Assembly (NCBI RefSeq): GCF_018977255.1
Contig: NW_024704742.1
Coordinates: 134,480,001-134,544,000, forward strand
From: Callorhinchus milii
Lineage: Eukaryota
DNA: 64,000 nt
Direction of reading: 5' to 3'
Shown here piece by piece: positions 1 through 64,000 of the stretch. A program made the position numbers and the translations under genes. The stretch's first letter is position 1, and each line of letters opens with the position of its first letter. Under the pieces are notes generated by a model, which worked only from the letters and a program-made list of their open reading frames with translations, was not told the DNA's origin and ran no database searches.

Positions 1-689
1 CCCAGTTGTTGATCGATTGGTGGATCACTTTCCAGGGTGTAATGGTTTCTGCCAGTGCAGTTAGCAAGTGGTCTGGATTTCTCGGACATTCCTTGACACC
101 AGCTAACACCGTTTGTTATCTAAGAGTGTGTTTGCTGTGCGAGCAGCAGCTTCTACACTATAAACAAATTCACACATCCAGATATTCACATTATGTGAAC
201 GGCCATCTTCAGATACGTAGGGCAATCATTGTAGGTAAGGGAAATAGGAGGTTGTGGGCTCCATTGGAGTATCTACCCTGGTGTGGAATAGTTGGGCTAA
301 ATAGTTTGTTTCTAATCTGCACTAATGCACTATTGGAGGGGGGGTGGGGGTGGGTAACAGGAGGGAAAATGATAAGAGAAATGTATGGCATCTCAGGGGG
401 GTCAGGGGCTCTGGTGTTTCGAAAAGAGATGTCAAATGGCAAGCAAGTCAGACCCTTCTTATTCATGGATCAATAGAAATGGATTAAAAGATCTCCAATA
501 AGTCAGGGTTGTTGAACGATTTCTATTAAGGGAGAAGAGATGGGTATTGTTTGATCGTGGCAGAGCACTCACGCACGCATGCACTCACACACACTGTTTG
601 CTTTACTACATCACAAGTTTATAATGAGAGCAGATTAGCTGATCATTATAACAAGGGGCCTTTTCACTCAAGGAAAACTTCAAAGATAT

Positions 690-1250
690 GCAAAGCACGG
701 AAACAGGTCACTCAGCCCAACCTGTCCATGCTGGTGTTTATACTCCACACGAGTCTCTACCCATTCCTTACTCCCTCCCTTACCCTTCAATTCCCCGCTC
801 CCTCATGTGAAAGTCTAGCTTCCTCTTAAATACATCTACACTATCTGATTCAACCACTGCTTCAGGTAGTGAGTTCCAGAGTCTCACCATCCTCTGCATG
901 AAATAAACTCTCCTAAATTCGCTTTTAGATCCCCTAGTCATGATCTCATACCTGTGTCTCCTGGTTACAAGTCCCCAACCTATTGATTAACCTTATCAAA
1001 CCCAATTATAATTTTTTAAACTCCTCTATTAGGTCGTCTCTTAAATGTCTCTTCTCTAGTGAAAAAAAATCTAGCTTATCCAGTCTATCCTGATAGCCAT
1101 AACCTGCCAGGCCTGGTATCATCCTAGTAAATCTACTCTGTAGAGTATTTCCATCACTGCCATATCCTTCTTAGTGGTGTGGAGCCCAGAATTGACACAG
1201 TACTCCAAGTGTGGTCTCACCAAGGTCTTGTACAAACTAACCAAGATTTT
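690..1250 (-). mobile_element. Degenerate CR1 LINE 3' fragment
   Basis: Resembles the CR1 copy at 22612-23400 (e.g. cacagtactccaagtgtggtctcaccaagg); no intact ORF. Confidence 0.7.
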
Positions 1251-1327
1251 CACTTTACAGCGAATTAAATACTGGACTATTCAGTTTATTTATAGTTTGT
1301 GTGTGTGTGTGTAAACTCTTTACTTAC

Positions 1328-1366
1328 CCGGAAATAAAATTCTTCATTCCATTTTGGATTCAGTGT
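1328..1366 (-). CDS. NEDD4L: NEDD4L coding exon (exon 4 equivalent), C2 domain, 39 nt: TLNPKWNEEFYFR
   Basis: Minus strand ttgtttttcAG|acactgaatccaaaatggaatgaagaattttatttccgg|GTaagt. Carries the C2 LNPxWNE motif and is in frame with the previous exon. Confidence 0.97.
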
Positions 1367-1792
1367 CTGAAAAACAAAATTATTTCCGTCAGTTAAAAAC
1401 CACACAATCGCCAATGGTCACCTCTTCCCATCCCCCTAGCTCGGCATCAGGCTCCGCCTCTGAAACATTTGTCTGCCCGAGGGGTGCTATATAAACGCAA
1501 GTCGTTGTTGTTGTTTAACATGAAGACTTCAGGCATCTCTTCACAAACTTGGTACCGTTATGATCTGGCTGCTGTATATGCAAACACAAGGCGAGACCTA
1601 AGCTTAGCCATTTTATTAGTTCTCTTTCCCCATTTACTTCTTTATTTTAAGCACTCGGCGTCCCTTGAAATTAAATCACTACGATCCATATAGCCCAGCA
1701 TCTTCCTGCATCGTAGAATTAATATAAATAATCTTTATATTTAATGTTTCATGTCGGGAAGACATCTCAAAGTGCTTCACAGGATGCGAAGG

Positions 1793-2245
1793 AACAACAA
1801 ATTGCATTTATATAGCGCCACTCATGCAGGGTAGCTTCCCAGCTTGACAGTGGTAGAGAACAACAGCAAGTTAGGGAGCGGTGGAGGTGACCGTAGGCAT
1901 GCTCGAATAGGAAGAACATCAACCATGACCTGAAGATGGGGAAGAAGGGGGAAAAGCGGAAGGATAGAGGAAGAGTGTTCCAGAGATAAGGCACATGCAA
2001 GAGTCCAGAACTAGTCGAGTGGAGGCAGCGGGTAGTGGGTTGGGGAGTATGCATGTCGGAGAGGTAGGGAGGTGCCAGGGCATAAAGGGATCTTAAAATC
2101 AATCCATTTGGTGATAGGGAGCCATTGAAGCCTGACTAGAACTGGTGTGATGGGCGTATGGAACTGGTGTGATATACGGTTGCGTATGTCGGCCGCGGAC
2201 TTTTGTATTAGGTGGATTTTGTGGATGGTGGAGCTGAGGAGACCT
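1793..2245 (-). mobile_element. Degenerate L2 LINE 3' fragment
   Basis: ORF 1767..2102 contains LYALAPPYLSD...SGLLHVP...LWNTLP; (GTT)n-type tail near 1793. Confidence 0.8.
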
Positions 2246-2266
2246 ATGAGTATATATCATCACTGC

Positions 2267-2500
2267 GGGCAGAGATTCCTCCCATTCAGCTTCTCTTAAC
2301 CCTGCAAGCCAAAGCCTTAACCGGTGGTGTAGTCCTAGCTGGGCAAGCAGATGGAAATCTTGTCAAACAGTGCTATTAAAGGCACGTTTTAGCTGGTTCC
2401 CCAAGCCTTGGCTCTTGCCAACCTGTGCCTAATATTTTCTGGAATTAGGTAAACTGGATGCCTCTCTCCAGGGAGAGAGAGCACATCCCATTCCAACAAT
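2267..2500 (+). repeat. Old dispersed repeat, probable non-autonomous TIR (MITE-like) element; related copies near 13425-13541, 17390-17657, 25333-25410, 33255-33340, 58292-58461
   Basis: Shared motifs ccccaagccttggctct, ttaaccctgcaag and gcttgtccagct recur between the copies in both orientations. Confidence 0.6.
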
Positions 2501-4042
2501 CTATCTCTGGAATTTCTATGTGTAGTGGGATGCGCAGAATTCTCAGTCTGAAGCACGGTGATGGGTTCCGTGTGTGTCCGGGTGAGTCAAGAAAAAAAAT
2601 CCTGTGAAGCAATTTGAGACATCTTGATGACATGATATGGCAATATACAAAATGGAAAGATTATCATTATTTTATTAATCCTCCGAGTGTAGGACTTACA
2701 AAATGCAGAGGGCACTTGAAAAGTGGGAGGCTGACAGGTATCTGAAAGATAAGATGCTTGACGGACAACTTGCTCTGAGACTCGATGAGCCGGATGTGCT
2801 CATATCTGAGCTGTAAATTACTACAAATTATGGCTGTTCTTCAGACATCACTGTACGCAAATCGGTTGCTGCATTCCCCAACCAGTCCTTGATGTAAATC
2901 TATGAAGCGCTTTGAAACTGTGATACCATGATAAAATACTGTATCAAATGCAAGGATGGTCAATGTGCACAGATGATTATTAATAATTAATGATTCAGTA
3001 GCCATAGTGCTGGAGTGCTGAACCAGCGATTACATGAGGGTGAGGAGGAACTTTTATCTAATTCCTTCCTCTTGGATTTTGTACGTATGTGAATTTGGCA
3101 AGCAGGAGGGAAGATTTTTTGTGTGTGGGAGAGATTGAGATGAGCTCCTTCCTATCTTGCTGAAGAACATATTTGTTCTATACTTGTTAATTGGTGCAAG
3201 AGACAGACGGGGGCGGAAGGCGTGGAGGAGGCCAAAAGACGCAACAGTGTGGAGGATTGGAGGCAAGCTCTATCTCTCGCAGAAACCCAAAGCCAATTTT
3301 CTGAGCTCGTGCTTTTTTAACAATAATTCTTGTATTTGATTTAACATCTCATCACGCCATTGGGACATCTCACAGGACTTCACAGAATAGACTGTAAAGT
3401 GAATTGACTGTATATTTTGTTGGCAATTTGCTGACAAACATACAGTCACTATGCTTGAAAATTACTTCCGAGATGCTGCATATCAAACCCGAGGATCATT
3501 GCTGCATTAATTGCGGGACATTCGCAATTAAACTTCAAAAGTCCAATTACCTCGAGTTCTATTGAGCGCTACCTTTGTAAATACACACACGAGTATTGGG
3601 GTTACAGTGTACAACTGTGAATATAGTGCATCCCAGTGATAAACTACTTTACTGTAGCGCAGGTTCAGATAAAATGCATTTGAGGTACAGGCCCTGAAAT
3701 TTTCTAACCTAAAAATTTATGCTCCTGACATTGACTAAAAATAATAATAATAAATAATAATAATAATTCTTACGATTGAAATAGCACCCCATCACATTGT
3801 CAAGACATCTCAAAGCATTTCACAGGATATACTAAAAAGTGGTGTGACTGTGCATATTTTGTGGGGGAACTCAGTAGCCAATTTTTGCACAGCAGTGCCC
3901 CACAAACAGCTGTGAAGTCAGTGATCAATTTTATTGACAGCAGGGAAACTTTACAGGTTTTGTTCCTTTCACTGTCCTATGAAGTCCGCTGGCAAGTGTC
4001 ACTGGGTCAGTAAGCTCCCTTACCCATTCCCTGGAAACTTAC

Positions 4043-4124
4043 CTTTTTTATAGTTTTGGTCTGAATCAACCCCAATTCTCGGTTCTCGTCAGCCACATAC
4101 AACGATAGCTTCACATAAGGATCA
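4043..4124 (-). CDS. NEDD4L: NEDD4L coding exon (exon 3 equivalent), C2 domain, 82 nt: (S)[27 protein letters not shown]
   Basis: Minus strand tttctccccAG|tgatccttatgtg...ataaaaaag|GTaagt. The YVADENREL motif is typical of NEDD4L. Absent from the ORF track; found by manual translation. Confidence 0.97.
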
Positions 4125-7100
4125 CTGGGGAGAAACAAACAAAAACATTGGAAGTTTTAGCTTCAGTTTTATTAACACTCCTTCAGTGAAGCTCTCCAAG
4201 ATGTTATACTACCTGCTTCATGTTCCCCCTCCCTGTCTACTCCAGCATTGGCAACCGAGCTTTCAGCCTTTCTGTCCTCACTCTCCCAAACTCCATCCCG
4301 GATTCCCTCTGACTCGCTCTCTCTCTCACATCTCATTCAAGGTATGTCTCAAGATCTTCCTCTTTATCCTCGCTTCTCCACACACCCTGGTCAGTATTGT
4401 TAAGTGCCTTTGGGACATCTGACCTACGAATGTCAAACATACGTATAACATAAAACAAATTACATTTGTGTAGTGCCCTTCACGTCAGGAGGACTTCCCA
4501 AGGCGCTGGACTGTCAGGGATTTGGACCCGAGCTGGGGGTCGGGATTGGGAAAGGTGGAGGCTTGATCGAAGAGGAGGGTTTTGAGAATAATGTGTATTG
4601 TACTGTACCTTGTGAGGACGCAATGTAAATTCAGGGAGCTGTTTGCAGATGACACTCAGCCTTTCATTCCCACTCCCTCCTCTACATCTCCCCACCCCTC
4701 AGTCTCGCATGACATGCACAGTCACTCCAAGATGCTGATATATACCTCACTAAAAGTAGCTCACAGGAGTAGAGAGCTATGAGAAAGGCAGATGGAATTC
4801 TGCGGATAATAAGAAGCAATAGAATACAATAGGGAAGTACAGTCGCAGCCGTCTATCGGGACTCTGTATCTGAACATAAGTGAGACAGCGCTGGGGAGAA
4901 CTTCATTCAAGTGCGGGCATCTCAGAAAAGATAGAATAAATTAAAAAAATAAAGTGGGGCCACCATTCACCCATTGACCTTCCCTACGGTCACCTTCCCC
5001 CTCCCCTTGGCATCGGGCTACGGCACTGTTAAGCACTCTGAGACGCCGACTGGCGTAAAGGACGCATATAAATGATAGTGTGGTAAACACAGGTCTGAGG
5101 TCCGAGGCACTATCATACAAAAATAGTGTTATACAAATTAAAGTTGTTGTATAAAGCATATACCATCATAAGGCTGTATCTTACTTAAAAGTCCACTGAA
5201 TCTTGCCTCTTCTCATGACTGCTCAGTATATGGAACGAACACACAGAAGGTAAGGTAGCAGTAACAACAAACAACAACTTGTATTTACGCAGCACCCTTC
5301 ATGCAGCGTAGCGTCTCAGAGCGCTGAACAATGGAAGAGTTTGACCCTGAGTCAGGGAGGAAGGAAAGGTGACCATAGTCATGGTCGAGGGGATTGAAAC
5401 AGGGAGAAGGATAGAGAAGGCAAAGCAGCATCGAGCACAGACTTTCAACCTGACGAACTCAGTCCGAAAACAACGGGTTTCCTCCAAAAGAAAACTCACA
5501 GCCACTGCGGTCCTTTTCACGAACAAACACTCACAGTATTTAGTCTGTTAAGTTTCCGCAAAAGTATTAAAATTCCTGGTTTATCACTGCCATATACACT
5601 GCTTTGCAGATGAACCCTACGCTCTATATCTTGTATCTTGAAAAGTATTCAGTGCGAACTCCTTGCAAAGCCAAGGGATTATAACATCACATTTATTTTA
5701 ATATTAAAACACCCTCAAGTTTTAATGTTCAAAAACAAATCTTTTTTTCTAAAAAAAATGCTGAAGTTTACATAGAACTATAAAATATTACAGCACAAAA
5801 ATGAAGAATTCAGCCCATTAACTCAACACTGGTATTTTTCTCCACAGCCACTAATATTAATTAAGCTCATTTCGCAAGCAAGGGGACTCGGGTTCGATTC
5901 CCAGGCCGCCCACTGTGAGCCAATTGCTATGCGCAATTGGCTGCTGCATTTCACCCACAAAATATACAGTCAATTCACTTTACAGAGGTGTGTGGAGGAA
6001 GGAAACTTACCCAAAGTTTTGCCCTGCTGGGAATCGATCCCAGGTCTCTCGCTTGCGAGGCGAGTGCTCTAACCACTGAGCTACAGGCCTCCATGTCTTC
6101 GAGACTTCTCAAAGCCCTTTACATAATACACCGTGAAGTGAACAGAGTGTATATTTTGTGGGCGAAACACAGCAGCTAATTGCGCACAGCAGGACATAAG
6201 AACATATGAATTTGCTGGTGAAAGAAGACCAAGTTCCATCTAATTCGCCTTCCACCATCCTGGTTTGACAGGCCTGGTAGTCGATGCTAGTTAAGACCAA
6301 AGGATCAGCCGTCATCAGTTACGTCTTTGCCAATGTATTAAAAAGGAAGGAGGCAATGCTGTGGTGACAAGCAGTGTCACCAAAGGTCACAATTACTGGT
6401 TTCCAGCATTCTTCATTATCAAAAGGGTCGGATCATTATCATTACACGACAGAAACATGATGTTTACAATGCGAGGAAGCTGGAATTATATACCCAGAGC
6501 TGCCAGGCTTCCTTTGTGCATTTCACCGAGAGCAAATGAAGTAATGAACAGTTTCTCGGCAAATCGGGATGTTAAGTACCATTCATCGTTTTCGGAAAAT
6601 ACAACAGCAACTTGCAAATATACAGTCAATTCACTTTACAGTATATTCTGTGAAGCGCTTTTGAGACATCTAGAAGACGTGAAAAGCGCTATATCAAATG
6701 GAAGGATTTTTTTTTAACAGAACTCCAAAGATCAAGACATACTATGGGGGTGGAAGGAATGGAGGGGAATGTGAATGGATCCTGAGATGATTGATGGATC
6801 CATTGAGACACTGCTGTGTGCAATTGGCTGCTTCGTGTTTCGTAATGCAAGGATTATTATTATCATTATAATCGAACACAAGCTTTTGTGGAAACAGACA
6901 CTGGCCGATAAAGGCTAACAGAATTGCACCAAATTCAATGGGGTGTAAAAGAAATTCAGTGTGTGACATGACGATCACGAAGTGTGGGAATGATTCACCT
7001 GATAGTGAATGTGAAGGAACATTCTGCTCCTGGAGAAGATTCACTCGATAGCCTGCTGGTTCGGAGAATCCCGATAAGACCAAATTACAAGTCCAACTTG

Positions 7101-7737
7101 TAACTGAAACTCCCTGCCTCGATGCCTCCGCCTCAACCCTTCTTTTGTGTCAGCCTGGCTCAAGTGCATCTGAGTCACAAGGTTGTTGGTTCAAGCCTCA
7201 CATCGGACTCACATAGTCTAATGCAGGGGTTTGGGTTCTCTAAAGCACAGCGCTGAAACACCGGGATGAGACACGAGCAGGCAGTCAGCCAGCTCAATGG
7301 CTGCAGTGATAGCTTTGGACTGAAACCAATCTAGTCTGACAGATCCAGTTGGTCAGAAGCACCATCCTTCATTAAATCAAATAACTCAATTTCTCCACTG
7401 TCTGTTGAGATGGATGTTAAAGATTCCATGACAGCAATTTGAAAAATGAACGAAAGTTTCTCTCTCAGTGTCCCGGCCAATAATCCCCCAGATAAAATTG
7501 GCCATTCACCTCCTGGCTGTATGAGGACATTGCTGTGCACAAAATTGACTGCCATGTACAAAAAACAATCACTGCACTGAACAATGAATGCTCCCTCTTT
7601 ATCAGTCTTCACCTCCCTTTTCTCCCTGGAGTGGAGTCAAAGTCTGCCTCTACTCAGCGAGCGATCCGAGATGCTGGCCTGCGTGATGGGACGCTATATA
7701 AATGCAAGTTGTTGTGGCAAGTACAATAGAGCTCTTT

Positions 7738-8090
7738 ATAATAATAATCATCCTTGCATTTGATATAGCGCTTTATCGCGTTGCTGAGATGTCTCAAAGC
7801 GCTTCACAGAATATTCAAGTGAATTGACGGAATATTTTGTAGGTGAAACATGACAGCCCACAGCGGTGTCCCACAAACAGTCTGTATTGAGTGATCAAAT
7901 TACTATTATAATTTTTTTAAGGGAACCCGGAAAAGCGCTCCACCAATCAACTAACAACCAGGCTCCAACTTACTGCTGGGTAAACAGAAGCGTGTGAAGT
8001 AAGGAAACTTGCTTAAGGTTTCATTCTGCTCGGAAATCGAACGCGGCTCCTCTCTCTTGGTGCTCTAACCAATCCGCTGCAGGACTCTAC
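7738..8090 (-). mobile_element. tRNA-derived Deu-domain SINE, intermediate subfamily
   Basis: (AAT)n tail, Deu core, extra gtttacccagcagtaag segment, decayed tRNA head. Confidence 0.8.
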
Positions 8091-8366
8091 ATCTCTTTTG
8101 ATATGTTTTGACATTATAGGTGCTTCATCTAATGCAAGGATTATTAATGTATAATTATTATTATTCCAACATGATTCCATACATCACATACCGCAGTTAT
8201 TAATTTTGACATCTCAAGAGGCCAAATATAACCCATGTTATGATAATTAGCACATCACATACGCATTTCCAGCAATTTCAGCATCTCACGTTGGCCAAGA
8301 ATATAAATCAACTCGTGCCAGCTCATAGTTAATGCAAAACCGTAATTCCAGAATTGCATAACCGTA

Positions 8367-8935
8367 ATTTCAGAACTCTGCAGCTCGTGTACTGTCCCGC
8401 ACCAGGCTTCGGGACCACATCACTCCCATCCTCGCTCGCCTCCACTGGCTCCCCATCCCCCAGAGGATCGAATTCAAGATCCTCATCCTCACCTACAAGG
8501 CCATTCACGGCCTCGCTCCCTCCTACCTCTCTGACCTACTACCCCCCTACTTACCTGCCCATACCCTCCGTTCCTCTGGCTCCGGTCTGCTCCACATCCC
8601 CCGGTGGCCGGGCCTTCAGCCTCTCAGCCCCCAGGCTCTGGAACTCTATTCCCCAGTGCCTTCGCCGCCTCCTCCCTTTCCTCCTTCAAGGCTGGTCTCA
8701 AGACCTTTCCCTTTGACCGTGCCTTCAGCTCCCCTCTCAACTCTCTACTCCCTCCTCGCCCCCTCCCTTCCCTCCCCTCACCCGACCATGTCCCCCCTCC
8801 CGCTCCCTCCCTTCCCTACCCTCACCCTGACCATTTTCCCCCCTGCTCGGGTCCTGACCCAACTGTGCAGCGCCTTGGGACGTCCTCCCGACGTAAAAGG
8901 CGTTCTATAAATGGAATCTTGTTGTTGTTGTTGTA
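8367..8935 (+). mobile_element. L2 LINE 3' fragment (subfamily B 3'UTR)
   Basis: Encodes LHWLPIPQRIEFKILILTYKAIHGLAPSYL; ends with the gcgccttgggacgtcctcccgacg stem-loop and (GTT)n. Confidence 0.9.
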
Positions 8936-10112
8936 ATCAGTGATTTGAAAGACACTACATCAATTTTGTTCTAAAACCATCAAAAGCAAAGGCATATTGT
9001 ATAAAATTTGCATCTGATGCAGCACTTTATGACATTGTTGAGATGTATCAATGCACTTCACAGAATTTACTGTGAAGTGTTTATGACTATTTTGTTGGTG
9101 AACACGGCATTGCACACCCCAATGTCCCACTGACAGCCATTCTGTTTGAACAATGCTGCATTTGAGGGAGTTGCCAAATACCTGTTAGTACCTGTTTAAT
9201 AATCAAGAGCAGTTATAAAGGGATAACAATAAGCAGTCTGTTATATCAGAGACTGTTACGGTGAGGCAAGAGCACGCACCAAACACACATACGATACACA
9301 CACAGTGGTCCAAGGTTTTTAAAACCGTCTGGAATCCAAACAACATCTTTATAAAACCAGACCTTTCCTGCACTTCCACAGAAACTTCATTGAACATGCA
9401 CTTGCCATGAGGTTTTTGAACGCACTCTGCTTCAAAGGGTACTTGACATGTGTCCCCAACGCATCTGAATTTACCTGTCTTCCAACATGTATCTTTGCAA
9501 GTTTACATTGAACCTGACAAAATGTCAGCGTGACAGCCTGGCTCAGTGAGAGGCGCATTCGTCCTTGAGAGTGTGTCTGCAAAGGACCGAAAAATCAATT
9601 GCCCACTTATTCTCTACTCTCTTCTCTCATTCTCTCTCTCTCTCTCCTTCCCCCTTCCTCCCACTACTCAACCTCACTAGAACATCAATCCCTTCAAAGG
9701 AATTACAAGTTCAATCGCGTATCTTTGTGATCCGACATATTGCTGTCACCTCCCCAGGACATCGGGTAGGTGACAGGAATGTGTAGGACCACAAAGAGAT
9801 CATGGCAATCCTTCTGGCTAGTGCTGAATCCATGCAATGCAGTCCGACTCTGTCGAAGCTTTGATATACAATACAATCTACATTTACATAGTGCCTTTCA
9901 TGTCGAGAAGACGGCCGAAAAATCTCTGAACAATGCTAGATGGTCACCCGAGTTGGGGGAGGGAGTCGGGTGGTGGGGGAAGGGAGGGGTTGAGGTGAAA
10001 GATGACTGAAAGCGCAACCAAAGAGATAAGTTTTCGGACAGGTGATTTAGGCCACATCTATAGGTATACCATGACTAGTGGTATAAGATGTACGGTACAC
10101 TATCCAATGTGC

Positions 10113-10134
10113 GAGCACACAGACACACACAGAT

Positions 10135-10176
<42 letters not shown>

Positions 10177-10290
10177 ACACACACACACACAGAGACACAC
10201 ACACACGCAGACATAGGGACACACACACTCATATAGATAGATACAGACAGGCAGACACATACATAGACAGACACAGGGACACACACACAA
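10113..10290. repeat. Compound (CA)n/(GA) microsatellite
   Basis: Seen directly; it explains the HT/CV-repeat ORFs at 10002-10433. Confidence 0.95.
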
Positions 10291-10573
10291 CAAAGATGCA
10301 AGCACTTTGGTCTGAGGCAAGGGCTACAGCTGTGAGCCACATACCATGTGTGAGTCTGGGTGGGTTCCGTCACGACAAACTATTTATACACATCAACACT
10401 CGAGTCGGTTCGCGACACCATTTGACGGCCTGAGACAGATGGGGCAGAAACGGCACCGATCAGTCGGGCCTTTCAAAAAAGTGCCCAAGCCACCACCAGA
10501 TCAGGCCCGGCAGCTGTTACAAGAGTTCAAGAAAACAGTCAACTGTGTGTGTGTGTGCTCCCAATCTCAATGT

Positions 10574-10889
10574 GGAGTCCTGTAGCTCAGTGGTTAGAGC
10601 ACTCGCTTTGCAAGTGAGAGACCTGAGTTCAATTCCAGGCAGAGGGCGAAACCTTGGGCAAGTTTCCTTACTCCACACAGAGCCTAATAATAATCCCTCC
10701 AAAAACCAAAAACAATAATAAATTGGTCTTTTTCAATCTACGACTGTTTGTGGGACACTGCTGTGCGCAATTGGCTGCCGCGTTCGCCCACAAATATACA
10801 GTCAATTCACTTTACAGTGTGTTCTGTGAAGCGCTTTGGGACGTCCTCCCGACGTGAAAAGCGCTATATCAAATGCAAGGATTATTATT
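10574..10889 (+). mobile_element. Young tRNA-Ala-derived Deu-domain SINE, full length (~315 bp)
   Basis: Head has A box TAGCTCAGTGG, anticodon arm ctcgc-tt-TGC-aa-gtgag and B box GTTCAATTCC; then Deu-like core tgctgtgcgcaattggctgccgcgtt, L2-like tail and (ATT)n. Confidence 0.92.
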
Positions 10890-11039
10890 TAGCTGTTTGG
10901 ATTATTCTGGCGCTCTAGAACGCTGCCCTGCATAAGGGGCGCTATACAAATGCAAGTTGTTGTTGTTATTGCACCTCTCTCATGTTGGTTCCCCCCCCAC
11001 CACCTCTCCCCCACCTCATCACCTATCCATATAATTTCA

Positions 11040-11340
11040 TTAATAATAACCTTGCATTTGATATAGCGCTTTTCACGTCTTCTAGACGTCCCAAAGTGCT
11101 TCACAGAATATATTGTAAAGTGAATTGACTGTATATTTGTGGGCGAACGTGGCAGCCAATTGCGCACAGCAATGTCCCACAAACAGTCGTGGATTGAAAA
11201 TGAACAATTTATTATTGTTTTTTTTTTTTGGAGGGATTATTATTAGGCTCTGTGTGGAGTAAGGAAACTTGCCCAAGGTTTCGCCCTCTGCCTGGAATTG
11301 AACTCAGGTCTCCCACTTGCAAAGCGAGTGCTCCAACCAC
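11040..11340 (-). mobile_element. Young tRNA-Ala Deu-SINE, inverted relative to 10574-10889
   Basis: Reverse complement of the same consensus, slightly 5' truncated. Confidence 0.92.
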
Positions 11341-11342
11341 AT

Positions 11343-11722
11343 AGTGTCAGCCTGGCTCAGTTGGTAATAAATCTCACCTCCGAGTCAGAATTTGTTTTAT
11401 GTTGAAGCCCAACGCCAGGACTTTGAACTAGCAGTCACGGCTAAAACCTCATTGCAGTGCCGGGGAAGCGTAGTATTGCCAGAGGTGCCGTCTTTCAGAT
11501 GAGATGTGAAACTGAGGTCTCTTCTACCCATTCTGGTGGTTAAAGATCCCACTATTCAAAACAGTGAAGTGAGACACTTCACAGCTGTTTGTGGGTACAT
11601 TAACTGTGTGCAAATTGGCGGCTGCATTCACCTACAAAATACAGTCATTACAATCGACAGCAAATCCTTTGAAGTGCTTTGAGACATCCTCTAGATGTGG
11701 ATAGTTCTATAACAAAAGCAAT
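11343..11722 (+). mobile_element. Old SacSINE1/AmnSINE-like DeuSINE with a different tRNA head
   Basis: Head gtcagcctggctcagttggt...gagtcagaa and core gaggtgccgtctttcagatgaga...aaagatccc resemble the recalled DeuSINE central domain. Related copies near 12560-12830, 16250-16550(-), 21069-21490, 39203-39520, 49560-49905(-). Confidence 0.75.
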
Positions 11723-14062
11723 GATTATAATTAATCTTCCAGCTACAAATGCACAAGTTGCGTGATCTTTGAGAGAAAGTTTAGTACTCTGCCGTAATTT
11801 CTCCCACAGATTTGGGTCACATGACTGTTCTTACAATAATAATCCTTGCATTTTGATAATAATAATAACAAAAATATTCCATTTGTATAGCGCCTTTCAC
11901 GTTGGGAGGACGTCAATAATAATAGTATTAAAGTATAGTGAATGGATGGTGTATTTTTGTGGACGAAACGCAGCAGCCAATTGCGCACAGTTATGTCCCA
12001 CAAACAGTCCTGCATTGAGTGCCCAAATTATTTTTATTTATTTTGAAGGAATAATTACCCCTGGAAAAGCGATCCACCAATCGACTAACAACTGGGTTGA
12101 TACTTACTGCTAGGCAAACCGAGGCGTGTGGAGTAAGGAAACTTGCACAAGATTTCGCCCTGCTGGGAATTGAACCCACATCCTCTCACTTGCGAGTGTT
12201 TTAACCACTAAGTTACAAGACTCTCAAAAGATGGGTTGGGGGTGTGTGTGTGTCTGGAGGGGTCGAGTGGATTTTTTCAAACAGATTTGGCCACCAGCCA
12301 TCAGTTCCTGGTAAGTCTGTCCAAGAAACATGCATCTTCGAAAGTCTCAAGCGTATACATCTAGTGAGCTGATGACAAGTGGGTCTTAATGCTGAGACTT
12401 GGTATGGAAATAAGTTTGTCACAGACCTTGCAATATGTCAGAGCAGAGTTTCAGTTTGCAGTGGGTGACGTAATATGCTTTTCACCAACCACAGCTTGTG
12501 AATCAATCAAGACGATAGGGGCCTGGACAATATGCACTAAATACCTCTGGAACACGAGGGATGTCCTTTGGATGAGACTCGAAACCGAGGTCCCGTCTGC
12601 CAATTCAGGTGGACGTTAAAGCTCCCGTGGCACTATTTGAAAAGAGTGGAATTTCTCCTGGTGTCCTGGATGACAATCCCCAAGATAAAATTGGTCACTC
12701 ACTTCACCGCTTATTGTGGGTTATTGCGTAGGCAAATAGGCTGCCGAGTTCATCAACAAATCCACAGTCACTGCACTTAACAGTAATTCACGTGAAGCGC
12801 TTTGACCAATCAACAATGTGATAAGGCACGATTTGACCAGGCCAAACTCCATAGGAACATAGACACAGGAGTAGGCCATTCGGCTCCTCGAGCCTGTTCC
12901 GCCAATCTATTGGATCATGGCTGATCTGTATATCAACTTCATTAACCACCTTTATAACAATAATAATCCTTGCATTTGATATAGCACCTCATGACGTCTT
13001 TGACGCATCTCAAACCACTTCACAGAATATGTTCACTTGACAGTATATTCTGTGAAGCACCTTGCGACATCTAGAAGACATGAAAAGTGCCATATCAAAT
13101 GCAAGAATTATTATTATTTATTATAATATACAGTAAAGTTTATTGATTGTGTATTTTGTGGACGAAACGCAGCAACCAATTGCGTTCAGCAGTATCTCAT
13201 TGCTAACAATCAGGTTCCTACTTAGGTAAACAGAGGCGCGTGGAGTAAGGAAACTCGCCCAACGTTTCGCCCTGCCGGGAATCAAACCCAGCTCTCTTGC
13301 TTGCGAGGCGAGTACTCTAACCGTTGAGCTACAGGACTTCTTGATCGATAAAATAAAGGAACAGAGGTTCTTTAATCCATTAAATGTTATCCTTCCAGAA
13401 CACTCATCCTACCCATCCAGCATAGATTGCCATAGAGCATGTCTGGCGAGCTTTCCCGCTGCTTGTCCAGCTGGAATCTCCCTGCAAGTTAAGAACTTTG
13501 GCTTGCGGGGTTAACAGTAGCAACTGGAAAAATCGCTGCCTTTAGTGAAGGCTAACAAAATCACAGGGAGGATTGGATGAAGAAGGCTCTTTGGCTCATT
13601 TAATCTAATCCTTCCAGGGTACCCATTACAGCACTGAACCTGCTTCTGAAGACAAGGCCAGTGACCTGATCTCAACCACTTTGCCTGACAATTCCGCCCT
13701 TTACAATCCTGAATTTACATCCATTTGTACTGCTCCCATGGTGTGTCTGAAAGCATAGTTCTGGATTCATTTTCTCAATCTTATTTATATACATACACAC
13801 ACACACTTCAAAGCAGAGCCCCAGCCTTCTGAAACGTGTTCCTAGCTCATCAATTGGTAAATTGTCCCTTGGTTCAAGGCAGCAGCTTCCCGCTTCCAAC
13901 CATTTGAGTTGACCCACATGACACAGCTAAATTGTGTGCTTATCGGGATAAAATACAGCCACAAAATAGTCACAACATTAAGTTAATTCACTTTAATAAT
14001 AATAATCCTACATTCAATGTAGCATCTTATCACATTGTTGAGATGTCTCAAAGCGCTTCAAG

Positions 14063-14420
14063 AATAATAACTCTTGCATTTGATATAGTGCCTTATCACG
14101 TCTTCAAGACATCTCAAAACTCTTCACAGATTATACTGTGAAGTGAATTGACTGTATATTTTGTGGGCGAAACGCGACAGCCAATTGCGCACAGCAGTAT
14201 CCCACAAACAGTGGTGGCTTGAAGTGACCAATTTATTATTCATTTTTTGAGGGCATTATTACCCCCGGAAAAACGATCAACCAATCGACTAATAACCAGG
14301 TTCCGACTTACTGCGGGGTAAACAGGGGCATGTGGAGTAAGGTTTCGACCTTCCGGGAATCGAACCCAGATCTCTCGCTTGCGAGGCAAGTGCTCTAACC
14401 ACTAAGCTACAGGATTCCAT
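14063..14420 (-). mobile_element. tRNA-Ala Deu-SINE, intermediate subfamily, full length
   Basis: Head (anticodon TGC/CGC arm, GTTCGATTCC B box), extra internal segment, Deu core, tail. Similar copies at 11920-12220(-), 26510-26870, 27889-28280, 31638-31983(-), 53970-54272, 58551-58910, 59800-60090. Confidence 0.85.
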
Positions 14421-16976
14421 ATATCAATGAATATATATGAAGTGAACTGACAGTATATTTTGTGGGCAAAATGTGGCAATCAATTACGCACAGCAGTGTC
14501 CACACAAGCTCAAAATGAGAAAGTAATTTGCTCCTCTAGTTGACAGTCAGCTCATCATTGGTCTTGAAGCAATACTTCACCAGCTGCTCACAGAGATATA
14601 GCAAATTGATATTGTATAGAATACCAGTGGGAATCGACTCAGGGTTTCAGCAAAAACAAACACCCAATAGTCACCATCGTACTACTTTTATTTCAGAAGA
14701 CAAATATTTGCCTTTCAAAAGTAGTTTACATTGCCAGAAATGTTTTAAATATCCACCTCCCCCTCCCCACACTCTGTTCCTCTGATATTAAAATACAATT
14801 CAAATTAGAAATCTGTATCTCAGAGACTCTTTGACTCTCTCCCTTCCCTTTCCTCCTTGAAGGTCCTCCTCAAGACCTTCCTCGTTGAAATACTAAACAT
14901 CCACCAAATATATTCTAAATCTCACCCCCCAAACCTTCCTATGATAAACTGAAAATCTCTGCCTATTCAATTTGCTTAAGTATCAAGTTCTCTTACTCTA
15001 CATGTCCCTGCTTACCGAGCAGTAAGTGGGAATCTGGTTTATCGTGGATTGGTGGGTCGCTTTTCATGGGGTAATAATCGCTTCAAAAAATAATATTTTA
15101 GTCACTCAATTCACATCTGTTTGTGGGACACTGCTGTGCACAATTGGCTGCCGCGTTTCACCCGTAAAATATACAGTCAATTTACTTTACAGTATATCCT
15201 GTGAAGCGTTTGAGATGTTTCGAAGACGTGATAAGGCGCTACATAAGGATTATTATTGTTGTTATATAAGGTTACAAACATTACTTTACATTTATATGGA
15301 GTTTTTATTAACACGAGGACGTCTCAGAGCACTTCACAAAACCAATAGGGAGCTTGAGCTTGGGGGGGAAGGTTAGGAGGAAATGATGGCCAATAACAAG
15401 GTTATAAAGATAGATCTTGGGCCTTATCATGTCCTTGAGACGTCTCAAAGTTCTTCACAGAGAATATTGCAAACTGGATTGACTATGTATTTTGTGGGTG
15501 AATCGCAGCAGCCAATTGCACACAGCAGTGTCCCGCAAACAGTCGTGGATTGAGAGACCAATTTGTTTTCGAGGAGTTATTACCCCGGAAAGCGATCCAC
15601 CAATCGACTAATGACCGGGTTCCTTTTTAGTTCTAAGGGAGTGTGGAGTAAGGAAATTTCACAAACTCTTGAAATTATTTTAATGCGTGGACAGGGATCT
15701 TGAATTTAACCCACTTTGGGGGTGGAGGTGGGAGAGCGGAATAGGGTGCTGAAAGAGCATGGGGACAGGGGAGGGTGGGAGCGCGATGGGCTCGTGAAGC
15801 CTAGTGCAAGAGAAGGCTGGACTGCGTAGCTATGGAGGGTCAGCCTGTGCAGGAAGGAACTAGGCAGGGGCAACTGTCCACAGAGAGAGGCTGTGCTGAA
15901 ATGCTGGCCTCTACTGGACTGAGCATGCAACCAACCAAACGTAAGTTGAGATACAACTGTGCAACGAGCCAGAGTGCTACATTCACATCATCTCCATTAC
16001 ACAGACATAGATATCCACCAAATCCATTTCACGCATCTCCATTCTGTAAATAACAGAACGCGAATTGTGCAAACTGCGGCCAAGCATAGCTAAGCAGTGT
16101 ACTCATGTTTGAACTCTTCCGCGTGCTCCCCATTCACAGCAAACAAACCAAGTGGTCTCAGACAAGAGCGAGAACTTCTTGCATACAGTGCAGTTTGAAT
16201 CAAGAGGTTAGAAAGTTAAAAGATTCCCAGTGGGTTGGGAAACTCAATAGAAGCACTCTTTGCATTTGATACGCCGTCTTTCACAGTCGAGAGGACTTCT
16301 CGAAGCGCTTCCCAGGATGTACTGTGAAAGTGCATTGACTGTATTTTGTAGTTGAACGCAGCAGCCAATTTGGCCCAGCAAGATCCTACAAACGGCCTCA
16401 AAGTGAATGACCGATTTTATGTGGGGAACTATAGCCAGGATGCCGGAAGAAACACCCTTCTCTTTTCAAATAGTGCAGAGAGATCTTCAATGTCCACCTG
16501 AACTAGTAGAGACAGGTCCTCGCTTTAACACCTCATCTGAAGGATGGTACATCATTTTGAAACGAGGAGGCTTTGTGTACTGATCACCCATCATTTTAAC
16601 ATCGGTTGAGATTTTCTGCCTGCCACTCCCACCATACCCCAGCAGGGCTCCCCCATACTTGACAACTCGGTGGTCTACATTTAAAAACAGTTAACGTGGT
16701 TAATTTATGTAGCCCCTTGGAACATAGGAAGGAACATAGGAAGGAACAGGGTTCCTATAGAAACATAGGAACAGGGGTAGGCTATTCAGCCCTTTGAGCC
16801 TGTTCCGCCATTTAATTTAGAACTGGAAAAGAAGCAAATGTGTGATCGATAGATAAATCGAGCCCCGTCACCTATTTCTTACCAAGAAGCAGAAATTTTC
16901 AACACTGAAAGAAGCCATTGACCATTACTGTAAACGTTCCACTTTAGACATTTTTCTGTCAGTATTAACTTTATGT

Positions 16977-17283
16977 GGAGTCCTGTAGCTCAGTGGTTAG
17001 AGCACTCGCCTCGCAAGCGAGAGACCTGAGTTCAATTCCAGGCAGGTTAGGGCGAAACCTTGGGCAAATTTCTTTACTACACACGCCTGATAATAATCCC
17101 TCAAAGAAAAAAAAATAATAAATTGGTCACTTCAATCCACCACTGTTTGTGGGACAATTGGCTGTCGCGTTTCGCCCACAAATATACAGTCAATTCACTT
17201 TACAGTATATTCTGTGAAGCGCTTTGAGACGTCTGAACGACGCGATAAAGCGCTGTATCAAATGCAAGGATTATTATTATTAT
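16977..17283 (+). mobile_element. tRNA-Ala Deu-SINE, full length
   Basis: ggagtcctgtagctcagtgg head through the (ATT)n tail; older tail loop (gagacgtctgaacgacgcg). Confidence 0.9.
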
Positions 17284-19134
17284 CAAGGTGTCTGACTCGT
17301 GTGGAAAGCCATGCTTCAGAGTGTCCCGACCAAATAGAGCTCGAAGCATCTAACCTACACATGAAAAGTCTTGCATTGGAATAGAAGTATTGGAATAGAA
17401 CTCTCTCCCTAGAGGGATGCACCCTTCTTACCTAATTCCGGAGAATATTGGGCACATGTTAGCAAGAGCCAAGGCTTGGGTCCCCAAGGCTTGTTGAGGT
17501 AACTGCTGGAATCTAGCAAGTTAAAACTACACAGCTTGCCATTGATAGCACTGCCTGGTTAGCTTTCCTGTTGCTTGTCCAGCTAGGACCATCCTACCTT
17601 TTAGAGCTTTGTCTTGCAGGGTTAACAAGAGCTAAGTGGGAAGAATCACCACCCCCAGTGACTGGTCTGCCCTTCCAGGTCCTACCAATGAGCCAGGCTG
17701 GGCTGTGCTGGAATATGGTACAGAGCCCTGGAATACTGCAGGCCCAACTGGCTAAGGAACTAAACTACTGAGAGAGACTACCGTTAGTTCAGCTCCAAGG
17801 AAACCCTGTTACCTCCCACCTCCCAATATTGCCACTTTCACATCCTTCATTGTGTTTTTCCTGCTCAGGTGGATGTTCATCCAGTTCCCCAGTAAATGTT
17901 TCCATTGATCCAACCTCATTAAGCCACTCATAGTAATGGATTCCAAACCCCAATGATCCTTTGAGTGAAGACACTGCCCTAATCTTTCTAACAATCCTGA
18001 GACGCTGCTATCTCATTTCCTTTTTGTCGTATTGCCAAACTAAAGAAAATTGTTTCTTTCCTATTTAATATACAAGTACACAGTCAATTCACTTTACAGT
18101 ATATTCTGTGAATCACTTTGAGACGTCTCAACGAGGTGATGAGGAGCTATATCAAATGCAATGATTATTATTATTACCCACCCCTACTGCTCATCTAAAA
18201 CTCCCATCACCCAAGTCCTCGCCGGGGTCCACTGGCTCCCTGCGGATCAATTCATTCGAACAGAAGTAGGCCATTTAGCCCTTTGAGCCTTTCCTTCAGA
18301 TTAGACCATGACTGATCTGTACCTCAACTCCATTTACTCGCCTTTTCTCCATATCCCTCGTTACCCTTAACAAATAACTATCCACCTCAGTCCTTAAAAT
18401 TTCAAATTGACCAGCCTCCACAGCCTTTAGGGCTTCCCACTTCCCTTTGTCTAACAAAAACCCTTCCTGGATTCACTCCAAACTGGCCTAACTCTCGTTT
18501 TAAGATTATGCCTTCTGTTCTCGATTCCCCACCAGAGAAAATAATAGATTCCAAGGTTCTCACCCGCAACTCCCTTTACACGCTAGCACCTCCTTATCTC
18601 TCTGATCTTCTCTCCCCTCCACCTCCCATTTCCCTTTTGGTTCACTCGAGCTTGCTGCACAACTCCCAATCCCCTCTCCGTCCCCATGGGTGGTTGAGCT
18701 TTCAGACGTTATCCACGTTACCTCGGGAATTCTCTTCTCCTACCCTCCATCTCACCCCCTTTATCTTCAACTCCCTTACCTCTTTACCTGTGCCTGTGGT
18801 CAACCCCCACCACCCTCTCCTCTTTTCCTTACTCAGTGTCTGACCCAGTCACCGTAAAGCGCTTTGAGACATTATCCGACGTAAAGACCCCTACATGAGT
18901 GCAAGCTGTTGTTGTTGTTGAGCCTTTATCGTGCATCCCGGAATCTTTGATAAAATGCATGGAACGTTGCATTGTGAATCCATGGCGGTGGGATGGGAAG
19001 AGGCATTAAGCACAGGAAAGGACTTCCTGCGATTTTAATTCAATAAAAAAACGTATAAGCTAACATTTTGGCAGGAAGACAAAAGACACACACAGGCATT
19101 CATAACCTTGCTGGTAATTTGCACTCTGTCCAGC

Positions 19135-19135
19135 G

Positions 19136-19175
<40 letters not shown>

Positions 19176-19312
19176 CGCGCGCAAGGGAGACAAAGGGAGA
19201 CATGGTACCTCGCACAAAAAGCAACTCATTCGTGACACAGAAATTAATAGGATTGATGCCAAGCAGTAGCACAGAGAGAGAGAGGGAAAGAGAGGGTGAG
19301 AGAGAGAAAAAA
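19135..19312. repeat. (GA)n-rich microsatellite tracts
   Basis: Seen directly. Confidence 0.9.
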
Positions 19313-20219
19313 AAATTGAAAAGAGCTGCTATGATGGGGAGTTTACAGGATACAGGACACGAGTCATGTGGTCATGACACAATGTGGTTTCGAAAGAAAC
19401 GGGAGGACGGGAGGGAAAACCTTGAAAATATCCCCCACCCCACCCCATGTAGTTGGCTGGCATGTCTCATGTCGGAAAGAAATCAAAGGGCAGGATTCGG
19501 ATTCTGTCCAGCTGTTTGCAAATCACGGTTCCTCTAAATCACAAACTCACATGACTCCCCAATCCCCCCACCCGCCCTCACACATACATCACACACAACC
19601 CTCCCCACACGCACCACACGTACAACCCCACAGCAACAACCAACTCCCCCCACCCACGCTACCCCCAAAAACACACAAACAAACACACACACACACACCA
19701 GCCACTTGCTTTGCGTGGGTTAAAATGTAGCATCTTTTAAATTTTAGTTAACTCACACAGAGTACTTGTAGATCCACAGCCCTGAGCATCTACATTTGTG
19801 TGTTTTTATTTTAAAGTGGCGCGCTGGAGACACTCCACCAGCTTCACAGGACACCAATCTGCACACACAATATCCCGCAAAGAAGCCATAAAGCAAACGG
19901 GCAATTTTTATCTGTGAGAACAATCTCTGGAAAACTCACATGTTCAAAAGCCTCACAGAAACAGCATCTAACATTACAATACACATATGAACATAAGTTA
20001 GGTCCACCCAGTTTGCCTTCCACCATCCTGACAGCCACATGACATGTGGTGTCCCAAACTATACATTATATACCGAGATATTATTACACAATAGAAATCT
20101 ATCTAATTTGTTCAGTGCCTTTATTGGACATCCCAAAGTATTCGACAACGTGGCTCGACACCTGAGTAGGAGTGGGGAGGGGAAAGTCCTAGGGCTTTAT
20201 TCCATAACTTTCTGCCTCA

Positions 20220-20750
20220 ATAACAACTTGCATTTCTATAGTGCCCTTCATACAAGACAGTGTCTCTGAGCGCTTATTATTGGTGGAGCCTCATGCCGAG
20301 CCGGGGAGGGAGGTGACGGCAGCCATGGTCGTTGAGGAAGGTCTTTGGTCGTGATCGAAGAGGCAGATCTTCAGTCGTGAGCTAAAAGAGGGGAGTAAGG
20401 GGGCAAGGCGGAGGGTTTGAGGGAAAGAGTTCCAAAGCTTCAGGGCATAGAGGCTGGAAACGCATCCGCTGATGGTGGAGCGGAGGGTGCGAGGGACGAG
20501 CAGGAGGCCAGATCCAGCCGAGGGGAGTGGGGAGAATGGAGGTCAGAAAGGTAGGAAGGTGCCAGGGCATGAGGAGAGGAGATTTGTAGATGTGTGAGAG
20601 GATCTTGAAATCGATCCATTCTGTGATAGGGAGCCGGTGGAACCTGGCGAGGACTGGTGTGATGAGGTTGCGGAGTTTAGTGTTGGCGGCGGAGTTCTGA
20701 ATGAGTTGTGAGTAATGGAGCTGGTGAGACCGGCAAGGAGGGCAGAGGTG
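20220..20750 (-). mobile_element. Degenerate L2 LINE 3' fragment
   Basis: ORF 20382..20753 QLIQNSAA...ITPVLARFHRLPITEWIDFKIL. Confidence 0.85.
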
Positions 20751-21068
20751 CAACTACTACCAACTGAGCCAGACTCGGAAATATCCCACGAGACGTTCAC
20801 AAACTCGATTCAAAGAACTGCTTGGCAGGGTGGCAAAAAAAGTCTTGTTTCTCAATATGAAAAATTCCAAGAACAAAGCCAAATTCCCAGCAAAGGCCAC
20901 ACAGCACAACAATGCCTGTAAATTTGCTCAATGTGATGTCGGGAAGTGAAGAAAAAATGCACTGCGGGAAACTTTTGAATGGGTTAAGATGCTCAAACAC
21001 TTTTAATCCCAAGCAACGCTTAATAAAGGGACAAGGGGCAAGAACTGCAACGTGGGAATATTTTGCGT

Positions 21069-21490
21069 ATCAGCCTGGCTCAGTTTGTAGCATACTCGCC
21101 TCAAAGTCAGAAGGTCATGGGTTCAAGCCCCAAGTCGAGACTTGAAACTCAGTCTGGGATGACACTCCAATGCAGGGCTGTGGGTGTCCTGCATTGTCGG
21201 GAGTTGCTGTCCTTCGAAAGAGACATAAAACCGAGACTCACACACACACCCGTCTCGTCTGCCCGTTCAGGTAGATGTTAAAAATCCTATGGCACTCTCT
21301 TAAAAGTGAAGGGGGTTTCTCTCTTCCGGTGTCCCGGCCAACAATCCCCCAGAATAAAACTGGTCATACACACTACTCGGCTGTTTATGGGCATTGCCGT
21401 GGGCAAATTGGTTACCGTATTGGCCCACAAAACAGTCACTGCACTTTACAATTTATATCCTCCTGGAGTGAAAAGCATTATACCAAAGTA
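21069..21490 (+). mobile_element. Old SacSINE1/AmnSINE-like DeuSINE
   Basis: tcagcctggctcag head, ggttcaagccc B box, aggtagatgttaaaaatcctatggcact core. Confidence 0.75.
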
Positions 21491-22611
21491 AGAATCCACA
21501 ATATCCAATCAAGCTATAAGTAGTTCAAAGTTGACTGAGGAACATTTCCTCACTTTCGCTAACAGAAAATTCAATTCAGACACGTCTAAAGAAAAAAAAG
21601 CGCAGAAACATTGTCTTAAGAAAGCATTCCACAGAACTAAACGGAATTATTGTGAGAATAAGGAATTCCTCTCCTTTCATAGATTTTTATATAATTCAAT
21701 CCACATCGATGTGGCGGTCTCACATGTCGGAAGGACATCTTAAAATAAAAACACTCTGAAGTTCACCTTTGTGTTTGAACAGTCTACTTGCAATCTTTGC
21801 CATTTTTTTTCCCCAGCAACAAGTTGTCTTTCCATCAACTGAAATCTCTTGCTGGAAGCTCATAACACTTTGTTACCCTCATAAGGCTTAGTTGAAGCGC
21901 CTTGAGACGTCCTCCTGACGTGAAAGGCACGGCATGATGCAAGTCTGTATTGTACTGTGAAACAGCACTGCACTGAGAGGATACCCTAGCCTTGCTCGAT
22001 GGCTGACTTCTGGTTGATGGACTTGAATTACATTTCGGCTGAAGGGCCGTAATGAATGGTTGGTTATTTTAGCACCGCTGGTTGTTTTAATCAACAAAGG
22101 GAAAGAACTTATCAAAGCACACAAAAGAGCCATTGTGACCCAGTTAAGCACTAATTTGGATGAAGCCTCGTGCTGTTCAACAAAGCCTTGCTTCACATCT
22201 GCTGTCGCTCTCGATAGAAATTACACCACTTTCAGATGGATGATGCAATTTCACCTTAGTGCTGGACCTCTGTTCAATCGCAGGACTCCTCGCAGGGAAT
22301 TCAATTGGTTTTCTAAAAGGTGTGAGAGGACGGGGGAGAGGGGAAGAAGAACCCTCCCTCCATTGAATTTACAATTTAAAAACATTTATATAAAAAAAGG
22401 GGTAAAATAATTGGATAAATACTACTTTACAAATATCATTCGCTTATAAGATGTCCAGTCATAGATTGTATGACACAAAAGCGGGCCATTCGACCAAATT
22501 AGTCCTGTAGCATAGTAGTTAGAGCACTTGCCTTGCAAGTGAGAGGATACAGGTTCGATTCTCGGGTGGGGCAAAACCTTAGGGAAGTTTCCTTACTCCA
22601 CACTCCTGTTT

Positions 22612-23400
22612 AAGAACATAAGAACATAAGAATTAGGAGCAGGAGTAGGCCATTCGGCCCCTCGAGCCTGCCCCGCCATTCGATAAGATCATGGCTGATC
22701 TTCTGACCTAACTCTAATTAACTGCCCTATCCCCATATCTCCTAATCCCTCTGTTTTTTAAAAATCTATCAGTCTCAGCCTTGAAGATGTTCAAGGACTG
22801 AGCATCTACAGCCTTCTGGGGTAGTGAATTCCATAAATTCACTACCCTCTGAGTGAAGAAATGTTTCCTCAACTCTCTTCTAAAAGGCTGACCCATAATT
22901 TTAAGACTGTGACCCCTGGTCATAGCTTCTCCTACCGGGGAAACAGACCCTCAGTGTCTACTTTATCAGCCCTTTAAGAATCTTATATGTTTCAATATGA
23001 TCTCCCCTAACTCTTCTGTACTCTAGAGAATACAGCCCTAGTTTATTCAGCCTATCCTATCCTCCTAGGTCAGTCTCCTCATCCCAGGAACTAACCGAGT
23101 GAATCTACGCTGCACCCCCTCTAAGGCAAGTATTTCCTTTTTTAAATAAGGAAACCAAAACTGCACACAATACTCTCGGTGCGGTCTCACCAAGGCCCTA
23201 TACGGCCGCAGCAAGACTTCCCTACTCTTGTACTCTGAACCTTGTGCAATGAACGCTAACATGCCGTTCGCCTTCTTAGTTGCTGCTGCACCTGCAAACT
23301 AACTTTTTGAGACTGGTGTACAAGGACACCCAAATCCCTCTGAACATTAACACTATCTAATCTCTCCCCTCTAGAAAATAATCTGTTTTTCTATATTTTC
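22612..23400 (-). mobile_element. CR1 LINE 3' end
   Basis: ORFs YRALVRPHREYCVQFW...LEGVQRRFTRLVPG and TRGHSLK...HFFTQRVVNLWNSLP; (ttcttatg)n terminal repeat. Confidence 0.92.
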
Positions 23401-23906
23401 TTTATAGCTTTTTAGTTTACCTAGCAGTAAATAGGAACACAGTTAGTCAACTGGTGGATCACTTTCCGGGGGCAATAATTTAGTTATTCAATCCATGATT
23501 GTTTGTGGGACGCTGCTGTGTGCAATTGGCTGCCGTGTTTCATCCACAAAATAGTCAATTCACTTTACAGTATATTCTGTGAAGCGCTTGGAGACGTCTC
23601 AACGATAAGACGCTATATCAAATACAAGGATTATTATAATAATTATTATTACTCCAGTCCATGCCAGAATTTATGCTCCAAATGAGTCTCCACCCACTGC
23701 CCATCCATTCCCATATCCTTCTTTCCCCTTCTCCCTTGCGTGTGCATCCAGTTTCCTATTATTGACAAATGTGTCAAAGTGCTTCACAGGGTTTGTCTGC
23801 AAATTATAGCAAAGCTTGCTTTGAGACATTTGGGCAGAGTAATAAGTGCTACATCAAATGCAACAACCGTCATCAAGATTATCACTCAAATCTTGAACTA
23901 GGCTGC

Positions 23907-24425
23907 AAAACAACAACAAAATTACATTTGTATGGCGCCTTTCACGTCAGGAGGAAGTCCCAAGGCGCTGGACAGTCAGTGTTTTGTAACCGAGCTGGGG
24001 GTCGGGGAGAGGGAGGGCAGGGGGGAAAGGAGGATGATCGAAAGCATGGTCGAAGAGGAGGGTCTTGAGATGGGTCCTGAAGGAGGCATGGGATGGGGCG
24101 AGGCAGAGGGACTGCGGGATGGAATTCCAAAGGGTGGGGGCAGAGTGGCAGAAGGCCTGCCCACCAATGGTCGGGCGGGCGAGGCGGGGACCTGAAGCAG
24201 CTGGAGCCCACTGAGCAGAGCGAACGAGCAGATTGGTAGGGGGTTTAGGATGTCGCAGAGGTAGGGATAGCAAGGCCATGGAGGGCCTTGAAGGTGAGGA
24301 CCAGGATCTTGAACTGTATCCTCTGTGTGATGGGAAGTCAGTGGAGTCGGGGAGGATGGGGGCGACAGTGTCACGGAGCCTGGTGCGGGTGAGGACACGG
24401 GCTGCAGAGTTCTGATGATCTGAAA
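23907..24425 (-). mobile_element. L2 LINE 3' fragment (subfamily A)
   Basis: RPTIGGQAFCHSAPTLWNSIP...HLKTLLFD; stem-loop plus (GTT)n tail. Confidence 0.88.
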
Positions 24426-24867
24426 CACACAGATTCCACGCTTCCTCACCAGATACTTGTTGAAAAAAAAGGTTTAATTGTTTTTTAAAAAAATCAGCTC
24501 CAGTAAAATCAGGACAAAAAGATGTGTTTGATATATTTATATAAAATATATAATATATAATTTAAATGTGTATATTAACATTCAAATTATATAGAACTTC
24601 AGATAAGAATGACATCTTACCCTTTATATGTTATATAATAATAATCCTTGCATTGGATATAGTGCCTTATCACATCTTCGAGACGTCGGAAATTGCTTCA
24701 CAGAATATACTGTAAAGTGAATTGACTGTATATTTGTATAATATATAAAGGGTAAGATGTCATTCTTATCTGAAGTTCTGATGATTCATGAAATACAAAC
24801 ACAATAACTTGGTGATGCAGTTCTTGGTTATAACAGAAGTGGTGGACCACAGACCCAGACCTTTATA

Positions 24868-25123
24868 TATAATAATAATAATCCTTGCATTTGATATAGC
24901 GCTTTTCACGTCGGGAGGACGTCCCAAAGCGCTTCACAGAACACACTGAAGTGAATTGACTGTATATTTGTGGGCGAACGCGGCAGCCAATTGCACACAG
25001 CAATGTCCCACAAACAGTCGTAGATTGAAAATGACCAATTTATTATTTTTTGTTTTTGGAGGGATTATTATTAGGCTCTGTGTGGAGTAAGGAAACTTGC
25101 CCAAGGTTTCGCCCTGTGCCTGG
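24868..25123 (-). mobile_element. Young Deu-SINE, 5' truncated
   Basis: Near identical to the body and tail of 10574-10889. Confidence 0.9.
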
Positions 25124-25439
25124 AAAGATATCAGATCTAATGAACACCTTGTGGAGAACAATCTCCCAGGCGTCATCTTGCAAAGAAGTTTTTACAACAA
25201 CGTCACCACTTCACTGTAAAAAGATATCTCAAAGGACGTAACAAGCATTTACTGCAAAGTGCTTTCAATGGCAATCTTTACAGTTGTAACTGTTTGAGCT
25301 CCAGCAGCAGTATCCCAACATGCACTCTAGGTCCCCCAAGCCTTGGATCTCGACAACCAGACCCATAATACTCTCTGGAATTAAGGTATGCAGGCTGGCT
25401 CATTTCCATGTGTCGCTAGTATACACATGTGGAATTACA

Positions 25440-25767
25440 AGTCCTGTAGCTCAGTGGTTAGAGCACTCGCTTTGCAAGCGAGAGTCCTGAGTTCAATTCC
25501 AGGCAGAGGGCGAAACCTTGGGCAAGTTTCCTTTCTCCACACAGAGCCTAATAATAATCCCTCCAAAACCCAAAAAACAATAATAAATTGGTCATTTTCA
25601 ATCTACGACTGTTTGTGGGACATTGCTGTGCGCAATTGGCTGCCGCGTTCGCCCACAAATATACAGTCAATTCACTTTACAGTGTGTTCTGTGAAGCGCT
25701 TTGGGACGTCCTCCTGACGTGAAAAGCGCTATATCAAATGCAAGGATTATTATTATTATTATTATTA
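25440..25767 (+). mobile_element. Young tRNA-Ala Deu-SINE, full length
   Basis: Same consensus, long (ATT)n tail. Confidence 0.92.
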
Positions 25768-28700
25768 CAAATCAGTTGGATAATAACAATGATCCTTGGA
25801 CTTAGAATAGCACTGTTCACATCAGGAGGAAATTCCGAAGCACTTCACTTGATATTCACGTTTCGTCCACAAAATATACAGTCAATTCACTTTGCAGTAT
25901 ATTCCGTGAAGCTCTTTGGGTCATCTAGAAGACGTGATAAGGCGCTGTGTCAAATGCAAGGATTATTATTATATATTGTAAAGTGCAGTGACCGTGTGTC
26001 GTTACTGTGTGTTTTGTGGGCGAAAGCAGCAGCTAATTTATGCACGGCGATGTCCCACAAACAGTGATGGAGTGAGTGACCAATTATTTTTGGGGAGCGG
26101 GAGGCGGTCATTATTGAGAGAGAAACCCCCATTCTTTTCGAATGCTCTTAACCATGGGATTTCCGCAAGCAACCGACATCCGGCTGACCAAAATAGAACT
26201 ATAAAAGGCAGCAATTTACAACAAGTCATTTGTCTTTTCGAAATAAATCCATTTAAGCAATGACCCAAGACAATTATTTAAGTAACTCAATATTTGTTTG
26301 ATTACTAAAACGCAAGGTTTAAGTGCACCACTTAGTTCCAGCTATTATACACTCGTGTGTCGTGTGCTGGTACTTTATAATCAGACAAGCCCCAGAGCTA
26401 ACCCAATTGCAAAAATTGCAGGTTAATAGGTTTGTGGAATGTGTTTGCATGCCTCCATTATTGAGGTACAGATTTACACTGAGTGGATTCCTGAAGGAAT
26501 TTGGATAGAGAACTTGCCTCGCAAATGAGAGGACCCAGATCCGATCTCCGGGCAGGGCAAAACCTTAGGCAAGTTTTCTTACTCCACAAGCCTCTGTTTA
26601 TCTAGCAGTAAGTGAGAACCTGGTTGTCAGTCGATTGCGAATTGTTTTCCAGGAGTAATAATGCCTCAAAGACAAAAATTATGTCAATCTTAAACCAATT
26701 TTACAAATAATAATAATTTGGTCACTCACTCATTACTTTTTGTGGGACACTGCTGTACGCAATTGGCTGCTGCGTTTGGCCCACAAAATCACTTTACAAT
26801 ACATTCTGTGAAGCACAAGTCTCAACAACATAATAAGGCGCTACATCAAATGCCAGGACTATTATTATCGTCCTCCCGATGCGAAGGCACTATATAAATG
26901 TAATTTCGTTATTATCATCAAGGGGAACAGAATACAGGGCCAAATCGGTTGAATTTTAATCCCCAAATGTCATACTCAAGCTGTACAGTGCTCCTGTCAG
27001 ACCCCACCATGACATAACGTGACAGTCAAGGCTCTAGAGGGAGGGGAGAAGAAAGTAACGAGAATGATCCCCAGCGTAAGAGGAATGAGCTATGAGCAAT
27101 GGGACGTCCTCCTGGCGTGAAAGGCGCTAAACAAATGTAATTTGCTGTTGTTCCAGATTAGACCAGCGAGGTCTGTTCATTCTTGAAAGCAGACAACTCA
27201 GAGATGAACTCATAAAGGAGAATAACATTTTATACTTCAGTCCTTAATGTTTAACCAAGGAACTAAGGTGACTGTTCAGGTGGATGGTAAAGAACCCAGG
27301 GCACTATTTGAAAAGGGAAGGAAGTTTCTCCTGGTGTCGTGGCCAACAGTTTGCCAAATAAAATTGGGAAGACTCATTCCATGACTGTTTGTGGAATACT
27401 GCTGTACGCAATTGGCTGCCATGTTTGGCCCACAAAATATAGTCAATTAATCCACTTTACAGTATATCCTGTGAAGCGCTTTGAGATGTCTCAACGATGT
27501 GATGAGGTGCTACATCAAATACAAGGATTATTATTATTCTTTAAACAGGAATAAAAATATAAACTCAGATTAATACTTTAAGATGCAACAAGGCAGCAGA
27601 TCAAGAGGACCCAGTGTTAGAATTTTGAAGGGAGATTTCAGAACAGACACCAGGAAGATTTCTCTTTAATCAACAATCGCAACAGGCTGCTAGGAAGGAT
27701 GATTGAAGCCAGGACAATGACTCCTTTAAAAAGCAGTTGACTTTGTGGTGGCAGGGGATGGTGGGAAGGAAGAATGAAATCTCATCTCAACCATGATCTC
27801 CACATAAAAAGGTACGATTTCTGCTGCAGTTTTCAGTTCAGTTCATAAAAAAAGTTGGTGGCAACTTTTCTCGTTGACTTTAGAACGCGGAGCCCTGTAG
27901 CGTAATGGTTAGAGCACTTGCCTTGCAAGCGAGAGGATCTGGGTTTGATTCCCGGGCAGGGTGAAAACCTAGGCAAGTTTCCTTACTCCATACACCTCCT
28001 TTTGCCTAGCAGTGAGTAGGAACCTTGTTGTGAGTCGATTGGTGGATGTTCTCTGGGTGTAAAAATCCATTCAATAAAACAAATAATAATAGTAATTGGT
28101 CACTTCATCCACGACTATTGTGGGACACTCCTGTGCGTAATTGGCTGCCGGGTTTCGCCCACAAATACACAGTCAATTCACTTTACAGTATATTCTGTGA
28201 AGCACTTTGAGACGTCTTGAAGACGTAATAAGGCGCTATATCAAATGCAAGGAATATTATTATTTTTATTATTATTATTAGAAGCAGTCTGCATTGTGAC
28301 CAAGTAGTAGATAAGCATAGTGTGTCACAAACACCTGGGCAGCAAACATGAGGAAGGGGAGGGTGGGAAGAAAGGAAGCATTTCAAAGCATGATTCTTCT
28401 CAATGTAATGGACTGTTAAAGGTAAGGGGGAAAAAATCCCTACTGAATTCCCGAGAGTGGGAAGAGGTGTTCAACATTCACTATAACCAGCCTGACCGAG
28501 GTACGGTCAGCATCCTTTTCCTGACTGGATGAAGATGAAAGGACTTGAAGTCTATCAGCAACTGTGATTCACGTCGAGACATCTCGAGTGCTTCACAGTT
28601 ACAGATGTCAAGTGTAATGACTGTTTATTTTGTAAGGCAAACAATGTATGCAGCAAAATCCCACAAACAGCCAAGAGGTAAATGAGCAAATCTGAATTAT

Positions 28701-29280
28701 TATCATCATGATATCATTATTAATTATAATACTTGCATTTGATATGGCGCTTTCCACAACAGGATACCACCTGGACAAGCTTCGCTCACAAAATACAGTC
28801 AATCCACTTTACAGTACATCATACAGCATGTGAACCACTTTGAGAAGTATTGACGCCATGATAAGGCGCTATATCAAATGGAAAGATTAGTATTATTATT
28901 ATTTTGTGGGTGAACAGCCAGGAATATTTTGAAGGCCAGGCCAATGTGGGAAACTCCTTTCTCTTATCAAAGTGCCAAAGCATCATGGAATGATTCAAAA
29001 TCATTTTGGCAAAACATGTCTTCCTGTCAGATACCGGTTAATATCCAGTGTGACGCCAAGAGCCATTCTGCTCAGTAATGCAACAAGTGGTGAGTTGGAG
29101 AGAGGAAAACAAAATCTTTATGTTTGGTATTGCACTTTTGACGATGGCAAAATGCTCCAAGGTGCTTTCCAGGATATACAATAAAGTGCAGTGAATGTAT
29201 TTTGTGGGCGAATGCGGCAGCCAATTTGCTCACAGCAACATCCCACAAACAGCCACAAAGTGAATGACCAACTTTTAATT

Positions 29281-29595
29281 GGAGTCCTGTAGCTCAGTGG
29301 TTAGAGCACTCGCTTTGCAAGTGAGAGACCTGAGTTCAATTCCAGGCAGAGGGCGAAACCTTGGGCAAGTCTCCTTACTCCACACAGAGCCTAATAATAA
29401 TCCCTCCAAAACCAAAAACAATAATAAATTGGTCATTTTCAATCTACGACTGTTTGTGGGACATTGCTGTGCGCCGCTTTCGCCCACAAATATGCAGTCA
29501 ATTCACTTTACAGTGTGTTCTGTGAAGCGCTTTGGGACGTCCTCCCGACGTGAAAAGCGCTATATCAAATGCAAGGATTATTATTATTATTATAA
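29281..29595 (+). mobile_element. Young tRNA-Ala Deu-SINE, full length
   Basis: Same consensus with a small internal deletion in the Deu core. Confidence 0.92.
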
Positions 29596-30559
29596 TTGGA
29601 GATTGTTGACCAGGAACTGGGAGAAATTCCCTTCTCTTTAAAGAGAAGGCTTTGTCGGCTATGACTCCAGAATAAAAAAGCCAATCTTGCCCGACAGACA
29701 TTTACGGACTGAGAGCAATTACATTTCTCGTCCTTGGAGGCCAATAACTGGTCTGGCAGTCCGGGGCTGATGCCAGCTAGCGGGGTTGTGAATTGATTTG
29801 CTGTCAGTCCTACAAGTCCAGCGAGAGCTGTTTGTGGGACTTGCTATGCACAAACTGAATGCCACGTTTGCCTACAAAACAGAATGCAATATGTTTACAT
29901 GGTTCTTTTCACAGTTATTTAACATTAACGTGACTCGACACCTGAGCTGGGGTGGGAGCCAAACATGGAGGAGAAAAGATGACCAAATGTGCAGTCAAAG
30001 AAGTATGAGCTTTTAACGAGAGGAGGGAGGGAGCAAATCCAAGATGGAGTTACAGAGATCAGTGCATTTGGCAAACTTTATAATAAATCCTGTAAAGCCC
30101 TTTGAGACTTGATTTGAAAGGTGCAATAAATATCAAGATTAATTATTAAATTTTTAAATTATTGTTATATATCAAATATTTAATAACTTAATTATTATAT
30201 CTAATTGTTATTTGATACATGATAATTAAATTAATTATATATCAAATGCAAGGGTTAGTATTATTAATTAATAGGCATTGTCAAAAGAAAATGGATTGTA
30301 TTTGGATTATATCAGTTGCCCCTTTAAGAACCACCTGAATCGCAGGCCAGAAAAACTAACGCTCGCTCTGCTTAAAATAGAGCAAGAATGAAAAATGCCG
30401 CAGGTATCCAGGCCACCTCGTAACCATTGCCTGCAGTGAGCGCAGTTAAGCGGAGTAGACATTACTGCTCAGCACAGTGTTCTCTCTGGAATTTCATTCC
30501 ACCACCCACACCCACACCCCCCCTCCCCCCCCCCACTCACAACTCACTCCTCCATTTTC

Positions 30560-30920
30560 CCCAGAGGATAGAGTTTAAAATCTGATTTTCAAAGCCTTCC
30601 ACAGCCTTGCTCCTCCCTACCTCTGTGACCTGCTAACTCTATCCCGACCTGTCCGCTCCCTCCGCTCAGCGGACTCTGGCCTGCTCAACGTCCCCCACTC
30701 TGGCCGTCCAACCACCAGGGGTCGGGCCTTCAGCCATCCTGCCTCCAACATCTGGAACTCCATCCCACAGTCACTCTGCTTCACCCTCTCCCTTGCCTCC
30801 TTCAAAGCACGTCTCAAGACCACCCCCCCACTCTCCCCGGCTAACACCCCAGCTTGGGTGCCCATCCAGTACTCTTTGATATGTCCTCTCGACATGAAAG
30901 ATGCTGCCTCAATGTAAACT
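30560..30920 (+). mobile_element. L2 LINE 3' fragment
   Basis: ccttgctcctccctacctctgtgacct...ggtcgggccttcagcc...ctggaactccatccc. Confidence 0.8.
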
Positions 30921-32956
30921 ATACTTTACTGCATTTATCTGCCCAGATGTCATCCATACATTATTTAAGATAACAACAATGACAAGAGTGGATAAAATCC
31001 AGGTTTCGCCACACACAAAGTCCTTACTCCCTAATCAATCGCTCCCATTTCATTAACACAATCTGCAAAAAAAATATTGATTGTAGCTGAAGGCTGACGT
31101 AAGATCTATTGACCCCCAAGAGCTCACTGAAACACTGAGACCTGAAGCAAAGACAGGGCAGAGAGATGATGTTGGGAATAGGGGGTGTGTGGTGGGAAAG
31201 GGAAAGAGAGAGAAAATATAAAGTAGGCTAGCAGCTGCTGAGCAGAGGGAACAACCAACAACAACTTGCATTTATATAGAGCCCCTCACGTGGAGCAGCA
31301 TCTTAGGAGCGTTTAACAGTGGCTGAGCAGAGGGGAGGGAGGTGACCGTAAGCACGGTCGAAGAGGAAGGTTTCGTGATCTAAAGAAGGGGGCAAGGCTG
31401 AGGGATTGAGGGGGAGAAACTGGCAAAGATTTGGAGCGTGGAGTGGCAGGACGTTTCAGGAGCAAAGCTGTGGGAACACCTGAACAAGAGCACGAAGATC
31501 TCCTGAATTCGATCTGTTGGGGGATATTGTGGAGCCCAGAAAAGGGCATTGTGAACATGGGTCAGTAGCCGGCAAGCATAAGCATGGAGTGTTCAAGCGG
31601 TGTTTCTTGTTGGGGCGGGGGGGTGTGGGAGGGGAGATTAATAATAATAATCCTTACATTTGCCTTATCTCAAAGCACTTCACAGAACATACTGTGAAGT
31701 GAATTGACTGTATTTTGGGGGCGAAACACACCAGCCAATTGTGCACAGCAGTGTCCCACAGACAGTCATGGATTAACTAAATTATTATTATTATTATTTT
31801 TNGAAGGAATTATTACCCCTGAAAGAGCGATCTGCCAATGGCTAATAACTGTGTACCTACTTTCTGCTAGGTAAACGGAGGCATGTGGAGTAAAGAAACT
31901 TGCCCAATGTTTCGCCCTGCCGCGAATTGAATCCAGGTGTCTCGCTTGCGAGGCGAGTGCTTCAACCACTGAGCTACAGGACTATAAGATAAGATGGTGC
32001 CAGTGTAGCGAGAGGCTGGTGATGCCAACCTGCAGGGGAGTGTGAAGGGGAAGCTTTGTGGCTGGGAGCAATGTGGGAAGACCAAGAGAGGGAGGTGGTG
32101 GGATTCATGTAGTCAATATAGCCAAGTGTAGAGTTAAAATTGATCTTCTATAAAGCTGTACTGTTGTTTTAAATGAAACACACAACTATCATCCAAGCTT
32201 CCTGTGGCCTGACAAGCTTCCCACTGCTTGTCCGGTTAGCATTGTCTTCTCCAAGTGGGAAGACTCCTTGCCCTCGAAGAGAAATGACACTGCAATCGAT
32301 TTGGAGTCCAAAATCTTTTCAATTTAGGTGTCACACTCGAAAAATGCAAGCGTAATGACAATGCGGACAGAAACATGAGAATGTGAGAGAGGAAAGAAAA
32401 GGAAGTCTGAACACTATTCAGACTCAAGTCTCCATTTAACAGCAAACTTCTCTGTACCAGGGAATGTATTTTGCAAGCCAAAGATTCCTGACATTTTTTC
32501 TGCCAAAAGCTAAAATGTCAAACGGAGGTCAAAGTTCTACCTCACAGTGCTCAGCTACGCCAAGGGAACCAATGCTAAAAAACACAACATAAAAACGCCC
32601 TCAGAAATACAGCAAGAGACGGACCTGTAGGAAGTATTTCAGTTAGTGATGGCCAACCCCTGGCCCGACAAACATTCGCCCTAGTTAGGTACGTCCATGT
32701 TCAATCAATAGTGTGTTTCCATTATTTTCTTGATTGAATATTTCTCGATTTATAGCACAAATCAAGAAATATTCAATCAAGAACTTTTGTCGGACGACCA
32801 AAAAGGATCGCCATCACTGATCCAGGTAAAACGTACACAACGTTCGAGGACGAAGTTGGATTCATCGATTCCTACAACTGATGTGGCTCGGTTTCAGATG
32901 GCAATAGAAAGCTCTTAAAAGTCTTACTCCGCAGAGTCCCTGCCAATGGTACGTAC

Positions 32957-33030
32957 CTGGCTCCAAAGATGTCCTTCCTCGCCAGATCAATGCCTGAAAT
33001 GACCTTGACTCGGAGAATACGGGATTCTTC
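32957..33030 (-). CDS. NEDD4L: NEDD4L coding exon (equivalent of human exon 2), start of C2 domain, 74 nt: [24 protein letters not shown](S)
   Basis: Minus strand reads ctcctttcAG|gaagaatcccgt...ggagccag|GTacgt. The peptide closely matches the recalled NEDD4L sequence [25 protein letters not shown] and fits NEDD4 less well. Phase 0 start, phase 2 end, in frame with 4043-4124. Confidence 0.96.
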
Positions 33031-35754
33031 CTGAAAGGAGAGAAAAAGGGGCAAATTAGACAGCTCTAACGTCAATTGCAGACCATTAGTTTACGTATGA
33101 AATACAAAACACGAATCCTCTATTTAAGATACTCTTTTCCTTTTTTTTTGGTCTGGGGTCTGAAGAAACCCTCGCCGTGTTCATGAGTATCTAAACCATT
33201 CAAAGGTAGGCCACCTACCCGTGGAGATTTCACTGTGCCTTCAGTGAAATGCACTCTTCCCCTTGGAGGGATGTATCAATGCTAACCTCATGCCAAAGAA
33301 TATTAGGTTAGGCACACATTGCCAAGAGCCGAGGTTCAGTGAATGCAGAGTGTGAGTTTTTTTCTGTGGTGGGAGGGGAGGAGAGAAGGAAGGGAAATGC
33401 TGGAATTTAACCAGCCTGTCCAGTGAGGACCACCCTAACAAAAGCTGTTAAGGCTTTGGCTTATAGGGATAACAGCAACTGAATGAGAAGAATCCCTGCC
33501 CCCAAGGCCACAGCAGCGAGCTATCAACTGAGCCAGTGTGTCAGCCTGACTCAGCTCGTAGCATCTCACCTCCACATCAGAAGGTTGTGGCTCCGAGTCA
33601 GAACTCTGAACCCATCATCTAAGCAGGCGCTCCAAGCGACCCACCAATCGACTAACAACTGGGTTCTTACTTACTCCAGGTAAACAGAGGCGTGTGGAGT
33701 AAGGAAACTTACCCAACGTTTCGCCCTGGCGGGAACCAAGTCCCGGTCCCCTCGCTTGCTAGGCGAGCGCTCTAACCACTGAGCTACAGGACTCCAAGCT
33801 GAAGTCACCTAAGATGAAGAAAGGGGACTCAGTCACAGCCCAAATCCCCTTCCCACCATGGTAGACTTGTCCATTTTTGTAGGGTGCGGAGAGTGGGTGG
33901 GGGTGCAAAACACAAAATAATCTTGACTCATGTGGAGATTTCTCCATATGTAATGATATTGTACAGCATCTTCCATTCCAAAGTAACACTCCTCAAGAGC
34001 ACACGCAGAGACTGGTTGGGCCAAATGTCCCATTTGCGAGCTGTACATTTGTAAGTCTTAGAATATTCTATGAATGCTGAAATTGACCCTCCAAAAATAA
34101 TGAACCCACACATAATGCAACTGTAGAGAGCACGGAGAAAGAATAATGTATCTGAAATGGTGTAAAGATTTATGCAGCATATCACATTCTCTGGACTAAA
34201 TACCAGGACACGTTAAGAAGTCCCTTCGGCAAACAATGAAAGCTAAGAGTTGGAGAGAAGAAAAAAAACTTTTTTTTTAAAATCAGTGTCTGTATTACAG
34301 AGGAACTTAACTAGCACTCAAGAGCACCCTACAAATCACCAGGGTGGCACTGAAGTCTCCCTCACACTAGACATCCTGGTTGTCTTGGCTTTGAAGTTTA
34401 ATATCTCTAGGCAGAGTTTAATAATAATAATCCTTGCATTAAATATAGCATCTTACCATGTTGCTGAGATGTCTCAAAGATTTTACTGAATACACTGTAT
34501 ACTGTAAAGTGAATTGATTGTATATTTTGTGGGTGAAACGCGGCAGCCAATTGCATCAGCAGTGTCCTACAAACAGTCGTGGGTTAAGTGACCAAATTAT
34601 TATTTTGTTTGAAGAGATTTTAGCAGTACTTCAACAGATGGAGGGCACATATCCAGAGAGCAAGCACTTCACTGTCAGCCAGCTGTCAGCCTGGTTCAGT
34701 TGGTAGAGAGAATATGTGATAAAGCGCTATTCCAAATCCACAGTAAAATCCTGCGAAGAGAACCCTTCTATTTCCCCACGGAACCATTGAAACTCGATAC
34801 AGTCCGAGGGCCAAAAAAAATCACCATGCTTGAAGCAATTTATATTCTTTTTAATAAAAAGTATTCAATGCACAATTCAGCTGGTGCCGAAGGGATTGCC
34901 CCTCATATTCAATATTGATGGAAAACGGAACAGCTCGTCCCTATCCGGTTACCGTGGCTTGCTGAGGAGAATAATGAAGACTTCCATTAATGGGTAGGGA
35001 ATATCCGAGCCGGAATTTAACACCGTCCCTCTCGCCCTCCATCTTTCCTCCTCTGCTAAAGCTCGCAGTTCTGTAGCTTCAAATACAAAGCCCGAGTTTT
35101 GATCTCTCTGCAATTAATAATTAAACAGTTTTGTCTTCAGTGTAAAGACCCACCATTGGCACTCAACACAGGAGTTCAACTTGAGTAGCAAAAAACAAAT
35201 TTCTAGCCTATTGCAGCAAAAAATGATTTCCCTGCCTCTTTGAGCAAAATCAATGTCAGCAGTTTCTAGTGTACAGTACCAACAGAGCCACTTCCCCTTC
35301 TCAACGATCACCGAATAGTTTGCTTCACGTCCCTCATCCTACCTGCCCCACCAGTCAGACTTTCGGCCCATCTTCGCCCAATCTCCGTAACATTTGTATT
35401 GTGTCTCACTATGCTAACTCTGTGAACATTGAGGCTGATTTAGAGCACTATTGGAACAGTCTGTACATTACACTTATTGGAGTTCGATGACTCCAATGCA
35501 TGTTGGGCCCAGACTGCTTGAAAAATGCACCAGGGAGTGGATCTGACTGAAGTGCTCGAAATAATGATAAAGGGAATTCACAGAGGAAATAGACAAATGC
35601 TCTTCACTCTAAAAATCAGGCATCCAGGCTTAACCATGAAATTAAGAGTGTAAAAGAGAAGCTCAGCGGGAAAAGTATTTATATCAAGACTGTGAGAATA
35701 TGGGACTGACTGCCTCAGAAATTTCAAACAGGTAGTCTCATGAGTCATGATGAA

Positions 35755-35757
35755 GAC

Positions 35758-35789
<32 letters not shown>

Positions 35790-35882
35790 AGAAAAGAGCG
35801 AAAAAAAGGAACAAAAAGAGAGAGGAAGCAAAGGGAAAGAGAGAGAGCGAGAGAGAAAGCAAAGGGAGAGAAAGAGAGAGAC
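35755..35882. repeat. GA-rich low-complexity tract
   Basis: Seen directly. Confidence 0.9.
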
Positions 35883-36169
35883 ACCCATCCACATGTAAGA
35901 GACCAGACATGCAGAAAAAATTGGGAAAATCCTATTACGAGGGTTGTTGCAGACTTCATGGTGGAGTTGGCTCGATGGACTGAGGGCTCCACCCTGTACC
36001 TAACACTAGATTGTTGTTCGATATTTAATCAAGGTGCCTGCCTTCTGCAATGCATGAATTTGCAGCTCCCACTCTCTGAAACTTTCCCCCAAAATCCATT
36101 GGTTTCACAAATCCGGGCTAACCAAGGCTCGCTGAACACTCCTGTCCGCTCCAAGTCTCAGAGTGCGCA

Positions 36170-39161
36170 CATTAGCTGCCGCAACTGACCCGAGCTGCTT
36201 CCCCAATATGTTCCCGAACCATCCCCTTCCCACCACTATTCCCTCCACTATTCCTGCTCAACCCTCCTCTCCCTCCGCCTGCCCCGACTCCTATCCGTCC
36301 TCGACTCCCCCACGGCCTCCCTCTGCTCCTCCTTTCACGTTCTCCGTTGTGCCCACAGTGGCAGATGCCGTCGGCTGTCCTACAGCACCTACCCTGACTG
36401 CCCCTTTCCCCACTCTCGCCACAAGACCCACCAGCCCTCACCCACTGAAGCCAACCTTTCCTCCCTCGCTCACATCCCCATCCAACCCATCTGCCCACCC
36501 CCTCCCACCCCTCATCTCCCCCACACTCCCACTACTAACTGTTGCCTCCGCATCGGTCTGCAGACCGTCCGCTCATTAACTAACAAGTCCCTCACAATCC
36601 ATGACTTCACCGTCAAGGAAAATATCGACATCCTCGTCCTCACCGAAAGCTGGGTCACCCCAGGCGACACCTTTCTCACTAGTTGAGGCCACACTTCCAG
36701 GTTACACCTTTCACCAAACCCCACTGCCTAATCGCCGTGGCGCTGGTGTGGCTCTCATCTCCCAGTCCCCTCTCGGCCTTTCCCCTTACTCCTCCAGAAC
36801 CTTCTCCTCCTTTGAACACCTTACCTTCTACCATCCCTCCAGGCTCTCCCTCAAAATCCTCCTTGTCTACCATCCCCAAGCCTTCCCCTACCTTCCTTTT
36901 GGACATCTCCACCCTCCTATCTTCCCTCTCCTTCTGTTCTGAACGCCTCCTAATCCTAGGCGACTTCAACCTCCACTTCACCCTCTCCTGCTCTACCTCT
37001 GCCGACTTCTCCTCCTCACTGTCTCGGGCATCACCATCATCGATAAAGCCATCTCGGACCACCACTTCATCTCCCTCAACACTTCCGTATCCATTCCCCT
37101 TTCTCAATCCTCCACCATCACATATCATCCGTGGAAAATGTTTTCCTCCCTCTCCCCTGCCCTGGAGTCATCTGAACTCCTACACCTCTGGCCCTCCCTG
37201 ACCGATCTCCCATCCTCACTCTCTTTTCTCCACAACTCCCTCTCCTTCATTCTAAACTCCCTTGTCCCCCCACACCTCCCAAACTGCCTCATACTGTCGT
37301 AAATCCCCCTGGTACACCAGCCATCTCCGTTCCCTCAAGGCATAAGTGCGAGCTGCCGAACGCGACTGGTCCAAATCCAAACTAACGGTTCATCAGCAGA
37401 TCTGGCTTCACGACTCCAAGACCTACCGCTGTGCTCTTGCCTCTGCCAAATCCTCCTTCTACGCCAAGGTTATCTTGGAGGCGAAGGACAACCCCCGGCT
37501 TCTCTTTTCCACCACAAACCGTCTCCTCCATCCACCTTACCACGCCTCACCCATCCTCAAACTCCAACTGTGAGGAGATGCTGGATTTCCTCAAAACCTC
37601 TGTCCCGTCCACAGCCACTCCCACATTACCTCTCCCTCATGACCCACCACCCACCCATACTCCTTCGACCCTATCGCTCCCTCCTCCCACTCCGCGATTG
37701 TTTACAAGCTCAAACCCACCAGCTGCTCCCTCGATCCCATCCCCACCTTTCTGCTCGTCTCCCAGCTCCACCTTCTGGCCCCACTCCTGCCCGATGTCAT
37801 CAACCACTCCCTGTCCACCAGTTCAGTTCCCACCCCCTAAAAACAGCTTTCATCACCCCCATCCTGAAAAAACCTTCCCTGGATCCATCCCTCCTCTCCA
37901 GCTACTGCCCCATCTCTAACCTCCCATTCCTCTCCAAGGTCCTGGAACGAGTCGTCGCGTCCCAGCTCCAATCATTTCTCTCTCGTTATTCCCTCTTTGA
38001 ACCCCTCCAATCCGGCTTCCGCGTGACCCACAGTACGGAAACAGCTCTGGTCAAAGTCACTAATGACATTCTGATCATCTGTGATCAGGGCTCCCTCTGC
38101 TTCCTTGTCCTCCTCGACCTCTCTGCCGTCTTCGACACTTTCGACCACTCCATCCTCATACACCGCCTCTCCGCTTTACTCAATCTTTAATATCTACATG
38201 CTCCCCCTTGGTGACATCATCCGCAGACATGGGGTCAACTGCGGATGACACCCAACTCTATCTTTCTGCCTCAACTCCAGGACCACTGCTGTCCTGACAG
38301 ACTGCCTGTCAGAAATCAAGTCTTGGATGAGGGCAAACTTCCTACAGCTGAATGTGAACAAGACTGAGGCCCTCCTTATTGGCTCGCGCCAACGCCTCTG
38401 CACCTCAGGCTCTGGCAACATCAACCTCCATTGTTGCACACTTCAACTCACCGCCAGTCAGGAACCTCGGTGTCTTGTTCGACCCTCAAGTGTCTTTTCT
38501 TCCCCACATTCAAGCCATGACTCGCACTGCCTTCCCTCACCTCTGCAACATCACCCGACTCCGCCACTACCTCACCCCTCAGGCCACTGAAACTCTTGTT
38601 CACCTCCAGGCTCGACTATGCAAACGCCCTGCTTGTCGGCCTTCCCAACTCCTCCCTCCACAAGCTGCAGATAATCCAGAACTCTGCAGCCCGTGTCCTC
38701 TCCCGCACCAAACTCCGTGACCCCATCACCCCATTCTCGCCCGACTCTACTGGCTCCCTATCCTTCAGAGGATCCAGTTCAAAATCCTGGTCCTCACCTA
38801 CAAAGCCCTCAATGGTCTCGTCCCACCCTACCTCTGTGACCTACTAACACCCTACCAACCCGCCCGCTCCCACAACTCAGCTGGCTCCGACCTGCTCCAC
38901 ATCCCCCGACCCACCCGGCACCACTCTGCCACCAATCTCTGGAACTCCATCCCCCAATCAATCAGCCTCGCTCCCTCCTTAGCCTCCTTCAAGTTCCCCC
39001 TCAAAACCTTCCTCTTCAACCATGCCATTGGTCACCCCCCCTTCCCCTCCCTTCTCCCCCTGACCCCAGCTCGGGTCTGAAATGCTGTACACCGTCCAGC
39101 GCCTTGGGACATCCTCCCGATGTGAAAGGCGCTATACAAATGTAGTCTTGTTATTGTTGTT
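36170..39161 (+). mobile_element. Near-full-length decayed L2 LINE (APE endonuclease plus RT pseudogene)
   Basis: APE motifs (VRSLTNK...DILVLTESW, RRGAGVA, LILGDFN, SDH) at 36560-37070; RT ITPILKK...[14 protein letters not shown]...QSGFR...[10 protein letters not shown] at 37850-38190; C-terminal region, stem-loop and (GTT)n tail. Many frameshifts, and a deletion removes the GVPQGS motif. 5' boundary uncertain. Confidence 0.92.
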
Positions 39162-39551
39162 ACTGGTGGTTTGCTCCACGTCTTTCTGCCTTCAAACACC
39201 AGGTGTCAGCCTGGCTCAGCAAGTAACATTCTCTCCTCTGAGTCAGAAGGTTATAGGTTAGAGATGCCTTCCCTAAGAATGAATATCAAACCAAGGTCCC
39301 CTATGCCTGTTTAGGTGGACATTAAAGATCTCTCATGGCAGGATTAAACAAAAATTGGTCACTCAATCCACGACTGTTTGTGGGACACCGCTGTGCTCAA
39401 TTGATGGTGGGTTTTGCCCACAAAATATACAATCAATTCACTTTGCAGAATTTCTGTGAAGCACTTTGAGAAATGTGATAAGGTCCTATATCTAATGCAA
39501 GGATTATTATTATTATTTAGAAGAGTAAGGACTTTCTCCCAGTGTCCTGCC

Positions 39552-40428
39552 ATGACCCGCTCTGCCTTCCCTCACCTCCATAACATCGCCTGACTCCGCC
39601 ACTATCTAACCTCTCAGGCCGTTGAAACTCTTGTTCATGCCTTCATCACCTCAAGGCTCAACTATGCATACGCTCTGCTTGTCGGCCTTCCCAACTCCTC
39701 CCTCCACAGGCTGCAGATACTCCAGATCTCTGCAGCCCGTGTCCTCTCCCGCACCAAACTCTGTGACCCCATCTCCCCCATTCTCACCCGACTCCATTGG
39801 CTCCCTATCCTTCAGAGGATCCAGTTCAAGATCCTGGTGCTCACCTACAAAGCCCTCCGTGGCCTCGCCCCACCCTACCTCTGTGACCTCCTAACCCCCT
39901 ACCAACCCGCCCGCTCCCTCCAATCAGCCGGTTCCAGTCTGCTCCACGTCCCCCGACCTACCCGCCCCACCATTGGCGGGAGAGCCTTCAGTCACTCTGC
40001 TGCCAACCTCTGGAATTCCATCCCCTAATCACTCTGCCTCGCCCCCTCCTTAGCCTTTCCTCCTTCAAGGCCGGTCTCAAGACCTTTCTCTTCGACCGTG
40101 CCTTCAGCTCCCCTCTCGACTCTCAACCTCCTCCTCGCTCCCTCCCTTCCCTCCCCTCACCCTGATCATTCCCCCCCTGCTCAGGTCCCAACCCAACTGT
40201 CCAGTGCCTTGGGACGTCCTCCCGACGTGAAAGGCACACTATAAGTGAAATCTTGTTGTTGTTCTTCAAGTCACGTCTCAAAACCCTCCTCTTCGACCAT
40301 GCCATGAGTCACCCCCTTCTCGTCCCCTCCCTTCGTCCCCCCCTGACCCCAGCTCGAGTCTGAAATGCTGTACACTGTCCAACGCCTTGGGACATGAAAG
40401 GCGCTATACAAATGTAATCTTGCTGTTG
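39552..40428 (+). mobile_element. L2 3' fragment (subfamily A) with a nested subfamily-B L2 tail at ~40056-40263
   Basis: [18 protein letters not shown]...LWNSIP; two successive 3'UTR/stem-loop/(GTT)n ends. Confidence 0.88.
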
Positions 40429-40429
40429 T

Positions 40430-40758
40430 GGAGTCCTGAAGCTCAGTGGTTAGAGCACTCGCTTTGACAAGCGAGAGACCTGAGTTCAATTCCAGGCAGA
40501 GGGCGAAACCTTGGGCAAGTTTCCTTACTCCACACAGAGCCTAATAATAATCCCTACAAAACCAAAAACAATAATAAATTGGTCATTTTCAATCTACGAC
40601 TGTTTGTCTGACATTGCTGTGCGCAATTGGCTGCCGCGTTTGCCCACAAATATACAGTCAATTCACTTTACAGTGTGTTCTGTGAAGTGCTTTGGGACGT
40701 CCTCTCGACGTGAAAAGCGCTATATCAAATGCAAGGATTATTATTATTATTATTGTTG
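40430..40758 (+). mobile_element. Young tRNA-Ala Deu-SINE inserted in the (GTT) tail of an L2
   Basis: Full consensus directly after ...tgctgttgt; tgttgt recurs after the (ATT)n tail. Confidence 0.9.
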
Positions 40759-41150
40759 TCCTGCCCAACAATTCTCCGTGTAAATATTGGACACTCATTT
40801 CATGGCTGATTGTGTCACATGGCAGTGTGCAAACGGTCTCCGACAAATGCCTACAAATACATAGTCACCACACTTAACAGTGAACCTTGTTAAAGGGATA
40901 AGACACTACATCAAATGCAAGCATTACTGCAAACACACAACTGTCTCCTAAATTCTTCTTGCTCTTTGAAGTTAGCTCCAATCCTGCACAGGTGACGATG
41001 CAGTGATCAAAACGGGGCTTAAATATTACAAAGCTAATCAGGTTTATGTAACTCCCCGGGGACGTGAACATTCCAAGTACCCAACTTCCAACACAAAGGG
41101 AATACTTGCAAACAGCACACGAGGGAATGATAATGACAATGATAATTCTT

Positions 41151-41330
41151 ACAGAAGTCGCTGGGAACACTCAACAGGTCAAGCAGTATCTATGGAGAGA
41201 GGGAAGTGAGTTAACGTTGCAGGTGGATGACCTTTCATCAGAACTTTAGCCAGTTCTGACGAAAGTTCGACCTGAAATGTTAAGTCACTTTCCTCTCTCC
41301 ATAGATGCTGCCTGACCTGCTGAGTTCCCA
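41151..41330. mobile_element. Palindromic Penelope-like non-autonomous element with hammerhead-like motifs
   Basis: Two ~80-nt inverted arms around 41245; CTGA(C/T)GA...G(A/C)AA motif in each arm. Confidence 0.72.
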
Positions 41331-42110
41331 AGCGTCTTGAGGTGAGTCTTGAGGTGGTGAGGGAGGGGGATGAGGTGGAGGGACAGTAGGATGGAGTTCC
41401 AGAGGGTGGAGGCACAGTGGCAGAAGGCGCTCCCGCCAATAGTGGGGCGAGCAAGGAAGGTGGGGGACGTGAAGCAGACACTACGAGTTCAAAGTGCCGA
41501 TGTGCGGCTTATACCCACCACCTTCTGATTCCGAGACGAAAATGCAAATGAAATGAAGTGATTTCCATTTTATTTACAGATGAGGCAACAGGGATTTCCT
41601 GCTTCAGCTGCATGTCCCCCATTCCCTGTTCTGGTCTGCCAATGTTTCAACCTTTACTACAGTTCTCACGTTAAACATTAAACACTGCAAAAAGCAGCGT
41701 CCAATATTTACTTTGGGATTGTATAAGCTGTAACAGCACCAGCATGGTACGTCCATAAGATCCTTACACACTTACAATCTCACGTATTTATTGTTATGGT
41801 CATTTGTGGGACATTGCTGTGTGTAAATTAGCTGCAGAGTTCACCCAAAAACAGTCACCACAATATATACCCGACGTGAAAGGCCCCATTACCAAATAGT
41901 AAAAGGATTATTAATATTAATAATAATCGTTGTATTTGAGATGTCTCAAAGCGCTTCACAGAATATACTGTAAAGTGGATTGACTGTGTATTTTTTGTGC
42001 AAAACGCAGCAGCCAATTGTTGACAACAATGTCCTACAAACAGCCGTGACCTTAGTGATCAAATTATTAGATTCCTAAAGTAAACAGGTGTATAATAATA
42101 ATATTATATC

Positions 42111-42430
42111 GGAGTCCTGTAGCTCAGTGGTTAGAACACTCGCTTTGCAAGCGAGATACCTGGGTTCAATTCCAGGCAGGACGAAACCTTGGGCACGTTT
42201 CCTTACTCCACACGCCTAATAATAATCCCTCCGACACAAAACAATAATAAATTGGTCATTTTTAATCCACGACTGTTTGCGGGATGCTGCTGTGCGCAAT
42301 TGGCTGCTGTGTTTCGCCCACAAATATATAGTCAATTCACTTTACAGCATATTCTGGGAAGCGCTTTGAGACGTCTAGAGGATGTGAAAAGCGCTATATC
42401 AAATGCAAAGATTATTATATTATATTATTA
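42111..42430 (+). mobile_element. tRNA-Ala Deu-SINE, full length
   Basis: Head, core and tail all present. Confidence 0.9.
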
Positions 42431-43934
42431 TAAACAGGTACATGGCTAAGCAAACTTGCCTAAGGTATCATTCCGTTCGGGAATTGAACCCAAAAATTGG
42501 TCCTTTCACTTGCGAGGCGAGCGCACTAATCACTACGCTACAGCACTCCAAGATCTTAATTAAAAAGGAAAAAACTTGCACAGGGAGGGATCCAGCAAAT
42601 TAACACTGAGCTTCACCCAATGGGTGGGTGGCAGGGAGTAAATAAAATGACCCCACGCGGAACAAATGGCTTCAACACAAGTTGTAAAGTGCAATTGCTG
42701 TCAAGGGCCTGGAACGTAGCAAAAATAAATAAGACTTGCTGACTTTAGTACTGTATTTGGTTGCAATTATACACTGTCCTTGTCGTCACCTCTACTGAAT
42801 CCTAAAGGCACGTAAAAACTCCAGGATAAATATCAGGCCACGTCTACAATTTAACAATAATTGATCCTTATAGCATTAATCCATGCGCAGATTTAGAGTT
42901 TTATCACATCGTGGGAAGGGGGGAGTGGATGGAATTGTAGACGAGGGCTTTGAAAAAGATGGGGAAGGGGGGAAAGAGGCAAAAACAAAAAATGATCCAC
43001 ACTGGGAGGCAGGGAGTCAGTGGAGACTGGTGACGACCGGGGTAATGTGTGCGCGGAGTTCTGGATAAATGCACTGAATAGATCACTGTGTAACTGAGCC
43101 CCCGCACGGCTGTGCTCACTGCCGTTCTAATGCAGCTTAGAATTTTTTAAAAAACTCACAGCTGCATTTTAATTAAGCTCTTCATCCCCTTGTTAGTTAT
43201 CAAACCACCTCTGTCCCTTCATTTTCCACCAGGGAGCCAACAGCCTGAGGCAGTGAAGCAGTTGTGGTTTCATCTCACTCACACTGCCATTTCTCCAGCA
43301 AAGGTTGGCATCGAATTGTATAAAAGTTAACACGTAATGCAGAGGTGATGCACATTGAGCCAGGCCTGTGATGGCAATGCCACCTTGCTTACCGCAGTGG
43401 TTTTACCAACACTGCAAAGCACTGGTTCTCACTGCCTCTTCTTCCATCATTTGTGGGCCGTGCCTTCAGCCACTGTCATTCCCCATATCTCCTGGAACTT
43501 TCCACCTCGTCCTATTCATCTTTCTTTCCCACCTTAAGACCAACCGCGCTCTCCCTGCTTGCTTGGTCACTGCCCAGGATTTTCTTTTGTGTGTGTAAAG
43601 GATGCTATATCAATGCAAGTGTAATAATAACCCTGCATTTGATTTGGTGCCTTATCAGGTCTTCTAGCCGTCCCAAAGCGGTTCACAGAATATACTGTAA
43701 AGTGAATTGACTTAATATTTTGTTGGCGAAACGCGGCAGCCAATCGCGCACAACAGTGTCCTACAAATGTTGTGGATTAAGTGACCAAATTACAATGGTG
43801 TAATTGGATTTTTTCTTTCATTTGTTTTTGTTTTTTGCAGCCATCATTGCCTTGTGCAACCCAGGCCGTCTCTGTTGTGTCACAGAGCTCTTGCAACTCT
43901 TGCCAGCTCTCCATCCTCTGCTGCGCTGACAGCA

Positions 43935-44730
43935 TCAGCATCCAAGGCTGCACTCTCCACCTCTCAAAGCCGGTCAGGAACCTCGGTGTTCTGTTCAACC
44001 CTGAGCTGTCCTTTCTTCCTCATATCCGCACCACAACTGGCACCACCTTCCATCACCTCTGGAATATCGCCAGACTACGGCACTACCTCACCCCTCACGC
44101 TGCTGAAACCCTGGTTCACGCCTTTGTCACCTCAAGGCTGGACTATGGGAACTCTCTCCTCGCCGGCCTTCCCGCCACCTCCCTCCACACTGCAGAACAT
44201 TCAGAACTCTGCAGCTCGTGTACTGTCCCGCACCAGGGCTTCGGGACCACATCACTCCCTCCCTCGCTCGCCTCCACTGGCTCCCCATCCCCCAGAGGAT
44301 CAAATTCAAGATCCTCATCCTCACCTACAAGGCCATTCATGGCCTCGCTCCCTCCTACCTCTCCGACCTACTATCCCCCTACCCGTACCCTCCGTTCCTC
44401 AGGCTCCGGTCTGCTCCACATCCCCCGCCCCAACCGCCCTACCATCAGTGGTCGGGCCTTCAGCCTCTCAGCCCCTCGGCTCTGGAACTCCATCCCCTAG
44501 TGCCTTCTCCTTGCTTCCTCCCTTTCCTCCTTCAAGGCCGGTCTCAAGACCTTTCTCTTCAACCGTGCCTTCAGCTCCCCTCTCGACTCTCAACCTCCTC
44601 CTCTCTCCCTCCCCTCCCCTCACCCTGACCATTTCCCCCCTGCTCGGATCCCGACCCAACTGTCCAGCGCCTTGGGACGTCCTCCCGACGTGAAGGGAGC
44701 TCTATAAATGAAATCTTGTTGTTGTTGTTG
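43935..44730 (+). mobile_element. L2 LINE 3' portion (subfamily B)
   Basis: VRNLGVLFNPELSF...AETLVHAFVTSRLDYGNSLLAGLP...LHWLPIPQRIKFKILILTYK; (GTT)n tail. Confidence 0.92.
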
Positions 44731-46587
44731 CTCTTAAGCCAAGCCAAGTGGCTGGAAGGGGCGCAAAGGTGACCTTGTGACAACTCACCCTCTGATATCT
44801 ATCCATTTCCTTTAGAAAGGGGTTAAGCCTCGGTTTCCTGCAACCCCATAGAATTATTTAGTTCAGTATTGGAATGAGAGGGGAGAAAAAGAGAGAGGAA
44901 AAGAGGGGCGTGATCTACGTTGTTGCATCACTGCATTGCCAAATGAACCCCCTGACTATGCAGGGAACATCTGACCTAGACAACAATCTGGTCTCCAAAA
45001 ACATTTTATTCACGCTTTTCTCGCGCCATCCCCACTCCTCTATTCAGCAGAAGTCAAAGCAGCAAGTTCTCAGAGTGAATGAATAATCCACATGGAGGAG
45101 ATCTAATTCCTTCAACAAATAATAGTAATAAATTGACTAAATAATTCAATCTATGACTGTGCAACACTGCTGCGCGCAATTGCTGCTGCGTTTCGCCCAC
45201 AAAATATAGTCAATTCACTTAATAGTACTTTAGAACAGTACTTTAACACTTTGTTTCAGATTTACAGTATCTGCAGTATTTTGCATTTTGTCACTTAACA
45301 GTATATTCCGTGAAGCGTTTTGAGACATCTAGAAGACGTGTTAAGCCGTTATATCAAATGCAAGGATTATTAGGATTATTTGCCTCCTTCAAGGCGTGTC
45401 TCAAAAGATTCCTTTATGACCACGGCTTCGGTCAACTAACCTCCTCTCCATCCTTCTCTCATCCCAACTCCCAGCTCGGGTACAAACCCTTTATTGTCCA
45501 GCACCTTGGGACGTCCTCCCAATGTAAAATATAAGTTACTATATAAATGCAATTTGCTACTGTGGTTGATGAGTGGCCACACCAGCCCTTCATCTTGTGG
45601 TTACCACTCGACACAACCAAAGCCTCTTGGTCAGAAGGTCACCTCAAACATGCGGCAATCTAAAGCCAATAAATACATAACTTAGCGTAAAGATTCCGGC
45701 TTGGAATTGTACCCGTGGTAATGGAGAGGGAAAGGGGTTAGCAGCACCAGACTTTGCCAACGTTAAATAAATAATCTAAGACACGGAGTCAAGAAAAAAA
45801 AGTTAATTGCTGCATTCTCCAGGGAGGTATCGCATGCATCTCAGTAAGTTTGCTCTGATCTAGGTATTTCCAATGAGACAGCAATGGCATTGAAAAAGCA
45901 TCAGTTTGCAGCTGGCAAAGCGGGTGTGGGGGGTTGTGTGGGCGGAGGCTTTTCACTCTCATTATCTCAATAGTTGTCTGTGGGACGTCGTTCACAAAAA
46001 TAGTTCTTGTACTTTTGCCTGTGTGACTCCAACACTCAGCTTGGCTCAATACTCAACACTCTCTCCTCCGAGTCAGATGATTGTGGGATCAAGCCCCATG
46101 TCAGGGCTTTAAGCTTACGGCCTAGACTGATATTATAATGCAGTGCGAGGGGTGGGGGGGGTTGTGGGGGTGAGAGCAGGAGGAAGCACTGCGGCATGTG
46201 GTGGGGGATGTGAGGAAGAAGCACTACATTAGAAAGAAAACAATCTCCCATAAAATCGTTCATTCGTTTTATGGCTATTTATGGGACACTGCTGAGTGCA
46301 AATTTGCTGCCGCATTCGCCCTCAAAAATACACCGTAACTGCATTTTACAGTGCTTTGGAACATCTTCCCAATGTGAAAGGCCAAATGTAAGGATTAATA
46401 ATAATAATAATTCTTGCATTTGCATAACGCTTATCACGTCGTTGAGACGTGACAAACCGTTTCACGGAATATACTGCAAAGTGAATTTACTGTAAATTTT
46501 CTGGGATATACAAATAAAAAATGCTGCTGTTGATGTGTATACTTTGTGTAGCCCTGTGCCAAATTTACAGGGGTTTTAAACAGTCAG

Positions 46588-46834
46588 CAAAACGCAAAAT
46601 ACTGCAGGTGCTGGAAATCTGAAAACAAAAACAGAAGTGGCTGGGAACACTCAGCAGGTCAGGCAACATCTTTGGAGAAAGGAAAGTGAGTCAACGTTTC
46701 GGATCGACGACTCTTCGTCAGAGCCCAATCTGTTCTGACGGGTTGCGGACCCGAATAGTTGACTCACTTTCCTTTCTCGAAAGATGTTGCCTGACCCGCT
46801 GAGTGTTCCCAGCGACTTCTGTTTTTGTTTTCAG
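46588..46834. mobile_element. Palindromic Penelope-like element with an intact hammerhead core on the minus strand
   Basis: ~100-nt inverted arms (46619-46722 and 46733-46834); minus strand reads CTGACGA-agagtcgtcgatcc-GAAACGTT. Confidence 0.78.
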
Positions 46835-47207
46835 TCCCACGTGAGGTTGGGTAGTGCCTTTGTTCCCAACAGAAAGTCATGGGGTAGGTGGGGCGGGGGG
46901 TGGGTAAGAGACCCACATTGTGTGCAGCAAACCAAACAGTAGCACAGCAACAGGAGATTGTAATTCAGGTATCACTTCATGAATTAAGATATCACCAAGT
47001 TCAGTATCACTTTTACCAAAGGCTGCAGGGGGGCAAACAGCACGAGCGCAGGGATTGAGAACCCTTGCCATATATTTATGTTCTGACAATAAATAAAAGG
47101 GAGGTTCAAAAAAAACAAGATGGTGGTGGGATATGGATTGCTTTGACACATTGTTGAGGACTCAACTAATAGTATAATAATTATTGCTTTTCATAATGCG
47201 CCTGTGA

Positions 47208-47512
47208 CAGGGCTCACAGTCTTAAAATTAAGGGTCAGCCTTTTAGAACAGAGTTGAGGAAACATTTCTTCACTCAGAGGGTAGTGAATTTATGGAATTC
47301 ACTGCCCCAGAAGGCTGTAGATGCTCAGTCCTTGAACATCTTCAAGGCTGAGACTGATAGATTTTTAAAAAAACAGAAGATTAGGGGATATGGGGATAGG
47401 GCAGGTAATTAGAGTTAGGTCTGAAGATCAGCCATGACCTTATCGAATGGCGGGGCACAGGCTCGAGGGGCCAAATGGCCTACTCCTGCTCCCAATTCTT
47501 ACGTTCTTATGC
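47208..47512 (+). mobile_element. CR1 LINE 3' end
   Basis: Near-identical reverse complement of 22620-22915. Confidence 0.92.
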
Positions 47513-49243
47513 TATCGAGAGGTCTGAAAAGCGATTCACAGGATATATTGTAACGTATAAAATGGGCAAAATATGTTTGCCCACGTATATTGTTTGTGGG
47601 CAAACACCACAGCCAATTTGAGCACAGCAATGTCCCAGAATTAGATAGATTATCCACAACGAGTTAGCTACAGGGATATGGTGAAACGGCAGGTCAATGG
47701 AACTGAAAGGAATGTTTGTTAAAAGAGCACAAACACAATGGGCCGAATGATCATCTTCTGTGCTGCTAACTTCTAATGTTCAGTTTCTGTAACGTCCACT
47801 TTTCAATCTCATTTTGGAAAATGCTTCAAGACATTTCTTTCCAGGTTAAAGGGACTGCATGTTTAAATGTATAAATATATATATATATATATAAATGAGC
47901 TAAAAAGGCTGAGCTAAACATATTCTTTCTGTAACATATTCTTTAACAGTTGCTGAAAGACGTCAAGCCTGAAATTCCTCAAGCCTCAGCTGCAGCTCGA
48001 ATCTCGAAAAGCTCACTCTTAAATTAGAAACTGCTTCTGAAGACGAAATGCAGGAAAGCAGACGTCAGTTAAGACTCATTGTTGTTTCATTGTTGATTTT
48101 TTTTATTACAAGTTTTTTTTAAAAAAAAATAAGATTTGAGGTACAGATCAACCATGATCCTAATAGACTGCGGAACAGGTTGATCTGTACCTCAAACCTT
48201 AATTTTTTTAAAAAAAAAACTTATGACACCCTTAAGGCTCAGGTTGTGAAGCTTTTTGCAATCTATGATCCCTTTCACTCAATCTTAGAAGAACTGCAGT
48301 CATAACAACAGCAGCAACAACAATTTGCATTTATATAGCACACTTCACGCAGGGTAGCGTCCCGGAGCACTTCCTCCCGTTAGACAGAGGGACAAAGTCA
48401 TCTTTCCCTTCACCTCCCTTGAAACTCACAGTCTAAATGAGGTACTTGTGGGCATTAAGCATCTCACTGCACCATTCGAAAAGAGAACTGATTTTCTCCC
48501 AGTGTCCTGGCCTACAATCTCCCAAATAAAAATGGGTTCAAACATGCGGCTTGAACCCACAATCCTCTGACTCAGAGTAAAGAGTGACTTAACCAAGCTG
48601 ACACCTTGCCCCGCAACTTCATGCTGCCTCAGGTAATATGCAATTAATATTCTTGCACAATCTGGGTTGAAATTTTCACTAACTATGGCTGTTTTGGGAC
48701 GCAACTGACTGCCATGTTCGCCCACAAATTACAGTGACTCCACTTTACAGAATATTTTGTGAAGTGCTTTAGAACTTCCGCCTGACATGAAAACACTAGA
48801 CCAAATGTAAGGATTGTTATTAGTATTAGTGCATTTATCATTGAACTGTCTCAAGCGCTTCAAAGGATTTCACTGTCGAGTGCAGTGTTTGTATTTAAAG
48901 GTTTACATCTCAGGTTGTATAATCGTCTCAAGTCAAGACCGTTCGATGAAAAGCGATTGAAATTTTTAAAGCAACTCTGCCCCTTCCCCAACCAAGTCAA
49001 ATATTAAGGCAATATTGTGAACTGTAGTGGGGAGAGGGGAAAGAGAAAAATTATAGGAAAGAAAAATTGAAGCATCTGAGTAATCAGTATGTTGATGAGA
49101 TATTTATATTCGGGAGACAAAAAATGCAGAGGCAGCAATGTCCTCAGGCAGTAATTGCGTAAATTCACACACACACACATAATACCCAAAATAATTCTTA
49201 CATTTGATATAGTGCCTCATTACATTGTCAACATGTCTCAAGG

Positions 49244-49548
49244 TGGAGTCCTGTAGCTCAGTGGTTAGAGCACTCGCTTTGCAATTCCAGGCAGGGCGAA
49301 ACCTTGGGCAAGTTTCCTTACTCCACACAGAGCCTAATAATAATCCCTCCAAAAACAAAAAATAATAATAAATTGGTCATTTTCAATCTACGACTGTTTG
49401 TGGGACATTGCTGTGCGCAATTGGCTGCCGCGTTCGCCCACAAATATACAGTCAATTCAGTTTACAGTGTGTTCTGTGAAGCGCTTTGGGACGTCCTCCT
49501 GACGTGAAAAGCGCTATATTAAATGCAAGGATTATTATTATTATTATT
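49244..49548 (+). mobile_element. Young tRNA-Ala Deu-SINE with a deletion removing most of the B box
   Basis: Consensus present, but gctttgcaa joins directly to ttccaggc. Confidence 0.9.
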
Positions 49549-49945
49549 AAGGTGTTTCACAGGATTTTACTGTAAAATCATAGTGAATATTTGTAGGCAA
49601 ATACAGCAGTCAATTGGCACAGTGCAATGTCCCACAGTCAGGACAGGATTGACCAATTTCAGTCAGGGCGGGGGGAAATTGATGGCCTGGATCCCAGGAG
49701 AAACTCCCCTTCTGTTTTCTGAATAATACAGGTAGACAGGACCTCACTTTGAGGTCTCATCCAAAGGATGGCATCTCGATAATGCAGTGTTCCCCCAGCA
49801 CTGTATTGGTGAGTCAGTCCCGTCTGTTTGTTCAAAATCCTGGCATATGACTTGAACCCACAGTCTTCTGACTCAGAGCAGAGAGTGACTGAGCGAGACT
49901 GACACCTTGCCCAGCAACTTCATGCTGCCTCAGGTAACATGTAAT

Positions 49946-50516
49946 AACAACAACTTGCATGTATATAGCGTCCTCCAGCTGGGCGGCGTCTAACAGAGCT
50001 TAACAGTGGTGGAGCCCGAGGCTGAGCCGGGGGAGGGGGAAGGTGACTGTAGGCACGGTCGAAGAGGAAGGTCTTCAGGAGCGACCTGAAATTAGGGAAA
50101 GAGGAGGCGAGACGAAGGGGTTGAGGGAGGGAGTTCCAAAGTTTCAGGGCGTAGTGGCTGAAGGCACGGCTGCAGATGGTGAAGCGGAGGATTCGGGGGA
50201 CACGGAGGAGGCCAGACCCAGTAGAGCAGAGGCAATGGGTACTGTTGTGAGGAGAGAGGTTAGAGAGTTGGGGAGGGGGCGGGTGCAAGGAATGGAGGGA
50301 TTTAAACACTAGAGTGAGGATCCTGCAGTCGATCCTCTCTGTGACGGTGGAGTTTGACAAGGACTGGAATAATTGGGGTAGGAAGTTTGTTGCGGGTGAG
50401 AATGTGGGTGGCGGAGTTTTGAATGAGCTGGATTTTGTGAATAGTGGAGAAGGGGAGACCAGAGAGGAGGAAGTTAGAGTAGTTCAGCCGAGAGGTGACA
50501 AAGGCATTGACAAGGG
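49946..50516 (-). mobile_element. 5'-truncated L2 insertion with probable ~9-bp target-site duplication
   Basis: [14 protein letters not shown]...LWNSLP; flanked by acatgtaat (49937-49945) and acatggaat (50517-50525). Confidence 0.85.
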
Positions 50517-51212
50517 ACATGGAATTAATATTCTTGCACAATCAGGGTTCAAACTTTTGAAACTGGTGTTGCCTTAAGTTAGTGAAACTTTCACTCTGGT
50601 GAATGTTTCACTAACTTAGGCAACACATTATTACTCCCCTCTCTCACCATACAAGCACAACATACGAGCGATGGGAGTTGGCAACCAGTGCGCATATATA
50701 AAAAAAATTACCCAAAAATTATGTGAGAGGGAGGTTAGGATTTTGCATTTATCATGACGTAGAATACCTGTGCTTTTTTTTTTCCTCCTTGCTCACCAGC
50801 ATGTACCAACATGCAATTCAATGTAAAGAACACCCTTCACAGCATCCAACATCACAATAATAATAATCCTCGCATTTGATATAGCACCTTATCGTTGAGA
50901 CGTCTCAAAGCGCTTCACAGGATATACTGTACTGAGGCAAACTTCAACAACCCAACTGGCGTCCGGAGGGGACGTGTTAATCAGCGCCACACCATATGGT
51001 GGATATGAACTATTTGGGCCACCAGGGAAGCCCAGCCTCAAGCTGCTCAAAGAGCATAAGTGTGTGCAGCCCAATGCCAGCCATATTGTAGGATATTTAC
51101 CTTTGTGTGCAAATGAGCGAAGCTACTAAATTCATACTTCGCCTGCGATAACCGTACAGACTAAATGCGATGGGACCCAAACCCGTCTAAGTTCAACCGG
51201 GCATCAGACTGC

Positions 51213-52360
51213 TTCAACAACATCAACTCACACTTACATAGCGCGCGCGCACGCACACCTCCACCCCAAGCAGGGTAGCGTCTCAGAGCACTTAACAATG
51301 GCAGAGCCTGACTCCGAGCCAAGAGGGGGGAGGGGAGGTGGCCGTAAGCTCGGTCGAAGAGGAAGATTTTCAGGCGATGCTTGAAAAAGGGGAGAGAGGG
51401 GGGAAGGCGGAAGGATTGAGGGAGAGTGTTCCAGAGTTTTAGTGTGTAGCGACTGAAAGCACGACCTCCGATGGTAGGACAGAGAATGCAAGGGACAAGT
51501 AGGAGGCCGGAGCCAGTCGAGCAGAGGCAGAGCAGATGTGGTGGATTGGGGAGTGAGGAGGTCGGAGAGGTAGGGAGGTGCCAGGGAGTGAATGGATTTG
51601 AACATGACTGCGAATGGAGCTTGGCCAGAACTGGCGAGATGTGGGTCAGTATGCGGGCGGCAGAGTTCTGAATGAGCTGCATCTTTGGAATGGTGGGGAG
51701 ACCAGCGAGGAGTGTGCTTGAGTAATCCAAGCGGGAGGTGAGAAACATCATGAGAGTTTCGGCTTCATTTGGGATAAGGTATGGTCGGAGGCAGGCAATG
51801 TGGCGGAAGTGGAGGAAGGCGGTCCTGGTCAGGGGCCGGATGTGGGAGAGGAAGGACTGCTGGGGGTCGAACCAGACTCCTAGATTGCGCACTGGTTCGG
51901 TGAGTCTGAGGGAGATCCCAGGGAGGTTGAGGACTTTAGATCCGCAGGAGTGAAGGCACTGATGGGAGCCAATGAGTATGGCTTCCGTCTTGTCCATATT
52001 CAGCTACAGGAAGTTTACACTCATCCAGGCCCCTGATGTCTGCCAGACAAGCTGATAGAACATCGGCAGGTCTGGAGTTGGTGCTGGAGGAGGCAAAGTA
52101 GATTTGTGTGTCATCTGCATACATGTGGAAGTTTACTCCGTGTCTGCGGATGACATCGCCCAGTGGGTGCATGTAGGTAAGGGAAAGACGAGGGCCAAGG
52201 ATGAAGCCCTGGGACTTGAACCATGGGAGTGCGGTCCCACTAAGGTGGATGAGGGAGAGGCGGTGGAGGAGAATGGCGTGTTCGACTGTGTCGAATGCAG
52301 CAGAGAGATCCAGAAGGAGGAGGAGGCAGAGGGAGCCCTGGTCACAGATAGAGAATGTGT
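51213..52360 (-). mobile_element. L2 LINE RT/3' portion, decayed
   Basis: PLGDVIRRHGVNFHMYADDTQIY (ORF 51936..52172) and KTEAILIG...VRNLGVWFD...LWNTLP (ORF 51161..51997). Confidence 0.92.
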
Positions 52361-53280
52361 TTTGTGACTTTCATTTCATGTCCACCCACCCACCATTATA
52401 CCATCAGCGGGCAGGCTATTAGCCTCTCTACCCCCACTCTCTGGAACTTCATCCTTCTGACTCATTCCTTCCCTCACCTCACGGAGTTACTTAATTCAAG
52501 GTCCACCCCAAGACCTACCTCCTTAACTTAATTTTCAGTCATCTTTCCCCTCCCCCTCAGCTCCAACCTCTCGGCTCCAACCTCCCCACGCTCAGGTGCC
52601 AAGCCATTTTTGTTAAGCACCTTTGCACATCCACGAGACGTAAACAGAGCTATATTTGTATCGTATGGTTCTGAGTTTGGACTCCCAGGTGCTCTAGACA
52701 AAAATAACTTCTGCACCTCATCCAAAATTAAACAGCAGTGCTCTCAGAATAACTTTATTTCGGCGTTTCTCTCAAAGTGGATGCAACAGAGTGAGGCATT
52801 GACCTACTTCGCCTCCAATGGCTAACAGCGCGGATCACAAGTTTGGAAGACAAAACGGATCTGCCGGCTAGAGTAGCAGCAGTTAACATTAAAGGGGTGA
52901 AAAGTCATCAACAATACGTGCAAGAATAACTGAGTGTGTGAGGGAGACAGAGAGAGAGAAAGGGGGAGAAAAAGACTTAAGTACAATAAATCAAAATAAC
53001 AACATGCATTTTTTTATAGCGACTCAAAATGTCTCAAAACGTCCTTCGGATGAGAGGTGAGATAACATTCAAGGAATATTATTATTAGTAGTAGTATTTT
53101 TATTAGTAGTAGTATTCTTATTACTATTATTAATCATATATTTTTAAAAAATTGTTATTTTAGATTATTATTATACAGTTTTTCCTTTCACTGGCAATTT
53201 TATCTGGAGGTTTGTGAAGTTCCCTTCACTTTTTGAATGGTGCCGCGGGAATCTTTAACTCCACATGGGAACAAAGTGCT

Positions 53281-53502
53281 AAATATTGCAGATGCTGGAA
53301 ATCTGAAACAAAAACGGAGGTCGCTGGGAACACTCAGCAGGTCAGGCAGCATCTATGGAGAAAGGAAAGCGAGTCAACGTTTTCAGTCCACGACCCTTCG
53401 TCATGCTCTGACGAGAAGGGGCGCGGCCCCCAAATGTTGACTCACTCCCTTTTCTCCGTAGATGCTGCCTGACCTGCTGAGTGTTCCCAGCGACTTCTGT
53501 TT
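53281..53502. mobile_element. Palindromic Penelope-like element with degenerate hammerhead motifs
   Basis: Inverted arms centred near 53405; same consensus as 46588-46834. Confidence 0.75.
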
Positions 53503-56500
53503 CTCTTATGAGAACAAAGTTACCACGTTAAGTGGAAAGCTTCACAAGGATGGCTCTGCTAGATACACACTGGGAGGGTCATTGACAAGACATAGAACAA
53601 CTAAAATATGCCCAAGAACTGAGAAGTAACAATAACAACACTGTAATAACAGGTAATTCAAGAGGAGAGCAGTGAGGCTCAGCCCCAGAACAAAAGGAAT
53701 GAGATGTACAAAACTACAAGACACAAGTTTAACCCACAAAATAATAAAAATTATTACAAAATAACAAAGGGGGTAATAATCCCTTTTAAAAAAAAGTGGT
53801 CACACATGCACAACTGTTTGTGGGATACTGCTGTGTGCAATTGGCTGCCACACCTCACCCATAAAATATACAGTTAATTCATTTTACAGTATATTCTGAC
53901 CGCTCGGCGCCTTGGGACGTCCTTTTAACGTGAAAGGCGCTATACAAATGTAATTTGTTGTTGTTGTTGAGAGGACCCAGGTTAAATTCCTGGGCAGGGT
54001 GAAACCTTAGTCCACACACGTGTGTTTACTTAGCAGTAAGTAGGAACCCGGTCGTTAGTCGATTGGTGGATCGGTTTCCTGTTCCCTTAAAAAATCATAA
54101 TAATTGGTCCTTCAATCCACGACTGTTTGTAGGACGCAGCTGTGTGCAATCGGCTGCCACGTTTCACTCACAAAATATACAGTCAATTCACTTTACAGTA
54201 TATTCTGTGAAGCGCTTTGAGACGTTTTGATGACCTGATAAGATGCTATATTAAATGCAAGGATTATTATTAATGTCCTCCTTTTTGTAAGGAGTCTTAA
54301 TATTGACCCAGGTGAGCAAAGTACCTTTTCACCTTAGGGGCTCGAGTTCAATATCAAGGAGATTCCCAGCTGGCTCAAGAGAATGTGCACAACCCGAGGT
54401 CAGCATGGCACAAAATTACTGTGAACGCAACGTCATGAAAACTGCTGTCGCAAATTCAGGCAACGAGATTAAAGAGACAGATTAGCGCTTGGAATTACAG
54501 CGCACACATTTCGCTATGTATTTTCCCAGAGCTGTCGGTGGGAGGGGGGGCAATATTCAAACAGAATTTGCAAAACTAAAGCGATTTTATTACTATCGAC
54601 TTTGATCCCCAAAAATACTTGAAGCGTTAATTGCACCTCTCATTATCCACAACAAGGATTTTAATGTACGCTCCAACGATGAGTCTTGGGAGTTACTCAG
54701 GGGTTCAAAGTGTGTCGGGTACGATGAAGCCGTACTGAACAAATTTCCGAGACAGAAGCATTTCTGTGGTTCCAGGCTGCTGGAAAAACTACTGGTCAAT
54801 CAATTGGTATCTGACCCAATTCTCCTATACTTCACAAATTGGGACTCAACAAGCCAGCTCACATGATTCTTACTGAACACGGGAAAGTGGTGGAGGGGAA
54901 ACTAAAACAACAACTTGCATTTATATAAATAACTCCCTTCTTGTGGGAAAAGCGTCTCTGAGCGCTTCACAGAATTTCCTGTGAAGTAGAGCGACTTTGA
55001 AGACGAATGTGGCAGCAAATTTTTACACAGTAAATGTGATCTGGAGGATTGGTGGCCAGGACTGGGAGAATCCCTTCTGTTAGAGAAGTGCCATGGGATC
55101 TTTAACATGCAGGAATACAGGACCTCAATTTATTGTCTTGTCAAAAGATGTTGGCTCCAATGATATGGTACTCTCGGATTTTTATGTTCCTCTTGTTCAG
55201 CGCAAGCCCTTCAGAACACCCTCAAGGGCAGCCTTACGTACAGTAATCCTTTGGACTCCACCACTAATTGGACCTGACAAGTTGGCTTTCCAAACTTAAA
55301 AAATGCCCAACTTCCAGGACAACCGTTCACCATCAAAGACATTTCCTGTGCATCGATTGTGTCGATGTCAATTCCTAGTTGCTGTTCATCTTTGTACCCT
55401 AAGCATCGGAAGTGCAAATGACATGAGTGAGGAAGCAACAATCCAGAAGCCGGCCATTTTTGTTCAAAGCTCACTCGTTTACGGAACCAGAGTTATAATG
55501 AGTTGGTCTGGATTAAAGGGTTTGAGGAGCGAGCAGCGGAGTGGGATTATAACCATTATTCTATCTTTGCATTTAACAACGCAAACGTCAGACGGTACAG
55601 AGCACTTCATAGGGGATCGCTATTAGTGACATGAAAGTCTGACTATTTTCCTAGTTGAAAAGCTCACTTAAGTGGAGACCCATAATGTAGCGGTTAATGC
55701 ACTCGCCTCGCAAGGGAGAGGACTCGGGTTCGATTCCCAGGTGGGGTGAATCCTTAAGCAAGTTTCCTTACTCCACATGCCTCTGATTACTCAGCAGTAA
55801 GTAGGAACCTGGTTGTTAGTCAATCCGCGGAGCACTTTCCAGGGGTAATAATCCCTCAAAAAAAATTGGGGTCTAACCAAAATGTTACAGGACTCCACAA
55901 GTGCTCAGTCCATTGATCCCAATTTAAATAAGAAGCAAAGCCGTCCCCTTAATGATGTGGTTGTAGTCAACAGTTTGCACAGAAAACCACAATGAAGTGC
56001 GATGAAGCAACAGCACAAACGAAGGGATGTCAATGGAAACTTAATTTCGACAACAAAATATGCAGTCAATTCACTTTACAGTAGATTTTGTGAAGCACTT
56101 TGACATGTCTCACAGACTCGATAAGGCACTATATCAAATGCAAGGATTATTATTATTAATAATTCTTGCATTTGATTCACTGCCTCATAACATCAGAGGC
56201 ATCTCAAAGTGCCTCACAAGAAAGCCACAGTGACTGTAGATTTTGTAGGCAAAGGCAACTGCACAGCAATGTCCCTTGAACAGCCATGAAGTGAACTGAA
56301 TTATCAATTTTTACGTGAGGGTAGGGGAAGGGGCTTCTCCATTACAACTGTTGGTCAGTTTTATGACTTGAATTTTGTCTTGTTTAAGATGAGGAGGGGG
56401 CACGGCAAAGGGATTGAGGCAGAGAACTATTTTGCGGCATAATGGCTGAAGGCCCCCAAAAGGACCTGGGAGAAGTGTATTAATTTTTTTTTAAAAAAAG

Positions 56501-56629
56501 GCAAAATACTACAAATGCTGTAAATTTGGTATAAACACAGAAGTCACTGGGAACACGCAGCAGGTCAGGCAGCATCCATGAAGAGAGGAAAGTGAGTTAA
56601 TGTTTCAGGTCAATGACCTTTCGTCAGAA
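56501..56629 (-). mobile_element. Single arm of the Penelope-like element with a hammerhead core
   Basis: Minus strand CTGACGA-a-AGGTC-att-GACCT-GAAACATT-aactc. Confidence 0.72.
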
Positions 56630-59600
56630 AATATAAAATTTTAAATGGGATGGAAAATGTAAACCCAGATCAATACTTTAAGATGCAGCGAGAGAGTAGT
56701 ACTTGAGGTCATAGGTTTAATAACAACAAATTATATTTGTTTAACACACGCATGTCGGGAGGACATCTCAAGGTGCTGTACAGTCAAGGATTAAGGGTTG
56801 CAATCAGCAATTTCAGAACAGACGCCAAGATATTTCTTTACCCAGAGGCTAAATAACAACTGGAACAGAGTTAGCAGATGGGGTGGTTGTGACCAGGACC
56901 CTGGGACTCTTTAAAAGGAACTACTCAATTTTGTGATGGGAGGACAGTAGCAATGGGATCAGATGAGCAGAAGGGTCTTTTTTATCTCAACTAATCTGGT
57001 GAAATGTGGCGTGAGACCATAATTATTTGGTAACAATTAAGAGCTTCTCTTCTGTAATGCTGTGCAGCTGAGAGTTTGGGATGTGAACCAAATGAATAGG
57101 ATGGTTTGCGCAAGAATCCAAGATGATCTTCAGGAAAAAAAGTGATTAAGTAACCTTGGCTTTCTTGGGGGAAATCAAAAACTTGCAACTTGCAATACCT
57201 CGGTGCAAAATTTACCATTTGCTTGCTCATCGGATCACAATCTCCATTCAGATTAATATCAACATAATATCACCATAATAATAATAAATTAAAAATAACC
57301 AATTCTCCCCTGATGATGCAACCCGTTAAGTCCAACATCAAAAAACGTTCAATCAATCTAAATGAGGGAAAGATTGAAGGATGTTCAAGTGATCTTTTCG
57401 GGACAGGAGCAAAATTAAACAGGCACATCAGCTCTGGAAGACGAAATAAGGACCGGATGGTGACTGAGCAACAGAGGCAAGTTGATTAAGACAAGCACAG
57501 CCTAACACAATGGACTTGACACAGCACAAAGTACTGCTCTTCTCTTCCCATTTCCTCCAACCTTCTGTCAGTTCCTCTCCCTACATCAGTCCTTACCAAC
57601 ATCCATTCTCAGTTTCTCATGTTATATGCAAAAAATAAAGCAAAAACAACCAAGTTTTTGTTGGAATAATGTGTCCTTCCCTCCACAAATGTTACATAAA
57701 CATCTGTTCTTTCCAGGAATTATTAAAACCTCATCATATTTTTTATATTCAGCAACTTTCGCTCAACGCTTGTGTTTCACAGCGAGAGCAGTTGATGCTG
57801 ATCAACAGTTGTCCTTTGGAAGAAGACCTGCTGAACCCAACAGCGAGCGGAAGCTGAATTAACAGGAACATTTGGTGCTGAATCATCCTGGGAATATGAC
57901 CATCTCCACTAATGATAATGCATCTCCCCTCAGTTGGCGTCAAGCCAAACAACATTGCTGCATCTTAGATGCTGAACAGAGTAGCGGTACTGCTTTAAGC
58001 AACTAAGATTGTGGTATCCCGGGTGGGGCAAAACCTTCGGCAAGTTTCCTAACTCTACGTGCCTCTGTTAACCCAGCAGTAAGAAGGAACACAGTTCCTG
58101 GCACAGTTCTTGACACAGCACAAAGGTATTGGCTCATCTCTGTCGCTTGAAGGATGAAAGGGTTTAATCCAAACATGTAAAACTAATTATCTACCAATCA
58201 CTACCAATTTATATTTTAATTCTTAATTATCAAAAATCTGTAATTACAGGACTACTTATGCAAGATCAGCAGTTACCACAACACACATTCTGGGCTCCCC
58301 CAAACTTTGGCTCTCGGCAACTTTAACCCTAAAACTGTCCAGAATTCGGCAGGCAGGACAAGTCCCTCATGGGAGAGAGAGAGCGCGTTCCGTTTCTCCT
58401 GTACCTATTCCAGTTTTAAAACACAGGGTTAATAGGACCGAGCGGGAAGAATCCCTGCTCCTAAACACTCTATGCCTTCGAGTTTTGTTGAAGGGACAGA
58501 GTGGTTGGTCTTTTCATCAGGTGTCAACACCATAGATTCTGAAGCATTCTTGGAGTCCTATAGCTTAGTGGTTAGAGCACTCGCCTCGCAAGCAAGAGGA
58601 TCTGGGTTCGATTCCCAGCAGGGCGAAACGTTGGGCAAGTATCCTTACTCCACATACCCCTGTTTACCTATTAGTAAGTAGGAACCCGGTTGTTAGTTGG
58701 TTGGTGGATTACTAATTCCCCAAAATAAATAAAAATAAATTGGTCACTCAATCCACGACTGTTTGTAGAACACATCTGTGCGCAATTGGCTGCCGCGTTT
58801 TGTCCACAAAATATACAGTCAATTCACTTTACAGTATATTCTGTGAAGGGCATTGGAGATGTCTCAAAGATGTGAAAAGGAGCTGTACCAAATGCAGGGG
58901 TTATTATTATTTCTACTTGTTAATGTTGAAAGTTCTGGGAAATCCAGGGTTAATTCTCATTTGGACCAACTTCTGTTCCAGAAGACGTCTGATTTTTTTT
59001 GCAAACATCTGAGGTCTAGACCATTATGGACAAAGGTGAGCCAAGCAGGGATGAGTAATGGAGCTGTCTCATTGCATTAACTCAAGAGCTGCTAATTACT
59101 TCCATGCCTGACTGGAACAAGCTCCCTTCTCCTATGTCAAAAGACTTTGCAAGACTCACAGATACATAGACATAGAAACTGGAGTAGGCTATTTAGCCCC
59201 CTTGAGCCTGTTCCGCCATTTTATGAGATAATGGCTGAACTATACCCGCCCTTGCCCCATATCCCTTAATACCCTTACCTAACAAATATTTATCGACTTC
59301 CATCTTGGAAACGTGAGTGGATCCAGCATCCACAGCCTTTTGGGGGAGAGTGACAGATTTCCACTGCCTTTTCCACAAATATAAAATGTATAAAAAATAT
59401 AAAAAAATTTATATAAAAATATAAAAAATGTATGTTCGCACACAAATATACAGTCAATTCACTTTACAGTGTGTTCTGTGAAGCGCTTTGGGACGTCCTC
59501 CCGACGTGAAAAGCGCTATATCAAATGCAAGGATTATTATTATTATTATTTTGGGTGAAAATCTACCTCCTAATTTCAATCCTAAATGGCCTCGCTCTAT

Positions 59601-60096
59601 TTTTAGATAATTCCCCCTTGTTCTGGATTCCCCCACAGAGGAAATAGCTTCTCTCTATCTATCCATCGAAACGTACATTTAAAATGGCCATCAGATACAA
59701 GAATAGATTTCAGTCAGCCCTTTGAACCTACACCACCATTTTATTCGCTAATGGTAACTGTCTTTCAAATGTCTCTCTCCCCCTACCCATCCTGTTGTTG
59801 TGAGGAACCAGGTTCAATTCCCGGGCGGGGGAAACCTTAGGCAAGTTTCCTTCCTCCACCCGTCTCTATTTACCTAGTAGTAAGTAGGAACCCGTTTGTA
59901 GTTGATTGGTGGATCCATTCCAGGGGTCCCCCCAGGAAAATATGGTCACTCAATCCAAGACTGTTTGCGGGACAAGGTTGTGCGCAATTAGCTGTTGCGT
60001 TTGGTCCACAAAATACACAGTCAATGCACTCTACAATATATTCTGTGAAGAGCTTTGAGACGTCTCAACGAAGTGATAAGGCGCTATATATTAGTG

Positions 60097-60415
60097 GAGT
60101 CCTGTAGCTCAGTGGTTAGAGAACTCGCTTTGTAAGCGAGAGACCTGAGTTCAATTCCAGGCACAGGGCGAAACCTTGGGCAAGTTTCCTTACTCCACAC
60201 AGAGCCTAATAATAATCCCTGCAAAACCAAAAACAATAATAAATTGGTCATCTTCAATCCACAACTGTTTGTGGGACATTGCTTTGCGCAATTGGCTGCC
60301 GCGTTCGCCCACAAATATACAATCAATTCACTTTACAGTCTATTCTGTGAAGCGCTTCGGGACGTCCTCCCGACGTGAAAAGCGCTATATCAAATGCAAG
60401 GATTATTATTATTAT
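60097..60415 (+). mobile_element. Young tRNA-Ala Deu-SINE, full length
   Basis: Consensus head, core and tail. Confidence 0.92.
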
Positions 60416-60657
60416 CAAACGTAAGGATTATTATTATCTTTCTCACATGCTAGCTATCAGATTTTCAGTGGCTCCTTTCTCATCGTTTCATCACTCTATC
60501 ACACTGAAACTGCCATCATCATATTGGAGATTAGTCCTAGCACAGAATTTGAGGCCAGAAGATTTTCGATTCAGGTCCCAGTGGATCCATTCATCCCTTC
60601 AACTTCTGCTTTGAGATTGATTCAGCGCTTCTGACAGCCAGGGAGAAAGGCAATACA

Positions 60658-60973
60658 TAATAATAATAATAATAATAATCCTTGCATTTGATATAGCGCT
60701 TTTCACGTCGGGAGGACGTCCCAAAGCGCTTCACAGAATAGACTGTAAAGTGAATTGACTGTATATTTGTGGGCGAACGCGGCAGCCAATTGCGCACAGC
60801 AATGTCCCACAAACAGTCGTAGATTAAAAATGACCAATTTATTATTGTTTTTTGTTTTTTGGAGGGATTATTATTAGGCGTGTGGAGTAAGGAAACTTGC
60901 CCAAGGTCTCGCCCTGCCTGGAATTGAACTCAGGTCTCTCACTTGCAAAGCGAGTGCTCTAACCACTGAGCTA
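60658..60973 (-). mobile_element. Young tRNA-Ala Deu-SINE, inverted relative to 60097-60415
   Basis: Reverse complement of the consensus. Confidence 0.92.
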
Positions 60974-62149
60974 ACATAACAATAACATTTACACTTATAA
61001 AATGCCTTTCACATTGGGGGACGTGCCAAAGCATTGTCTGGATACCCAGTCTGAGAGGAGGTGGGGGGAGGGAATGGAAAATGGAGGGGAAAGATGACCA
61101 AAAACGCAGTCAAAGAGATGTAGGTTTGCAGACAAACAAGCCGAGGGAGGGTGCAAGGCAGAGTTTCAGGGAGCGGGACAAAAAATAAATTTGGAAGAAA
61201 GAGAAAGAGTGTGCGAGTGGGGCATGGAGAAGAGGGAAAAGGGGGATTTGCAGTCTCCAGGGATTGTACTCACTCCAAGGAAACATGCCAGACGGATTTA
61301 CAATACTGCAATCAAAAGCACTGCGGATCAACAGCAGTATTGGTTCGCACTGGATACTCTGTTTTACAACATGCAATTTATTTGTATAGCAGCCAAACAG
61401 ACAGCCCTAGACAGCAGCCGGTAAGCGCTGTTATTTCACTATCACAATGGGTCGAATGACCTCCGACGGTGCCGCAGTTTTAGAGTATTGTGTTTCCCCC
61501 TCTCCTGAGGCCTGTTATATCTCATGGTCTCAGTCTTAAATTTGGAAGCTGGGTTTCCGAGCAGAACTTGAAAGAGCTCTCTCCTGTCTTTTGCTTTCTG
61601 TCAAGGCACTTAATCCTCTCCTTTTCCCCCTTCCACCGTACTTTCAATCTATTTTTCTGCCTTGGTCGAGTTCCTATTTACTGCGAGGTAAACAGAGGCA
61701 TGTGGAGTAACGAAACTTGACTACGGTTCTGCCCAGCCAGGAAATCAAACCCAGCTCCTCTCTCTTGCGAGGCGAGTACTCTAACCACTGAGCTACAGCA
61801 CTCCATATCAAATATCAAAACGCAAAGATTATGACAAAGTTCGGTTTCACAGCCATACTGCTCAAAACAGGAAGAACAAGAGCTGCAGAGACATTTTAAG
61901 TTTCTATCACGAATTAGGCCTTTTTATTTCCCCGAAAACTGCAACAGCTGTACAGAGCCTACAGTCTAGGTTGACGTTCCAGAGAAATGCAGGGGGAGCG
62001 CTGCATTGTCAAAGAGACAATGTCCAAACCATTGCGGTGAACAAATTGGTTGCCAAATAACCTTCAAAATGCAGAGACTACACTTTACAGAATAATCCTC
62101 GCATTTTTGTAAAGCACTTTTGAGTTGACTGGAGGTCATACGCAAGGAT

Positions 62150-64000
62150 TCATAGAATCGTAGAATTTTACAGCACAGGAGGAAGCCATTTGGTCCATCG
62201 TGTCTGGGCCGACTCTTTGAAAAGAGCTATCCAATTCAATCCCATTCCCACACTCCCTCCTCATAGCTCTGCAAACCGGTCCTCCCCAAATAATTATCTA
62301 CTTCTCTCTTAAATGTTGGTATCGAATCGGCTTCCACCACCCTTTCAGGCAAAGCATTCCAGATCCCAACAACTCGCTGTGTGAAAGAAATTCTCCTCAC
62401 CTGCCCTCTGTTTCTTTTAACAACTAGTTTAAATCAGTGTCCTCGGGTTACCAACCCACTCGCCAGTGGAAATAGTTTCTTCGTCACCCTATCGAATCCC
62501 TTCATAATTTGACATTCCTCAACATCCTTCCTAAAATGCGTTGCCCAGAACTGAACATAGTCTCTAGCTGAAGCCTAATCAGTATTTTGTAAAGGTTCAT
62601 CATAACTTCCTGACTTTTGTATTCTATGCCCCTATTCATAAACCCTAATATCCCATATGCTTTTTTATCAACTTTACCTTTCTGTACTGCCACCTTCAAC
62701 GATTTACTTATATGAACCTCCAGGTCTCTTTGTTCCTTCGCCCCTTTAAGATTCTACCATCAGCTTATATTGTCTCTCCTCCTTTTTCCTCCCAAAATTC
62801 ATCATTTTGCATTTCTCCACATTAAACTTCATCTGCCAAATGTCTGCCCATTTTACCAGTCTGTCTATGTCCATTTGAAGTCTGCTACTATCCTCCTCAC
62901 TGTTTACTACTTTTCCCAGCTTAGTATCATCTGCAAAATTGGAAATTGCACTCCCTACCCAAGTCCAGGTCATTTATATGGGTCAAAAACCGCAGTGGTC
63001 CCAATACTGACCCCTGGGGGACATCACTTCCCTCCAGTCAGACAAACATCCGTTCACCACCACTCTCTGTTTCCTGTTTCCCAGCCAGTCCTGTATCCAT
63101 GCTGCCACTGTCCCTTTAATACCATGCGCTTCTATTTTGCTTACAAGTCTTATGTGGCACTTTATCAAACGTCTTTTGAAAATCCATATAAACTACATCA
63201 ACTGCACTAGCTTCATCCACTCTCTCCGTTAGTTCATCAAAAAAGTTTGTTAGACATGATTTGCCTTTAACAAATCTGTGTTGGCTGTCCTTTATTAACC
63301 AATATTTTTTGTAAGTGAAAATTTATTTTGTCCTGGATGATAGTCTCTAGAAGTTTCCCCACTACTGAGGTTAGGCTGACTGCCCTGCAGTTCCTGGGTT
63401 TGTCCTTCTCCCTGTTTTGTACAGGGAAGTAACATCTGCAACCCTCCAGTCCTCGGGCACCACCCTGGTGTCCGAGGAAGATTGAAGGATTGCAGCCAGA
63501 GCCTCCGTTATTTCCTTCAGTAACCTAGGATGCATCCCCTCCAGACCGGGTGACTTATCTACCTTGAGCACCGACAACCTATTTAGTGCCCGCTCGCGGT
63601 TTATTCTTATCCTATCCAATTTCTCTACTCTCTCCTCTGATACTGTGGTATTGGCTGCATCCTCTTCTTTTGTGAAGACAGATGCAAAGTACTCATTCAG
63701 TACATCAGCCATGCCCTCTGCCTCCACAAGATTTCCTCTTTAGTCCCTAATTGAATCCACCCTACCTTTGACTAACCTTTTATTCTTTATATGCTTATAA
63801 AATACTTTAGGTTTCCCTTTTATGTTACCCACTAATCTTTTCTCATACATTCTCTTTGTCCCTCTTATTCCCTTTTTCAGTTGTCCTCTATTTGATTATC
63901 TTCTGTATTTTGGACTTGACATTTATCATAGGCCTCCTTTTTCTATTTATTTAAATCCCAATTTCCTTATTCATTCAGGGAGGTTTGGATTCCCTACCTT
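62150..64000 (-). mobile_element. CR1 LINE RT region, decayed, running off the window end
   Basis: LNEYFASVFT...KSPGLEGMHPRLLKE...PEDWRVA, WIQDWLGNRKQRVVVNG, ISNFADDTKLG...WQMKFNVEKC; stops and deletions; CR1-type terminal repeat near 62150. Confidence 0.93.

Follow-up and report, generated by a model that had tools for sequence, protein, structure and literature searches.

Probable decayed end-pieces of a Penelope-like element carrying a minimal hammerhead motif in the NEDD4L locus

The window, which is the whole stretch of 64,000 nucleotides of Callorhinchus milii DNA that was analyzed, was found to contain what are probably dead pseudo-LTR (pLTR) end-pieces of a Penelope-like element (PLE) that bear the known minimal hammerhead. 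These copies are very probably old, neutrally decaying insertions of stump size, each taken from the pLTR end of the element, and the copies in the window would not be expected to cut. We infer membership in the PLEs from the motif, the tail and the inversion taken together; published PLE biology is also our basis for holding that the copies come from a PLE, that reverse transcription has two start sites, that its template is uncleaved and that the parent motif is active. Published work already covers minimal hammerheads at the ends of PLEs as well as inverted pLTRs and their tails. A literature search returned no paper on this particular repeat family, which probably already has an entry in repeat databases.

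Copies of the element and their hammerhead motifs in the window

Comparison of four regions against the window by blastn identified three head-to-head palindromes (copies A, B, and C), a single arm (D), and a scrap of tail sequence (E), with no further match better than E 0.01 (Table 1). These are the four copies and the scrap listed by a sequence-only reading of this DNA; all were recovered, with the ends revised to 41338 for A, 53272 for C, 56494 for D, and 45291 for E. Thus, the inverted head-to-head arrangement is present in three of the four copies that bear a hammerhead. In each palindrome the left arm holds the hammerhead sense on the minus strand and the right arm on the plus strand, with the 5′ ends meeting centrally, the opposite-strand arms lying about 4 to 14 nt apart, and the center differing among A, B, and C. 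The arms are 95 to 135 nt in length. A tail was detected at one end only, of 31 bp in B and about 34 to 40 bp in C; it is also present in D and is absent on both arms of A. The seven arms separate into two subfamilies, (i) A and D (AGGUC/GACCU, AACU) and (ii) B and C (GGGUC/GACCC, GACU), with both arms of each palindrome belonging to the same one. Copy B was predicted to fold as one long stem (−163.7 kcal/mol, z = −19.3), and none of 200 shuffled sequences was as stable. Head-to-tail tandem copies, the arrangement by which retrozymes are defined, were absent within the window by blastn.

Table 1. Positions of the element copies, their arms and hammerhead cores, and the NEDD4L coding exons in the window
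Feature	Positions	Strand	Remarks
Third NEDD4L coding exon	near 1366-1328	minus	
Next NEDD4L coding exon	4043-4123	minus	2nsq_A, E 2.2e-11; NEDD4, E 0.24
NEDD4L coding exon, nearest found	32957-33030	minus	start of C2 domain; 2nsq_A, E 2.9e-08; NEDD4, 8.3e-05
Copy A, palindrome	41151-41338		blastn
Copy A, left arm	41151-41245	minus	AGGUC/GACCU subfamily; tailless
Copy A, left core	41213-41241	minus	4-bp helix I; A13>C
Copy A, right arm	41250-41338	plus	
Copy A, right core	41256-41281	plus	core letters kept; deletion in helix II; 15.2 C>U
Scrap E	45250-45291	plus	42 bp; tail end only, without hammerhead; blastn
Copy B, palindrome	46588-46834		blastn
Copy B, tail	46588-46618	minus	one-sided 31-bp 3′ extension; inverted match spans 46619-46834 only
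Copy B, left arm	46619-46722	minus	GGGUC/GACCC subfamily; hammerhead sense
Copy B, left core	46693-46721	minus	11 core letters and ACGU kept
Copy B, right arm	46724-46834	plus	inverted; tailless
Copy B, right core	46735-46760	plus	3-nt loss including A9; changes at 15.1/15.2
Copy C, candidate target-site duplication, left	53265-53277	plus	12/13 identical to 53508-53520
Copy C, palindrome	53272-53502		blastn
Copy C, left arm	53272-53404	minus	with tail
Copy C, left core region	53376-53404	minus	truncated at C3; G12 changed
Copy C, right arm	53405-53502	plus	tailless
Copy C, right core	53408-53438	plus	2-nt insertion; G12>C; 15.2 C>U
Copy C, candidate target-site duplication, right	53508-53520	plus	
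Copy D, single arm with tail	56494-56629	minus	blastn
Copy D, core	56599-56627	minus	all core letters; perfect helix II

A minimal-hammerhead descriptor was run at three stringencies and compared with 20 shuffles of the window. The strict form matched once (shuffle mean 0.0), within the copy family; allowing one mismatch in helix II gave three matches, all in the family (shuffle mean 0.25, maximum 1); and additionally allowing one core mismatch gave six, four of them in the family (shuffle mean 3.65). A search of the window against Rfam up to E = 10 returned no hammerhead match. When the arms were examined one by one, all 11 core letters were found to be intact in three of seven (A-right, B-left, and D) and the ACGU in three (A-left, B-left, and C-left), while a 4-bp helix I was kept in A-left alone, the arm with the A13>C change, and was lost in the other six. 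Positions 9 and 10.1 have the extra nucleotide between them. No arm in the window retains every feature of the motif, such that the arm formula of the sequence-only reading, AGTT-CTGA..GAAACGTT-AACT, describes a core family that is real in a form that is idealized. Similarly, the two cores it had singled out as best preserved, those of B-left and D, were correctly placed in coordinates, strand and core letters, yet both are damaged: B-left has two private changes (46703 and 46712) that leave one mismatch and one wobble in helix II, and has lost the 5′ strand of helix I at the junction with only 1 bp left, while D has ACAU in place of ACGU at helix III and a helix I of 2 bp.

The family majority and the decay of the window copies

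Part of the stretch was present in 20 of the 24 sequencing runs listed. All contigs of four runs, two from one organism and one from each of two others, were aligned on positions 46540 to 46880 at 80% likeness. Contigs matching the region of copy B numbered 9,307, 3,231, 13,721, and 16,785 per run, and these are counts of pieces rather than of copies; the family is plainly very abundant and common to the three organisms. The sample is skewed to B-like copies, and the majority sequence derived from it describes the B type and not the A/D subfamily. Weighted by depth, this majority reverts the private changes of copy B, at 46703 in 89 to 97% and at 46712 in 85 to 99%, to give a helix II of five perfect base pairs (GGGUC/GACCC) closed by G10.1-C11.1. 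Neither U17 nor any of the 11 core positions had a listed variant of at least 10% in the four runs. Positions 15.2-16.2 of the majority form a palindromic CG, with CpG decay of 8 to 12% on each strand; C7>U at 15 to 20% exceeds G8>A, which stays under 10%, but this asymmetry is no more than a hint, because the baseline CpG decay of about 10% lies at the threshold for listing. Behind position 46722 the contigs have loose ends (76 to 468 contigs per run) that start with ACTGGG in three of the four runs; these letters complete helix I at 4 bp, the pair adjoining the cleavage site being U-G. The family majority is therefore a complete minimal type I hammerhead, with intact core, 5-bp helix II, self-complementary ACGU and 4-bp helix I, which bears out the earlier identification of the motif as the minimal hammerhead of PLE pLTRs. 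The GUU cleavage triplet and the U-G wobble that starts the B-type helix I are both suboptimal. Beyond the roughly six letters that they share, the loose ends agree overall at 0.38 to 0.42, and a faint common extension of about 14 letters was seen in their consensus across the four runs; some copies may continue into the body of the element. The outer end is sharp, with many contigs stopping at 46588/46589 in all four runs and flanks that are A/T-rich. Steps in depth were left out of this mapping of ends, since the private changes of copy B clip alignments near 46700. Opposite-strand joints at 46721/46722 were detected in two runs, at one to two contigs each.

The sequence-only reading had named better conservation of the core than of its flanks as a test, and this was not found in the window: letters matching the majority amounted to 69 of 77 in the core versus 350 of 377 in the downstream flank. 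About two to three of the core mismatches stem from a misalignment of B-right, and the result is unchanged by them. In the reads, variants at the level of subfamilies fell on none of 11 core versus 8 of 101 downstream positions, numbers too few for significance. Set beside the complete majority motif, these proportions indicate that the motif of the parent was complete and that the inserted copies have decayed neutrally, with no selection on the motif. Helix II was paired in 88.6% of cells across the seven arms and showed two double changes, one at the level of the subfamilies (A-U vs G-C) and one private to C-right; the three A/D-type arms have A10.1-U11.1 instead of G-C. The covariation score was matched by 5 of 500 shuffles, a level that relatedness alone can yield among seven related arms. 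The private change in C-right (U-A to G-C, 53418-53430) may be a product of DNA repair templated on the hairpin of a quasi-palindrome, and not of selection.

Penelope-like signatures and the proposed making of the stumps

The assignment to the PLEs draws on the motif, on the inverted arrangement and on the one-sided tail, which the sequence-only reading had not mentioned; the 31-bp length of this tail at one end, together with the inversion, strengthens the call. The link to reverse transcriptase (RT) and GIY-YIG reading frames that the same reading had proposed as a check was not found. Of the 162 open reading frames of at least 80 aa in the window, the 150 compared with Pfam included no GIY-YIG match and two RVT_1 matches, both away from the copies (37303-38187 and 51939-52370), which we take to be L2/CR1-type LINEs. 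Peptides from two arms had no homologue among longer proteins in a weak test with 41-aa queries that were partly flank, and pattern scans of viral and metagenome contigs, collections poor in animal DNA, gave no match. Of two scans of genome contigs, one gave no match and the other three, which were rejected as chance matches of 21 to 27 nt; the GC-rich bacterial records that contain them show no other part of the element. Read onward from the core, the frame meets a stop after about 19 codons, and a 1-nt length polymorphism at 46622 (20 to 36% of depth) interrupts a later frame that opens with ATG. A candidate target-site duplication was detected at one of the four copies, C, with a score equalled by about 1% of 2000 random pairs.

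Minimal hammerheads (min-HHR) were defined in metazoan PLE pLTRs by Cervera and De la Pena (2014; PMC4209133), who count thousands per genome, most of them solitary, in fish and frog, and describe opposite-strand pairs 100 to 700 bp apart in Schistosoma, and motifs that are inactive as monomers and of low activity as dimers. All four traits distinguished in that work were seen here, including (i) covariation between subfamilies, (ii) the extra nucleotide after A9, between 9 and 10.1, (iii) G10.1-C11.1, and (iv) the palindromic 15.2-16.2; the core, the short helix I and the abundance are also shared. Unlike the min-HHR, the present family has a helix II of 5 bp rather than the 7 to 8 bp of the Schistosoma families, the triplet GUU, and opposite-strand pairs separated by about 4 to 14 nt. 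No cartilaginous fish is named in the consulted parts of that paper, and no shark in two of its supplementary files. With regard to the tail, Arkhipova et al. (2013; PMC3846280) describe a 31-bp tail that is optional on one of two inverted pLTRs (Pen2a_Av) and report head-to-head as the commonest inversion, and Craig et al. (2021; PMC8557442) give a PLE tail of 30 to 40 bp, often at one end. The window copies resemble these EN+ PLE insertions in head-to-head inversion, the 31-bp tail at one end and, at copy C, a candidate for the optional short target duplication, and differ from them in being without an ORF body, the whole insert consisting of two stumps. A preprint on non-LTR retrozymes (bioRxiv 10.64898/2026.07.22.740005) considers that hammerhead repeats lacking an ORF derive from PLEs, and one chondrichthyan is among its cases; our copies are likewise small, ORF-less and hammerhead-bearing and probably derive from PLE pLTRs, whereas retrozymes are defined by head-to-tail tandem arrays and the copies here are inverted pairs and single arms. 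A further comparison is with the Anolis Poseidon PLE PAc (Frangieh et al. 2024; PMC11167929). In PAc, it is reported, two internal RT start sites bound the tail, and the element cuts and extends both strands of its target at A/T-rich DNA; the template is mainly uncleaved RNA, the hammerhead cutting only when protein is present, and the ORF starts at stem II with the main RT start 111 to 118 nt into it. In the window the two end points lie 95 and 126 nt from helix II, near that PAc distance; as in PAc, the hammerhead stands upstream, by about 100 to 130 nt, of two end points separated by the length of a tail, the uncleaved motif is retained and the flanks are A/T-rich. Unlike PAc, where the ORF begins at stem II, the frame from the core is the short one noted above.

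The stops of all seven arms fall in the span from about 7 nt upstream of C3 to U4, and no arm begins at the cleavage site, a pattern unlike the scattered truncation of LINEs. This stop at the 5′ edge of the core suggests that the arms are run-off copies of an uncleaved template RNA whose own 5′ end would lie at helix I. Each arm would accordingly be a cDNA of 95 to 135 nt made from the element RNA, with reverse transcription starting at either of two sites about 31 nt apart, to yield arms with or without the tail, and passing through the uncleaved hammerhead to end at its 5′ edge. Two such copies placed head-to-head at one target site would form a palindrome, and priming twice, once on each strand of the target, would produce just the orientation observed. 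The hammerhead of the source element probably cuts slowly after GUU, either as a dimer or with the help of protein. Identity between the two arms of a palindrome (83 to 84%) was no higher than that of left arms to arms of the same subfamily elsewhere (85 to 86%; right arms, which are more decayed, 78 to 87%), and, taken with the differing centers, this fits palindromes that are assembled as they insert, and not ones formed beforehand or homogenized afterwards. We tentatively extend this proposal, in a form we regard as possible but short of probable, to the stumps being a mass in vivo record of PLE integration, in which transcripts start at the 5′ strand of helix I, priming occurs in the 5′ pLTR on uncleaved RNA at both nicked strands and at an outer and an inner site, and the cDNAs are joined anew at each insertion. 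The majority CCAGUUC fits the initiator-type YYANWYY, a weak and common motif. For junctions of this kind Arkhipova et al. (PMC3846280) favor self-priming on an antisense template, with which the window data are also compatible.

Rival readings, the NEDD4L intron and the use of the stumps

The window is vertebrate intronic DNA of 44.7% GC, rich in tRNA-derived repeats and LINE fragments. Two of the three NEDD4L coding exons were compared with solved structures and both fit NEDD4L better than NEDD4; the exon matches confirm the earlier placement of the gene on the minus strand. The copies lie 8 to 24 kb upstream of the first coding exon detected, which begins at a splice acceptor, and an upstream exon must therefore exist; neither an upstream first exon nor a CpG island was seen in the 32 to 64 kb part of the window. 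A strand bias was considered and rejected, as three of four tail-bearing ends are in the NEDD4L sense and this is not significant. In the hammerhead sense each arm has two stretches resembling splice acceptors (in B-left, 46670-46685 and 46619-46635, minus strand; mirrored in the other arms), comprising a pyrimidine run followed by TAG directly before ATG, as in the majority, and a pyrimidine run followed by CAG; the tailless arm of B ends exactly at the second acceptor-like AG. PLE pLTRs often contain introns, and the NEDD4L intron could acquire cryptic acceptors through the copies in sense orientation.

Other repeats are also present. An unrelated 106-bp imperfect palindrome (48113-48218, 82%) is bounded on either side by T/A runs and lacks a hammerhead core, with a 45-bp relative at 12893-12936; a 57-bp single-copy palindrome (32727-32783, 88%) lies about 170 bp into the intron that follows NEDD4L exon 32957-33030; and a young 250-bp repeat occurs in two copies of opposite orientation that are 95.6% identical (22669-22918 and 47208-47457). 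A dense tRNA-derived SINE family contributes about 20 tRNA-like heads (e.g., 10576-10894, 40469-40750, and 60098-60415) and includes close inverted pairs, such as 10590-10880/11050-11340 at 94%; as a potential source of intronic double-stranded RNA this family outweighs the hammerhead palindromes. A weak Pfam match to SCA7 (32239-32517, minus strand, E 0.004, below the cut-off) is probably chance, and one N is found at 31802.

The reading closest to the one preferred is that of a true non-autonomous family, mini-PLE or SINE-like, in which the unit transcribed alone and mobilized in trans by PLE protein would be either a preformed palindrome or a master element some 140 nt long; it differs from the best explanation in the source RNA alone. 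The sequence-only reading had taken the copies for such a non-autonomous family. The ends of all seven arms within about 7 nt of the core, the poor agreement of the loose ends after their first letters, the thousands of matching contigs and the published existence of non-autonomous elements derived from pLTRs are all in keeping with it. A preformed palindromic master is unlikely, as the centers differ among the three palindromes and single arms exist; the faint extension common to the four runs speaks against a short master, and an autonomous PLE that primes in the 5′ pLTR yields the same short product in vitro (PMC11167929). We consider this origin doubtful though deserving of serious weight. 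Far less probable is a MITE with long inverted repeats in which the likeness to a hammerhead is chance or a captured relic: the palindromes are about 200 to 250 bp, high in copy number and in one case (C) flanked by a candidate duplication, and palindromic DNA-class repeats of such size have been described in frog, but the one-sided tail, the single arms, the unequal outer ends and the differing centers are not traits of MITEs, the majority motif is complete far beyond chance, and symmetric terminal inverted repeats with a fixed duplication were not seen, the duplication being confined to one of four copies.

With regard to function, cleavage of the NEDD4L pre-mRNA in cis, by single copies or by dimers of sense arms, would draw on the four of seven arms that lie in the NEDD4L sense and on the core letters kept by B-left and D. 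Against it, no arm is complete, the sense arms are 3 to 15 kb apart, and the core shows no excess of conservation; even intact minimal motifs are inactive as monomers and weak as dimers (PMC4209133). In full context the predicted pair probabilities of helices I and II were 0.00 for the sense arms A-left, B-left, and C-left, because the partner arm pairs with the motif, while D reached 0.5 to 0.6 for helix II and 0.00 for helix I and has no ACGU. With all arms damaged, the core no better conserved and the motif sequestered by the partner arm, the fold predictions make cutting of the NEDD4L pre-mRNA very unlikely, and as an explanation of the copies we find it hardly credible. The strand relevance that the sequence-only reading had drawn for NEDD4L is not supported, since the palindromes hold both orientations by construction. 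A reading compatible with the preferred one, and one that we hold to be a fair minority possibility, is that the cell sees the hairpin, with double-stranded pre-mRNA stems of about 100 bp serving as substrates for ADAR or the small-RNA machinery. Copy B forms one long stem, palindromic repeats in frog are reported to be heavily edited, many editing sites are reported in elephant shark, and by analogy with the palindromic frog repeat the long hairpins could plausibly be edited as well; the hairpins may be a large source of intronic double-stranded RNA. Sub-threshold matches of copies A, B, and C to miRNA families in Rfam would point the same way, but they fall far below the gathering scores and reflect hairpin shape only, and identity of the palindromes with any miRNA family was rejected.

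Seen as a ribozyme, the family is one further lineage in a class that was described in 2014; its value is modest and mechanistic. It is not yet settled by what route PLEs acquire their inverted ends and one-sided tails, and thousands of two-arm stumps with a sharp 5′ end are good test material that can be had from genome data alone. If the stumps are indeed a record of integration, the choice between twin priming, with a sense template, and the published self-priming, with an antisense one, could be decided from these thousands of loci, and hammerhead cleavage would be shown not to be part of making the inserts.
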